Positions 1 to 64,000 of a stretch of 64,000 nucleotides of DNA are shown here, one piece after another (position 1 is the stretch's first letter; every line of letters starts with the position of its first letter). Origin of the DNA: Laetmonice hystrix (lineage: Eukaryota); the NCBI GenBank assembly GCA_965235115.1, contig OZ249437.1, positions 10,850,001 through 10,914,000 on the forward strand, in the 5' to 3' direction. Position numbers and translations under genes: made by a program. The notes under the pieces are model-generated. The model was not told the origin of the DNA and made no database searches. It was given only the letters and a program-made list of their open reading frames with translations.

Positions 1-1705
1 CCTGGTCTGGTCTGGTTCAGGTACAGTAGATCCTGTACCTATAGTCTGTGCTGATTGTGGGGGGTGGGGGTGGAGGGCGGGGTCAGGGGGGGCCTGGTCT
101 GGTCTGGTTCAGGTACAGTAGATCCTGTACCTATAGTCTGTGCTGATTGTGGGGGGTGGGGGTGGAGGGCGGGGTCAGGGGGTGCCTGGTCTGGTCTGGT
201 TCAGGTACAGTAGATCCTGTACATGAAGTCTGTGATGATTGTGGGGGTGGGGTGGTGGAGGGCGGGGTCGAGGGGGGTGCCTGGTCTGGTCTGGTTCAGG
301 TAGAGTAGATCCTGTACCTGAAGTCTGTGATGATTGTGGGCGGTCGGGTGGTGGAGGGCGGGGTCAGGGGGTGCCTGGTCTGGTCTGGTTCAGGTAGAGT
401 AGATCCTGTACCCTGAAGTCTGTGATGATTGTGGGGGGTGAGGTGGTGGAGGGCGGGGTCGAGGGGGGTTCCTGGTCTGGTCTGGTTCAGGTACAGTAGA
501 TCCTGTACATGAAGTCTGTGCTGATTGTGGGGGGTGGGGTGGTGGAGGGCGGGGTCGAGGGGGGTGCCTGGTCTGGTCTGGTTCAGGTACAGTAGATCCT
601 GTACATGAAGTCTGTGCTGATTGTGGGGGGTGGGGTGGTGGAGGGCGGGGTCGAGGGGGGTGCCTGGTCTGGTCTGGTTTAGGTAGAGTAGATCCTGTAC
701 CTGAAGTCTGTGCTGATTGTGGGGGGTGGGGTGGTGGAGGGCGGGGTCGAGGGGGGGGGGGTGCCTGGTCTGGTCTGGTCCAGGTACAGTAGATCCTGTA
801 CATAAAGTCTGTGCTGATTGTGGGGGGTGAGGTGGAGGGCGGGGTCAGGGGGTGCCTGGTCTGGTCTGGTTCAGGTACAGTAGATCCTGTACCTGAAGTC
901 TGTGATGATTGTGGGGGGTGGGGTGGTGGAGGGCGGGGTCGAGGGGGGTGCCTGGTCTGGTCTGGTTCAGGTACAGTAGATCCTGAAGTCTGTGCTGATT
1001 GTGGGGGGTAGTGTGGAGGGCGGGGTCGAGGGGGTGCCTGGTCTGGTCTGGTTCAGGTACAGTAGATCCTGAAGTCTGTGCTGATTGTGGGGGGTAGTGT
1101 GGAGGGCGGGGTCGAGGGGGTGCCTGGTCTGGTCTGGTTCAGGTAGAGTAGATCCTGTACCCTGAAGTCTGTGATGATTGTGGGGGGTGAGGTGGTGGAG
1201 GGCGGGGTCGAGGGGGTGCCTGGTCTGGTCTGGTTCAGGTACAGTAGATCCTGTACATGAAGTCTGTGCTGATTGTGGGGGGTGAGGTGGTGGAGGGCGG
1301 GGTCGAGGGGGTGCCTGGTCTGGTCTGGTCCAGGTACAGTAGATCCTGTACATGAAGTCTGTGCTGATTGTGGGGGGTAGTGTGGGGGGGCGGGGTCGAG
1401 GGGGGTGCCTGGTCTGGTCTGGTTCAGGTACAGTAGATCCTGTACATGAAGTCTGTGCTGATTGTGGGGGGTAGTGTGGGGGGGCGGGGTCGAGGGGGGT
1501 GCCTGGTCTGGTCTGGTTCAGGTACAGTAGATCCTGTACATGAAGTCTGTCCTGATTGTGGGGGGTGGGGTGGTGGAGGTGGGGGGGGGGGGGTCGAGGG
1601 GGGTGCCTGGTCTGGTCTGGTTCAGGTACAGTAGATCCTGTACATGAAGTCTGTGATGATTGTGGGGGGTAGTGTGGAGGGCGGGGTCGAGGGGGGTGCC
1701 TGGTC
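1..1705. repeat. G-rich minisatellite, ~92-bp unit, ~18 copies, truncated by the window start
   Basis: Unit CCTGGTCTGGTCTGGTTCAGGTACAGTAGATCCTGTAC(C/A)TGAAGTCTGTG(C/A)TGATTGTGGGGGGTGGGG..GGAGGGCGGGGTCGAGGGGGGTG recurs with period ~92 (starts at 1 and 93); explains the Pro-rich ORFs at 390-1634. Confidence 0.97.
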
Positions 1706-2315
1706 TATCCCTGGAGACCCGGCGTGTGACCAGGTAAGTTAGGGGAGGTGGGCTGTCAACACTCTACCCTATAGACATCCATCATCTTGTGGTAATACCT
1801 GCTGCACGGAGACAGGCTGACCACCTGTGTGTCGACATAACCCGACCAACACATGGACTCACTGGGACAGTTCGTACACCGGCACTTCCAATGTGCTCCT
1901 CCTATACACAACTCTTAATGTGCGTACAAGTGAACTTTGATACGATTACATGTTTCCCCAATAATTGAGTACAGAGTTTCTCCAGGTACAGTAGAATCTA
2001 CATCAAGATTTACCTATGTCTCTTTTAAAGCATGTGTTAATACAATTCATGGACTCATTATCAAATCGAAAACTTCAACACCTCTTACATACAAGATAAT
2101 ATTGTTAATACTTGCAGTTTGGTATTATATTAGTAGTTTGCCCCAATAAAAACCCAGACTTCGTCTTGGCTGGCATTCCGTGAGAAGTGGAAGATATGGT
2201 AAGAGTTGTCAGGGACCACTGTTGTTCAACATGCTCAAGATATAAATACAAGTACATAAATTATAATTCGGTAAAGTGACGGGAGGAGTTATGTGACCAT
2301 TAAAAACTGATGATA

Positions 2316-3079
2316 CGAACTGTTGAAACCACATTAGACAGGAGGTAAAGTCCCTTCACTAAACGAACCGTTGAAACCACATTAGACAGGAGGTAAAGTC
2401 CATTCACTAAACGAACTGTTGAAACCACATTAGACAGGAGGTAAAGTCCATTCACTAAACGAACCGTTGAAACCACATTAGACAGGAGGTCAAGTCCCTC
2501 CACTAAACGAACCGTTGAAACCACATTAGGCAGGAGGTAAAGTCCCTTCACTAAACGAACTGTTGAAACCACATTAGACAGGTGGTCAAGTCCATTCACT
2601 AAACGAACCGTTGAAACCACATTAAACAGGAGTTGAAGTCCCTTCACTAAACGAACTGTTGAAACCACATTAGACAGGAGTTAAAGTCCCTTCACTAAAC
2701 GAACTGTTGAAACCACATTAGACAGGAGGTAAAGTCCCTTCACTAAACGAACTGTTGAAACCACATTAGACAGGAGGTAAAGTCCCTTCACTAAACGAAC
2801 TGTTGAAACCACATTAGACAGGAGGTAAAGTCCCTTCACTAAACGAGCTGTTGAAACCACATTAGACAGGAGGTCAAGTCCATTCACTAAACGAACCGTT
2901 GAAACCACATTAAACAGGAGTTGACGTCCCTTCACTAAACGAACTGTTGAAACCACATTAGACAGGAGTTGACGTCCCTTCACTAAACGAACTGTTGAAA
3001 CCACATTAAACAGGAGGCCAAGTCCCTTCACTAAGCTATCTTTTGAAACCACATCAGACAGGAGGTCAAGTCCATTCAC
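2316..3079. repeat. 48-bp minisatellite, ~16 copies
   Basis: Unit CCACATTAGACAGGAGGTAAAGTCCCTTCACTAAACGAACTGTTGAAA; gives 16-aa periodic ORFs. Confidence 0.97.
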
Positions 3080-3233
3080 AAAAAGGCCATTAACACTGAG
3101 TAGAACTTTTTAGCCGTCCGAACTGTACCATTGTACCGTCGTACGAACTTCGTAAGGAATGTCCGCGACGTTCGGAGGCGATCGTACGAACTAGAATACT
3201 GTTCACGAACTCCACTCCCACTGCTGCTTACGA

Positions 3234-3934
3234 ATTCGCTAACAGTCGTAAAAACTCATACAAACTTAGTTGATTCGCTAACAGTCGTAAAAACTCAGAC
3301 AAACTTAGTTGATTCGCTAACAGTCGTACAAACTCATACAAACTTAGTTCATTCGCTAACAGTCGTACAAACTCATACAAACTTAGTTCATTCGCTAACA
3401 GTCGTACAAACTCATACAAACTTAGTTCATTCGCTCGCAGTCGTACAAACTCAGACAAACTTAGTTCATTCGCTAACAGTCGTACAAACTCATACAAACT
3501 TAGTTCATTCGCTAACAGTCGTACAAACTCATACAAACTTAGTTCATTCGCTCGCAGTCGTACAAACTCAGACAAACTTAGTTCATTCGCTAACAGTCGT
3601 ACAAACTCAGACAAACTTAGTTCATTCGCTAACAGTCGTACAAACTCATACAAACTTAGTTCATTCGCTAACAGTCGTACAAACTCATACAAACTTAGTT
3701 CATTCGCTAACAGTCGTACAAACTCATACAAACTTAGTTCATTCGCTAACAGTCGTACAAACTCATACAAACTTAGTTCATTCGCTCGCAGTCGTACAAA
3801 CTCAGACAAACTTAGTTCATTCGCTAACAGTCGTACAAACTCATACAAACTTAGTTCATTCGCTAACAGTCGTACAAACTCATACAAACTTAGTTCATTC
3901 GCTCGCAGTCGTACAAACTCAGACAAACGTAGTT
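3234..3934. repeat. 39-bp minisatellite, ~18 copies
   Basis: Unit CGCTAACAGTCGTACAAACTCATACAAACTTAGTTCATT; CCCACTGCTG occurs on both flanks. Confidence 0.97.
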
Positions 3935-4851
3935 CCCACTGCTGGCACCTTATGAAGTGAACGGAATAATGCATGCCCCTTTATACAAATATGAAAAAGG
4001 TGGAGAATCGAAGACAGTATTGATATAATTGACAGTGAAATAAGGGTCACAAATCATTATACATATTGATTTTATTAAGTTTTATTACGACTTAATCAAT
4101 CGTATCTTGTTTTATCCATATACAAACAGGTATTTATAGATCTATGCCTATATGATTATGTTGCATAAAACAGAATGCCCCGTTATAAGAGCCTTTCACT
4201 AAGACTTTATGTGTCCGAGGTGAATTGGCCGCTACATTCAGAGGTGTGTCATTAACCATGATGACTCCATGGGTATACGTGCAGCGAATGTCTAACGTCC
4301 GAACCATTCCAAGAGGCACGTGCGCCATATGCCAGTTGAGTTTCTTCAAAGAGCTACAGACACGTGCATTGCGCGTCCACGACTTGGCAAAGGCGGAGTG
4401 CGTTGTGCTTTTCTGGACAGTGCGCTGCCAAATGCGCTTTTAAAAAGCGTAAAAGTATAGGGTTTGTTTTGTGTGCCAAGTGTTTTGTTTAACGGGTGTT
4501 TCTGGTGTGGTCGGGCGGTGTGTATGGTTTGTCCGCATGAACGCATGGCCGGGAATCTTAAGAATAACAATCGGTGCCAATTGCCAAGGTCGGCTGAGGG
4601 TGGGTAGTACCTGCACAGGTAAACACTGTGTGTGGGCTGGGCACAGACGGGACACAAAGCCATGTGATCATCCGTACTGTTACACTCACCCTCGGGGAAT
4701 TTTATCTACAAAGAATGGAGAGGGGAAAGACAAAGTTTTCCAAGGAGATGCATGTTATTGGAAGACAATGGCAGAAAGGTTACAATTGTTAAAGTTCGTT
4801 GCGTCATAAAGGCAGGCTTAGGTCATGGTCGGAAACTTTGCCTGGGGGGTT

Positions 4852-4882
<31 letters not shown>

Positions 4883-5888
4883 TTACAACAGTCATATAGA
4901 ACTATGTGGGGTTCTTGGTGGATGCTGACAACACAACAGACGAGGTTGCCTTCCCTGACCGGGGAGGTACCAATCACCTGATGCCACCCGAATTTACCCC
5001 GAGTTTCGGTACTTTGTAGGTGTGTCTTCAAACGGGAACGCCGCATGGGGTAGAAACGGTGCCCTCCGAGCCGATCCTGCCATGTCGCGGCGGGGGTGTG
5101 GGTGTGGGGGTGGGTGCGGGGTCCGCTTTGCGCCGTGCTGCTGCCTGCAATGCCTACCTCACAGACGGCATTCGGTCGGCTCGTTTTGCCCCGGGATGCC
5201 GCCGTGGGCAGTCCGGTCGATCAAAGATCCTCTGCCCCGGGGCGGGGCGGCGACCCGCCCGTTCCCACTTTGAGGGTCGGGCGGACGGTGGTCGGCACCT
5301 GGGACCGGTCGGTGGTTGCCCTGGCCAAGGTCCAGCGGCCGGCAGGGGCGTGGTCAGATCAGGGTCGGAGACCTGCGCCACAAAGCATCAACACGTTCTT
5401 TGGTCTGCCGAGCCCGACGCTGGCGGTCGACACAAAGTTTACGTTAACTAGATCAGCCCACAATACGCAGATTCTGGACAAGGTCTACACTTGAAACACA
5501 CTGCGCACTTTTCCAACGAATATGTTATAACTTAATAACATGGTGCACATGGAGAATCTTTCAAACCCAATTACATTAAATCATAACAATAAAAAAATGG
5601 ATAAATCATTGAAAATGTATCAAAAACTCGCTTAAAATATCAAAATTTCAAAAGTTTATCCATTGCGATGTCATGCAGTTCTCCAGTGTAGGTATCATCT
5701 CACCAACATCCCGTTAAAGTTTTGTAAAGGTCGTCTGATCCAACTCGACCTTACGGAGAACGCCGTTTTGGACATGAAAAAATGATGGATAAAAATGGAC
5801 AAAATAACTAATCTGAGGTTTCGATGGAAATCCTATACCAAATTTCCTGTGCCAGTGGCCATTATTACTCGTAGAAAAGTTCTTCTAC

Positions 5889-6050
5889 TTGATGAACTCC
5901 TTTCTTTTCGACGACCTACATCAGCTGTATGGTGTTCTTCCACTTTCGAACAAAATTTCCCTCGAACAAGCCTTTCGAGGATATAAGCATGCAGTCCCAA
6001 CACACAGCTGCCCTCTCAGTGTCGATACATACCGCGAGCCATTTGTGGGT
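5889..6050 (-). pseudogene. Possible decayed TTF-type zinc-finger (hAT transposase-like) fragment
   Basis: Minus-strand translation THKWLAVCIDTERAAVCWDCMLISSKGLFEGNFVRKWKNTIQLM*VVEKKGVHQ resembles the WL..E.A.C..C.L...WK......HE....H pattern, but has a stop and lacks one His; similarity judged by eye only. Confidence 0.25.
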
Positions 6051-8439
6051 CCCTTGTTTTCCATCCTCTGATGTTCCAAAAACGGAGACCTGTTTTGAGG
6101 CGTTCGTTACTTTGAGGTTACTGTTCATACCTTCAGGAGGAGTGTATCACCCTTTGAGCTCCCCCTCCCCTCCCAATCCTTCTCCTCCTCTGGTGTTTTT
6201 CCCCCCTCTGGGTTTCCACAAAGGACACATATATACTTCTCATGACCTGAATTAACGAGCGTCAACTGGTAATGGATTGTTGCAATGGTTGGCCCCTGTC
6301 TCACCCTCAAGTAAAAACTGTGTCTGCGAGTCGTCAAACAAACAACGCTGTAATTAGTGCTTGAAGCAAAGAAAAAAACATTTGCCACCGTCTGACCAAC
6401 AGAAGCGATCACAGAAACAAGTGAGGTCAGTCTGGTAATCGATAAAAAGTATACCAATGTATATGATACCTCGGAGCCGCTGTGTAAGTTTACAGGAATG
6501 TTTGAACCAGTCCGGGTCCGTTTTATTCTCATTTCTCTATGTATCAAGCTTTACTCGAAAACGAAGATTCACTTACCGTTATATATTCGGAACACAAATT
6601 TGTAGGTTTTGTAGGTGTCAAAATGTACATCTCCAGGTAAAGGGTATATAGACAATGCTCGCAATAATCCTGACGTCTTGGGTGCACATACAAGTTTAGG
6701 CCATACGAGTTCTTCCCTTACGGTGCTATCGTCGAGCAAGGAGGCTAAACGAAAAGGTCTGCTCAAATGGCCTCTGAAATATAGCTACCTCCTTATATAG
6801 CCCGCAAAAACCTCGTCTTATACTTTCCTTCCTCGGGAGCTGCCAGAAAAGACATCTGTAGATACCGGTTTGATTCAGCGAAGCCCATGGCATCATCATC
6901 GTCAGAAAGATACATGGTCAATGTCTGGTGGCCAAAAGGCCCTCAGCCCTGAGAGGCCCTCGGTGGCCCTCGGAGGCCCTCTGGTCTGTCTCGACAGCCC
7001 CCTCCCTCTCTGTGCATGCAGGCAGACAACTAGTGGCACCCTAGGGGCATGACCTTGCCTTTGTATGTAATCCTTGGTGATTCTTTACTTTGGCGATCCT
7101 TGATGTTTGATGATCCTTGCGGGTGATACTGGTTGTTTTCTCCCCTAGCTGTAACCGACACCTCCTCGTGGGTGGTGCTGGCGGCTGGTCGACCAGATGG
7201 TAAAGTTCTTCATGGTGACAGATTTCTACTCGTTGTCTTTAGCACCGGAGAATATCGTGGTGCAGGGAATAACAGGTCGAAAACTAAAACTTGAAATAAA
7301 AAGGGAGGGGAGAAAACACCTTCATCTCTTCGGAAGACGTGAAGTGCCATCCTTGGGTTTAGTTTACAAAGCAGATTGAAACCACACATGGGCACACAGA
7401 TAATAAAGATTCTTCACACCTTGTGGAGTGTATAAACACGTATAATAAAAGGAAGAATAATAGGCCTAATCGAAACGTTTGATTCTGTCGATTAGAATAT
7501 CACTATACTCTGCAGAAATTAACAGATAACATATTATAGCATTACATATTTGATCAAAGAACACAAAAGTAAGGACCCGGTTTCTATATAGTTGAAAGAA
7601 ACTAATATGTCATTATGCGCGCATGCTCTGCAGCACTTTCTGCTATATCGACGCCTAAATCCATATCAGTGGCGTGAAGGTTGTAAAAGTTTCCGCAGGC
7701 ACCCGCTTCAAATGCACGCAGGGTTATACAAGCCTGTCACCTTAGCCTTCATTCGTTTCGTAAAATAACGATCTAAATCAAAATAATCGCATCCGGGAGG
7801 CACCCCCGGAGACGGCAGACAGGATCAGAGACAGTTACGGAGGGACTAATCTTAGAGGATGCCACAGCCCTGAGGACAGACACCTGAAGGGCCACTCGAC
7901 GTCCTGCCGAGATGAGAGACACGCCTCATTCAATGACACCCAAGGTCACAATTCATGCCATGGCGTCTCCCAACCCATCATCGATTACCAACCACGCCAA
8001 GCATACATGTCAGGCTCACGGGAAACAGCAGAAAAGTTCTTCGTTTATAGACATAGCTTTTTTTAAACGAAAATCTCTTGAGTGGCACCTAGGGCGACTC
8101 ATCAGTTCTGTGGATGCGTTGTTTCGCCGTCTCTAGGCTTTATAGGCCTATCTTGACAGAAGCCTTGGGCCTGTGTCAAATTCAGTTCCGGCATCGAATT
8201 GAAAACACTCGCCATATTTATAAACACTGGAGGGTTTTTAGGGCTGACACAAGCAGTCGCTAGTTTTACTTGAGGCCCATCTTCTGCAGGCATAGATCTA
8301 TAAGATACACCCATGACCTAGCGTCAGGGGAGGATCCAGGGGGTAGAGGCGCACCCCCTTTTTCAGTGAAAAAAAAGAAGATAAAAAGGGCATGTACCCA
8401 GACTCCGCGCAGCCGCTGCTATAGTTTACCACTCAGACC

Positions 8440-8635
8440 CAGGGGCGGATCTAGGGTCTACATTCAGGGGGGGGGGGGGTCCAAGGGGGGTCCAGCATAA
8501 AAAGGGCAAATCCAGGGGGGTCCGTTGTAAAAACAATAAGGCATTTTGGTTATAAAAAATTAAATTTGGCAAATTTGAGGGGGGGGGGGTCCGGACGTCG
8601 CCGACACCCCCCCCCCCCCCCTGGATCCGCCTATG
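8440..8635. mobile_element. MITE, CAGGGGCGGATC...GATCCGCCTATG ends, 5-bp TSD AGACC
   Basis: Imperfect TIRs; AGACC at 8435-8439 and 8636-8640. Confidence 0.8.
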
Positions 8636-9148
8636 AGACCTCAAGCCCCCACTTTCCAAAATATCTGCCCAGAAAGGACCCCCTAGAAGAATGGATCTAG
8701 AGCTTAGGCCTACCACACAACCGTGAGGCGGAGCTTACTTGTAGAAGGGGTGGGGCCTCAAGAACTCTAAACCTATGTTACCGGAGAGACGTTATAATAC
8801 TTTTAAGGATTTATTTTTTAATTTCTTTTCAAATCAAATTCCGAACTCCTCAGACGTTGCAGCGAAGCGAGTACTGTCATTTCTGTATACTACTACGACT
8901 ACGAGTAGGAGTGTGACCGTGTGACCCAGTTTGACAGCTCTCTGCCGGCAGGCTACGGCTACGCTGGTGCTCAAGTCTGTTTGCTTGTCCCGCTTTAGGA
9001 TTTGCTGCGTTTATACCTCTCGCCCTTAGTTCTAAAGCACTGCCCATCAAGACCTTACGAATCTCTGCTAGTTTCGGCGATGTCACCCCCGAACTCAGCG
9101 AAGTGAAGATCGCGCGGGAAAGGTTTGAACAGAGCAGGTGCCCGCCGA

Positions 9149-9171
9149 GCATGCGCCGTGTGAACTTCCGG
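9149..9171 (+). promoter_or_regulatory. MRPL15 proximal promoter motifs (NRF1-like and ETS)
   Basis: GCATGCGC at 9149-9156 and ACTTCCGG at 9164-9171, 24-46 bp upstream of the ATG. Confidence 0.55.
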
Positions 9172-9194
9172 AATAAGCCGGCCATCCTCCAAGC

Positions 9195-9293
9195 ATGGCG
9201 ATGGGCAGCATCGACAAGGCGCTGTCAATGTTAAAAAACCTGCCAAGGGTGTCGCTATCCAACCTTCAACCGTTACCGGGGACGCGTACAAAG
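9195..9293 (+). CDS. MRPL15: Mitochondrial ribosomal protein uL15m, exon 1
   Basis: MAMGSIDKALSMLKNLPRVSLSNLQPLPGTRTK, matching the MRPL15 N-terminal LPRVSLxNL motif; donor AAG|GTATGC, phase 0. Confidence 0.92.
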
Positions 9294-9677
9294 GTATGCT
9301 GTATACAAAGAATTGCTGATGCGAAGACATCGTAGCACTGCAAGTGTGAAATATAGCCTTGTAGCGTAGTCGACACTGCACCCCACTCGGTAGTGGCAGT
9401 GGCACTGACTGCACCACTGTCATCACAACCCATGTCAACACAACAGTGCCCTGACCTGAGTGGGACAAGTAGTGCGTGCTTGTTCTAACAAACACCTTAC
9501 GATTTAGGAAGCTCAGTTATAATGTTGTCGGGTCAGGTTTGAATGCCTTGTAATATTGACTAGACACGAGTCAAAGTGTACTGTTGTCAGTGGACGGGAG
9601 TATGTATGTAGGCTTACCATAGCTATGGCTATATTATCGCCCCTACCTTATCTTATGTTTGAGACTGAGAGTTTGAC

Positions 9678-10157
9678 TAAAGCCACCCTGACACTTGCAC
9701 GATTTTTGTTCCCGAAATGGCACGCACTTCGGCGTGCCAATGATTAAATTCTTCGAGAATGAGTGTGAAGGGTGTGGGGGTGTGTGGCATGTCATAGAGA
9801 AAATTCCAAATGTTCAAAAATTTGGCACGCATCAATGTTCGTGCCATGTGCGTGCCACTTGCACGAACCATGTCACGTGTGAACACTGTGCGAACTCGGC
9901 GTAAACACTGCCGACGGTGCGTGAAGACAGCAGGACATTGCGCAAACAATACTTAACCTATGCATAAACAAGTCATGCCAATGCGTGCCAATTTTTGGCC
10001 TCGCATTGCGTAGACAGTCCGTAACTAAGCGTGTACAGTGCGTGAACCGGGCGCCAACAGGGCTTCACACTGTGTACCACCGAAATGGCACACCTTGCCA
10101 CGACGCATTGCGCGGCATTGCGGGGACAAAAATTGTGCAAGAGTCTGGGTGGCTTTA
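9678..10157. mobile_element. MITE, ~480 bp, ~40-bp imperfect TIRs
   Basis: TAAAGCCACCCTGACACTTGCACGATTTTTGTTCCCG vs reverse complement of right end TAAAGCCACCCAGACTCTTGCACAATTTTTGTCCCCG; TA or TWA target ambiguous. Confidence 0.75.
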
Positions 10158-10223
10158 CCCTCAAGACTCGAGCTCATACACACAGGTAGCTGGCCATTCC
10201 ACAAGACTATAATTTACGCCATG

Positions 10224-10446
10224 TATATTTAGCCGGCATTTGGCAGGGTCATGAGACCATTAAGTTTCAATCCCATTGGATAATGCTCTACAATAAATAA
10301 CCGGCTAACACCTAAATTCCTAATTAACACCAAATTGAAAACAAAAATGAAACTAACCCTAGACCTGACCCTAACTTAAATCCAAACAATTTGTTTGGAT
10401 TCAGTAATTCGTCATAATCTTATTTAGCCGTTGCCAGCTAAATATA
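10224..10446. mobile_element. Small TIR element with internal CTAACC-like repeats
   Basis: TATATTTAGCCGGCA ... TGCCAGCTAAATATA inverted ends. Confidence 0.55.
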
Positions 10447-12409
10447 GCACACTATCTATAATTTAATTAAATGGCTAGGGTAGGATAGTATCATCTTTGA
10501 AGAATCCCAGAGGAAGATGTGGTTACCACACATTTAATTTAGTAAATTTTCTTGCAAAGCCAAAAGACTGGCTAAAAAATATGTCATAATTAATTGTTTT
10601 TCTTCATGAAATGGGAAGTGCCCAGAAAAAATTGAGTGCTGGGTGGTAGTTGTGCACAGAGCCAGAATATTATTTTCAACTAGAGAGGGAACCATATAAT
10701 TTATCAAATTTATTTATAAAATCTTCCTAACCCCATTGTGGTTAGCGCAGTTAGGAAGGAATGAACAAGAAATGATTAAAAAAAAGTTATTATGAACACA
10801 AATTTATCAGATAGGCCTTCAAGAATAAAAATTCCTGCCGGGCGGCACTTGAACCATTTTAGTTTTGTGCAGGGCAGGTAAAATCAGCGGCGTGGGCATA
10901 TGCTTTTTGGCATATTGGCGGAGCACAGTGAGGTCTGACCCAGATATGTACTCCGTACTTTACCCAGTGCAATAATGTGTTTATAACGTCCTTAGATTAA
11001 CCTTCATGATAGAATTTTCTACCAGCTAAACACTCTATACCAAACACTAAATCAAGTATTTGATTACACATAATACCAAACACTAAATCAAGTATTTGAT
11101 TACACATACCATCCTGAACTTGATGGTAGGTCAGTAAAACGTAAACAACAACAAAACAGTGCCGGTATGTGCAAACACGTGTGGCAAAACAGTGCCAGTA
11201 TGTGCAAACACGTGTGGCAAATAACAGGTGTACCAGTTACCTGCTTTGTTTTATCCGAAGTCAGCTAAAGGTGTAACCCTGCTGGCTATAAACATTAAGT
11301 GCAGTCCTTAAATTCTCAGTTATTTTTCTGTTTAAACAAGAACACTTGATTCCCGTCTCCAGAATCCATTTTTTATGGTCCCTAAGTACATTGAAGTGGG
11401 TTGTACATATAATTTACCAGGACTGTGAAACTCGCGTCACATCCCTGGTCCAGGTATACATGTATTATTATAAGTCCCTTACCCTTCCTGGATGTCAACA
11501 TGTATACACCTCTCCCACCCACCCAGTTCCCGACCAACCTACACCAAGCCCTTTTTCTTCCATCAATCACAGTTATCAGATGGGGCCAGGCGCCGTGCCT
11601 GACCGGCCCTACATAACTGCCACAGCTGAGAGGTTAATTTACCTGGTGGATTCCCCAAGATTATATGTGCCGCCCACACAGATATGCCCTAATTAATTAA
11701 TTTGTGTGTTCCTCCCCGCCTACGCCATGTTTGGTGTGCAGAACAACAACAAAAACATAAAATTTGCGGGTCTGGTTACCACTCAGCCACGAAAGATGTA
11801 AGATCTCAAAACAAATGGCAAATACAAGTAGACGATGTTCTTTTGGTTGTGTATTCACATGCATTTGACATTCATGGTGAGAAGTAGCGGCTCCAGTTTG
11901 CCGGGGAAGGGGGAGGGGTTATTCTTGGGTTTAAGCTGCCGCCCCAGCGTACTTTCTAAGATTATTAAAGTTTTTCTCAGGATCAGTCTATAGTGAGGGA
12001 AAGAAAAATACCACCAGGGTGACAGAACTCAGCCAGTATTCTTAGGTGCTCGAGGCGTCTCCTCCACATACTCGAAATGACTTGGCTAGCACACACAATG
12101 TAGATTTTTTTGGGGGGTGGGGGGGGGGGGGGTGGTGGTTCTGTAGCACCTGGCTATCACACCCAATGTATATTTGAAAACGTTTGCAACCTGAAAGGTT
12201 TTTTTTGGGGGGGGTGGGGGTGGGGGGTGGGGGGGGGGGTGGGGGTGGTTCTGTAGCAGCGCAGTCAGGCTGGACACAAATTCCAAGTTGATTTCATGAT
12301 TGACATAACTAATGACCTAAATTGAATGGGTTAGTATAAATCGGAGCAAGAGCTCTTTGTCTTCCTAAGCCAGTTTATTAACTAATTTATTAATTAATCT
12401 ATTTTATAG

Positions 12410-12564
12410 AGAGCTACTCCCCGAGGTCGACATGCAGGTCGACACAACGGTCGTGGTAAGAGCGGTCAGGCCAAACGAAACACCCTCCCACGGCTGGGGT
12501 TCGAAGGGAACAACACCCCTTTCTACCTGCTCATCCCGAAGGAACCCTACTACAAGGGACACCA
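12410..12564 (+). CDS. MRPL15: MRPL15 exon 2
   Basis: TTTTATAG| RATPRGRHAGRHNGRGKSGQAKRNTLPRLGFEGNNTPFYLLIPKEPYYKGH; CA|GTAAGT, phase 2; conserved RLGFEGxxTPFY. Confidence 0.95.
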
Positions 12565-13280
12565 GTAAGTCAGCTCCTTCTTATCTCTGGTAACCATGCC
12601 GAGTCTTTTCCGGATCAACAGAACTGGGTTCCAATTAGTAATTCGTGCACTGTGCATAGTTTTCTCTGCTTTCTCCTCCAGCATCATCATTAGTTAATTA
12701 CAGCCTTTAAAACAGTGAATAATTAGAGAAAAAGTGGTGTATCGTTACGTTGTGAACAGTTCTAGGGCCAGGGACTTGATCTATTTCACTGAGATGTCAA
12801 CAGCCCATGCAGTAAAGGTCAGTCTAGACGTCACCGTGTGTAGGCCATTACAAAATCAGATTGTTTTTTGGTACTGATAGTAAGTTCCATCAGTTTACTG
12901 GCTAGTCCTCGTGCGGGGTTTTTGCTGCCCTCCTCATGGACTGGCATGGGACAAAGTAAGCTATTTCAGAAAAAGGTCGGCCTTGTCACCTGTTGCATGG
13001 CCTGGGGAGGATGGCCGGTGGTAGGACACTGCTCAGCCTGGGGGCTGGCCAATAAAACAGGATCATAGACATATAACAGGGTGATTTATATGATAACATA
13101 TGTCATAACATTAAGTGTAGAGACACAGGTATGTGTAATCAGTGTGGTATAGCTTTGAAAACACCTTATGGTTAATTAATGAATTAATGGTTAATGTATA
13201 TGAGCATAAACGTCTGAGCAGCCCTAGGCATACGTTAGCATCGGTCAGATTGTCGTGCTGTGAGTGACTGATCCTTGGTA

Positions 13281-14222
13281 CCGAGTGAATATGGTCACTG
13301 CCTGGACTGGTGGTCACACCAAGATACCCAGTGAATATGGTCACTGCCCAGACTGGTGGTCACACCACTGGTGGTCACACCAAGATACCCAGTGAATACG
13401 GTCACTGCCCAGACTGGTGGTCACACCAAGATACCCAGTGAATAGGGTCACTGCCCGGACTGGTGGTCACACCAAGATACCCAGTGAATACGGTCACTGC
13501 CCGGACTGGTGGTCACACCAAGATACTCAGTGAATACGGTCACTGCCCGGACTGGTGGTCACACCGAGATACCCAGTGACTAGGGTCACTGCCCGGACTG
13601 GTGGTCACACCAAGATACCCAGTGAATACGGTCACTGCCCGGACTGGTGGTCACACCGAGATACCCAGTGACTAGGGTCACTGCCCGGACTGGTGGTCAC
13701 ACCAAGATACCCAGTGAATATGGTCACTACCCGGACTGGTGGTCACACCAAGATACCCAGTGACTAGGGTCACTGCCCGGACTGGTGGTCACACCACTGG
13801 TGGTCACACCAAGATACCCAGTGAATACGGTCACTGACCGGACTGGTGGTCACACCAAGACACCCACACAGTAGGGTGACTGCCCGGACTGGTGGTCACA
13901 CCAAGACACCCACACAATAGGGCCACTGCCCGGACTGGTGGTCACACCAAGATACCCAGTGAATAGGGTCACTGCCCGGACTGGTGGTCACACCAAGATA
14001 CCCAGTGAATAGGGTCACTGCCCGGACTGGTGGTCACACCAAGACACCCACACAGTAGGGTGACTGCCCGGACTGGTGGTCACACCAAGATACCCAGTGA
14101 ATACGGTCACTGCCCGGACTGGTGGTCACACCAAGATACCCAAACAACAGGGTCACTGCCCGGACTGGTGGTCACACCAAGACACCCACACAATAGGGTC
14201 ACTGCCCGGACTGGTGGTCACA
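13281..14222. repeat. 46-bp minisatellite, ~20 copies, in MRPL15 intron 2
   Basis: Unit GGACTGGTGGTCACACCAAGATACCCAGTGAATAGGGTCACTGCCC. Confidence 0.97.
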
Positions 14223-14787
14223 GTTCGTGGTTATTGCCCAGGTGACATAAAAACGTTAGATTTTGTGGTGAACACAGACGGCGCTGGGACTGACTAATTG
14301 TGTACCCATATCGCGTCCATATGTAATCATATAGTACATGTCATCAGCGTGACCTCCACGGTCTGAACTTTAACCTTGCACTTCTTGACCTTGTGAACGT
14401 ATCATGTCCTGGTTTACGTTCTGAAAACCACAATATCTTTGTTTAACAATTAAAACGTGTACTTTTATCTTTTATTATTTTACTGTTAGTAGGCCAGTAG
14501 CTAGGCTGATATGTTTTTCCAGTCAGCTGGACCATTAGCAAATAATAAACCAGGTTAAAGAACACCTAACTTATTGAATCAAGGACATAACCAGCTAGCC
14601 TGAACTAATAATAGAACATGAAGCGTAAGCATATTCTATCTCCACTTTATCTCAGCTTGTAATAAATAAGGCTAGGTATAACTCTACTGAATATTTTCCT
14701 ACCATTCTGCGTTGTGATATTCTGGCCCCTGTTCAGATCCAAACTTCCCTTGAGACCCGCTAAATGAGAAGGCTCAGTGATAACCAT

Positions 14788-15344
14788 GGGTGCGTTTCAC
14801 TAAGCCCGAAATGGTCGCTGAGCAGAGGTCTTTGCGGCGACGGGTGTTTCACTAACCATTCTTTAAAGGTAATCGATCACCCTACGACCGCCGAGTTTTG
14901 TCCCCATCTCCTACGAATCCGCGTATTTCAAGCTTACCTGATCTTGAATCTATCCCACTGGACTGATAAAAGATTCTGTCCTATCCATAACATTGTTGTG
15001 CAAGGTTTCTTGTTGATTATGAGCCATAATGAGGCGATACATCCCATATTTTTCATCTCAATGGACTGAGAACCGAGAACACCGCCATGACCGCGTTAGC
15101 ATTGTTAGGGCGGTCATTACTAAGCAACGGGATTGGGCGCATGCGTTGCCTCACACTGCTCCGCCCGCCCTCCCCTCATAATCCAAATAAAATATTGTCG
15201 ATATGGACGCGCCATGGTACCAGACTGCTAGAAACTCCTTAAAAAAATTGTTTTTACTCAAGTTTTGTTGAATTGACTTTCGGACAGATTTCCTTTAACA
15301 TTGTCCTCGCTGCAAAAGACGTCTTTCGTTAGTGAAACGCAGCC
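14788..15344. mobile_element. GGGTGCGTTTC-type MITE interrupted by a nested Kolobok-like MITE
   Basis: Ends GGGTGCGTTTCACTAA and TTAGTGAAACGCAGCC; internal GTCTTTGCGGCGACG and AAAGACGTCTTTC match the element at 56252-56426 in reverse orientation. Confidence 0.75.
14867..15294. mobile_element. Kolobok-like MITE, TTAA TSD
   Basis: TTAA|AGGTAATC ... GATTTCCT|TTAA; removing it restores the surrounding MITE. Confidence 0.7.
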
Positions 15345-15428
15345 TTCAAGTGGTCCCGAGTTTACCTTTATTATCGCCCTGACGTTTTTTCCCCCATGAT
15401 CTAAGGGTTGTATGTGGATGTGTTTCAG

Positions 15429-15594
15429 TGTCCGCAAACAGTACAGGCCAGTGTCGTTACTTGAACTCCAGCGGATGATCGACCTTGGAAACGTCAACCC
15501 GGACGAACCTATCGACATGACCACTATATGTAACACTCAACTTGCCAAGGTTCAATCTGACAAGGGCCAGTACGGGATCAACCTGACAGACGAG
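15429..15594 (+). CDS. MRPL15: MRPL15 exon 3
   Basis: TGTTTCAG|T then VRKQYRPVSLLELQRMIDLGNVNPDEPIDMTT...YGINLTDE; GAG|GTGAGT; phases compatible with exons 2 and 4. Confidence 0.95.
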
Positions 15595-16917
15595 GTGAGT
15601 GACTCAGCACACAGTGAGGGAGGTAACATTTACAGCATGGAGACCTCGCCATGCTAGCCCCCAACGCACGGTTGCGGGGGTGGTCAAAGATAAAAAAAAA
15701 AGTGAACCAAAGCCAATCCCCCAATACATGTAATGAAATAAAACTAAATCTTACAAATCGGATTCAATGTTTTGCTCAGATTCTTTCATGTTAAAAACAA
15801 CCCAAAACGGGCAATAAACTGAATTTTCGTTATTCCGACTTTAGTTCCAAGAATCAAGCGATCAAACCCGAATTTCCATGATTCAGTGGGCGTAGAAAAT
15901 GTTTGACCATTTCCTTTCCCGCTACGCTCCTACAGCACGCTGCGTCCTGACTAATTGAGACAACGGTGATTAATGGATAATGAGTAAGGCCAAGGCTAAT
16001 CACCGGTGGGCGTTAAGTCGGACAGCTTGGTGAGTCAAGTGTCTGCCTCAATCAGGCAGACCGCCGTGCAGTATGACGACCGCCCGGACTTACCGCCTCC
16101 GACAGTAGATCGATGGCCGGCCGCCCGGCCCACACACGATCGGCGGCTTGGGTCAAACTCGTTCTAATGTCATTGATTGGTGGTTGGGGCGCCACTAAAA
16201 GGTGTCAGTCCCCACGCGTCGCAATGACGACACGATGTAATCGAATCACAATCACTACCAGCCGCGGCGCTGAGCTTGGATATCTAAACATGGATTTGAG
16301 ATTGGGGGAGAGCCTGGTCTGACGTTATGAGATTAACAGGGCCTGGATTATCTCGGCCGTGATCCTCGTCAGGAGGGACATGGAGCAAGATGAGATGAAG
16401 AAAGATTTGTGTCTTGAGCAATCCGGGATGTTCAATATTGAAGGGAAGCCCGCGCTAAATGAGAAAATCATCGTCCCTTCACTGCTGGGGTTAACGTGAT
16501 TTGGCCTAGCATTAATCGCTGTATGGTAGTCGATTCACTGGCTTTTATTACTGAGTGGCAAACAGTGTTGTCTCCAATATAATGGCTCTTCTCTGGGCTA
16601 AACGTGCAGTTAGGTGTTCTCTGGGCTAAACGTGCAGTTAGGTGTTTCAAACACAGTTCGCTGTTTCTATTTGGATGATCTTGAGCAGTTAATTTTTTTA
16701 TTCACTCAGCATAAGATTAAGAAACTCGAATTGGAGCAATAGTTTGGGAATTTCTTAACTAATGCATTTGTAGGCGTTAGAAAGCCACTAAATCATCTGT
16801 GACCGTTACAAGACCACATCCTAGTTCCTACACCCAGTAAAATGAGAAAAAATGAGAACTTTTCTGTGGTTACATTTATTTCACTTTACATAACGCAAAT
16901 GTCATTGTTTTGGACAG

Positions 16918-17379
16918 GGAGCAGACGTGTTCAGTGCCCAGGTGAACCTCGAGGTCCAGTGGTGCAATGAGCAAGCCATCGCCGCCGTGGAACGTAACGG
17001 TGGAATAATCACCACTAAGTTCTACGATCAGATCTGTGTGCGGGCTATGTCGTCACCGGTACGTTTCATGCTGAGAGGGATTCCAATCCCCCGCTGTAAG
17101 CTGCCATCCGCTGACGTCCTGGCCTTCTATTCTAACCCCCACACCCGAGGGTACCTGGCCGACCCAGAGGAGGTCCGCCAGGCCCGACTACAACTGGCCC
17201 AGAAGTACGGCTACTATCTGCCCGACCTCAGCGACCACCCCAAGAGGGAGATGTTGATGATGAGGAAGGACCCACGACAGATCTGGTACGGGTTGGAACC
17301 AGGCTGGGTGATCAATCTACCCACCAAGAAAATACTCAAACCTACCAATGAGCAGCTGGTCGAGTACTATAGGTCATGA
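16918..17379 (+). CDS. MRPL15: MRPL15 exon 4 (last coding exon)
   Basis: GGACAG| GADVFSAQVNLEVQW...RGYLADP...RKDPRQIWYGLEPGWVINL..KKILKPT..LVEYYRS*; total CDS 882 nt = 293 aa. Confidence 0.97.
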   Translation, partial: GADVFSAQVNLEVQWCNEQAIAAVERNGGIITTKFYDQICVRAMSSPVRFMLRGIPIPRCKLPSADVLAFYSNPHTRGYLADPEEVRQARLQLAQKYGYYLPDLSDHPKREMLMMRKDPRQIWYGLEPGWVINLPTKKILKPTNEQLVEYYRS

Positions 17380-18184
17380 AAGGCACTTGATAATGTAGTT
17401 CTGTATATGATGGGGGAGGGGTCTATCTTTTGTTATTTCTGAACGTTTTTTTTCAGGAATGAGGGGCGGGGGAGACACCTGCGTGTTTTCAAACTAGGAC
17501 TCAAAGGAGCCCTAAGAATCGATTATAAAACGAATACGGTCTCACAACTCGAGAAAGAAGTTAGAAACATAAATTGCTACCACAGACGGATTACTCAAGA
17601 TGGACAGTAAATGCCTAAAACAACGAAACCACATTTATGTCCATACCTGTATGCATGAACTTCTATGTGCTATATTGTAAATACAACATGGACGTCTTTC
17701 AGAAAGATCGCATGGACATAATACATGTATTAACCATCAGAGACATTGTCTGAGGAGCGTATACGAGTTCGCCTTGCCCAGATAGTATTACATGTATCGT
17801 ATTATCACAAAGATGTATATAATGTGAAATACAAGCGTTATATAATAAAGACTTTATACCAGATCAAAATCTGGGATTATAACGTTATTGTAGTGGTCAG
17901 TTTTAGTTGTAATGATGGGACCAATATTGGAACAGCAACGTAGGACCTAGACAGAGTACGTAGGACCAAGCAGTCCCGATATCGGACTGGCGGACGTCCA
18001 ATCAATCATAACTTCGACACCGGGTTCTTAAAGTAGAAGTCCAGTCAAAAATCGCATTTGGACAGCTGCAAGGCCTCTTTATACACTCACCTTTCAGAGT
18101 AGTGGTTGGAAATAAATGTCCCCCCATTCCAAGAAGTCATATGTTGAACATGACAACCGTGTCAAAATCACTGGCTTCAACGGC

Positions 18185-18213
18185 GCAGCCATTTGGCCGG
18201 AAGTAAGTGACGT
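18185..18213. promoter_or_regulatory. Orphan housekeeping-type promoter (YY1-like, ETS, CRE half-site)
   Basis: GCAGCCATTTGG, CCGGAAGT and GTGACGT within 30 bp; donors AAG|GTGAGT on - (exon end 18091) and CAG|GTATGT on + (exon end 18336). Confidence 0.55.
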
Positions 18214-18889
18214 TCTTGTGCCCATCTATTGCATGCCGGGGCTAGGCTAGACTAGACTAAAGTAAAGGCAGCCGAGGCGGGTGGGCAAATCAACGGGGGT
18301 CAGTCCCACAGTCGCCGTCACAACTAAACGCAACAGGTATGTGCTGATCACAGGAGTCTGACACTGGCAGCACCCGCCCGCGGTCGGAGTCAGGGCCCGG
18401 CCCCCGGCCCCCGGCCCCCGGCCCAGGGCTCCGTCAACATCACACCTCCGAGCAGGACGAATTGAATGCAGGCGGCCGAAACCCACGGCTGCCCAGATCC
18501 GTGTCCACCCTGATATATCCCCTGACGTCGGTAGGCTTAATTCCTAGCCATTCCTCATCACTATGATCGATGGTTTTCGTCTATGTTCTAACAAATTTTG
18601 CTTATAAGCTGTCAACGTTCGCTACCTTTCGAATCGGTCTAAGCAGGCTCCGGCACTAAATTGCTTATATCTTAACTATTTGAGCACAAATTGTGTTCAA
18701 ATCTTTTTTATATTGCTTAGAATATCACGGCCTGTGTGCCTGGCCTGTACACACTGGCGGTGGAGGGTCACGTGGGGAGAGAGGGTCTCGAAGCACGGTG
18801 GGGATTTGTCTAATTTAAAATATTTTATTTTAAGATTCTAGGGACACAATAATTGTAGGGGGTGCCCTCTTCAGTAATCTGAACTAGAG

Positions 18890-20059
18890 TTCATGCCATA
18901 CTCTCCGAGGTCACCGCTTGGGGCCACAAACTGGACCTGGAGCCAGTGTGGATTTCATGCCATACTCTCTGAGATCACCGCTTGGTGCCACAAACTGGAC
19001 TTGGGGCCAGTGTGGATTTCATGCCATACACTCCGAGGTCACCACTTGGGGCCACAAACCGGACTTGGCGCCAGTGTGGATTTCATGTCGTACACTCCGA
19101 GGTCACCGCTTGGGGCCACAAACTGGACCTTGGGCCAGTGTGGATTTCATGCCATACACTCCGAGGTCACCACTTGGGGCCACAAACCGGACCTTGGGCC
19201 AGTGTGGATTTCATGCCATACACTCCGAGGTCACCACTTGGGGCCACAAACCGGACTTGGGGCCAGTGTGGATTTCATGCCATACACTCCAGGTCACCGC
19301 TTGGGGGCCACAAACCGGACCTTGGGCCAGTGTGGATTTCATGCCATACTCCCCGAGGTCACTGCTTGGGGGCCGCAAACCGGACTTGGGGCCAGCGTAG
19401 ATTTCATGCCATACTCTCCGAGGTCACCGCTTGGGGGCCACAAACCGGACTTGGGGCCAATGTGGATTTCATGCCATACACTCCGAGGTCACCGCTTGGG
19501 GGCCACAAACCGGACTTGGCGCCAGTGTGGATTTCATGCCATACACTCCGAGGTCACCGGTTGGGGGCCACAAACTGGACTTGGGGCCAGTGTGGATGTC
19601 ATGCCATACACTCCGAGGTCACCGCTTGGGGGCCACAAACCGGACCTTGGGCCAGTGTGGATTTCGTGCCATACTTTCCGAGGTCACCGCTTGGGGGCCA
19701 CAAACCGGACTTGGGGCCAGTGTGGATTTCATGCCATACACTCCGAGGTCACCGCTTGGGGGCCACACACCGGACTTGGCGCCAGTGTGGATTTCATGCC
19801 ATACACTCCGAGGTCACCGGTTGGGGGCCACAAACTGGACTTGGGGCCAGTGTGGATTTCATGCCATACTCTCCGAGGTCACCGCTTGGGGGCCACAAAC
19901 CGGACCTTGGGCCAGTGTGGATTTCATGCCATACACTCCAGGTCACCGCTTGGGGGCCACAAACCGGACCTTGGGCCAGTGTGGATTTCGTGCCATACTT
20001 TCCGAGGTCACCGCTTGGGGGCCACAAACCGGACTTGGGGCCAGTGTGGATTTCATGCC
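18890..20059. repeat. ~64-bp minisatellite, ~18 copies
   Basis: Unit GTGGATTTCATGCCATACACTCCGAGGTCACCGCTTGGGGGCCACAAACCGGACTTGGGGCCAGT; source of the 402/369/212-aa ORFs. Confidence 0.97.
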
Positions 20060-21393
20060 GGCTCGGTGATGCGCATGCCCAGGTCGTTTAGAGTGACATA
20101 ATGGCGGGAACCTAACATAAATTATTACGTATATTACGATTTTGATGGCAGGGGACTCTTTGACATGAGATCCTCAGCAACGAATAAATAAGAGTATGCT
20201 TAGGGTTGAACAATAATACATGCGAGAAGTGTAATGTTTAGTGGGAAGAGAAATGATTGTTTATTTTAACGATACCCGCTCTCATACGCTCACTTACATC
20301 TTTGGCACGAGTCGGTATCATTACTTGAGTTTCTTCTAATTATTACATATCGACGAGACGTCCACAATACCATTATATAATCATAACTTTAATTGATCAA
20401 TATTATGTGTCATACATAGTAGGTACTTGCCCGGTTTGACAAAGTCCGAGTATTACAATTTACAATATCCCACCTTTAATAGTTCTTTAGCCGTTGGTAT
20501 AGAACAATGAACACAAAACCTGTATAAAACCATCCGGTGACGCGACGCCCCCTATCGGGAATAATAACAAACACTGAATCTACCCATCCAGAGGGATCTC
20601 ACTGCAGGCCCTGGCCAGTGAATGTTGGAAGGCGGTTCGTTGAAGTTCACTCTCGGCTATTAATTTCACAATTTAATGTATGGTAATGGGTGAAGCGAGG
20701 GGAAAAAAGTATAGTTCCGTTTCTTTGTTTGAGTTTTGGGAAGGTAATATGGTTGTCGCGTGGACGCTGAAGGCAACCGGTATATAAGCGTCACATTGGT
20801 ACAGTAGCGTCAGCCCGGGGAAGGTGGGGGGGGGGGGCTGGGGCTGAAGACGCCTTGCGGTTGGGATGGACTGGTGGCTAGTGTCCCTGTCCTTACAGCG
20901 TTCTCTGTGATGGCCTCCTGGACCTCCCAGCAATCGCATCTCGCCACCACCACCACCACCAGCCGGCGCCCCCAGGCCCCCCATCCCCCCTCCTCACCCC
21001 CCGCCTTCGACTATCCTCGAACGGGGCCGTTTTATCATGAGGCCGCCCAGCGCTGGCCTCGCGGGCCACACCTAATTGACTATGAAACACGTCCCAGTGA
21101 ACGATGGCTCCGCGCGCAATTTCTCGCTCGTGGCCGAATTGCCAGATCTGCTGACCTCTCAAGTCTGTGTAGCATCATATGGCACGTCGAGTTGCGGCAC
21201 CTTCGCCCGAATCCAAACTGGGGAGCGCCTGAATCAACGAGACGCCGCTCCGTCGATGGCAGGACGTAGCCCGGCCGCGACACGCCGCACAATTGATGGA
21301 GCCCGCATTGCGCCCACAGCCAAAGTAATTCTTCTTAGTTCAGGACAGATTGATCGCAATTGTTGGCCGTGGCCGCCCTCTCAGTGTGCGCCG

Positions 21394-21495
21394 CTACTGG
21401 ATCTGGTGCTGGATCGAATCAAACAAGTTCGCCTTGTGGTCGGTGGGGTTGGCGCGGGCCTCATACGTCGTTATTGTCACTTCGTGCCTGTGAGC
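21394..21495 (-). CDS. PITHD1: PITH domain-containing protein 1, exon 6 (last)
   Basis: TTGTAG| AHRHEVTITTYEARANPTDHKANLFDSIQHQIQ*, matching the PITHD1 C-terminal RHEVTI..YEA.ANP.DH motif. Confidence 0.93.
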   Translation of the reverse strand, partial: AHRHEVTITTYEARANPTDHKANLFDSIQHQIQ

Positions 21496-21860
21496 CTACA
21501 ATGGAATCAAACAGAGCTTACGGGGGTCGTCGTCCTGCCATGCCGGGAACCGTCACCCGTGGCGGGGTAATTTATAACAAAATGACAGGCGCGCCGATTA
21601 AAGATTTGGTAATGTTGTTTTTACCTCTTGCTCTGTCGTAACGGTTGCCATCATCTCTGGGCGCCCGCAGACAAAGCGTGTGGCATATTAATTTACTGAG
21701 GACAAGGGCTTTGGAAATAGCACAGAGCAAAGAGGAAAAAAAGCAAGGAGCGATTAAAATGATAGTAATGTCATTGAGGTCTACGAGTGAAGGGCGAACA
21801 AAGCTGAGTGTTTGAAAGGAGCCGCTGGCTCGATCCTACCGACTACATCGATTCTCAATC

Positions 21861-22176
21861 TACATGACAGTTCGTCGCAAGTAAAGAAAACTTCCTCGCA
21901 ATGCTGATCTATTACAAAACACACCACACAATATGACAGGCCAAGTTCAGGTTTGCCGGTTGTCACTCTACATGACAGTTCCTCGCAAGTAAAGAAAACT
22001 TCCTCGCAATGCTGATCTATTACAAAACATACCACACAATATGACAGGCCAAGTTCAGGTTTGCCGGTTGTCACTCCATATAACAGTTCATCGCGAGTAA
22101 ACAAAACTTCCTAGCAATGCTGATCTATTACAAAACACACCACACAATATGAAAGGCCAAGTTCACGTTCGCCGGT
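21861..22176. repeat. 108-bp tandem triplication in PITHD1 intron 5
   Basis: Copies start at 21861, 21969 and 22077. Confidence 0.9.
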
Positions 22177-22605
22177 GCTCATCATATATAGTGGTGCAGG
22201 GATGGATCCAGGTTTGCGCCAACAGCCAAAGTAATTCTTCTTAGTTCAGGGCAGACTGATCGCAATTGTGATTGTGCGGTGCCAAGGGAGGGTGGGGGTG
22301 TGGGTGCCGGGAAGGGGGTTTTGTATGTTTTGTGTGAACCTTCCAAGCAGGAAAAAAGAAAAACTACTTCGTAACGGGGGGGGGGGGTTGTAAACCCCAG
22401 TAAACCTCCCCCCCCCCCTTAAATCCGCCGAGGTGTCGTTGGGATGAAGTTACAGAGCAGGACACAAATTGACAACTTTAGTAACTATACCCCTTCTTTA
22501 TGCCTTTCTTATAAAGAAGGCGTTAATAGGCCTTCTTTATAAAAAAAACTCTGAAGGTATCAACAGTCTTGAGAGGCACAAAGTTTAACACAAACTATAA
22601 ATACA

Positions 22606-23166
22606 TTCCATCCGATAGTATCAATTCTATCCGATAGTATCGATTCCATCCTATAGCATCGATTCCATCTGACAGTATCTATTCCATCCGATATAGTATC
22701 CATTCCATCCAACAATATCGATTCCATCGAATAGTATCGATTCCATCCGATTGTATCGATTCCATCTGATAGTATCGATTCCATCCGATTGTATTGATTC
22801 CATCTGATAGTATCGATTCCATCCGATAGTATCGATTCCATCCGATAGTATCGATTCCATCCGATAGTATCGATTCCATCCGATAGTATCGATTCCATCC
22901 GATAGTATCGATTCCATCCGATAGTATCGATTCCATCCGATAGTATCGATTCCATCCGATTGTATCGATTCCATCCGATTGTATCGATTCCATCCGATAT
23001 AGTATCGATTCCATCTGATAGTATCGATTCCATCCGATAATATCGATTCCATCCGATAGTATCGATTCCATACGATAGTATCGATTCCATCCGATAGTAT
23101 CGATTCCATCCGATAGTATCGATTCCATCCGATAGTATCGATTCCATCCGATAGTATCGATTCCAT
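22606..23166. repeat. 19-bp minisatellite, ~30 copies
   Basis: Unit AGTATCGATTCCATCCGAT. Confidence 0.97.
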
Positions 23167-24027
23167 ATTCTGAAAGATCCTCTGATGAGGTAGCTTTTAC
23201 GCAAACAGGAAATCCATCAACAAAGGATTCAAAAATATTCTACTTAATTAAGTCAAAACTGGGCACAAAGTTGTCAATATTAAAACGCTTATTATCACAT
23301 CACATTATATGCCACATAGCTCACAATTCAAATTCGCTTTTCAAAATAACTCCTTCCCCCCCCCCAGAAATATCTTTTCTAGCTATACCATAATGCCTTA
23401 CTACACCTTACAAATCAGCATTCTACCATAAAACATAACACAGGCCTTTACAACCTAACATCTCGTCACAGACGAGGACAAAACCAACTTTCTCAACCCC
23501 CACCCCACCACCACTACCACCACCACCTCCACCACCACTCAAACACACGCAGCCGCCAGACACACGACTATAACAGCGGGGCTAATGACTGGGTGTGGAC
23601 GGGTCGGGATGAGGACCATACCTATACCTGGCGGACATGTTTTAATAAGGCATTATAAGATCCCGTTATTGTCCCACTAATTGCCCAAGTGATTTGCATC
23701 AACACAGGCTTCATCCAATTAATTTACATAATCCGTAACATTGGCGTAATTAGCATTTCAAAATGCTCTGACTGCACTTTTGATGTTGCTTGCTAATATA
23801 ATTGGAACAGGAGGGGAATAGACAGTGGGCCTGTTCCCTCGAGAAAGTCGACTGGCAAATTACCAAGCTAATTGTTGGAAATCCTCTGTCTCCTCCGCCT
23901 GTATTATTTCGGTTAATTCATTAGGCATCCCTTTTTGGTTTCAGGGTATAAACTTTGCAACGTTTATCGCGTGTGGATCAAAGTCAGATTTGGTAACCAT
24001 TGGTCCGGCGGATGCGGCGGGACCACA

Positions 24028-24803
24028 TATTACGGGAAACGTTTCAATGATCTCAATACCGAATTGTATTATGGGAAACGTTTCGATGATCTCGATACCG
24101 AATTGTATTACGGGAAACGTTCTGATATCTCGATACCGAATTGTATTACGGGAAACGTTTCAATGATCTCGATACCGCATTTTATTACGGGAAACGTTTC
24201 GATGATCTCGATACCGAATTGTATTCCGGGAAACGTTCCGATGATCTCGATACCGAATTGTATTACGGGAAACGTTTCGATGTTCTCGATACCGAATTGT
24301 ATTACGGGAAACGTTCCGATGATCTCGATACCGAATTGTATTCCGGGAAACGTTTCGATGATCTCGATACCGAATTGTATTACGGGAAACGTTCTGATAT
24401 CTCGATACCGAATTGTATTACGGGAAACGTTCCGATGATCTCGATACCGAATTGTATTACGGGAAACGTTCCGATGATCTCGATACCAAATTGTCTTATG
24501 GGAAACGTTCCGATGATCTCGATACCGAATTGTATTACGGGAACGTTCCGATGATCTCGATACCGAATTGTATTACGGGAAACGTTCCGATGATATCGGT
24601 ACCGAATGGTATTACGGGAAACGTTCCGATGATCTCGATACCGAATTGTATTACGGGAAACGTTCCGATGATCTCGATACCAAATTGTCTTATGGGAAAC
24701 GTTCCGATGATCTCGATACCGAATTGTATTACGGGAACGTTCCGATGATCTCGATACCGAATTGTATTACGGGAAACGTTCCGATGATCTCGATACCGAA
24801 TTG
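24028..24803. repeat. 39-bp minisatellite, ~20 copies
   Basis: Unit TATTACGGGAAACGTTCCGATGATCTCGATACCGAATTG; a few 38-bp variant units. Confidence 0.97.
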
Positions 24804-25839
24804 ACCTTGTTAATCCGAACTATCCAAGATTTGCGACCCGATCTTTCATCATTCACTGCAAAGCGATGTTTGGAGTTCTGATGTGTTTGACGTCTCACAG
24901 ACTTGAAACATAATCCCAGCCTGGTGAAAATTACCTAATGCCTACTCTTGCTCTGCTGCAATATTATGCCAGCACGTTCTTTTTGATTCGTGTCCGTCAT
25001 GACATTATTCTGACACATTTTCCTATTGAGACATGCTACCCAAGCGAAGTAGCGACTCGTCACAAGCCCTGAAGGAATCTTCATGCAGTTCAACCAAGTA
25101 CACGACCAGGCCGGCGTTCCATGTTCTAACCGATGTCATTTCTTTCAGACGCCGATTTCACTATGATCTGCAACAAGGCGTCTCTGTCTCCATATATGTT
25201 TTCAAACTGCTTTCTTTTTGACGACGATATACACAAAAGATGAACGCCAGTCATCTGTGTGTAACTTTCTGTATACAATTCGGGCTATACGGTTTTGTTT
25301 ACATTGCCTGGAGGTAACGTCTGTTAAGTTTTGTCTTGAAGGCATTGCTTTTCTTGCCGAGTACTTGTGGAGACCGCGTGTGGGTGTATTTGATCCGCGC
25401 GGCACAAGTTGTGTCAGGGCGGGGAGGGGGGGGGCGGTGGGACCCGTGACTCAAGGAGGCCATACCGTACCGCCCCCCGGGCCTGCCGTCACCGCCTGGT
25501 GTACGTTACCCGTGGATTATAGCGTGGTATGACCGGATCGGGTTGGGATAGAGATCTGATTATTGTTGTCATGCAAGGATCTGTCTACGCGATGCTGTCA
25601 CAGTTAGTTCCACTCTCTCAGCGTGACCCGCCACCTTTCATAGCACCCTAGCCCCACGTCAGGCTGAGAACACTCGCCCAGACTTGGCTTCATAGATTCT
25701 GTATGCTTAATTAACTCAATGCTGGACAAATCTCGGATTAGGCGGAGATAGAGATCACACGAGAAACCACTGAAATATACAGCGCCGTCAAATAAATCTT
25801 AAATTCTACAAATGTATAATGTTAGAGAAACGTTGATAC

Positions 25840-25948
25840 CTCTGTGAAGTCACCGCGCAGGCCCACGTAATAGATCTTGGTGGAGTCGGCGCCAAAATTG
25901 CGAGGGAAGTACATAGACAGATGTTGAATGCAGGAAAATCTTGCAACA
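25840..25948 (-). CDS. PITHD1: PITHD1 exon 5
   Basis: TTTCTTTCAG|T then VARFSCIQHLSMYFPRNFGADSTKIYYVGLRGDFTE; GAG|GTATCA. Confidence 0.94.
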
Positions 25949-26871
25949 CTGAAAGAAAAAAAATTAGGTATTTAGCCACACACGTCATAACTGACTGCCA
26001 CAATAGCGGAGGAATTCTCATATATTTAATTCAATCATTACTTATATAATCATTTTATCCAATTCATTCCAAAAAGTCCCGTATTTACTCACAGAGTTCT
26101 GTGATTGTGACATGTTAGTGGAAACTGTCATATTTGTAATTCGCTGACAAGATCAATCGCACACAGCTCCTGTTTAATGTATCCTCAAGTAAAAATTTTT
26201 TTTTTCTCTCTCTTTAGCCAATTTCCCTGAGATAGCCAATGCTGAAATTGTTGCCAGAGCCTTTGATGTGTCCATAATTGGGGTGACTATCAGGACCTAA
26301 TCAAGTTATCATTGATGACCCCACTCTGGTATGCCGACACACGAACCGCATGGAATCATGAAAAATATACCGACACGTAACGCAGACTCATTTAGAGTCA
26401 TTATCTAATTAACTAATCACATGATGGACATTAGGACATTGATACTATAAATCATGGGTTGATATAATGTACCGAACGCTATACTGTCTAAGGGCAATTC
26501 ATTCCCAACACATTCCGATGGCATTGTTTCGATTGGACGGTGCGTGCTGTGACCTTTCGGTAGGTAAAGTTCAAGTCTCGAGAGTTTTTATATGATATCT
26601 TTGCGACCTCTCTGGCATGCAATCTCAATTATGGCCCAATGATATGAACAAATATAAATTAATAATACAACATTGTTTTTTATCAATGTATACATCACTG
26701 AAGTATAACTAATGAATAACATGGTCGAAAATGTTTAAAAGATTGTGGTAACCATCTAATGAGGCAATTTACGACCAATAAAAGACCAAATCTATCATCC
26801 AAGTATCCTATTTAAAGACGACTTCTAAAGGCATTGAGTCTATATATGGTTCTAAGAACTGAGCTGTATGG

Positions 26872-26931
26872 TGCGTTGCGCTGCGTTGCGCCGCGTTGCG
26901 CTGCGTTGCGCTGCGTTGCTCTGCGTTGCGC
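26872..26931. repeat. (TGCGTTGCGC)6 short tandem repeat
   Basis: Six near-perfect 10-bp units. Confidence 0.9.
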
Positions 26932-29188
26932 ATTTCTCCAGACAGTATAAAGACACGCGCTGAGCGGCAATGTTTGCGTGTAATCTCAATTACGGTTGAC
27001 ACAGGGACCACAACATAAGGTCCGATCGTGTTGGTGTTTTCTATAGATCCCAGGCTGTTATGGCAACATTACAACGATCACGGCCCGCGGGGAGTTTGGA
27101 ATAACAGGAGTTGTTTTGGCTTTTAATTTATTCCCTCCCAATATACGCAGCGGCGTCTCAGCCCACATGCGATATGCGAGCGGTTCACTAAGTTCTGTTT
27201 CTCCTTCCCATCCCGTTCTGATCCTCTGACAACAATGGACTGTATCTCTTCCATCTCCTCATGCTTAGACTCCGCGCCAGCCATCTACGGCTTCCAAACA
27301 TCTACAAAGGCTGGCAGGATCGACTTGTCTTGGTAGGATTCGAACAGCCGGCGGCGGCACGCATCCAGACCGTGTTTGGGGAAGCGGTCCTCACAGCCGC
27401 ACCTTCCATGTCTCATGCGATCTCTCCTCTACATCCAGAAGTGGATTCCAGCTTCAAAGCCGCAGAAACCGAAGCACAGCACGGCATGGCGTCCATCGAC
27501 AATATTATTCTCTCTCCCACAAACACACACCGTTGTATGTTGTAAATCAACCGCTGCTTGTCAGATCAGTTGAAACATATTATCATAGAAAAAGTCAAGC
27601 GGAGATGACATGATTCCTCCTGTCTGCTTCGTTCAACCTTTCACGCGCGTCCGGCCATGTTAGAATTAGCACTGAATAACATTTCCGTGTATGGAATACA
27701 AAAGAATGCATTTCTTGCTCTTTTTGTTTTTATTATAACACTGGATTTAAAGAATACTTTGTAGGTCAAGACCATACTAATATATAATATACTTCTAAAG
27801 TGTCGTTATGGGGATGTTGGTATAGGACGTTTTTTGTATACTATCATTTATATAATGCGTGTTAAAAAATGTTACGCTATGATGGCATTAATGAATTCAC
27901 CAGTAAAATGAATCAATCCATCAATTAATCAATCAATAAATCAATCAAAAACTAAACAGATACGTAAATATATACATAAAACGGTAAAAGGAGATTGTAA
28001 AAGATTGTAAATGTTACTGGTTTTGAATGAATAGGGCACTTCCTTTTGAAATATCTGATTTTGAGATGTTTGATGTCTGTTTCAATGTGATATATGATTG
28101 TTATTTGTGGGTTGCTGTTTCAATGTGATATATTGTGATTGTTATTTGTGGGTTGAACGGATTGCGTTACGTGAGGCGTGTGGGGACGATGGAAGGTGAT
28201 TTCTGACACAAAAAGATCGTCAAGCAATACTGACACCGGGCCGTACCCCCCCCCCCCCCCCCCGGTAAGGGAACCGAGGCCCGTGCCCGCCGGACGTAAA
28301 ACAATAGAACGCTTGGCGCCCATGTCGGCTGTCATCGAGACGTGGCCGCCAATACTGAACTCCTCCCCACATCAACATCCGATAGCTTCCCCTGGGATGA
28401 GGTGACTTTCTCTCCCTCATCTCAATGAAACCTTGGCATGCCAACAGACTCATACCCTTAAGACATTCTCATTTGTAACCAGCAAATTAAGTTTTTATTT
28501 ACGCGTGTTTGTGATCTCATTACATTTGCCAAATGACACGACCGGTAGAGGGCGTCTCGGTCAGCCGTGCCGTAGAGATCGTCTGCGCTGGCGACGGTGT
28601 ATCACAGAACGGGAAGATCCAGGGATCACGGAGGGGGCGATAATATGTCTGGCTAACGGATCATCAACCAAAGATAGCTATGACTTTAAGGTATTGGCGG
28701 CCAAAGTTTGAACAAACTAAGAACAAGTTCACCGGGGCTATAATGGCTCCGCTGAATGTGGAAACATATCCTAGGGGTTACCGTTACACGGGAGACTGGT
28801 AAAAAAAACCAGTAAGGCCACTCTATACCCAGCACTACAGATAGTTCAACTCTCGCTATGGGATAGTGATGAAACTGGTGTTGCTCAGGATGAATACGGA
28901 TTAGTTGCTAACCTCACATCGAAAATAAGGAGATGAGGGGAAATATATCAATGTTCTAGGTTATGAAGTCATGAAGATAATACGGAGATGGAGATTGCAA
29001 TAGTCAAGTCTACAGTGAGGTGATGAGACTGGTGAAGAAAACTGGAGTAACCGGGAAAATCTACAAGCACAGCAAGCACAACTAACCAACATTCTCACTT
29101 TAAGCAGATCTGAACCCAGCGGCGAGGGTTATCATTATCATTGCTGTCTCAAAATAAACACCAAGCAGTTTTTTTTAATTATACTTAC

Positions 29189-29293
29189 TTGGTTTTATAC
29201 TCGAGTGACCCCTGATGGTCTGGAGACAGATCAAACTCCTGATCGGCCTTGGAGCCAGTGTCATCGAAGGTCATGTTGGGTCGGTTTTTGTAT
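29189..29293 (-). CDS. PITHD1: PITHD1 exon 4
   Basis: TTCAG|A then YKNRPNMTFDDTGSKADQEFDLSPDHQGSLEYKT; AA|GTAAGT. Confidence 0.95.
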
Positions 29294-29296
29294 CTG

Positions 29297-29724
29297 AATT
29301 TAAAACACCATGGCAGAGAGGATGAGACCAGGCCATTTTAAATTAAACACCATGGCAGAAAGGAAGAGACCAGGCCATTTTAAATTAAAACACCATGGCA
29401 GAGAGGATGAGACCAGGCCATTTTAAATTAAACACCATGGCAGAGAGGATGAGACCAGGCCATTTTAAATTAAAACACCATGGCAGAGAGGATGAGACCA
29501 GGTCATTTTAAATTAAAACACCATGGCAGAGAGGATGAGACCAGGCCATTTTAAATTAAAACACCATGGCAGAGAGGATGAGACCAGGCCATTTTAAATT
29601 AAAACACCATGGCAGAGAGGATGAGACCAGGCCATTTTAAATTAAAACACCATGGCAGAGAGGATGAGACCAGGCCATTTTAAATTAAAACACCATGGCA
29701 GAGAGGATGAGACCAGGCCATTTT
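29297..29724. repeat. 43-bp minisatellite, ~10 copies, abutting the PITHD1 exon 4 acceptor
   Basis: Unit TTTTAAATTAAAACACCATGGCAGAGAGGATGAGACCAGGCCA. Confidence 0.96.
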
Positions 29725-31790
29725 TCATTTACAAATCTATCATATTAAACGCGAGTCTAAGAAATTTCAGAATACTCAATCGTGTCCTTACACTTTATAA
29801 CTCTACCCTTAAAACAAGTTTCTTTGAAACAATTTTCCTTGAAATCGCTTTCGACTACGGTGACAAAGTTTGCGAATTAAGCATTGGAAAGGTTACAGGT
29901 ACGGTTTAGACTTTTAATGTCTAACCTAAAGACATCTTAGCAAGGGTTAGAGATCCAAATAATTTTTATGTCGGTAAAATATGGCAGATGCTTATTATTC
30001 AAATAATCGGAATTGATGTCGTTGTCTTGTCGTTGATTTCTGGCGTTGTTTGTTTTTGTTTTTTGTTGTGTTTTTTTTTGTCTTTCCTTTTTCTTTTTTT
30101 CAGCTCATCAGTTTTAATATGTGATCCACTTCTGTCTCTGTGATTTTTGTTTGTTGTTCTTTTTCTATGCACGCAAAGTGGGCCTTTTTTCTGTTTGCAC
30201 ACTGTTCAACAGACCAGGTTCGTGTTCATTTGAAGTGGTTGTCAGGCTGCAGGTATAGACTATCATTTAGGAAGTTTTTAGGCACGTGCGGCTTTGGGCG
30301 ATTCCTTGAGGCCGCACATGTTGGGTGAGCGGGGCACACGCCAGGGACGCACAGACAGACAGTGCCGCACGCGGCCCACTCGGCCGCCAACTGACGTGGC
30401 ACAGGTGCCGTTTCCGTGTCGATCCCTGTTTTCGGTTCAGCATGGTCGGCCAGCTACAATAAGGACGACCGCCACGGCCAACCCGGAAAAAACTTTGTGT
30501 ATATACACCGAGTATCTTAGAAAAAAAAGTATACACGAGTGTCGCTCGCCCTGGCGCTGCCAGACATGCAGAGGGGCCGGTGTGCCCACCACCCTTTTTT
30601 TTTTTTTTTATTTGGAGGGGGGGCGTACGAGTTCAATGTAGGCCTACAAATGTTGTATAGTTTTTTCCTATCGTTTTCCGAAATCACCCCCTACTCAGTA
30701 GTTGGTATATATTTCTGGTCTAGTTTTTGGCCCCACAGTTTTATATTTGTTGAGTCAAGTTGTGGGCACAAGAAATGACAGATACTCCCACTGACTACTG
30801 CTCCCTCTACAGGGAGAACGATAAACTATCCTCATGCTGTCAATAACACTCAGGGAACCCCCCCCCCCCCCCCCATCGTCTAGACCCAGCGCAGCAATGA
30901 CGTACTCTTTTCTACAGCTTTAAATCTTGCATTTATAAAAAAAAATTATAATTTATTTTTTTTAATCAAATAAACCAATCAACTGCAGGCGTAAAACAAC
31001 GGGAAACATTGAACCAAGAGTGTCCCTCGCCCTTTATGAAGCTCTCAAAACATCGGTAAAAAATAAACATAAATAATTTTATTTGCCAATATTCTAACCC
31101 CCTTTCAACCCGCTACGCCCTTGTTACTGCGTCATAGGCTACATGACAGGTATTTGGAGAAAAAATAAAGAATTCTTGTTTTTACCTTCAGTTAGCAATC
31201 TTTGTTCTAACTGTTCTATAGGATCTCTTTATCTTTTAAAAGCGCTATACTGAATTAAAAAATACTAGGGACACCGTCCTTCTGTTTATTGTATATATCT
31301 GTGACTTCTTACTGGTTCTCTCGCGGTAAGGGTACAGATTCTACTTTCGTCTGATCCTCGTCGGGGAACGCGCTTTTAGTCGCGCGCCACCTGTTGGGGC
31401 AAGCTCGAACTATAGTGCGTGGCGGTTACCATGTGAGACTGAATGAAAAGTCAAAACCGTTTTCCGCAACAGCAAAAACTGGTCATCATTCCTAAAACTA
31501 CATGCTCTCCCACTCAGTGGAACTCAATATCACAACACTGGCTAAGGAAGATACAACACTTCACGCGAATGGGTAACAAAGCCTTCAGCTTAAACCCACA
31601 AATTCCCAGCGGCAGTCAAACGTAGAAGCACTATCATTCACGTCTTAGTGCATCTAACCCAGCCCCAACCCTAACTCCTCATCTCCCCTACTCACCCACT
31701 ATACACGGGCCAGAAGAGAACACTTTTTCTCCCTTAGAATATTTAGACTACCAGTCCTGTTAACAGATCCACAGGAGGTGTGTTTTTAGG

Positions 31791-32497
31791 ATGATTCTGA
31801 TTTCCTTATGATTCTGATTTCCTCATGATTCTCATTTCCTTATGATTCTGACTTCCTTATGATTATGCTTCCCTTATAATTATGATTTCCTTACGATTAT
31901 GATTTCCTTACGATTATGATTTCCTTATGATTCTGATTTCCTTATGATTCTGATTTCCTTATGATTATGATTTCCTTATGATTATGCTTCCCTTATAATT
32001 ATGATTTCCTTATGATTATGATTTCCTTACAATTATGATTTCCTTACAATTATGATTTCCTTATGATTCTGATTTCCTTACGATTATGATTTCCTTATAA
32101 TTATGATTTCCTTATAATTATGATTTCCTTATGATTGTGATTTCCTTATAATTCTGATTTCTTATGATTATGATTCCTTATGATTATGATTTCATTGATT
32201 ATGATTTCCTTATGATTATGATTTCCATACGATTATGATTCCCTTATGATTATGATTTCATTACGATTATGATTTCCTTATAATTATGATTTCCTTATGA
32301 TTATGATTTCCTTACGATTATGATTTCCTTATAATTATGATTTCCTTATAATTATGATTTCCTTATGATTGTGATTTCCTTATAATTCTGATTTCCTTAT
32401 AATTATGATTCCTTATGATTCTGATTTCATTGATTATGATTTCCTTATGATTATGATTTCCATACGATTATGATTTCCTTATGATTATGATTTCATT
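31791..32497. repeat. 17-bp AT-rich minisatellite, ~40 copies
   Basis: Unit TTATGATTTCCTTATGA; ends ~14 bp from the PITHD1 exon 3 donor. Confidence 0.96.
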
Positions 32498-32516
32498 ACC
32501 AACACGGTAAACTTAC

Positions 32517-32594
32517 AGTTTAACAGCAGCTGGGTGAGTATCGTCTTCGCCACCAATGATAATCACACCTTTCAATTTCACGTTCCCGGTAAAC
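32517..32594 (-). CDS. PITHD1: PITHD1 exon 3
   Basis: CCTGACAG|G then FTGNVKLKGVIIIGGEDDTHPAAVK; CT|GTAAGT; FTGNVKLKG is a conserved PITH motif. Confidence 0.96.
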
Positions 32595-35500
32595 CTGTCA
32601 GGAAAAAAAGGAAACTCCTTAAGTGACTGAATCTCTGCAATAATACGTCAGGCACTGTACCATATTTCCCATTTTCAATGTGTATATTTAAGTCCACACA
32701 CAAAAATTTAAATACACATTAACTTTTTTTTACTGCTGTTAATAAATATTTGTGTTCTAGATATAATCACCTAAAATATGGCGGAAAAAGTCGTTCTACT
32801 TGGATACAGTAAATTGACAATGTTACCGACACAAAATATCGTCTTCTATAATAATCATGCACCTTATCTATAGGTAGTCCATAATAAAAATATTGAGTGC
32901 TAACCCGTAACAACAGCCCCCCCCCCCCCCACCAGGCTGCTAAGTGTTATTTTCTGTGCACTTCGAGAGTATGTTTTTCCTGAGTTATGCGATGCTTGTC
33001 AATGTTCTACTGCCCTAAAACCACTTCCCCTTTATCCTCCCATCACTAATGCATAAACTGACAAAATATACGCACAATTTATGGTTAAGAAATATTGCTA
33101 CATTTTTATCACTTTTTATCAGCTACAATTTTGGAGTCTTTATCTACTTTAGATAGTAGAGTTCACCGTTGAATAAAAGGTCTGTCTATTCCTGCTCATA
33201 AATTCCCGAAACTACTCCGGTGATTTTTACACAAATGTGACTTCATCAGCTCATAGTTAACCTTATAATGAGGACCTATATTATTACACAGTAATTTAAC
33301 TCTTGAAATCGTCACCTAATTTCATTTAGATCTATTTCAATTGCTTCTTCATTAAGAAATTCGTTATCACCTAGGCCTAACCCCCTTTATAATACCTTAT
33401 GATTAATGCTGGCTTTACTCACTGAAGCTGCCCAAAATGTGCTAACCACTGCCCTAACGTTGAGGGCCAGGGCAGTCTAAACCACGAGCTGAGAGTACCA
33501 AATAAAAGCCATTACTATACTGCCCACCCCCCACCCCCGTCCATTATGTGTTATAAACGGGCGGTCACCACGACCCACTCGAAGCCACGAGTATTAGCGG
33601 TCACACAGACAGCCGACTCGGTAGATCTCAATGCGTCCGTAACCGGTATAGGGGGCGCCACCATCAATGACAAGTTTTTAAATACGGCAGAAACCGCTGT
33701 CGACTCGACACGCCGCATATACCGTGGTGGCAGCACTGCATAGAGCATGGAAAACAGCCACCAACCCGGCAGGGTAGGTGGTCTGGCAAACAATGCAGAG
33801 ATACTATCTGGAGTTGGCTTGCAGCTACACAAGACTTCGTGAACAGGGCGCCCGAAACTGACAACAATAAGGACAAGAGAATAGATCTACTTGGCTATGT
33901 GTCGACTCTTGTTGTTCGTAAGCATTCTTAAAATGAAAGCTGTTACTGCTAGGTTTAACTCCAGCCCATAGACTGGGGAGGTGTGTCTGTGTCGGGGGAG
34001 TGGGGGGGGGGGGGGGTACTCGAAACGTACAGTGCTATCAAAGGTCCGGTCAAGATAACTGATAAGACACGGCTCAGTCAAGGTTCGAGTCGCCAAAAGA
34101 GGGCAGCACGATCGGCGGCCATATGCCTACGTCCTGCAGTTGGCCTGTCTGTGGAAAGGTTTTTCTTCACTCGCAAGAAATACAAATGTATGACTCAGAA
34201 ACCCGTCCTCCATCTTTTTGTTGAACTACCGTCGTTCAAATATCCGCTTTTTAATCCGACAATCTCCTGGCTGCAAACAAACAAGTTTGGCCGAAATCGG
34301 ACTGGCCGACTGGTGTGTCTCTGACTGGTAACTGACTCACCAAACTGTCTGTGACTGCGCCGATGACGAACAGACAGTCGCACAGGGTGACTAATAGCCG
34401 TGACTATGGTAACACCATTCCAGTCATGGTTCAGACTTTTAAACAGACATTTCTGTGTTCAGCTGACAGAAAACTTGACCATGATTACTGATTAATACCA
34501 GGGCTTGCTTGGGTAGCAATACGGACACGTTCACAGAACGTTGGCCTTGCCTATATCTAATAATACCATCCTAGATCTGTTTGGGATAAAACCTCTTCAC
34601 CGAATCGTGCGAGTTCAAATCACATCCTAATTTTGTTTGAAAAATTAGTTTCATTTCATTCCAGTTGTATTTTCTTGCCGGAGCCATGGTAACGCGGTAA
34701 CCAAGCACATTAAGTCCAAACTTGCACGGTGCTGTTTTCGTCACCAGGTGTCAGCACTGTGGCTACCTTGCCATTCAGTCAGTTAACGAGTGCGCCGGGT
34801 GTACACGGTGCACTGGCTTCTATTTTAGACGGTCTGACAATTATATGTACACTGTCTGTGAGGGGCGAGTAGGATCGGTCGACTCGGACAGGTGGCAGCA
34901 CTGCATGCCAACACACGACCACCTGTTCTGAGATACTTACACACTTTTATCTTAGGTTCTACGGAATCTACCTTCCTATGTTACTGTAATATCACCTCTC
35001 TGTGGAACTCACCCGGAGAGGTAGAACTATGGATGATATAGAGAAGCGTAATGCTGACATACTTTTGGTGAATTGTCATGTATTATTTGATATTCTTGAC
35101 ATAGTTCCAAGCTCCCGGGCTGCCATAAAATAAAATTACAGTGCTCAAGTTTTCACCTAAATTATTATAGGTATACATATATAAATTAGGTTAGCTATAA
35201 ACGGACAAGGGAACCCACTTTCTAAGGCAAGGAAATGTCTCATCATTCTGTAGTAAGAAAACCTGTTACCACAGTGAACGCCACTATTCTTGGAATAGAC
35301 TGGTCAAAGCGAATTATATCCTACCATGCATTTGTTTGCAATTTTTGATAACCTCTTTTCATTTTAGCAGAAAATCTGCCAATTTCTGAAGTCCAGTATT
35401 TTCCCTTGCTCCCCAATACGACATCTGCAGTTTTAAAAAGATGTCTCTATTGCAGCGCATGTAACAAAGCCTAGGGTTGCCTAGGCCTGCATGGTGTGGA

Positions 35501-36627
35501 GTAAGTTTTTCAGTTTGGCCAATCAGTCTGTGGACAACACAGAGTGGCAGTCTAAGTTATACTAGATGGTTCAGAAGGAGACTACAAACAATCCACGGCA
35601 GACTATTAACAATATTTATCGATTACTGTCAGCTTACCTGTCACATATTTCCGTTGTTTGTATTAAATATTTCAGCAATATTAGGTTCTGTCGATGTATT
35701 CAATGTTATCAGATATTACAGTTTAGAGCCTTATTTACGTGTACCACTGTAACCGACGATGTCAATTCAAGATCATAAGATTTGTTTGATAAAATCTAAG
35801 ATTTTTTCAATGGTTTCACCTTTAAACAGTTGAACTGATATCTATATATTTGACCTCCCTCCTTCTAGTGGAAGCTATTATCTCACATTGATATAAGGAA
35901 CATAAACTGTGATCCTCCGTACATGAAGAAAGTTCCTATCCTTTCTCTAAGGTCGTGTATCTATTAGGGATGACACACAATGCATGACTCATACCAGTGT
36001 CTACATGATCAACTTTGATGGAAAACATATGCCACTTCTTTTCGGGAATCTTTCAATTCATACAACATTGTTACTCCCATTTGCAACAACCATCAGTTCA
36101 TGTCCACTAATGTTGATATAATAATATTATGACTCATGTATAAGGCCTGTGCCAACCACTTTATTTCAAATGAGATCTCACGAATTATCAAAACAATGCG
36201 ATCCTGAAGCAAAGTCCGGTTTCAGTATACTACTTATTACAAAGAAGCTGTATTATCCTTTAGGCCTATAATACCAGTCGGCACAATACACAATACCTGC
36301 ACTGCTACCCTTGACTTAAAACTAGCTCGGTAAATATGTAATTAAAAATCTTAAAGCTATTAAGTTACTGTATAAGATCACGAAGTAGGACCTTGTTAAT
36401 GCACTCTGTACATTTAATCAGAATAGAACCTGATACTTGTCGGGAACGTGTCACCAAAAAAATGGACCAACGTTTATATACATTATGATGATTATGATAA
36501 AAGTGCCATTTCAGAGCGATTTCCTTTATGATAGCTGGGAATAGGCTAACATTAACAATTAATGATGACTTAAGCAATGTTGTATGACCACTGAATGACC
36601 ACTAAAGGATATTGGAATAATACTTAC

Positions 36628-36671
36628 GGAATATTAAGGAGTAGTTCTTCATCTGTGTCACTCTCGACAAA
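36628..36671 (-). CDS. PITHD1: PITHD1 exon 2
   Basis: CTAG| FVESDTDEELLLNI; CC|GTAAGT. Confidence 0.95.
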
Positions 36672-37308
36672 CTAGAAGTAGACATGAGAGTTTTTTCTAG
36701 GAATGCGTTTAGGGGGAAGACATCTATTTTCTATATTACATGTATATTATATCCCCTAAGCTATATACCCCTACCTTCAGCAATGTACTCTAGACCCTAG
36801 AGTGCTTTGGCAGGGCGTATACATGCTCAAACTACTCTGGTTTGAGTGCAAATCAGCCTACGCTCAGATGACTACCCTGCCGACCTCTACAGTACCCTCT
36901 GCCATAGAACAAATTTGTTTCATAGCACAGATCAGCACATGTCACCCCAAATGATAGCTTTCCCTCCAGCTTAAATGAGCTAGCATCCCCGCTCCACACA
37001 GAATAGGAAGTTTCTCTACATCTTGATATGCCATGTGTCCCTGCCGATAATCGTGTATTGCAGGGGCATAGAAAGGTGGCTAGCATGGGGGCGGCAACAT
37101 TTTGAAATTTAAGTTATTACCAGTGCATCTTAGAGCACAAAATAAGGTCTGAAATGACATCTTTTTCTGGACTATGCCTCAGAGCCCCTAACTTTGCTTG
37201 ATTCTTCTGTCAAAAACACCCACTGCAAACATTAAAATAAAAGTCAGACAAGTTTCAGGACTCCCCCCCCCCACTTTCAGAAGGCTTTAAAAGGAACTGA
37301 CTCCCATG

Positions 37309-37457
37309 CAGTGGTGTAGGAAGCTGGGGGCAGAGGGGGCTGCTGCCCCCCAATATTTATAAAATAACCGCAGGCTCAATGCAGAGTCACAGGCATAAGT
37401 CATTGTGACGTCACTTCTGCCCCCCCCCCCCAATATTTTTTTCATCCTACACCACTG
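37309..37457. mobile_element. MITE, CAGTGGTGTAGG...CCTACACCACTG, probable 5-bp TSD
   Basis: Perfect 12-bp TIR; flanks CCATG / CCGTG (4 of 5 match). Confidence 0.75.
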
Positions 37458-37917
37458 CCGTGGGTGGGGTAGTGTTTTAAGCGTGGGTAGTGTTTTGAGA
37501 TTTCTAGGGATAGTGCTTTGAGCGGGACAGTAGTGCTTTGGGTATACCCCCAAACCTCTACTGTAGTGGTTTGAGCATAAGCTCAAAACATTCCGGTAGT
37601 GGTTTGAGCGGGGTAGTGATTTGAGGGTGTTACAACGGTTCTAGTACCCGGTACTGACTAGTGACTACATGTACTCGGTCTACTGACTGTGTACTGGCGG
37701 TAGCTGAGTTAACTTAGTGAGTAGTGGTTGTCAATCATCTCTGACTCTACCCTAAAATTCAGCAAAAGCTATACAGATTAACTTTTTAATTTTATTTTAG
37801 GTAGGCATCATAAATAAGTTCTATAATTTTACTTTTGACAAGTTTGCTGGAGGGACTGTACTTTCTAGGTTTGTTTTGGTTGGGACCGGCTGAGCGTGAG
37901 CGATAATAGGTGCAAAC

Positions 37918-38112
37918 CTTCTCAGTGTCAAGCCTTTGATCCCACGGCTTAAAGACATCTTTGCCTGATCCATCTCTTACTTCATTCAGGCACTGCACCT
38001 GGTCTTTGTTTATCTTCAGATACAGGTTGAATTGGTTGCCCCTTTCTGCCCCATCCAGATCATCGTGACCGTGTGAGTGGCCACCACACCCGTGACTGTG
38101 CCTATGCGACAT
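37918..38112 (-). CDS. PITHD1: PITHD1 exon 1
   Basis: MSHRHSHGCGGHSHG...LYLKINKDQVQCLNEVRDGSGKDVFKPWDQRLDTEK; AAG|GTTTGC; six exons total 633 nt = 210 aa with all phases consistent. Confidence 0.95.
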
Positions 38113-39327
38113 TGCGACATCCGTATTGGTTTACGGCAGTAAGTTTAGTCATGTCGCAAAAGTTTTGCCGCCAGGTTCCCGCGCCGGAGATGGATAACTT
38201 CACTTGAAACTTGCGTAGGAACCGGGTGCAAATAGGCCTATAATGTTTTTGCCCCCTCCCCCCAGTTTTAGACCCAGAATTTTCAATATCCGCTTAAATT
38301 CTGCTACAGACCTCAACTTATCTAAATGCCTTTGAGAAACTTCACTTTATTTCTATCTGCTGGGAAATATTTAGAAATTTTGGCCCAATCATCCCCAAAG
38401 CGGAAAGGCAAACCCGAGCCATGTATAGGACCTAGGCCGAAGCTATATCTCCCTGTAACTTTGTCTTCTTTTCTTTAAAAAAAAGAAGCTGACGGCCGAG
38501 GCTAAACCTAGAATAAAATCTCTCACAGACCAATTCCCTTATATTGCTGCAACCAGCCATATAGACTTGATTTCTTCCACCGTCCTGTAGGCCTACCATT
38601 TAGATTAGGAAGTCCACGTTAAATATAGACCATAGGCCTATACCGCTATCTTGTCTGTTTGTCTACCTCTTCAACAGTTTTCGGTTACATAATTATAGCC
38701 TAGATCTAAGTTCTAACCAGTATGCCATTTGGTCGAGATAGAAACGAGAGGCCTGTGTAGGCCATATAGGCCTATACATACAGGCCCCATGTTCATAAAA
38801 CAGACAGTTTATAGGTCCTATACCTAGAATTGCACAAAATCGAAATCAGCAGTACCACTTTCATCAACGCCGTGGCACAAAGCCCTATAGACAAGCTTAG
38901 GCCTACGTGTGAATGTCAATTGTTCCAAGCACGTGTGCATTCCTAGTTTCTGTTTGATGTGTTTCAATCAAGGTACGATGACGAGTGCCAATACACGTGT
39001 TGTTAGCTGGCGACTGGACGTGTGTATTGGCCGGCATAATGACTGGCCGTGTTATAATTCCAACAGATCCCTCAATACATTCACGGTGTTTATGATGGCC
39101 GCCGCCTTCTGTCGAGTGTCGTCACCAATCACCGACATCAAAGGCGGACAGCAATGGTCGCTTCCAAGGCCTTAACAAGGGATGGATTAGTTACTTGGCT
39201 CCATTGAAATCTGTCAGAGTCCTGTGGCTGGCATTGTTTGAACCCCTGCAATCGGGCTAATACTGTACGCCCCACCCCACCCACACCCCGCCCCCCATCC
39301 TCGGACTCGCGATCACTTGTAACTATA

Positions 39328-40183
39328 TATCGGGTGGATAAAAAAAAACGCCCCGAACTTTAAACTTTAATATTTCAAAAACTATGCATTATAATTCAAT
39401 AAAATTTCTCTTAATATCACTTCATGATATTGTCTCTGGTATGTTAAAGTCTCAGCTCAATAGCTTTGATATTATTCCCGTGGCGCTAAAAACAAAAATC
39501 AGTGTCTAAAAATGCAATGCCGGAATTAGGTCAAATATCATGCAGCTGCCAGGTGTCCAATTTGACACCTGTTTGATGCACCGCATTGTACCTTGGGTAA
39601 AAAAAATCAATATTTAGTTTTTGCGTGTTTTACAATATGTATCATTTTGTGGACCACTAGATATAATAAAATATGTGCTATTCCTAAAACTTTTAGAGAA
39701 AAACAGATGTTTAATGTGCCAAACCCTACAGAGAAACTGCAACATTAGGACGATATGACTGTAACGAGAAGTTCAAGGGAAATCGTATCATTATCACGTT
39801 TAGAAACACGTTCAGAACGTTGCGTATTTCCCAATGTTGCGAAGATATCTCCTATCAGAGATCAGGAAGTGCATTGGCTCATGGAAAAAGAGACTGAGAG
39901 CAGTATGAAGTGAAAACGGGGGACCGATTGACCACCTACTCTAGTGTGAGGCCAGGGACTCTGGGTGCGACTACCACTCGCTTTAGCCCGGCATTGCGCT
40001 TTTGTACAATTATTTTTGTTTATAGCCCCACGGAAATATTATCCAAGCTATTGAGTTGTAACATTAACAACTAAGAGACAACATCATGAAGTGATATTAA
40101 GAAAACTTTCATTGAATTACAATCATTACTGTCTGAAATATTAAAGTTTAAAGTTCGGGGCGTTTTTTTTTATCCACCCGATA
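39328..40183. mobile_element. Non-autonomous Tc1/mariner-like element, ~110-bp imperfect TIRs, TA TSD
   Basis: TA|TATCGGGTGGATAAAAAAAAACGCCCCGAACTTTAAACTTTAATATTTCA ... reverse-complement copy ending CCACCCGATA|TA; no ORF inside. Confidence 0.85.
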
Positions 40184-43131
40184 TAATAGGCCCAGTTGAT
40201 CTGTCTTCATGCGCCGAGGTTCTAAACACTCTTCTCTTGTAATATTAATTTGCTGGGAACCAAACATACGACGACAGTTATAAATGACAACTCAATAGAG
40301 GAGTTTTGACTGAAGCAAACTAAAGTCATTCAAATTTTCAGAATGAAAATGCCAAGTCAGCGGAAATATCAGCGCGAGGCATTGGTCCCGCCTGCAACAG
40401 GTCATGGTTTGAGAGTCGGCGAGTCCTTACAAGTTTACTGGCCCGAGAAATCCTACATAACGAGTGCCGTTTGAGAGCTTTATACTCTGTCATGTACGCC
40501 GACAAAGCTCCGCGTAAAATTATACTTTGTTAGGGGTTAAAACAATAACGGGAAACACTACAATGAAAGTTCAAAGGGGAGAAATCTATTCGACGCTATT
40601 TAAGGCCATCACAACCCCTTTTGTATAGGACTATAGGCCCTAGATCTGCGCATAAAGACCCTGAAAGGTAATTCCACGCATCATGGCCCAATAATAATTA
40701 GTAAAAGCCTATATTAGGGGTTAGATGACATCATCACAGTGATGTGTGCAGGCAAGGGCTGGCGGCACGCATGGTGCTATAGGGACCGAATAAAGTATTA
40801 GTCCTCAAGCCGACCAAGATAATGATGACATAATATCTGTAACAAAAATACATCGATACCAAAATCCAACATCCTGACAATCTGCAGATTGACAGCCTCC
40901 GGTATTGGCGTATATATTTAAGCGTATATTGAAATGGTTGTGTCGGCAGGGTCGTGAAACCATGCACGGGATGGTCCAGTCCTCATCCACTCACGCAATA
41001 GTCACAACAATTATAGTCTACACTAAACTCTATGTGCACGCAGACTGCTCACAAGGTAGGGGGCATTTAAAGAGACGGATGCTACATGACAACATTTTCT
41101 GAGGTTGCAGGATATCATTATCTAATTGTTATAGGCCTATGTTCAATTTTTCGGGGAAGCAGGCCACCAGATCCTCTAGAAGGGCGTGACAGCTTGGGAC
41201 ATGTTGGGCCCTCCCCCCCCCGTCCCTCAGCTACGGTCCTACACCCTCAGACATTATGGTAAGTTCCAAATGTCAAAGTCAACCACGGCAACTTTTACGA
41301 ACCCTAAATTTGGTCCCGAGTTTCTCCTCAATTAGCTCAGGTTGTATACATTTTCCTGTTAGTGTGTATTATACTCGGAGGGCCGTGACACGACAAACCT
41401 GGTTCCGGGGAACAGATGCGGTCTGGCTGGTCCTATGGGAGCAGAGGACGCGGTCAGCCGCTGGACAATGACCCCACTGCAGCCTCTGTCCCGTACAGAG
41501 GGTGCGACAGGCGTGTTGTCCATTCCCGGAAACTCCCATCCGGGACGCCTGACGTCACAATGCGTGTCAGAAACAATGTGCTCCGTCTCCTCAAGGTGGC
41601 AGGGTACCATCAGCGCAAACTGTTATACGATCGTTTCCTTCATTACCACCTCGGATCATTGAAGGCACGTGTCAATGTGTACCTGATTGGACGGCAAGCA
41701 TCCATCTGGACCTCGTCCATTGGTTTCCCCTGCGGAAAATGCCGTTGTATCTTAGTTTTGTATAGAGCATACAATTTAGATGAGTACAATTCTCACTCTG
41801 ACTTTGTCGATGAGTCTAGACCCTGCCCTGCCCAGCTGGGGTAATTCTTGGTCCTAGAATACACAAACAACCGCCCCAGTGACCCTGCCCTGCCCAGCTG
41901 GGGTAGTTCCTGGTCCTAGAATACACAAACACCCCCCCCCCCCCCAGTGCTGGCCAACCTCTCATGGATGTGTGCCGAAACGCTGATTATTGTGACTTAT
42001 AGTATATTGCCAATATTATATTAAGTGAGTACAACATGTATATGTGTGGACCATATTACATAAGTGTTACGTTCGGACCTCTGTAAAATATGGAACTTTG
42101 TGTACTTTCATTCTCTACAGCTATAGTTGTTGTAGCTCTCCCAATAGCACGTTTACGAACTTAGTTTTCCTTGACAACGTTCCTTGACGAGTAGATCTAA
42201 TGTGACCGTGTAGATTACCGACACGTTTTCGTCACCCATAGCAACGTTTCCTTCAAAATGTTAGCACAACCAGCTTTCCATGCAAAGAGTGGGAATCGAC
42301 GAGAAAAACGTGTTACTTTTTCCTTTCTACACGGGCACACGTCAATGAAGACTTGCCCAGGAAACCCCGTTCGTGTAGAATAGGCGATTAATTATTAGAC
42401 AAAGTAACACATACAATTAGACCTATTAATTATCTGAAGTTAGCACATCGGTTTTCCTCGAAAACATGAGTGACATAACGACAATTTACATATATATGTG
42501 GTGTGAACAGGTGTTCCAGATGATCTTAAATCGTATTATGTCACTGTCATGGCCGTCCCGACCCGCTGGCTGACCCAGGCTCCTGTATCCCAGGTAATTC
42601 TATTATTGACCTCTTTATTTATCCCTTTCTAAGCCTGCCGCTACTCGAACTGCACCACTAACCCCACGCCACGTGCCTCGGCCATTTAAAGATGGCGGCG
42701 ACCATAGTATACCACGTGCTTTGTGTTGACAGCGGCGGCGGTACAAAATGACAGGTGTATTTACTCGTGTGAACGTAATGTGCCGACCGGCCACCCCCGC
42801 CCCACCCACGCCCACCCTCCCCCGCCCGTACACTACCCGGTATATGGGCTAGACCTACATCAGCCATGAGGCCAGTCTTTATTAGATTCCACACTGATAA
42901 ATTATTCTTTGAGCGCGCCGTGCCGCCCGATTTTTCAGGACTATTTCCTGTGAACACAACATATGGCAGTGTTTGTCCTCAATATACCCCTGTCGGGGAC
43001 GCCGGGGCATTATTAGGAGAAAAAGATTATTTGGCCAACTTAAATAAAAGGTTTGGCCGTACATCTTGTGCAATCTTGGGGGACTAATAGCATCACAACA
43101 ATTAAAGTTCATTAAGTTAAAATTTTGTTTA

Positions 43132-43349
43132 CACTGTGGGAATGGCGTTTAGGGATTAAACACCTGGAAACATGTCACAAGCTAAACATGATCCACATTG
43201 TCTCCAAATTTTAAATGCCTTTTTGTATCATAATTTCCATCCACAGACAGTTCAAGACTAGTGTTCTTGACATGTTTAGACCAATGATGTTTTAAAACAA
43301 GAAATGTGTTTCGGATTGTGTTTAGAATCTAAACGCCATTCCCACAGTG
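43132..43349. mobile_element. 218-bp MITE, TA-flanked, CACTGTGGG termini
   Basis: TA|CACTGTGGGAATGGCGTTTAG ... CTAAACGCCATTCCCACAGTG|TA, perfect 21-bp TIR. Confidence 0.85.
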
Positions 43350-45417
43350 TAAACGTTAATTCAAGGTCCGTGTTTTTGCGAAACAACGTCTGTGCATAAT
43401 ACATGCCTCAACCGATGAATATTTACTAAACTATACCTTTAGATAAAATCACGATAGTTATTCATTAACCCGCTTTGACCTTCGTCTATAGAGGTTACGA
43501 CGAAGCTAGCTGTTCAGTTTTATTTGATTAATTAATCGTGCTGCGAGAGGTCGTATCCTGGTTAATTTGTGTGATTAGGGAAGTCGGCCTACATCTGCTG
43601 ACATCAGGCCACTAATGAACCAGGTGAACGTCCGCCTGTAGGTATACATGTATCACGTCAACGTATATCATGTGATCTAGAGTACCCACAGCAAGTTTAC
43701 TCAATGAACTGGTGACGAGGTCATGAACTTAACCCCCCAACCCCCAAATCAATCACTCTACATAATACCGGTTATCTATGTCGTGAACCCATTCTTATAT
43801 TACTTCTCCACATATGTTCTGAGTGAATTCTATAATGAGTTTGGTGTCCCAGGAGAAGTGTATGCATGCAGCTTCGCGTGTTCAGTGAGTGAGATGACAT
43901 ATCACGCCTACCTATTGCTGACATCTCTTTGTTTGAGTTAGTAGAACTCGGGGTCCATACATAACGAAAGGGGGCGTGGGCATGAAATTTATCTCCTTTG
44001 AGATTATCTGTAACAAACCACACAAAGCCGTATACCTACGTGCTGTGTACGGGCTACGTGTATATTAAGTATTTTGAAGTATATAGGCCTATGGTGGATG
44101 TACGTGATAAAAGCCAATGGTCAGCGAGAAATCAGCCCCCTATACTCCTGGGATTATGACGTTTTTAGGAAACGGTTCTTCTATGCCAGGCCTTGAGAAA
44201 CCTTATTTGTTTTCGATATTTCTTCATGCATGTAAAGAGCGAGTGTTTCCTGCGTAGGCCCTGCTTGGCAAGCATATTGTAAGCGTAGAGATATTGTGTA
44301 CAACTGATTTATATATCATTTCTAGCCATAACCCTGAAATTTTATTTATATCAAGACTGAAGTGACAGATTGGTCCTTTGGGCCGGGAGGATTATATTGT
44401 CTATAGATGTGAGGATCTTTATCTCTTGTAAAGATATATTGAATATCTTAAAAGTTATCATAATGTGTATACATGTACCAATATATACATTAAAAGTGCA
44501 CTCATGCCTGTCAGTGTGTAGGGGTGAGTGTGTGGCTCAAATATAGACATACCTGTATATTAGTGATGCAAACGAGCAGATGTCTGCATACGGATACTGT
44601 GTCCGTACGTCTGCATGCATTGATAATGTTAATCCCTTAGAGATAATTAATTAGTATATCGAACGCTGTCACATTGTACAAACAGCCTGCAGGTCACGCA
44701 TTTATCGTAAATACATCTTGGCCCCTTAACACCTCAGACTATCCTCTGATGTTTGGGTGAGTCTTGCGAAAACACTGCCAGAAGACATCGTCTGACTTGA
44801 CATACAAAGTTGTCGAGAATTATCTTTAGTATAATCATCGGTTATAGTCAAAATATCAAATAGTATTAACAAAATGCCAATAAAGAGATCAAGTCATTGC
44901 GTCAGGCGTGAGTGTTTTCATTCACTGGTTACGTAACATAATCATCGATGATTTTAGGATTATTAGTTCTTGACCTGTATAATAGGTATACATATGTAAC
45001 AGCCCCCGCCCATATCCCCACCTCAGTTCCTACACCACCAGCCCATAGGGTTCGGACACAGATGACCCCCGCTGGGGTGACCCACAGTTCCGGTGCCATC
45101 TTTTGTTTCCAGTTTCTAATTGACAACAGTTGCTACCGTTGTCCCCCATGCAGCTGTCACCTGAGTGGGACGCCTGGGAAACAGCTCGTGGGACGGTGAG
45201 AAGGTGGTTGGCACGCGCCCGGTTTATACCCTGCCCTATAGTCCGGGCGATGGGGGCGGGGTGTTACTGGGGCTAACTGGGCGACAGTTGGGGCCGGGAT
45301 GAGGTGGGAGAGAGCTAGGGGTTGTCAGAAATTGTCACTTGCCAACAGGGATCAGGAGACCTGTGGGGGGGGGGGGGGCACCCTCATCTGTATGCAGGTG
45401 TATGTAAACTGAGAGGG

Positions 45418-45435
45418 GACTGACTGACTGACTGA

Positions 45436-45480
<45 letters not shown>

Positions 45481-45718
45481 TGACTGACTGATTGGTTGGT
45501 TGGCTGACTGGCTGACTGGCTGGTTAGCTGACTGACTGACTGGCTGGCTGGCTGGTTAGCTGACTGACTGACTGACTGACTGACTGACTGGCTGGCTGAC
45601 TGATTGGTTGGCTGGCTGGCTGACTGGCTGACTGACTAACTGACGAACTGACCGGCTTACTGGTTGGCTGGCTGGCTGACTGCCCGAATGACTGACTGAC
45701 TGGTTGGATGGCTGGCTG

Positions 45719-45755
<37 letters not shown>

Positions 45756-45826
45756 TTAGCTGACTGACTGACTGATTGGCTGGCTGGCTGGCTGGCTGAC
45801 TGATTGACTGGTTGACCGACTGGTTA

Positions 45827-45868
<42 letters not shown>

Positions 45869-46141
45869 TGACTAACTGGTTGACTGACTGGTTAGCTGGC
45901 TGACTGGTTAGCTGGCTGACTGGCTAGCTGGCTGGCTGACTGGCTGATTGGCTGACTGACTGACTGGCAGACTGGCTGGCTGACTGACTAGCTAGCTGGC
46001 TGACTGGCTGGCTGACTAACTGACTGGCTTACTGGCTGACTGACTGACTGACTGACTGACTGACTGACTAACTGACTAACTGACTAACTGACTGGCTTAC
46101 TGGTTGGCTGGCTGGCTGGCTGAATGACTGAATGACTGACT
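45418..46141. repeat. Compound tetranucleotide microsatellite (CTGA/CTGG)n
   Basis: ~720 bp of interspersed CTGA, CTGG, TTGG, TTAG and CTAA units. Confidence 0.97.
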
Positions 46142-47919
46142 GTATTCTCGACAATGAGCCAGGGTCGATGGGAGGACGTATAGCCAAGACAGATCACGTG
46201 CTAACCACCATCTCTAGGATCATAACTGCCATTCAAATATTCCTGCATAGCCTCTATAGTATACGTTCATGCCGAGTGCTTCTATCTCTCTTCAACTGAA
46301 GTATACATCCTATGATCATGATTATAATTCATTTATAATCAATTTTTGTAACAATGCACTCAAAACAACAACACTACATGTGATACCTAAGCGAGCGTGT
46401 TTAAGGGGGGGGGGGGGGTCGGGGGGGGCATTGAACCATGCCTTGCCTTTGAGTTTCCAATGATAAATAAAATATTATCATCCACTGCATGCTGCTCGTC
46501 GTAACAGGGCAATATCCTATCCTTGCGACTTTCTAAGTACGACCCTGCATACACTTTTATATACGCTGGCCTACAACCCACAGGTGATGAGTGTCCCTAT
46601 AGGGGCCTACCACTGACCCTCATATTACTCATTATGGGCCTACCACTGACCCTCATATTACTCATTCTACCTATTTCCGTCAGTAATATGAGAACTATCC
46701 CCCCATGAAGCTGGACACAGCGAGAGGCCATAGATACGATATCACAGCACCTGGTCACACGCGGCTGAGGACTATTTCAGACGTTCAAAGAGAATTAAGA
46801 ACCTGCGTTGGGGGGTTTCCCCTTCCAATTTCTCAAATCGATACCCCACCGTACCAACCCGACCCTGTTCGTTTCTGGCGTCAGACATGTCAGAAACGTT
46901 GTTTTTTTTATGAGTGGCCTACAGGTAAGATCAACATCAATTCCTTGGCCTTTCTTACATGTTTGTGTCTAGAACTATACACCCACTCAACGCACATCAC
47001 TAATTATGTGCTCACATGATGCTAGTGAGTATTTCTTCTGAGGGATGATTTAATTAACATGATAAATGCAGATGTTCCTTGGCATTTTAATTACAGGTTC
47101 TAACAATACCTTAGTCACGCAGATGAATCTTATTATATCTGTCTGGTTGTTCTGAATGCGTACGTTTCGTCTCTCCTAATTGGAAGCATTTAAACTTTGT
47201 CATTTGCCATCTCAGCGACTCGGAACAACCTTGGGCGAGTTATAGTTCAAGGTATCATGCTGCAGCTGGAGGTCTTGGTTACACGTACTCAGTCTGAGTA
47301 TACATGTAAAATAGGGAGCTTTTTTTGTAGCGATAGTGTAATATATAGGAGAGCATTTCAGGGAGCTGTTGTTTTTGAATCTATAGGTGCAGAGGGTTTC
47401 AACCAACGGTGTTGAGTTGATGAAAGCAGTTTGCCCCAGCACCCTCGGTGGCTGTTGAGTTGAAGCGTGGTTTGAACGTGACCGTCACGCATGGCGGCCT
47501 CTCCTCCCCACACCTGACGTCTGGTCGGGTCGGCCCTGTGGCACGCGACCAGCTCAGCCATGCATGACCGCTTGCCCCCGGGCTCAGAGACAGGGGTTCC
47601 TAGAAACGTAACGGGACCTAGTCTACATGTCAGCTATATATATGCCGTCAATGCTGGTGGCTATATAGAGCAAAGCGATGCTGATGGAGGGGGTTGTTGC
47701 ATTATATTGATCTTGCAAATATTGTACATGATAATAAGGCTTGCTGTGGGAAAACTGTCGCATAAGCATTGGGGGCTATACCATCTGTCATGATACTTCC
47801 TGGCAGACACTGGGCTCGACCCGGTAACCAAGACCGGCACGTGCCCAGCCAGCCAGCCAGGCAGTGGGGGTTTTACTCGCCCTAGAAGAGTTCCATGTAC
47901 ACAAAGGCCAGCGAACGTA

Positions 47920-48073
47920 ATTGGCTGAGCGCGACCGGTGGGGACGCTGGCACAGCCGAGGCTTTGTCGGCTTTGTCCCCACTGCCACCTAATACAGGTT
48001 TCACATCAGTGAGCGTGGGAGACAAAGGTGGGTCTGGAAGCTGGCTTCACCAGACCGTGCCCGCGTATATAAA
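47920..48073 (+). promoter_or_regulatory. Putative CCAAT and TATA promoter of the SPSB3-like gene
   Basis: ATTGG at 47920 and TATATAAA at 48066; followed by a putative non-coding exon ending GAG|GTACGT (48353) and acceptor TTCCAG| (exon start 48618) 11 nt before the ATG. Confidence 0.5.
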
Positions 48074-48628
48074 GCTGGGGTCGCCAGGCATCACACAGGC
48101 AGGTCAGCAACAAACAGGGGAGGTGGCGGACGGAGGGGTTCGACCTGTAGCGTTCATTGCAACCAACAGCAATCCATCTAGAACACGCCCTCGCTACCAA
48201 TATCTCGTGAACGTAAAATTATACCAGCCAAACACGTACACCGGGTCACCTCAATGTACCGCCGTGAAATATACCTCGGGGCGGGAGAGACTAGTGGAAG
48301 GACAGACATCGCCGCAGGACGTTGGAGGGAGGATCGAGCCTTTTAAACCCGAGGTACGTGCCATTGTCATCAGCTGGCTGCTGCTTCGTCATCGCCCACC
48401 GAGCGAACAAAAGCAGTACACCAGCTCGGTCTAGTCATCGGCCTCGCCAGCCATCAGCAGCAGCAGCAGCAGCAGCTACGGTAGTGGATCACCGAGAAGT
48501 AGGACACAGATCACGCTTATAAAACAGGCAAGCTGGATTTCTCTACCTCCGTCGATTCCGGCCCGACAAAGGCTGCCGTTCAGTGGGCGTGTTTCCCGTC
48601 CCTGCTCTCGGTTCCAGGAGGGGGCAAC

Positions 48629-49441
48629 ATGCCGGCCAAATTCAGCCGATCGTCCTCTGATCTGGTCATCAAGGATGACCATCAGAAGGAAGTCAAAATG
48701 GACACGTCTTCCTTTGTGGACATGTTCTCCATGGGTATCATGCCCATGCTCCGACCGCCTCCTGTTTTAAAGTGTCCATTAAAAGACGGCTGTCCCGAGC
48801 AATGGGCATGGAACCGACACGACAAGTCGCACGAAGTCAGGCTACACGGACCCAAGGCCCACTCCGCCCACTTTCACCCGAACTGGTCGAATGGGACGGC
48901 TGGGGTACGAGGTAACAAACCCCTGAACGGGGGAACCCACTACTGGGAGATCAAACTGTCACAGCGTGTATTTGGAACCAGCATGATGTTTGGTGTAGGC
49001 ACCAAACGAGCCCGATTACATGTCGACTCCTTTGTGAACTTGCTAGGTGAAGACGACCAGAGCTGGGGTTTGTCACACAAAGGTTTACTCTGGTATAACG
49101 GCAAGTGGAGACAATACACCAAGGCATTCCGAGAAAACGAGGCGGCTGTCATCGGACTGCTCTTTGACTGGAACCAAGGAACATTGACCTATTACAAAGA
49201 CGGCATGTGCCTTGGCGTCGCCTTCACAGGTCTGAACAAAGTTGAAGAAGATCTCTACCCTATCATCTGCTCGACGGCCGCTAAGACTGAGATGAGTTTA
49301 GGGGTAACGATGCGAGGATTCACTGATCTCCAAGACCGGTGTCGGGCAGTGATAGTTTCAATCTCCCAGGGGGAGAATGAGATAGACGATCTGCCCTTAC
49401 CCAATAGGATCAAGACTTTTATCAAGGACGGCATGCACTGA
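48629..49441 (+). CDS. SPSB3: SPRY domain-containing SOCS box protein, SPSB3/SP555-like; single coding exon
   Basis: W.WN..DKS...HFHPNWS.GTAGVRG.KPL..G.HYWEI......FGTSMMFGVGT...LLGED..SWGLSHKG SPRY core plus C-terminal SOCS box LQDRCR...LPLP..IK; the real start could be a downstream Met. Confidence 0.92.
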   Translation: MPAKFSRSSSDLVIKDDHQKEVKMDTSSFVDMFSMGIMPMLRPPPVLKCPLKDGCPEQWAWNRHDKSHEVRLHGPKAHSAHFHPNWSNGTAGVRGNKPLNGGTHYWEIKLSQRVFGTSMMFGVGTKRARLHVDSFVNLLGEDDQSWGLSHKGLLWYNGKWRQYTKAFRENEAAVIGLLFDWNQGTLTYYKDGMCLGVAFTGLNKVEEDLYPIICSTAAKTEMSLGVTMRGFTDLQDRCRAVIVSISQGENEIDDLPLPNRIKTFIKDGMH

Positions 49442-52400
49442 CACCGGCCCAATATTATTCTTCACCAACCTCGTCCAGCCGGCACTGTGTAAATGATGCA
49501 TCATGCATGCATGTATGATGCACGCGTGCCTGCATGACTCCATCTTGCATCAGAAGCAGACGCGCAGGTTGAAGCTTGGGGTAGGGGGGGTTATTGGGGA
49601 CCCGACATTTTTAAATGTCCGCCAAATGGTGCATGCATAACTCAGTGAAGTGATGGCATCATATAATGCTGAAATCGTTTGATGCCTTATAGGAGTGACT
49701 TCATCGCGTCTCATTGCATTCTCTATTTATTTGTGTACATACGATTTAGTCATCAGCACTGTAAATACTACCAACATTGAATAACTGTATACTATTAAGT
49801 TTATCACTGATCCACTTGAAAGTATTTCTATAAATGAAGCGAGCATGGAGGAACAAAGATCTCAATGGAAGCCGTGGCCGACCCGGCTGTGCTGTCAACC
49901 AGCATCAGTCGTGCCATTGTAAAATCCAAGATGGCGTCTGCCATTCGCGGATGGATCAGTGGCAGCCGGGGCCGTGCCTTCCCCACACTGTGAATTATTT
50001 ATTGTATCACTGCATCCTTTGTACACCAAAGGATGCAAAACATGGATGAGGTATTCTAGTCAATGGGCACTCGTGCTCTTATGAATCCCTTTGTATATAG
50101 ATATGTTAGTTAGATAAACCGCTGTGTCTGTAAATAGCCGGGGGTGGGGGTGGGGGGTTAAACCCCCAATGATGGAAAAGTGAACATGTATGCATGTATA
50201 TTGTGTTAACTCCCCTCTCCCCGAGCGATCTGTATTGGTGTATACATGTCAGTCTGATTAAGTTATTCGATACGGGACATTTTATACTTACATGAAACAG
50301 AGGTGGCCTACATACAAGTTTGTACTGAGGGTACTGGTATTTATCGATGCAAAATATATGTATGCAGTGCGTGTGTTTGAACCGTTTGATATACGACAAG
50401 TCACATGCGGGCTTACCACAACCATGCTGTGCTATATATATGATATATTATTCAGTTGAAACATTAATGAGAAGGAAGATTTGGACATTTCTGCTGGGGT
50501 CAATATATAGAACTTCCATGTAATGTGTCGAGTCTACATACGCAAAGCTAAGGCAGAGAGACGGGGTGTGGTATATGCAGCGTGTATACGGGCCAGGTGC
50601 TTGCAAGTTGAACGGTTTTCCTCGGTCACTTTGTTATAAACAGTCTATAGATACCGGTGTGCTGTTCGTTGGGGGTCGGTCCGCAGCCAGGTGGGCACAT
50701 CGACCAGCTGAGTATCTCAACCGTAGCGTGACGACAGCTGAATAGACAGATGCGAAAACTCAACGGTCGGAACATCTTGCCGCATTCTTTCACACAACTT
50801 TGAGAAACATCAAGAGCCCTCATTCTGATATTATCTGTAAGTCATCATTTTCTTCTCTTTATATAATATTGGTAATGTCTAGGCCTATTCAAAAACACCC
50901 CATTGAGGGGGCTGGAAATCATTGTTTAATATGGACGATGGATAAAGATCATTCAAACATGTGTTGGAATGGCAGTGTGTGGTGGGTAAGGTTGGGGGTG
51001 GGGCAGCTGCTCGCCACAATACAGCCAGCCAGCCAGCCAGCCAGCCAGCACGACCGTTTTATACTCAGCCAGGTGCGATCAGTTTAAAAGACGCAATGGT
51101 CAGATGGTAGAATTTGAATCTCAGAGTCATACAGATAGCTATTCAACCGTATAATGCGAGTGACTTACCCCCAATCTGCATGGAGCGAGGCTTACCCATA
51201 GGTTTAACCCATGCCTGGACTTAGGGCTATAAGAGAAGCAATATGCAAAAATAGAACATTTGGTATATATGGCAGTGAAGGATAGTTTTGTGGCATTATC
51301 TGTAATTTAGGCCTACATGATAAAAGGCGACAATATATGCATGGTATATGTTTGGGGAGAGTGCCTTTTGTGAGTTTTGTCAATAATTATACCGTTTATT
51401 ATAACATTCGGTATGCCAAATTAGGTGAAGACCTATATGCATGGAATCATCAGCTATTTTCAGCTAGGCCTAACGGTATGCTACAATGACCCGAACTCAG
51501 GTGTGTGAACATAGCAACTCCACGTTTATATTGAACCCCAGTGCCAGGTGGTATACATTTCAGGCCATATTTACGATACACCGGTGAAGAAAGTGTTGCC
51601 AAAATGTTGCAATATAATCATACGAAGGTGAGGAGAAAAAATGTATTAAGTGATCTTGACATGCCTTGTTGTGACTTGAAAATGTGGAGTAATTTGCTCA
51701 GTGAATGCGTCGCTTTGGGAGGCCAGAGACTACTCTCATGTACCGCATAAACCCTGTTGATGAAGACCTGAAACGGTCGGACATCGTAAGTTATACCAAA
51801 CGTTCTTGATTATCCAATATTACCGATCACAGTTGATAAGAAAACGGTAGCAAAATGTAAGCCAAATGAATCTGTATCGTTTGCCATTGATCAAAATTAT
51901 ATGTTTAAAGATAACTACACGGTTATTGGATGTCATCGTCAAAGTAGATGATTTCTGTCAACTCTGTGGCCGCGCGTGTCAATGGTGGTGCTCAGAGCGC
52001 GTGGAGATAGATATAGAACATAGACTAGATGTTAAGTTATATGTAGCTCTATAGTAAATTATTAATATTAACTTATTTGTTCTGCTGTAAATTCTTCCAG
52101 TGGTACAACGGTATAGGGTTTATGTGCAGTCCTATAGGTTATACTATAGGTCAAGTTGTGACATTATTATTTCATACTTTTATGAAAATGAATGTGGAAA
52201 ATTGAAATATTGTTCGATTTCACGTGTGAGAGTTTGCTCATCTCCCTTTTCAAATTCGTTAACGGAAATTTCAAATTTGTCAGGGTGGCCTGCCGGGTGC
52301 CGGGCGGCATGGGGACAGTTGACACTCCCTCTGTCCTGTCGACTGGCCAGTCAAATGCCTGTTTACCCCCCATCATTTTACCCCCTGCCCGCCCCCCTGG

Positions 52401-54312
52401 CATGTGTGTACCCCCATCACCTGTCAACCTCGACCCTAACCGAACAATAGACCCCAACCGGCACCCCAGCCTCCGCCTTGAGATTCGGTTCAGCTTGAGG
52501 GAGCAAAATGTCAGCAACCGTTGTGTATCGGCATGTGTCGTGTTGAGGCGGACACGGTTGAACGGAAGCATCGTTCATTGTATTCAGTATGTATTATAAC
52601 TGTAGACTGGTGTCTAACGGTATGCGGCCAAATGCTGGCAAGCTGACACGCGTGGCTGACGTTTATAACAAAGAGGATATGCTAACGGTGACTCTATCTG
52701 AACTATTGCATTCAATACTGACGTCGTTGTATGTACACAGCTTGCATATATCACATGTACATGTCAGTCTGGTGGTGCAGCTATGCACCAGTCTATTTAT
52801 CTGTAAGGGTATTTATTATTTTGTATAAAAAAATGCTTTAATTTATTTAAATATGCAGAGCGTGTGTACATTGCGTAGGACTATAAAATCAGTTCAGTGC
52901 GGCCAAGTCCAGTGCACGTAGTACGCCAATACCTCAGTCAATGTGACTGAAAGTGACTTTATACAACGAACTATTGGACCATTTTATGGATTATTTTCCG
53001 CTGAATTTAGTGGCTGGCAAACAAGCACTATAATCCTACTTTTTTTTAATGGGATGGCGATGTAAACTATCATTACGTCTGCAGATAATGTCGGCAATGT
53101 AAAAACTGAAAAAAAGGTTTAGTTATTTATAGGCCGTTAGGTACCCATATAGCTGTTAGTTCTATAGGCCTAAATTTGTGTGTATAAATGCAAACAGGTC
53201 AAATGTGTCTAACCTACACGCTACATGTATGATAACTCTTCAATGGCACGCTCTTCAGCGTGATTTCTTCAGCGTCATTGCCTAACCCGTGTCTTAATGT
53301 CAACGTGACGACATAGAGATCAGTGTACCTTATTCAGACACAGCTTGTGAAATGTGGGTGATTTTTGTACGTCGAGTTCTATATGCAGACACGTGTTGGA
53401 TTTATGTATGAGCGGTGGTAGTGAGGTTAGGGTTTATACTTAGTTTCTGTATGACCCAGTTTGATATAATCAAATTTGTACTTTTCTATGGGTGTGTGTG
53501 CCCCTTGAGGTATTATATATGCGTGGTTGTGGCGGGGGACAGGGATGCAATTTCCTACATTATTTATGATGATTGTAACACTATGCATTCATGGTAATCA
53601 TGAGATGATTAGCCATGATTATATATGTGTCTGGCAGGCCATATGTGCAATACTTCTTTTCATTCCAAAGTGTGTAGCTGTAGTAATTTATGTTTGCCCG
53701 AAACGCATTCCATACTGGGGCACTCCTACTTGTGTGCATACCACAGAATGTATGACTTGTTAGTGTAATTCGGTCTAGTTTTTAAGTTTAAACTGTAAAA
53801 GAGCAAACTTAATTTATGTGTTAGAAAACCCGTAGTTGAATGAGTCGGTTATTTATGTATATTTATTTGAAAGTGATGTCTGTCCGGTTCTTGGTTGTCC
53901 ACTGAAGGAAAATAAAACCCTAGATCCTATCTACTCACTTTTGCGTTCTGTGTACCCCCGCCTCGTTCTGTGCCGTTAGTCGTACCCAGATCGTGTGGCC
54001 ATGAGAAATCTCTTGTAGGATATCGGCTATAGGAAGTAATGAAATCGGTAGAGTGTAGTTTGTGAGACCAATACGTCCCTTTATATAACACAGTGCTAAA
54101 CCAAATTATGGATTTGTATCCGTACTTCGAACAACGCTTCCCTGAGGAACAGCTTCCGTCATTAAGTTAGACAAATGCTACCCCATACTGTAATTGGATA
54201 GAATTAGATTAAGCCATTATAGGGTGAGTAAGTGCGTCAGCAAATGTAGTATATTTTAGTCAAATTGTAGTACCAGTAGTTATATTTTCGTCGGATTCAC
54301 CCTCAAGTTTAA

Positions 54313-54329
54313 GTTCGCCAAATTGGGCG
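54313..54329 (+). pseudogene. 3' remnant of a tRNA-Lys copy
   Basis: GTTCG..ATTGGGCGA preceded by TTCACCCT and followed by TTGACCTCAATCACCTCA, the same flanks as the copy at 55335. Confidence 0.5.
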
Positions 54330-54544
54330 AAAAATTTTGACCTCAATCACCTCATATATAGTCAAGGAAATGCCTCTACAATTTCCAGAAATTCAGCGAA
54401 GCTGACATTAATCAGACCCTTTTTGGCTTGACATACTATAGCCTAATAAACGTTTGCAGTGTCACGCAAATAACGTCAACCCCTTTTACGTAATTTCATT
54501 CTATATAGGCCTAGTGGAAATGATGGAAGAGGTGCGGAAGTTGA

Positions 54545-54737
54545 AGGCCTAGACACACATGGGCGTCAAGCGGCAAGCGTCGAGCGTCAAGCGTCATTTT
54601 GAAAATGAGTATGGGAGCGTTGTTTTTTGACGCGCCGCCCAGGGTATGTGAACCACACTGAGCATTCAGAGCGTCATTTTAAAAATGACGCTTGACGCTC
54701 GACGCTTGACGCTTGCCGCCCATGTGTGTCTAGGCCT
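54545..54737. mobile_element. 193-bp MITE, PIF/Harbinger-like
   Basis: Perfect 21-bp TIR AGGCCTAGACACACATGGGCG; internal GCGTCAA/TTGACGC repeats; flanks TGA/TTA. Confidence 0.85.
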
Positions 54738-54828
54738 TTACCAGGGCCGTCAAGCTTAATTCTGTCATTCTCCTGCAGGATTCTGAAGTTATATTTTTAT
54801 ACTCATCCTCCAAAAAAACATATAGAAA

Positions 54829-54901
54829 GCCCGGTTAGCTCAGTCGGTAGAGCATGGGACTCTTAATCCCAGGGTCGTGGGTTCGAGCCCCACATTGGGC
54901 G
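54829..54901 (+). tRNA. tRNA-Lys(CTT), intact
   Basis: 73 nt GCCCGGTTAGCTCAGTCGGTAGAGCATGGGACTCTTAATCCCAGGGTCGTGGGTTCGAGCCCCACATTGGGCG; stems pair, anticodon CTT, A and B boxes intact, TTTT terminator just downstream. Confidence 0.96.
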
Positions 54902-55334
54902 AAATATTTTATCATTTAATAGGCCTAGCTGCAATGTATGACTCGTCAGACCTCTTTGAAAGTTCGTAGTGCAGGACTAAACTTCATGAGAATACTAGCT
55001 GATTTTTAGCATATTTTTGCGACTATGGAGGATTTCCAGTGCATCTCACATCAGGACATCCCCATCATCAGTGAGTCTTTAGGTTTGACGTCTCCACCAG
55101 AGTCAGAGAGACCTATAACTACTACACCTACCTTGAATGATTCCTTGTATGGGGAGTTTCTTTGTCAGTCCGACCTCATCATCATCCCCTTGGGACTTGG
55201 AGGTACAATATATTACTGTTTAAATTTTGAAGGTTCCATCCTTATCCTGAAGATCATGGCTGAAGAATAGATCTAAGCGTCAAACTCCTAATTCCCATAA
55301 TTTGCCCAAAATTCACCCTAAAAATAATTAGAAA

Positions 55335-55407
55335 GCCCGGTTTGCTCAGTCGGTCGCGCATGGGACTCTTAATCTAAGGGTGGTGGGTTCGAGCCCCACA
55401 TTGGGCG
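55335..55407 (+). pseudogene. tRNA-Lys(CTT) degenerate copy
   Basis: Six substitutions vs the intact copy, including A-box changes and CCAGG to TAAGG, which breaks the anticodon stem. Confidence 0.85.
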
Positions 55408-56206
55408 AAATTTGTTGACCTCAATCACCTCAGTCAAAGAAATGCCTCAACAATTTGTAGAAAAATTTAACGAATCTATCACATTAATCAAACCCTTTTT
55501 GGCTTGAAATACTAGTCTAATAAATGTTGCAGTGTCACGTATAATAACCTCAACCCCTTTTATGTAATTTCTTTCTATATAGCCTAGAGGTTATATGTCG
55601 TCCTCATTGAGCAAGCGTCTAACCTGAAATGATGGAAGAGGTGCGGAAGTTGAAGTGCTGGGGACAGCGAATTCATGAATGAGACCGAGACCGAATTCGT
55701 TTGGACTAAAATGTTTTATTACGACATGGTAAGAAGTAGATCTAGATAAAATAATAAAAGAAATGTTGGTATATAATAAAATGGGTAATAAAATATTGTT
55801 TTCGTGGGAAGTATATTTTTGAGAGAGGTTTGTTTAGTAGGGTGAGTTTAATGGTTAGTAAGATCGTTTGAGATTTCAGTTTCTTTAGTATTAATGGCCC
55901 ATGGGAGTGATTTAAGTTAATGTAAGGTTACGTTAATATGGGATGGGCGGGAGGGTAAAAGACGTGTGTGTCGGAGGGTAGCAGAGAGGAAAGTGACCGA
56001 GTGAGAGGCGCCCCAGGGAAGGTGAAAGAAAATTGGGCCCGGACGTGACGTGTAGATGGCGGAGATTCAGGTCTCAGACCATTCATTATGCGCAATGAAA
56101 TACATTACGGACAATGTTACCAGGGCCGTCAAGCTTAATTCTGTTATTAAGCTGCAGGATTGTGCAGTTAGATTTTTGTACTCATGCTGTAATAATTAAA
56201 TATAAA

Positions 56207-56459
56207 GCCCGGTTAGCTCAGTCGGTAGAGCATGGGACTCTTAATCCCTGCCAGGGGTGCGTTTCTGTAAGGAAAGATGTCTTTGCGCAAAGAGTCTTTC
56301 AAAAGAGTCTTTTCGAAACCAGTGTTAAAGAATAGAGTGTTATAGAAATACCACGTCGCCGCAAAGACTCTTTGGGTTCAGCGAGGGTCTCAAAGAGTCT
56401 TTTGGGCTTTATAGAAACGCACCCTGCCAGGGTCGTGGGTTCGAGCCCCACATTGGGCG
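56207..56459 (+). pseudogene. tRNA-Lys(CTT) interrupted by a MITE
   Basis: Both halves identical to the intact copy; 180 extra nt in the 3' strand of the anticodon stem. Confidence 0.92.
56252..56426. mobile_element. MITE inserted in tRNA-Lys
   Basis: TIR GGGTGCGTTTCT(G/A)TAA with CAG/CTG outer trinucleotides; internal CAAAGAGTCTTT repeats; 11-nt direct repeat CCCTGCCAGGG spans both junctions. Confidence 0.9.
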
Positions 56460-56728
56460 CAATATTTTATCTGCCTAGCTATGAGAGACCTATATGGCTA
56501 GGCTAGAATGAGAGAACTATACTATATTATACACCCTGATTCCTTTGTGTCTGCGGGTTTCTTTCTCAGTCCAACCTCATCATCATCCCCTTGGGACTTG
56601 GAGGTACAATATATTACTGTTTAAATTTTAAAGGTTCCATCCTTATCCTGAAGATCCTGGCTGAAGAATAAGCATCAAACTATAATTTGGCCAAAATTCA
56701 CCCTTTAAGCCTCACACGGAAATACAAG

Positions 56729-56787
56729 GCCCGGTTACCTCAGTCGGTAGAGCATGGGAGTCGTGGGTTCGAGCCCCACATTGGGCG
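56729..56787 (+). pseudogene. tRNA-Lys copy lacking the anticodon loop
   Basis: 59 nt; exact deletion of CTCTTAATCCCAGG plus one substitution. Confidence 0.9.
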
Positions 56788-57203
56788 AACAAGTTTTTCT
56801 CCCTACCCCTTCACTCCTTCAACTGATGACTCCTTCCACGTTGAAGGTCGCCACACAGTTATTTGAAAAGGTACATCAGTCACAGATTCACTCAGGTAGA
56901 CCGTAACCCGTTAAACATAACAAACACCATCTACAAACGTGTTTTGATGCATGCATTATTTTCATGCAGTTCTGATTATTAGAAGAAACGAGTTTATTGT
57001 ACTATCCGTGACCTTAGAGTTAGAGCTAGAAGTAAGTCTACATGACCAACCAATAGGTTGAAGAAGTACTGAGATATGCCCTGAAATGTGTTATTTATCA
57101 AAGAAAATCCTTTGACGTGCATCATGCCACGAGGCATGATCTTGTGTTAAAATATGAAAAGGATTGGACCACACGTTCTTGATCATTTGATGTATCGCTG
57201 TTC

Positions 57204-57247
57204 ACGGACGGACGGACGGACGGACGGACGGACGGACGGACGGACGG
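57204..57247. repeat. (ACGG)11 microsatellite
   Basis: Perfect tetranucleotide run. Confidence 0.95.
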
Positions 57248-57266
57248 AGGGTGAATTAGAAGCCCC

Positions 57267-57525
57267 CTGGGGCCGGTTTGTTTTGGTTTACTTTTTCACC
57301 ATGAGCAAGGGTGAGCTGAGCTGAGCAAGGGTGATGCTCACCGTTTTGCTCACTGTTTTCGTTTTTTGGGGTGTTTTTCCGTAAGCTTGCTCACCATGAA
57401 AACGTCTCATGTAAAAAAGCAACCCAAACAAAGCCAAAACGGTGGGAATGAGCTCATGCTCACCCTTGCTCAGCTCAGCTCACCCTTGCTCACGGTGGAA
57501 AAGTAAACAAAAAAACCGGGCCCAG
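57267..57525. mobile_element. ~260-bp MITE with ~65-bp imperfect TIRs, Harbinger-like
   Basis: CTGGGGCCGGTTT..TTTACTTTT.CACC.TGAGCAAGGGTGAGCTGAGCTGAGCAAGGGTGA mirrored at the right end, which ends CCGGGCCCAG. Confidence 0.85.
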
Positions 57526-57541
57526 GTTGGGGGCTAAAAAT

Positions 57542-57594
57542 ATGTGACTCCTAATCCCTGGCCTGGGTCGCGAGTTCGAGCCCCACATTGGGCA
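57542..57594 (+). pseudogene. 3' two-thirds of a degenerate tRNA-Lys copy with a CCTGG duplication
   Basis: TGTGACTCCTAATC-CCTGG-CCTGG-GTCGCGAGTTCGAGCCCCACATTGGGCA; 5' part missing next to a MITE. Confidence 0.8.
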
Positions 57595-58948
57595 CACAGT
57601 AGTGTTAGCACTTAATCTGTCTTAGAATTTATGCATCTGCGTTTCACAACCACCGTTATCTCGTCGTTCGTTAAAACCCCAGTGAAAATTGTGTGTGTTA
57701 ACGACAGGTTCGCCCGAGACTGTTCATGGTCTCTCCCTAGCCTACGTAGTAAGCCTCAGCCAGTGAGGCTTACGACCACTCAATGTTAATACACGTAATT
57801 GGTGTGTCACTGGCAACGCAAATTCATGTACCGATCAACTCACCAGCAACTCACCAGCATCGACAAGTATTTTAAAGATAAAACATCAAATTCCGAAGTG
57901 TCGTACAGCTGCGGCTTCCGTGGCCTGTTTATGTCCCAGCAATGATGCATATCTCTGACGTAGCAAGGTCCCCTGCGCTACGTATGTCGTAACATAGCGG
58001 ACGCGTCTGTTAGGCAGGGTACTAGGCTATTCCCTGACCCGGGAGGTCAAAATAGCCGCGATAGGCAGAGAGCGAAATTCATCGATTCCAGACTTTGTGC
58101 TGACCTTATTATGTCTCGTCGTGCTTTCCAAACTTGGAAATAAGTGAGATAAGTTACTTTAAGCGTGTTTATCAATATTCAGTCCAGACATATGGGCAGG
58201 GGAGGGGTTTTCATGGTGGTCGGATGATTTGACCGAACACACCAGGAACTTGCACTAAGTGGCGTCCGTCTCTGTATACGGTAGTACAGAGACGGTCTCT
58301 CCCATGTGATACATGTGATCCATACAACATGTGCGTCATTAGAATTGGCTATAGTATACTCCAGCCTACTGCTTCTAACAATCTATTTTGGCTACGTCTA
58401 TTAGATCTAGGCATCTCAAAATAGGTCCGATATTCATGTTATATTCTAAAATCTTCCCCACTTATATAATATACTCCATTTGCTATGCCTATTGCTCCTA
58501 GTCCAACTTCACAAATCGATAGAACGTTCTCTAAACATATATTCTCGTTCGCTATAGCTCCTATCCTGCGAATTTACAAAGTGATCAAACGTGATCTCTT
58601 CATTGTATGGTCCACTTAGATTGATACCAATGTAATCATTACTATTTATTGAATAAGAACATGAACATAACACAAAGTGGTTGCATTATTTCCATTTATT
58701 TTTTCATTTGAATTTTTATATTCTATTGATCATCATCATTGGGATGGTCCTACTTTCATTTTCTTTTGTATTTCCATGATATTGTGTAGAAAAGGTCTTT
58801 TTGTGAGATATCTATTTTACCGTCCTTAACATTTATCAAGAGATCCATATTTCCAACACCCACCATAAATTCCTTCCACAATTCTGAATAAAAAGTCCCC
58901 ACGAGAGGTAAAAGTCTATATAATAAAGATCTAATTTCTGTGAGGTGG

Positions 58949-59164
58949 TTAAGAGGAGGGTTTCTGTAACGACTCTGCTAGGAAGAGTTTGCCGAAGCTT
59001 TGGGCAGCGAACTCGTTGATGTGATCGGCGTAGCAGGCCACCTGTCCGGCGGTGAGTAGGACATCGAGCCGGGCGGGCGGTTGTAGCGGTTTGAAACGTT
59101 TGTTGATATCCTCCTCAGGAAGCGGAGGCTCGTCACGGGCAGCCCGGGCTGCATTCTCTTGTTG
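58949..59164 (-). CDS. EIF3H: Translation initiation factor eIF3 subunit H, last exon
   Basis: TTTGCAG| [42 protein letters not shown]...[20 protein letters not shown], matching the eIF3h C-terminus. Confidence 0.95.
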
Positions 59165-60833
59165 CTGCAAACAAAACGAGTAGAATTTAGTGGCAGAAAC
59201 CATCACGAAATCAAAATAGTTTTTTTCTTTTTTTTGTTTGAGAGAGAGAGAGCAAGAGGGGAGCGGGGAGTTTTACCATGGCCTTTTTTTGACTGCCATG
59301 ACACAAAAGAGGAGTCCGCCCCTATACTCTGCAATACCCATATAATAATAATTAAGAATTCGGCAGGACAACAATCTAATATCCAGAACTGGTTCGAGCT
59401 GGCAGGGCAAGCACTGGTCATCATCCCCATGTTGTCCAGCTGTAGATTTTGTTATGTTCTGAGAGGTCGATCAATGGTTCATCATCTGTATGTCAACAAC
59501 CGCTGTCTGACACCACACCGGTCTGAGGGGTCGTGACCTGGCGTTCTGACAGCGCCACCACACGCCCCTCTCAGTCACACTTGTATGGACCCTCAAGTAT
59601 AACGCTCATTATGACGCCCTGGTCATTTAACCCCAACCATAAGAGTTACATCACCCAGGGGACAAGAAAACCTCCCCACCCCACTGGGGTGTACAGGGGG
59701 CGGGCCATTGACTGGGATAGGACTCGGTCCCCTGAGTCAGTCCACCTGTGGACACCTGCCACGGTTTATTGTGATCTACCCATGGGCCACCAGATATGGC
59801 CCACGGCTCTGTTGGGGCCACTTCACCCAAGGTGTCCTGCCTGACCTTTCGACCCCTGGGGGCGGACTTCGGCCCCTTGACCCAGCCGCTGACCTTTTCA
59901 TAGTGACCCTGTTAGGAAACCCCTGGCGTCCCGCCGTAAGGAGGTCCTCAGCGGGGCCGTTCCTGTGTGACTGCTGGGGTCACCTGTATGGTATACTACA
60001 CTCTCTCCCTGCAACCCTGGACAGCAGTGGACAGCTGGCCATCTAATCATAATGGCCACCGGGCATCATCAGAGGGCCATAAAGAGATTATGACATAACG
60101 TCATCAGGCGTGTCAGACGCCCAAGAGTACAATCTCAGCGTCCCACTGATCACGTAAACCTCACTAACTCCATCCAGCTTTAGACTAGCATTACATCCAG
60201 TATTGTTGACACGACTTCTAGTTAATACCAGCCCCCACTGCTTCCCGCCCACCTACTGGGAATCGAAGGTCACACAACACAATGTGCTGTGACAACACCA
60301 ACTTGGCGCAAGGAAAGAAAACATTATCTAAATATGTCAGACATTTACTGGTAACTAGCATGGCCTGAAGGACAAACCACTCGTAGTGTGTAATATAAAT
60401 TTATGATCCAGACTTAGATTTGTTCTTTCAACCTGTGACGCAGCAATCGATCCATGGAGTCAAAGGTAGCGAGCACCACACCGTCTCAGTGTCGGTACAG
60501 AGAGAAACAAACCCTAACCGGTCTACAAACAAACGCCTGGTGAAGTCAGTACTCTGTCAGGATTTGTATCAAATCTTCCTCGACAACCAACATAAAATCA
60601 CACAGGCTTACTGTGGAGCTTAGAACCTTCTGTTAATCATCTGTCTTACGTCACAGGGTCGGCAAAAGGTCAATATCTAACTATAGAGGGCACTTGTTAC
60701 GTCATCATTTAAATTACTTTCTATTATAGCGGGGCAAATACCGGGTAAGTAATTTTATTGGGGTTCAGGCCTTTCTCCTTTACACAAAATCACTGTTACG
60801 GTTCCTGATTTTACAGTAGGGCGATTCCACAGT

Positions 60834-61944
60834 GTGTTGTACGGGACATTCAGAGCAGTTTCCCCCCTCTGTGCTAAATATGCCTTATAAAAGTTAGGTG
60901 GTTATATTGGTTTTATATGGGTTACCACCCAGGTGAATGACAGGTATTACCAATTCAACATTTATCTGTCACCATAGTCCCATATTCGAAAAAATGTTCC
61001 GTGTTGTACGGGACACCAAAATGGACATAACTTCTGATATTGGGTGATATTTTCAAAAAAGTCTGTGAACTTGCTTACATCATTGTATTTTCGTTACTCT
61101 AGAATAGAACCTGGATGGTGTCTCTAATTAAATTATATACACTGATTCTTCTTTCTGTCTTAGTTTACGGGCAGCATCAGAAAAAGTGGTGTGTTGTACG
61201 GGACACACCGAAAAGTGTTGTACGGGACATTTTTATCCTTCATTTAGAATGTAAACTTAAAAGAAAATGAACAAACTTATAATTACTCAAATGTAAGCAC
61301 CTTATGAAAAAAGGGACTGTGAACAAAATGGCGGGGCAACTGGGCACGGTTGGGGCCTGGTCTGGCCGGGACCCCCGATTTCATCATGTAGGTTTGGGAC
61401 ATTACCCTCTGGGCTTGAAAATTAAATTTTTGAAACAATTCAGGTAATAATCCTACAGCATACATTTCCATGAACAGGAGAAAATATCAAAATCCCTGAA
61501 ACTTATAATTTTGTGGCCAAAGGTAGGAAAATTTCTGAATTTTGACACAAATTTAGTGCTTTTTTGGTGCCATTTGAATCTTTAAAAAAACACGAAAATC
61601 CACAAAAAATGTCTGTGTCAACAACCTGGGGGATGGAGGACAATGGAATTCACACACCTTATGAGTTTTTAATTTATTTTGGCAGCCATAGGGGGTAGGC
61701 AGCAACTAACGTACTTCCTGAACTGTGTTGTACGGGACATGTACATCGTGTTGTACGGGACAAAGTGTTGTACGGGACAGAAGAAAAGTTGTTATTTACT
61801 AAAAGTTAAGAGGAATTACCAAACAATACTATCCCAATTTATTGCTTATATCATGAGGTTAGAGTATCCTTGATTTAATAGTTTTTTAAAATCCCATACT
61901 CCTTCAGCATAATAAATTGTCTTGATTTTGTGTTGTACGGGACA
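60834..61944 (+). repeat. Eight dispersed perfect copies of GTGTTGTACGGGACA in the EIF3H intron
   Basis: Starts at 60834, 61001, 61191, 61215, 61725, 61748, 61765 and 61930, all in the same orientation. Confidence 0.92.
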
Positions 61945-62572
61945 TATCAGTCCGCCATTTTTAAAATTAAGATTACGAACTAAAATAACTTGTAACTACT
62001 TCAAATTAGATTTTAAATACTAGAATGCATCTCAGTGAAGCAATAAATGTGCAGTAAATCATAATACCCGTCAAAGTACTTTACTTTATCTGATTTAAAA
62101 ATAGCATGTAAATTTACTAAAAAATCCCAAAATCGGTCGCTTGGGGGTTAAAGGGGTTAATTTATGGTACGACTGAAATGGGATTTTAAAAATTAATGTG
62201 AAATTCTAAAATATAGGCTCTTAGGATTGTAAAATTAAATTTTTGAAACAATTCATGCATTTTTTTTTTTTGTTATGTTGTCCACTTTTTCATGGAATCG
62301 CCCAGTAAATTCACATGGTTTGTGTCATAATTATTTTCTGCTCCACGTTATCATGACCAACACAACACTTACTGCATACCACCATGGCACGGTTTCCTGG
62401 GATTTTACCTTTCGGAAGGCAGGGGAGGGGGGTGGAGCGTAGCTTAGAGATCGTTTTTTGAAAAGAATATCTGAAAAAGTTGTTTTTTTTTGGAGCGGGG
62501 GAGGGTCGCCTCCCCATAAACCGCGCCTGCAGGAAACCCTACATAGAATAGAGTAGGTAAGGCCACGTTTAA

Positions 62573-62910
62573 AGGTGCTATTCGTCTCGCACAGATGGCA
62601 TTTCTCCTATCATACATTGTGCACATAGTACTAGAAACAATTCCTACGATACCATTGGCCTGATAAACCTTCTATTAGTGTGTGTGAAGCATTTGAAACC
62701 TATCTCGGTGCGCACCAAGATACAGCCATTTCCTATGGTGGGGCGTGTCAGGGTTTCCACAGGCCTTCTGAGAGAGCCCCATTTGTGCCGTTATCCATGA
62801 AAAATTTTGATTTCCTTTGTTGTGAATCTATTTCCATGATAGGTGGGATCACATAAACGTCAACAAAATTAAAAATAAAAAAATTGAACTTTTTTTCACG
62901 AATAGCACCT
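62573..62910. mobile_element. Kolobok-like MITE, TTAA TSD
   Basis: TTAA|AGGTGCTATTCGT ... ACGAATAGCACCT|TTAA, perfect 13-bp TIR. Confidence 0.85.
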
Positions 62911-63235
62911 TTAAAGCCAGTCAAGGTTGATAATACAATTAACTAGAGTTATCCTGACCAATCCAAGCTTGCTGCTCTAGAACCTCATTTACAATATTAC
63001 TTTCAGTCACAGTGTTACAATCAATCTCTCAAAGACTGATTACTGCCTCATTTGAACATCAGTAATTTCCTCAAAAATGTTTAACTTTATCTATCCATCA
63101 TCGTGGTGTGGTTTCCGTGGCATTAGAAATAGGATACAAAAATGCTCTACAAGGAGATATAATTCTGTAACCATCACATCTATTCTAAATGGAAATTTTA
63201 TCACAACTACCTAGCCATGACTAGTATATGACCAC

Positions 63236-63745
63236 CAGGGTTTCCGCCAGAGGGCAAAATGGGTAAAATTCCGTACCCTAAAATTTTTCCAGGGTAGGGA
63301 TCCGTACCCTCAAAATTGTTAGGTAGTCTGGAGTTGGATAGCCCCCCCCCCCCCCCCCAACACTGAAATTTTTCTCAACGGATTTGCATCTATCTCAAGA
63401 ATGACCAAAATCACTTGAAAAAAATCGGAATTCCACTGATCGGCGGAAGATTCTCATGCCCAGGCCTCGAATTACACGACGGCATCGACAGTATTTGCCA
63501 TCGTGCCTTTTCCAGGTATCGTAAATTTGCCGCCGTGCCCTGACGTTGATTCTTATGTATCGACAGTTTTTGCCGTGCCCCTTTCAACTTCTAATTCGAG
63601 ACCTGCATGCCTGCAAAAACCTCCTGATGATGCCTTGAGCAATGGGGCCTGCAAGCGCATATATGTTTGGAATATAGATAGCAGCACTGGTGCTGGACCC
63701 CTCCTCTGGTCCGTACCCTAAATTCTTTTTCTAGCAGAAACCCTG
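63236..63745. mobile_element. 510-bp MITE, CAGGGTTTC...GAAACCCTG ends, 5-bp TSD ACCAC
   Basis: ACCAC at 63231-63235 and 63746-63750; internal CCGTACCCT repeats. Confidence 0.85.
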
Positions 63746-63872
63746 ACCACTACTAAACTAACTACATGTATCACTGGTGTGCTATTTATAACCACAGCAC
63801 CATGTTAGACACATCCCTATGTTACCTACGGAACGCTGATAGCTGATACTAGATATATCTATGAATACATAC

Positions 63873-64000
63873 TCTCTTCTGTAGGTACTGCTGTTTGGCC
63901 ATGTTCTGTTTGGCAGCCTGGCGCTGGTAGTTGAAATACTTGTTGGAGTCCTGAGTCAACTCATCGACACATTCCATGACCAGACGTAGGTTCTTCTCTA
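63873..64000 (-). CDS. EIF3H: EIF3H penultimate exon, truncated at the window edge
   Basis: EKNLRLVMECVDELTQDSNKYFNYQRQAAKQNMAKQQYLQKR; AGA|GTATGT, phase 0, joins QQEN of the last exon. Confidence 0.95.

What the first reader, a model, noticed from the sequence alone, without database searches (positions are those of the whole stretch)
54829..57594. tRNA-Lys copies all damaged at the same 5-bp CCAGG site: a recurrently targeted transposon site
Seen: the intact gene reads AATC-CCAGG-GTCG. The copy at 56207 carries a TIR element there and is exactly 180 nt longer (175-bp CAG...CTG element plus 5 bp), otherwise identical to the intact gene. The copy at 57542 reads AATC-CCTGG-CCTGG-GTCG (+5 nt, footprint-like; also parsable as CTG-G/C-CTG, a 3-bp TSD plus one residual base from each TIR). 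The copy at 56729 has a 14-nt deletion whose right breakpoint is the end of CCAGG. The copy at 55335 has CCAGG changed to TAAGG. Recalled knowledge: Dada transposons target tRNA/snRNA genes but lack long TIRs; zebrafish Harbinger3 prefers palindromic CCWGG-centred sites with a CWG TSD. Inference: insertion, excision-footprint and deletion stages of a TIR transposon that repeatedly hits the anticodon stem of tRNA-Lys(CTT), possibly an undescribed tRNA-targeting family. Caveats: the TSD parse is ambiguous (3, 5 or 6-7 bp), the lesions may not be independent because the array is tandemly duplicated, and a relative of the MITE lies at a non-tRNA site (14788).
Basis: partly seen in the sequence, partly recalled or inferred. 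Interest (0 to 1): 0.78.

Follow-up and report, generated by a model that had tools for sequence, protein, structure and literature searches.

The report
Ordinary MITE hit in decaying tRNA-Lys cluster
A common small transposon that lands on CWG triplets anywhere in this genome has recently broken one tRNA-Lys gene in a small, decaying gene cluster, and nothing suggests that it seeks out tRNA genes.

Summary
The sequence facts are all correct. There is one intact tRNA-Lys(CTT). One copy is otherwise identical but carries 180 extra bases. One has a 14-nt deletion, one a +5 CCTGG-CCTGG variant, and one a CC-to-TA change. All of these touch CCAGG at tRNA positions 41-45.

The insert is a 170-bp MITE only 0.6% from its family consensus. 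The genome holds at least 722 candidate copies and 597 canonical ends. Its ends start with GGG and are flanked by CWG, which defines the published NuwaI group of the PIF/Harbinger (PHIS) superfamily.

The family is not tRNA-directed:
- None of 80 other copies with resolvable ends sits in a tRNA.
- About 48 other tRNA-Lys(CTT) genes are intact at this site.
- The family shows only a mild CCWGG preference, and the genome has about 1.35 million such sites.

CCAGG is the only favoured target in the gene, so any such event would map there.

The +5 variant may be an old excision footprint (about even odds). The substitutions, the 14-nt deletion and a newly found near-total deletion look like ordinary decay.

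Two curiosities remain. This copy has four CWG triplets at its junctions instead of two. Across the family, 36% of copies have mismatched middle bases in their two flanking triplets.

No autonomous partner was linked.

The parts
54829..54901 (+). Intact tRNA-Lys(CTT). CCAGG is at 54869-54873 (tRNA positions 41-45). This is the only favoured CCWGG-type CWG site in the gene.
   Evidence: ARAGORN. CWG sites in the gene are only at position 13 (TCAGT context) and position 42 (CCAGG context).
55335..55407 (+). Decayed tRNA-Lys copy with six base substitutions, including CC-to-TA at positions 41-42. ARAGORN still calls it.
   Evidence: 91.8% identity over 73 nt.
56207..56459 (+). tRNA-Lys copy split by the MITE. 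The 5' part (56207-56248) and 3' part (56427-56459) are each 100% identical to the intact gene.
   Evidence: Removing 180 nt in silico restores a tRNA-Lys(CTT) called by ARAGORN.
56255..56424 (.). 170-bp NuwaI-type (PIF/Harbinger superfamily) MITE. Its termini are GGGTGCGTTTCT ... AGAAACGCACCC. It differs at 1 of 170 positions from the family consensus. It contains two TTTT runs (56310, 56400) that would stop RNA polymerase III.
   Evidence: (I3).
56248..56254 (+). Left junction CTG-C-CAG: two CWG triplets where a canonical insertion has one.
   Evidence: compared with canonical junctions. Not a family feature.
56425..56430 (+). Right junction (C)TG-C-CAG. This is the same 7-mer as on the left, sharing its first C with the element's CCC end.
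56729..56787 (+). tRNA-Lys copy with a 14-nt deletion of positions 32-45 and one substitution.
57542..57593 (+). 3' fragment of a tRNA-Lys copy (positions 26-73), about 10% diverged, with +5 nt (CCTGG-CCTGG, which also parses as CTG-GC-CTG). Unique in the genome.
57270..57523 (.). A second, unrelated NuwaI-type MITE. Its ends are GGGCCGGTTT ... AAACCGGGCC, with flanks CTG and CAG. It ends 15 nt upstream of the tRNA fragment and is not the cause of the +5.
   Evidence: I1; at least 1196 candidates, with family matches covering 57266-57527.
54315..54330 (+). Remnant of a sixth tRNA-Lys copy. Only about the first 3 and last 10 nt remain. Its flanks are homologous to those of the 55335 and 56729 copies.
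   Evidence: 55396-55590 matches 54318-54517 at 82%..

Best explanation
The 170-bp insert is a copy of an abundant, recently active MITE. It belongs to the NuwaI group of the PIF/Harbinger (PHIS) superfamily. These elements have ends starting GGG and integrate at a CWG triplet, which they duplicate.

The family prefers CWG flanked by C and G (CCWGG) about four-fold and shows no wider specificity. The tRNA-Lys(CTT) gene has only two CWG triplets. Only the one at positions 42-44 sits in CCWGG, so any insertion of this kind into any copy of the gene must map to that spot.

One such insertion recently inactivated a copy that had been kept identical to the functional gene (shown). It lies in a minor cluster of five to six copies that is otherwise decaying by substitutions and by deletions of 14 to about 60 nt (shown).

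My estimates for the other lesions:
- The +5 variant is an old excision footprint of a CWG-targeting element with odds of about 50%. The alternative is an A-to-T change plus a 5-bp tandem duplication.
- The 14-nt deletion is transposon-related with odds of about 15%.
- The TAAGG change is transposon-related with odds of about 5%.

Lesions are seen only here probably because damaged copies persist in a dead cluster, whereas the large arrays on contig 1 are kept uniform (inferred). The family does not target tRNA genes.
For: Family and class:
- At least 722 candidates, with top copies 97-99% identical.
- 140 exact left-end 25-mers and 597 exact canonical ends, against 1 in the control.
- CWG sits on both sides in 51 of 81 unique copies, and the element ends are GGG...CCC.
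- NuwaI is defined by a CWG duplication and TIRs starting GGG (PMC4482050).

Age: the window copy is 1/170 from the consensus. The flanks of the two array units are only 78-87% identical.

Target preference:
- C at -1 in 45% of copies against 24% background.
- G at +1 in 51% against 27%.
- CCWGG in 24% against 6% (p = 4e-5).
- No signal at +/-2.
- Extrapolation gives about 1.35 million CCWGG and about 96,000 CCCWGGG sites in the genome.

No tRNA link:
- In-silico empty sites of 80 other copies gave 0 tRNAs, and the positive control worked.
- No tRNA lies within 1.5 kb of 29 copies.
- No MITE terminus lies within 1.5 kb of 30 other tRNA-Lys genes.
- All tRNA-Lys(CTT) loci outside the window are intact at CCCAGGG.

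Decay: there are six substitutions in the 55335 copy and a near-total deletion at 54315-54330.
Against: - For this one family the expected number of hits in the roughly 50 tRNA-Lys CCAGG sites is only about 0.01. That figure assumes 700-1500 copies, 24% of them in CCWGG, spread over 1.35 million sites. The hit is therefore lucky unless many CWG-targeting families or open chromatin at tRNA genes are counted.
- If the +5 is a footprint, two events fell in a five-copy cluster. That is more than this simple model predicts.
- The junctions are not canonical. There are four CWG triplets, forming a 7-bp CTGCCAG repeat on both sides. This hints at more than one transposase-mediated event at this copy.
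- Pseudogenes with mutated anchor sequences would escape the pattern searches.
- Only about 110 of several hundred copies were inspected.
Confidence: 0.75

Rival explanations
1. Local hotspot. Two or more independent insertion and excision cycles of CWG-targeting elements occurred at this same triplet within the cluster. In this reading the +5 is one footprint. The CTG-C-CAG at the MITE junctions is an earlier +4 footprint that was then re-used and duplicated. The 14-nt deletion may be an excision-associated loss. The cause would be local re-insertion plus the extra CWG triplets that each event creates, not recognition of the tRNA.
For: - The +5 has the form CWG + G + C + CWG, where G and C are the terminal bases of the element ends.
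- The middle base of the triplet is flipped (CTG, against CAG in the gene). This is common at real insertions of this family: 19/51 have discordant middle bases.
- PIF/Harbinger elements with mismatched duplications give more footprints, some of them keeping both triplets (PMC4561436).
- The MITE copy has a 7-bp CTGCCAG repeat on both sides that the intact gene lacks. The family as a whole does not show this: 3.4% of ends against 3.6% background.
Against: - PIF/Harbinger excision is mostly precise, and matching triplets (CTG/CTG) should repair cleanly.
- A 7-bp duplication is not the family's chemistry.
- The MITE is far younger than the diverged +5 fragment, so the events would be unrelated in time.
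- The +5 can also arise from an A-to-T change plus a tandem duplication.
Confidence: 0.35
2. One reading: an undescribed transposon family that specifically recognises the anticodon stem of tRNA-Lys(CTT). This would make it functionally like Dada.
For: Several copies in the cluster carry lesions overlapping one 5-bp site, and one of those lesions is a bona fide insertion.
Against: - None of 80 other family copies is in a tRNA.
- About 48 other tRNA-Lys genes are untouched.
- Target preference extends only one base beyond CWG.
- The family matches the NuwaI definition.
- It fails the Dada definition: 6-7-bp duplication, no TIRs, copies inside target RNA genes (PMC3706591).
Confidence: 0.03
3. 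Assembly artefact: the insertion or the small variants are mis-assemblies of a repetitive tRNA cluster.
For: The region is repetitive. The right junction lacks one C of a homopolymer run, which is a typical long-read error.
Against: - The five copies have distinct, diverged flanks (78-87% identical), which makes collapse or chimeras unlikely.
- The insertion is a complete element with both ends.
- Three runs of one study hold about 65% of the sampled words of the stretch, but they may be the source sample.
Confidence: 0.03

Closest known systems
NuwaI group of the PHIS (PIF/Harbinger-ISL2EU-Spy) superfamily (Han et al. 2015, Mobile DNA, PMC4482050)
   Same: Both have a 3-bp CWG target duplication and TIRs beginning GGG within the stated 12-61 bp range. 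Both are found in animals and occur in many copies. The genome is rich in DDE_Tnp_4 (Harbinger-type) transposase genes.
   Different: This is a 170-bp non-coding derivative. Han et al. searched by transposase and state that MITEs may have been missed. No autonomous partner with the same ends was identified here.
Tourist-like MITEs such as mPing mobilised by Ping/Pong (PIF/Harbinger); excision model of Gilbert et al. 2015 (PMC4561436)
   Same: Both are short TIR elements with a 3-bp duplication that is palindromic apart from a W centre. Staggered cleavage inside the duplication would explain the mixed middle bases and footprints that keep both triplets.
   Different: mPing uses TWA rather than CWG. 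No transposition chemistry was tested here, so the carry-over of donor triplet strands is my inference.
Dada transposons targeting tRNA and snRNA genes (Kojima and Jurka 2013, PMC3706591)
   Same: Both involve a DNA transposon found inside a tRNA gene. The window copy happens to be flanked by a 7-bp direct repeat.
   Different: Dada makes 6-7-bp duplications, lacks terminal inverted repeats, and its families lie inside their specific RNA genes. This family has clear TIRs and 3-bp CWG flanks, and it lies almost entirely outside tRNAs.
Harbinger3_DR of zebrafish
   Same: Both have a CWG duplication centred in CCWGG.
   Different: Harbinger3_DR is recalled to need a long palindromic target of about 15-17 bp. 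Here only the bases at -1 and +1 are enriched.

Membership tests
NuwaI (PHIS superfamily) | Target site duplication 5'-CWG-3' | tested here: met
   51 of 81 unique copies have CWG directly at both ends. 597 exact canonical ends were found genome-wide. The intact paralogous tRNA has CAG at the insertion point. Caveats: the two middle bases disagree in 36% of copies, and the window copy has two triplets per side.
NuwaI (PHIS superfamily) | TIRs of 12-61 bp whose first three bases are usually GGG | tested here: met
   The ends are GGGTGCGTTTCT / AGAAACGCACCC: 12 perfect bases, or 16 nt at 94% (I3).
NuwaI (PHIS superfamily) | Autonomous partner encoding a DDE transposase and a Myb/SANT protein between the same ends | tested here: inconclusive
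   The genome has 151 PF13359 matches scored out of 720 candidates, many with open frames of 350-475 aa. No TIR-to-transposase link could therefore be made.
MITE (generic) | Short, non-coding, with TIRs, flanking duplication, high copy number and homogeneous length | tested here: met
   The element is 170 bp. Anchor-to-anchor length is 164 +/- a few nt in most copies, and there are hundreds of copies.
Dada | 6-7-bp target duplication | tested here: not met
   The family flanks are 3-bp CWG. Only the window copy shows a 7-bp repeat, and the intact target lacks 4 of those 7 bases. Definition from PMC3706591.
Dada | No terminal inverted repeats | tested here: not met
   Clear TIRs are present.
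Dada | Family copies inserted in one specific small-RNA gene | tested here: not met
   None of 80 other copies is in a tRNA.
tRNA intron | Located between positions 37 and 38, and specific to the gene | tested here: not met
   The insert lies between positions 41 and 45 and is a dispersed repeat.
Harbinger3_DR-like site-specific Harbinger | Long palindromic target consensus around CCWGG (recalled from memory) | tested here: not met
   Only positions -1 (C) and +1 (G) are clearly enriched. Positions 2-8 on each side show at most weak, untested skews.

The most novel reading that the evidence does not exclude
The cluster may be a natural record of PIF/Harbinger-type chemistry at a single triplet. 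Three observations would support this reading:
- A canonical target (CAG) sits beside a filled site that keeps four CWG triplets.
- A paralogue shows a CWG-GC-CWG footprint.
- Across the family, 36% of copies have discordant middle bases in the two flanking triplets.

Together these would mean that NuwaI elements leave the donor with single strands of the old duplication attached, as piggyBac does. They would then form a mismatched heteroduplex at the new site. Elements with mismatched triplets would excise imprecisely, creating extra CWG targets and local hotspots.
Probability: 0.3. Interest if true: 0.5.

Novelty: new member of a known kind. Interest (0 to 1): 0.27.

Why it matters
A new DNA-transposon family aimed at tRNA genes would have been a notable find, because Dada is the only such superfamily described. 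The evidence shows this is not one. It is a routine insertion by a CWG-targeting Harbinger-like MITE, at the only good target the gene offers, in a cluster that is already dying.

What remains useful:
- It is a clean example of a tRNA gene killed very recently by a MITE.
- It documents two abundant NuwaI-type MITE families in this genome. Published surveys of that group were based on transposases and may have missed MITEs.
- It gives a testable hint about the transposition chemistry: mismatched flanking triplets in a third of young copies, and a junction with doubled triplets.

Tried and rejected
Later patterns used only MITE ends or the stretch 57236-57540. Empty, filled and footprint alleles and assembly errors therefore remain untested.
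None of the truncated copies I hold lies near a listed transposase hit.
- Extended-TIR subfamily: I tested whether CTGCCAG belongs to longer termini. It does not. 20 of 597 canonical ends are followed by N-CWG, which equals the background CWG frequency.
- SINE or repeat origin of the 57542 fragment: rejected, because it is unique in the genome.
- Second MITE as the cause of the fragment's 5' truncation: rejected. Its end plus triplet stops at 57526, 15 nt before the tRNA homology.
- Copy L016 seemed to show a long flanking duplication like the window's. It lies in a locally repetitive stretch, so I did not use it.
- The relative at 14788 is only a left end (GGGTGCGTTTCAC) with weak internal similarity. 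It is not informative.
Full report
**What is there**

ARAGORN finds two tRNA-Lys(CTT) genes in the window, at 54829-54901 and 55335-55407. BLAST of the intact gene against the window finds three more copies:
- 56207-56248 plus 56427-56459, both parts 100% identical to the intact gene and separated by extra DNA.
- 56729-56787, with a gap.
- 57542-57593, covering tRNA positions 26-73 only, at 81% identity.

- The intact gene reads AATC-CCAGG-GTCG, with CCAGG at positions 41-45.
- The split copy is exactly 180 nt longer. Removing 180 nt restores a tRNA that ARAGORN calls.
- The 56729 copy lacks positions 32-45.
- The 55335 copy has CC-to-TA at 41-42.
- The fragment reads CCTGG-CCTGG.

Three things were not in the finding:
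- The 55335 copy has four other substitutions.
- The fragment is 5'-truncated and about 10% diverged.
- There is a sixth copy at about 54315-54330. Only the first three and last ten or so bases survive. Its flanks match those of the 55335 and 56729 copies.

The array consists of two diverged repeat units (78-87% identical flanks) plus stragglers.

**What the insert is**

A genome search with the insert gave 722 first-look candidates. The 40 that were scored are 97-100% identical. An exact 25-mer of the left end occurs 140 times. The canonical end AGAAACGCACCC-CWG occurs 597 times, against 1 for the reversed control.

I aligned 29 copies with long flanks and fetched 80 more. The element is 170 bp, running from GGGTGCGTTTCT to AGAAACGCACCC, which is 56255-56424 in the window. 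Of 81 unique copies, 51 have CWG immediately outside both ends.

This is the definition of the NuwaI group of the PIF/Harbinger-ISL2EU-Spy superfamily. NuwaI elements have a CWG duplication, TIRs of 12-61 bp that usually start GGG, and are found in animals (Han et al. 2015, PMC4482050).

The window copy differs from the family consensus at 1 of 170 positions. It is thus far younger than the array. The tRNA it split is still identical to the functional sequence although its flanks are only 87% identical. That copy was therefore probably a working gene until the insertion (inference). The element carries two TTTT runs. By established knowledge these stop RNA polymerase III.

**Is the family aimed at tRNAs?**

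No. Four results show this:
- I rebuilt the empty site for 80 other copies and ran ARAGORN. It found 0 tRNAs, while the same procedure on the window copy returned tRNA-Lys.
- No tRNA lies within 1.5 kb of 29 copies. No end of this MITE lies within 1.5 kb of 30 other tRNA-Lys genes.
Each returned 50 loci, about 53 distinct loci in all. Every locus outside the window reads CCCAGGG at the site. None holds an insertion there. The only variants elsewhere are a C-to-A at position 40 in two copies and a 6-nt insertion near position 26 in one.
- Target preference is modest. C occurs at -1 in 45% of copies against 24% background. G occurs at +1 in 51% against 27%. Full CCWGG occurs in 24% against 6% (p = 4e-5). 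There is nothing at +/-2.

Extrapolating from 156 kb of sequence, the genome holds about 1.35 million CCWGG and about 96,000 CCCWGGG sites.

The gene has only two CWG triplets, and only the one at 42-44 is in CCWGG. Any insertion of this kind into any copy would therefore land at the same place.

**How surprising is the coincidence of lesions?**

- With five mutational events in 73 nt, the 55335 copy has about a 0.3 chance of touching a given 5-nt window.
- A 14-nt deletion overlaps that window with a chance of about 0.3. It has a breakpoint in or at it with a chance of about 0.16.
- The near-total deletion overlaps it trivially.

These three lesions need no transposon.

The +5 is different. 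It reads CTG-G-C-CTG, that is, two triplets separated by the first and last base of a GGG...CCC element. Both middle bases are T where the gene has A.

Gilbert et al. 2015 (PMC4561436) showed that mPing, a PIF/Harbinger MITE, is cut out by staggered cleavage inside the duplication. Excision is mostly precise. With mismatched duplications it leaves more footprints, some of which keep both triplets. The +5 is compatible with that. It is equally reachable by an A-to-T change followed by a 5-bp tandem duplication. I put it at about even odds.

A second, unrelated NuwaI-type MITE lies 15 nt upstream of the fragment (57270-57523, at least 1196 candidates, flanks CTG/CAG). CWG-targeting elements are therefore very common here, which raises the prior for such events.

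**What does not fit**

A canonical insertion would read AATCC-CAG-[element]-CAG-GGTCG. The window reads AATCC-CTG-C-CAG-[element]-(C)TG-C-CAG-GGTCG. That is four CWG triplets, with the same 7-mer CTGCCAG on both sides.

This is not an extended terminus of a subfamily. Only 20 of 597 canonical ends are followed by N-CWG (3.4%), which equals the background CWG frequency of 3.6%.

Two models are possible:
- The target already carried a +4 footprint (CTG-C-CAG), and the whole double site was duplicated.
- Both the donor-derived and the target-derived triplets were kept at each junction.

Whether the repeat is direct or inverted rests on a single base. I leave this unexplained.

**A family-wide oddity**

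The middle bases of the two flanking triplets disagree in 19 of 51 copies. Thirteen further end pairs read add 4 more, giving 23 of 64 (36%). The proportion is the same in copies above and below 97% identity, so mutation cannot account for it.

If the element leaves with one strand of each old triplet attached, as staggered cleavage in the duplication implies, a mismatch at W would form at the new site. Either base could then be fixed. This is my inference and was not tested.

**Limits**

From then on I sent no tRNA letters to any search tool and worked beside those places.
The abundant DDE_Tnp_4 transposase genes (151 scored matches of 720 candidates) could therefore not be checked for matching ends.
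- About 110 of several hundred copies were inspected.
- Pseudogenes with mutated anchor sequences would be missed by the pattern searches.

**Verdict**

The headline claim is wrong, because this is not a tRNA-targeting family and there is no genome-wide recurrence. The finding is a new member of a known kind and of modest interest, with two small mechanistic curiosities worth a bench test.

Noticed in passing
family-wide (loci L002-L141; places listed): The middle base of the two CWG triplets flanking this MITE disagrees in 23 of 64 copies (36%), whatever the copy's age. A plain fill-in duplication should give identical triplets. This suggests that donor triplet strands travel with the element.
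   Followed up: partly
window 57270-57523: A second MITE family with GGG-starting ends (GGGCCGGTTT...), a long internal palindrome and CTG/CAG flanks. It has at least 1196 candidates genome-wide, at about 88-95% identity.
   Followed up: partly
window 54315-54330: Remnant of a sixth tRNA-Lys copy with nearly the whole gene deleted. Its flanks are homologous to those of the 55335 and 56729 copies.
   Followed up: partly
G000:C1:71037214-71037273: One tRNA-Lys(CTT) gene in the large contig-1 array carries a 6-nt insertion that makes GCATGG-CCATGG-GAC. This is a palindromic-looking duplication near tRNA position 26. Two other copies (C1:70704468 and C1:70707938) have C-to-A at position 40.
   Followed up: no
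G000:C12:27558645-27930799: At least 25 DDE_Tnp_4 (Harbinger-type transposase) open frames of 399 aa, with identical scores, are spaced about 13 kb apart. A transposase gene is part of a large tandem repeat. Smaller arrays of the same kind lie at C1:26.03-26.08 Mb (7 kb period) and C11:22.36-22.37 Mb (6 kb period).
   Followed up: no
window 54544-54738: A 65-nt inverted repeat (95%), with arms at 54544-54608 and 54674-54738, lies just upstream of the intact tRNA gene. It is a foldback or MITE-like element of unknown family.
   Followed up: no
window 14788-14870: Left end of a relative of the MITE (GGGTGCGTTTCAC) preceded by CAT rather than CWG. There is no matching right end nearby.
   Followed up: partly
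window 57196-57251: (ACGG)n microsatellite of about 13 units, directly upstream of the second MITE.
   Followed up: no
G000:C7:13394569-13429398: Six copies of the MITE lie within 35 kb. The four copies fetched have identical flanks, so the element was carried along by a segmental or tandem duplication.
   Followed up: partly
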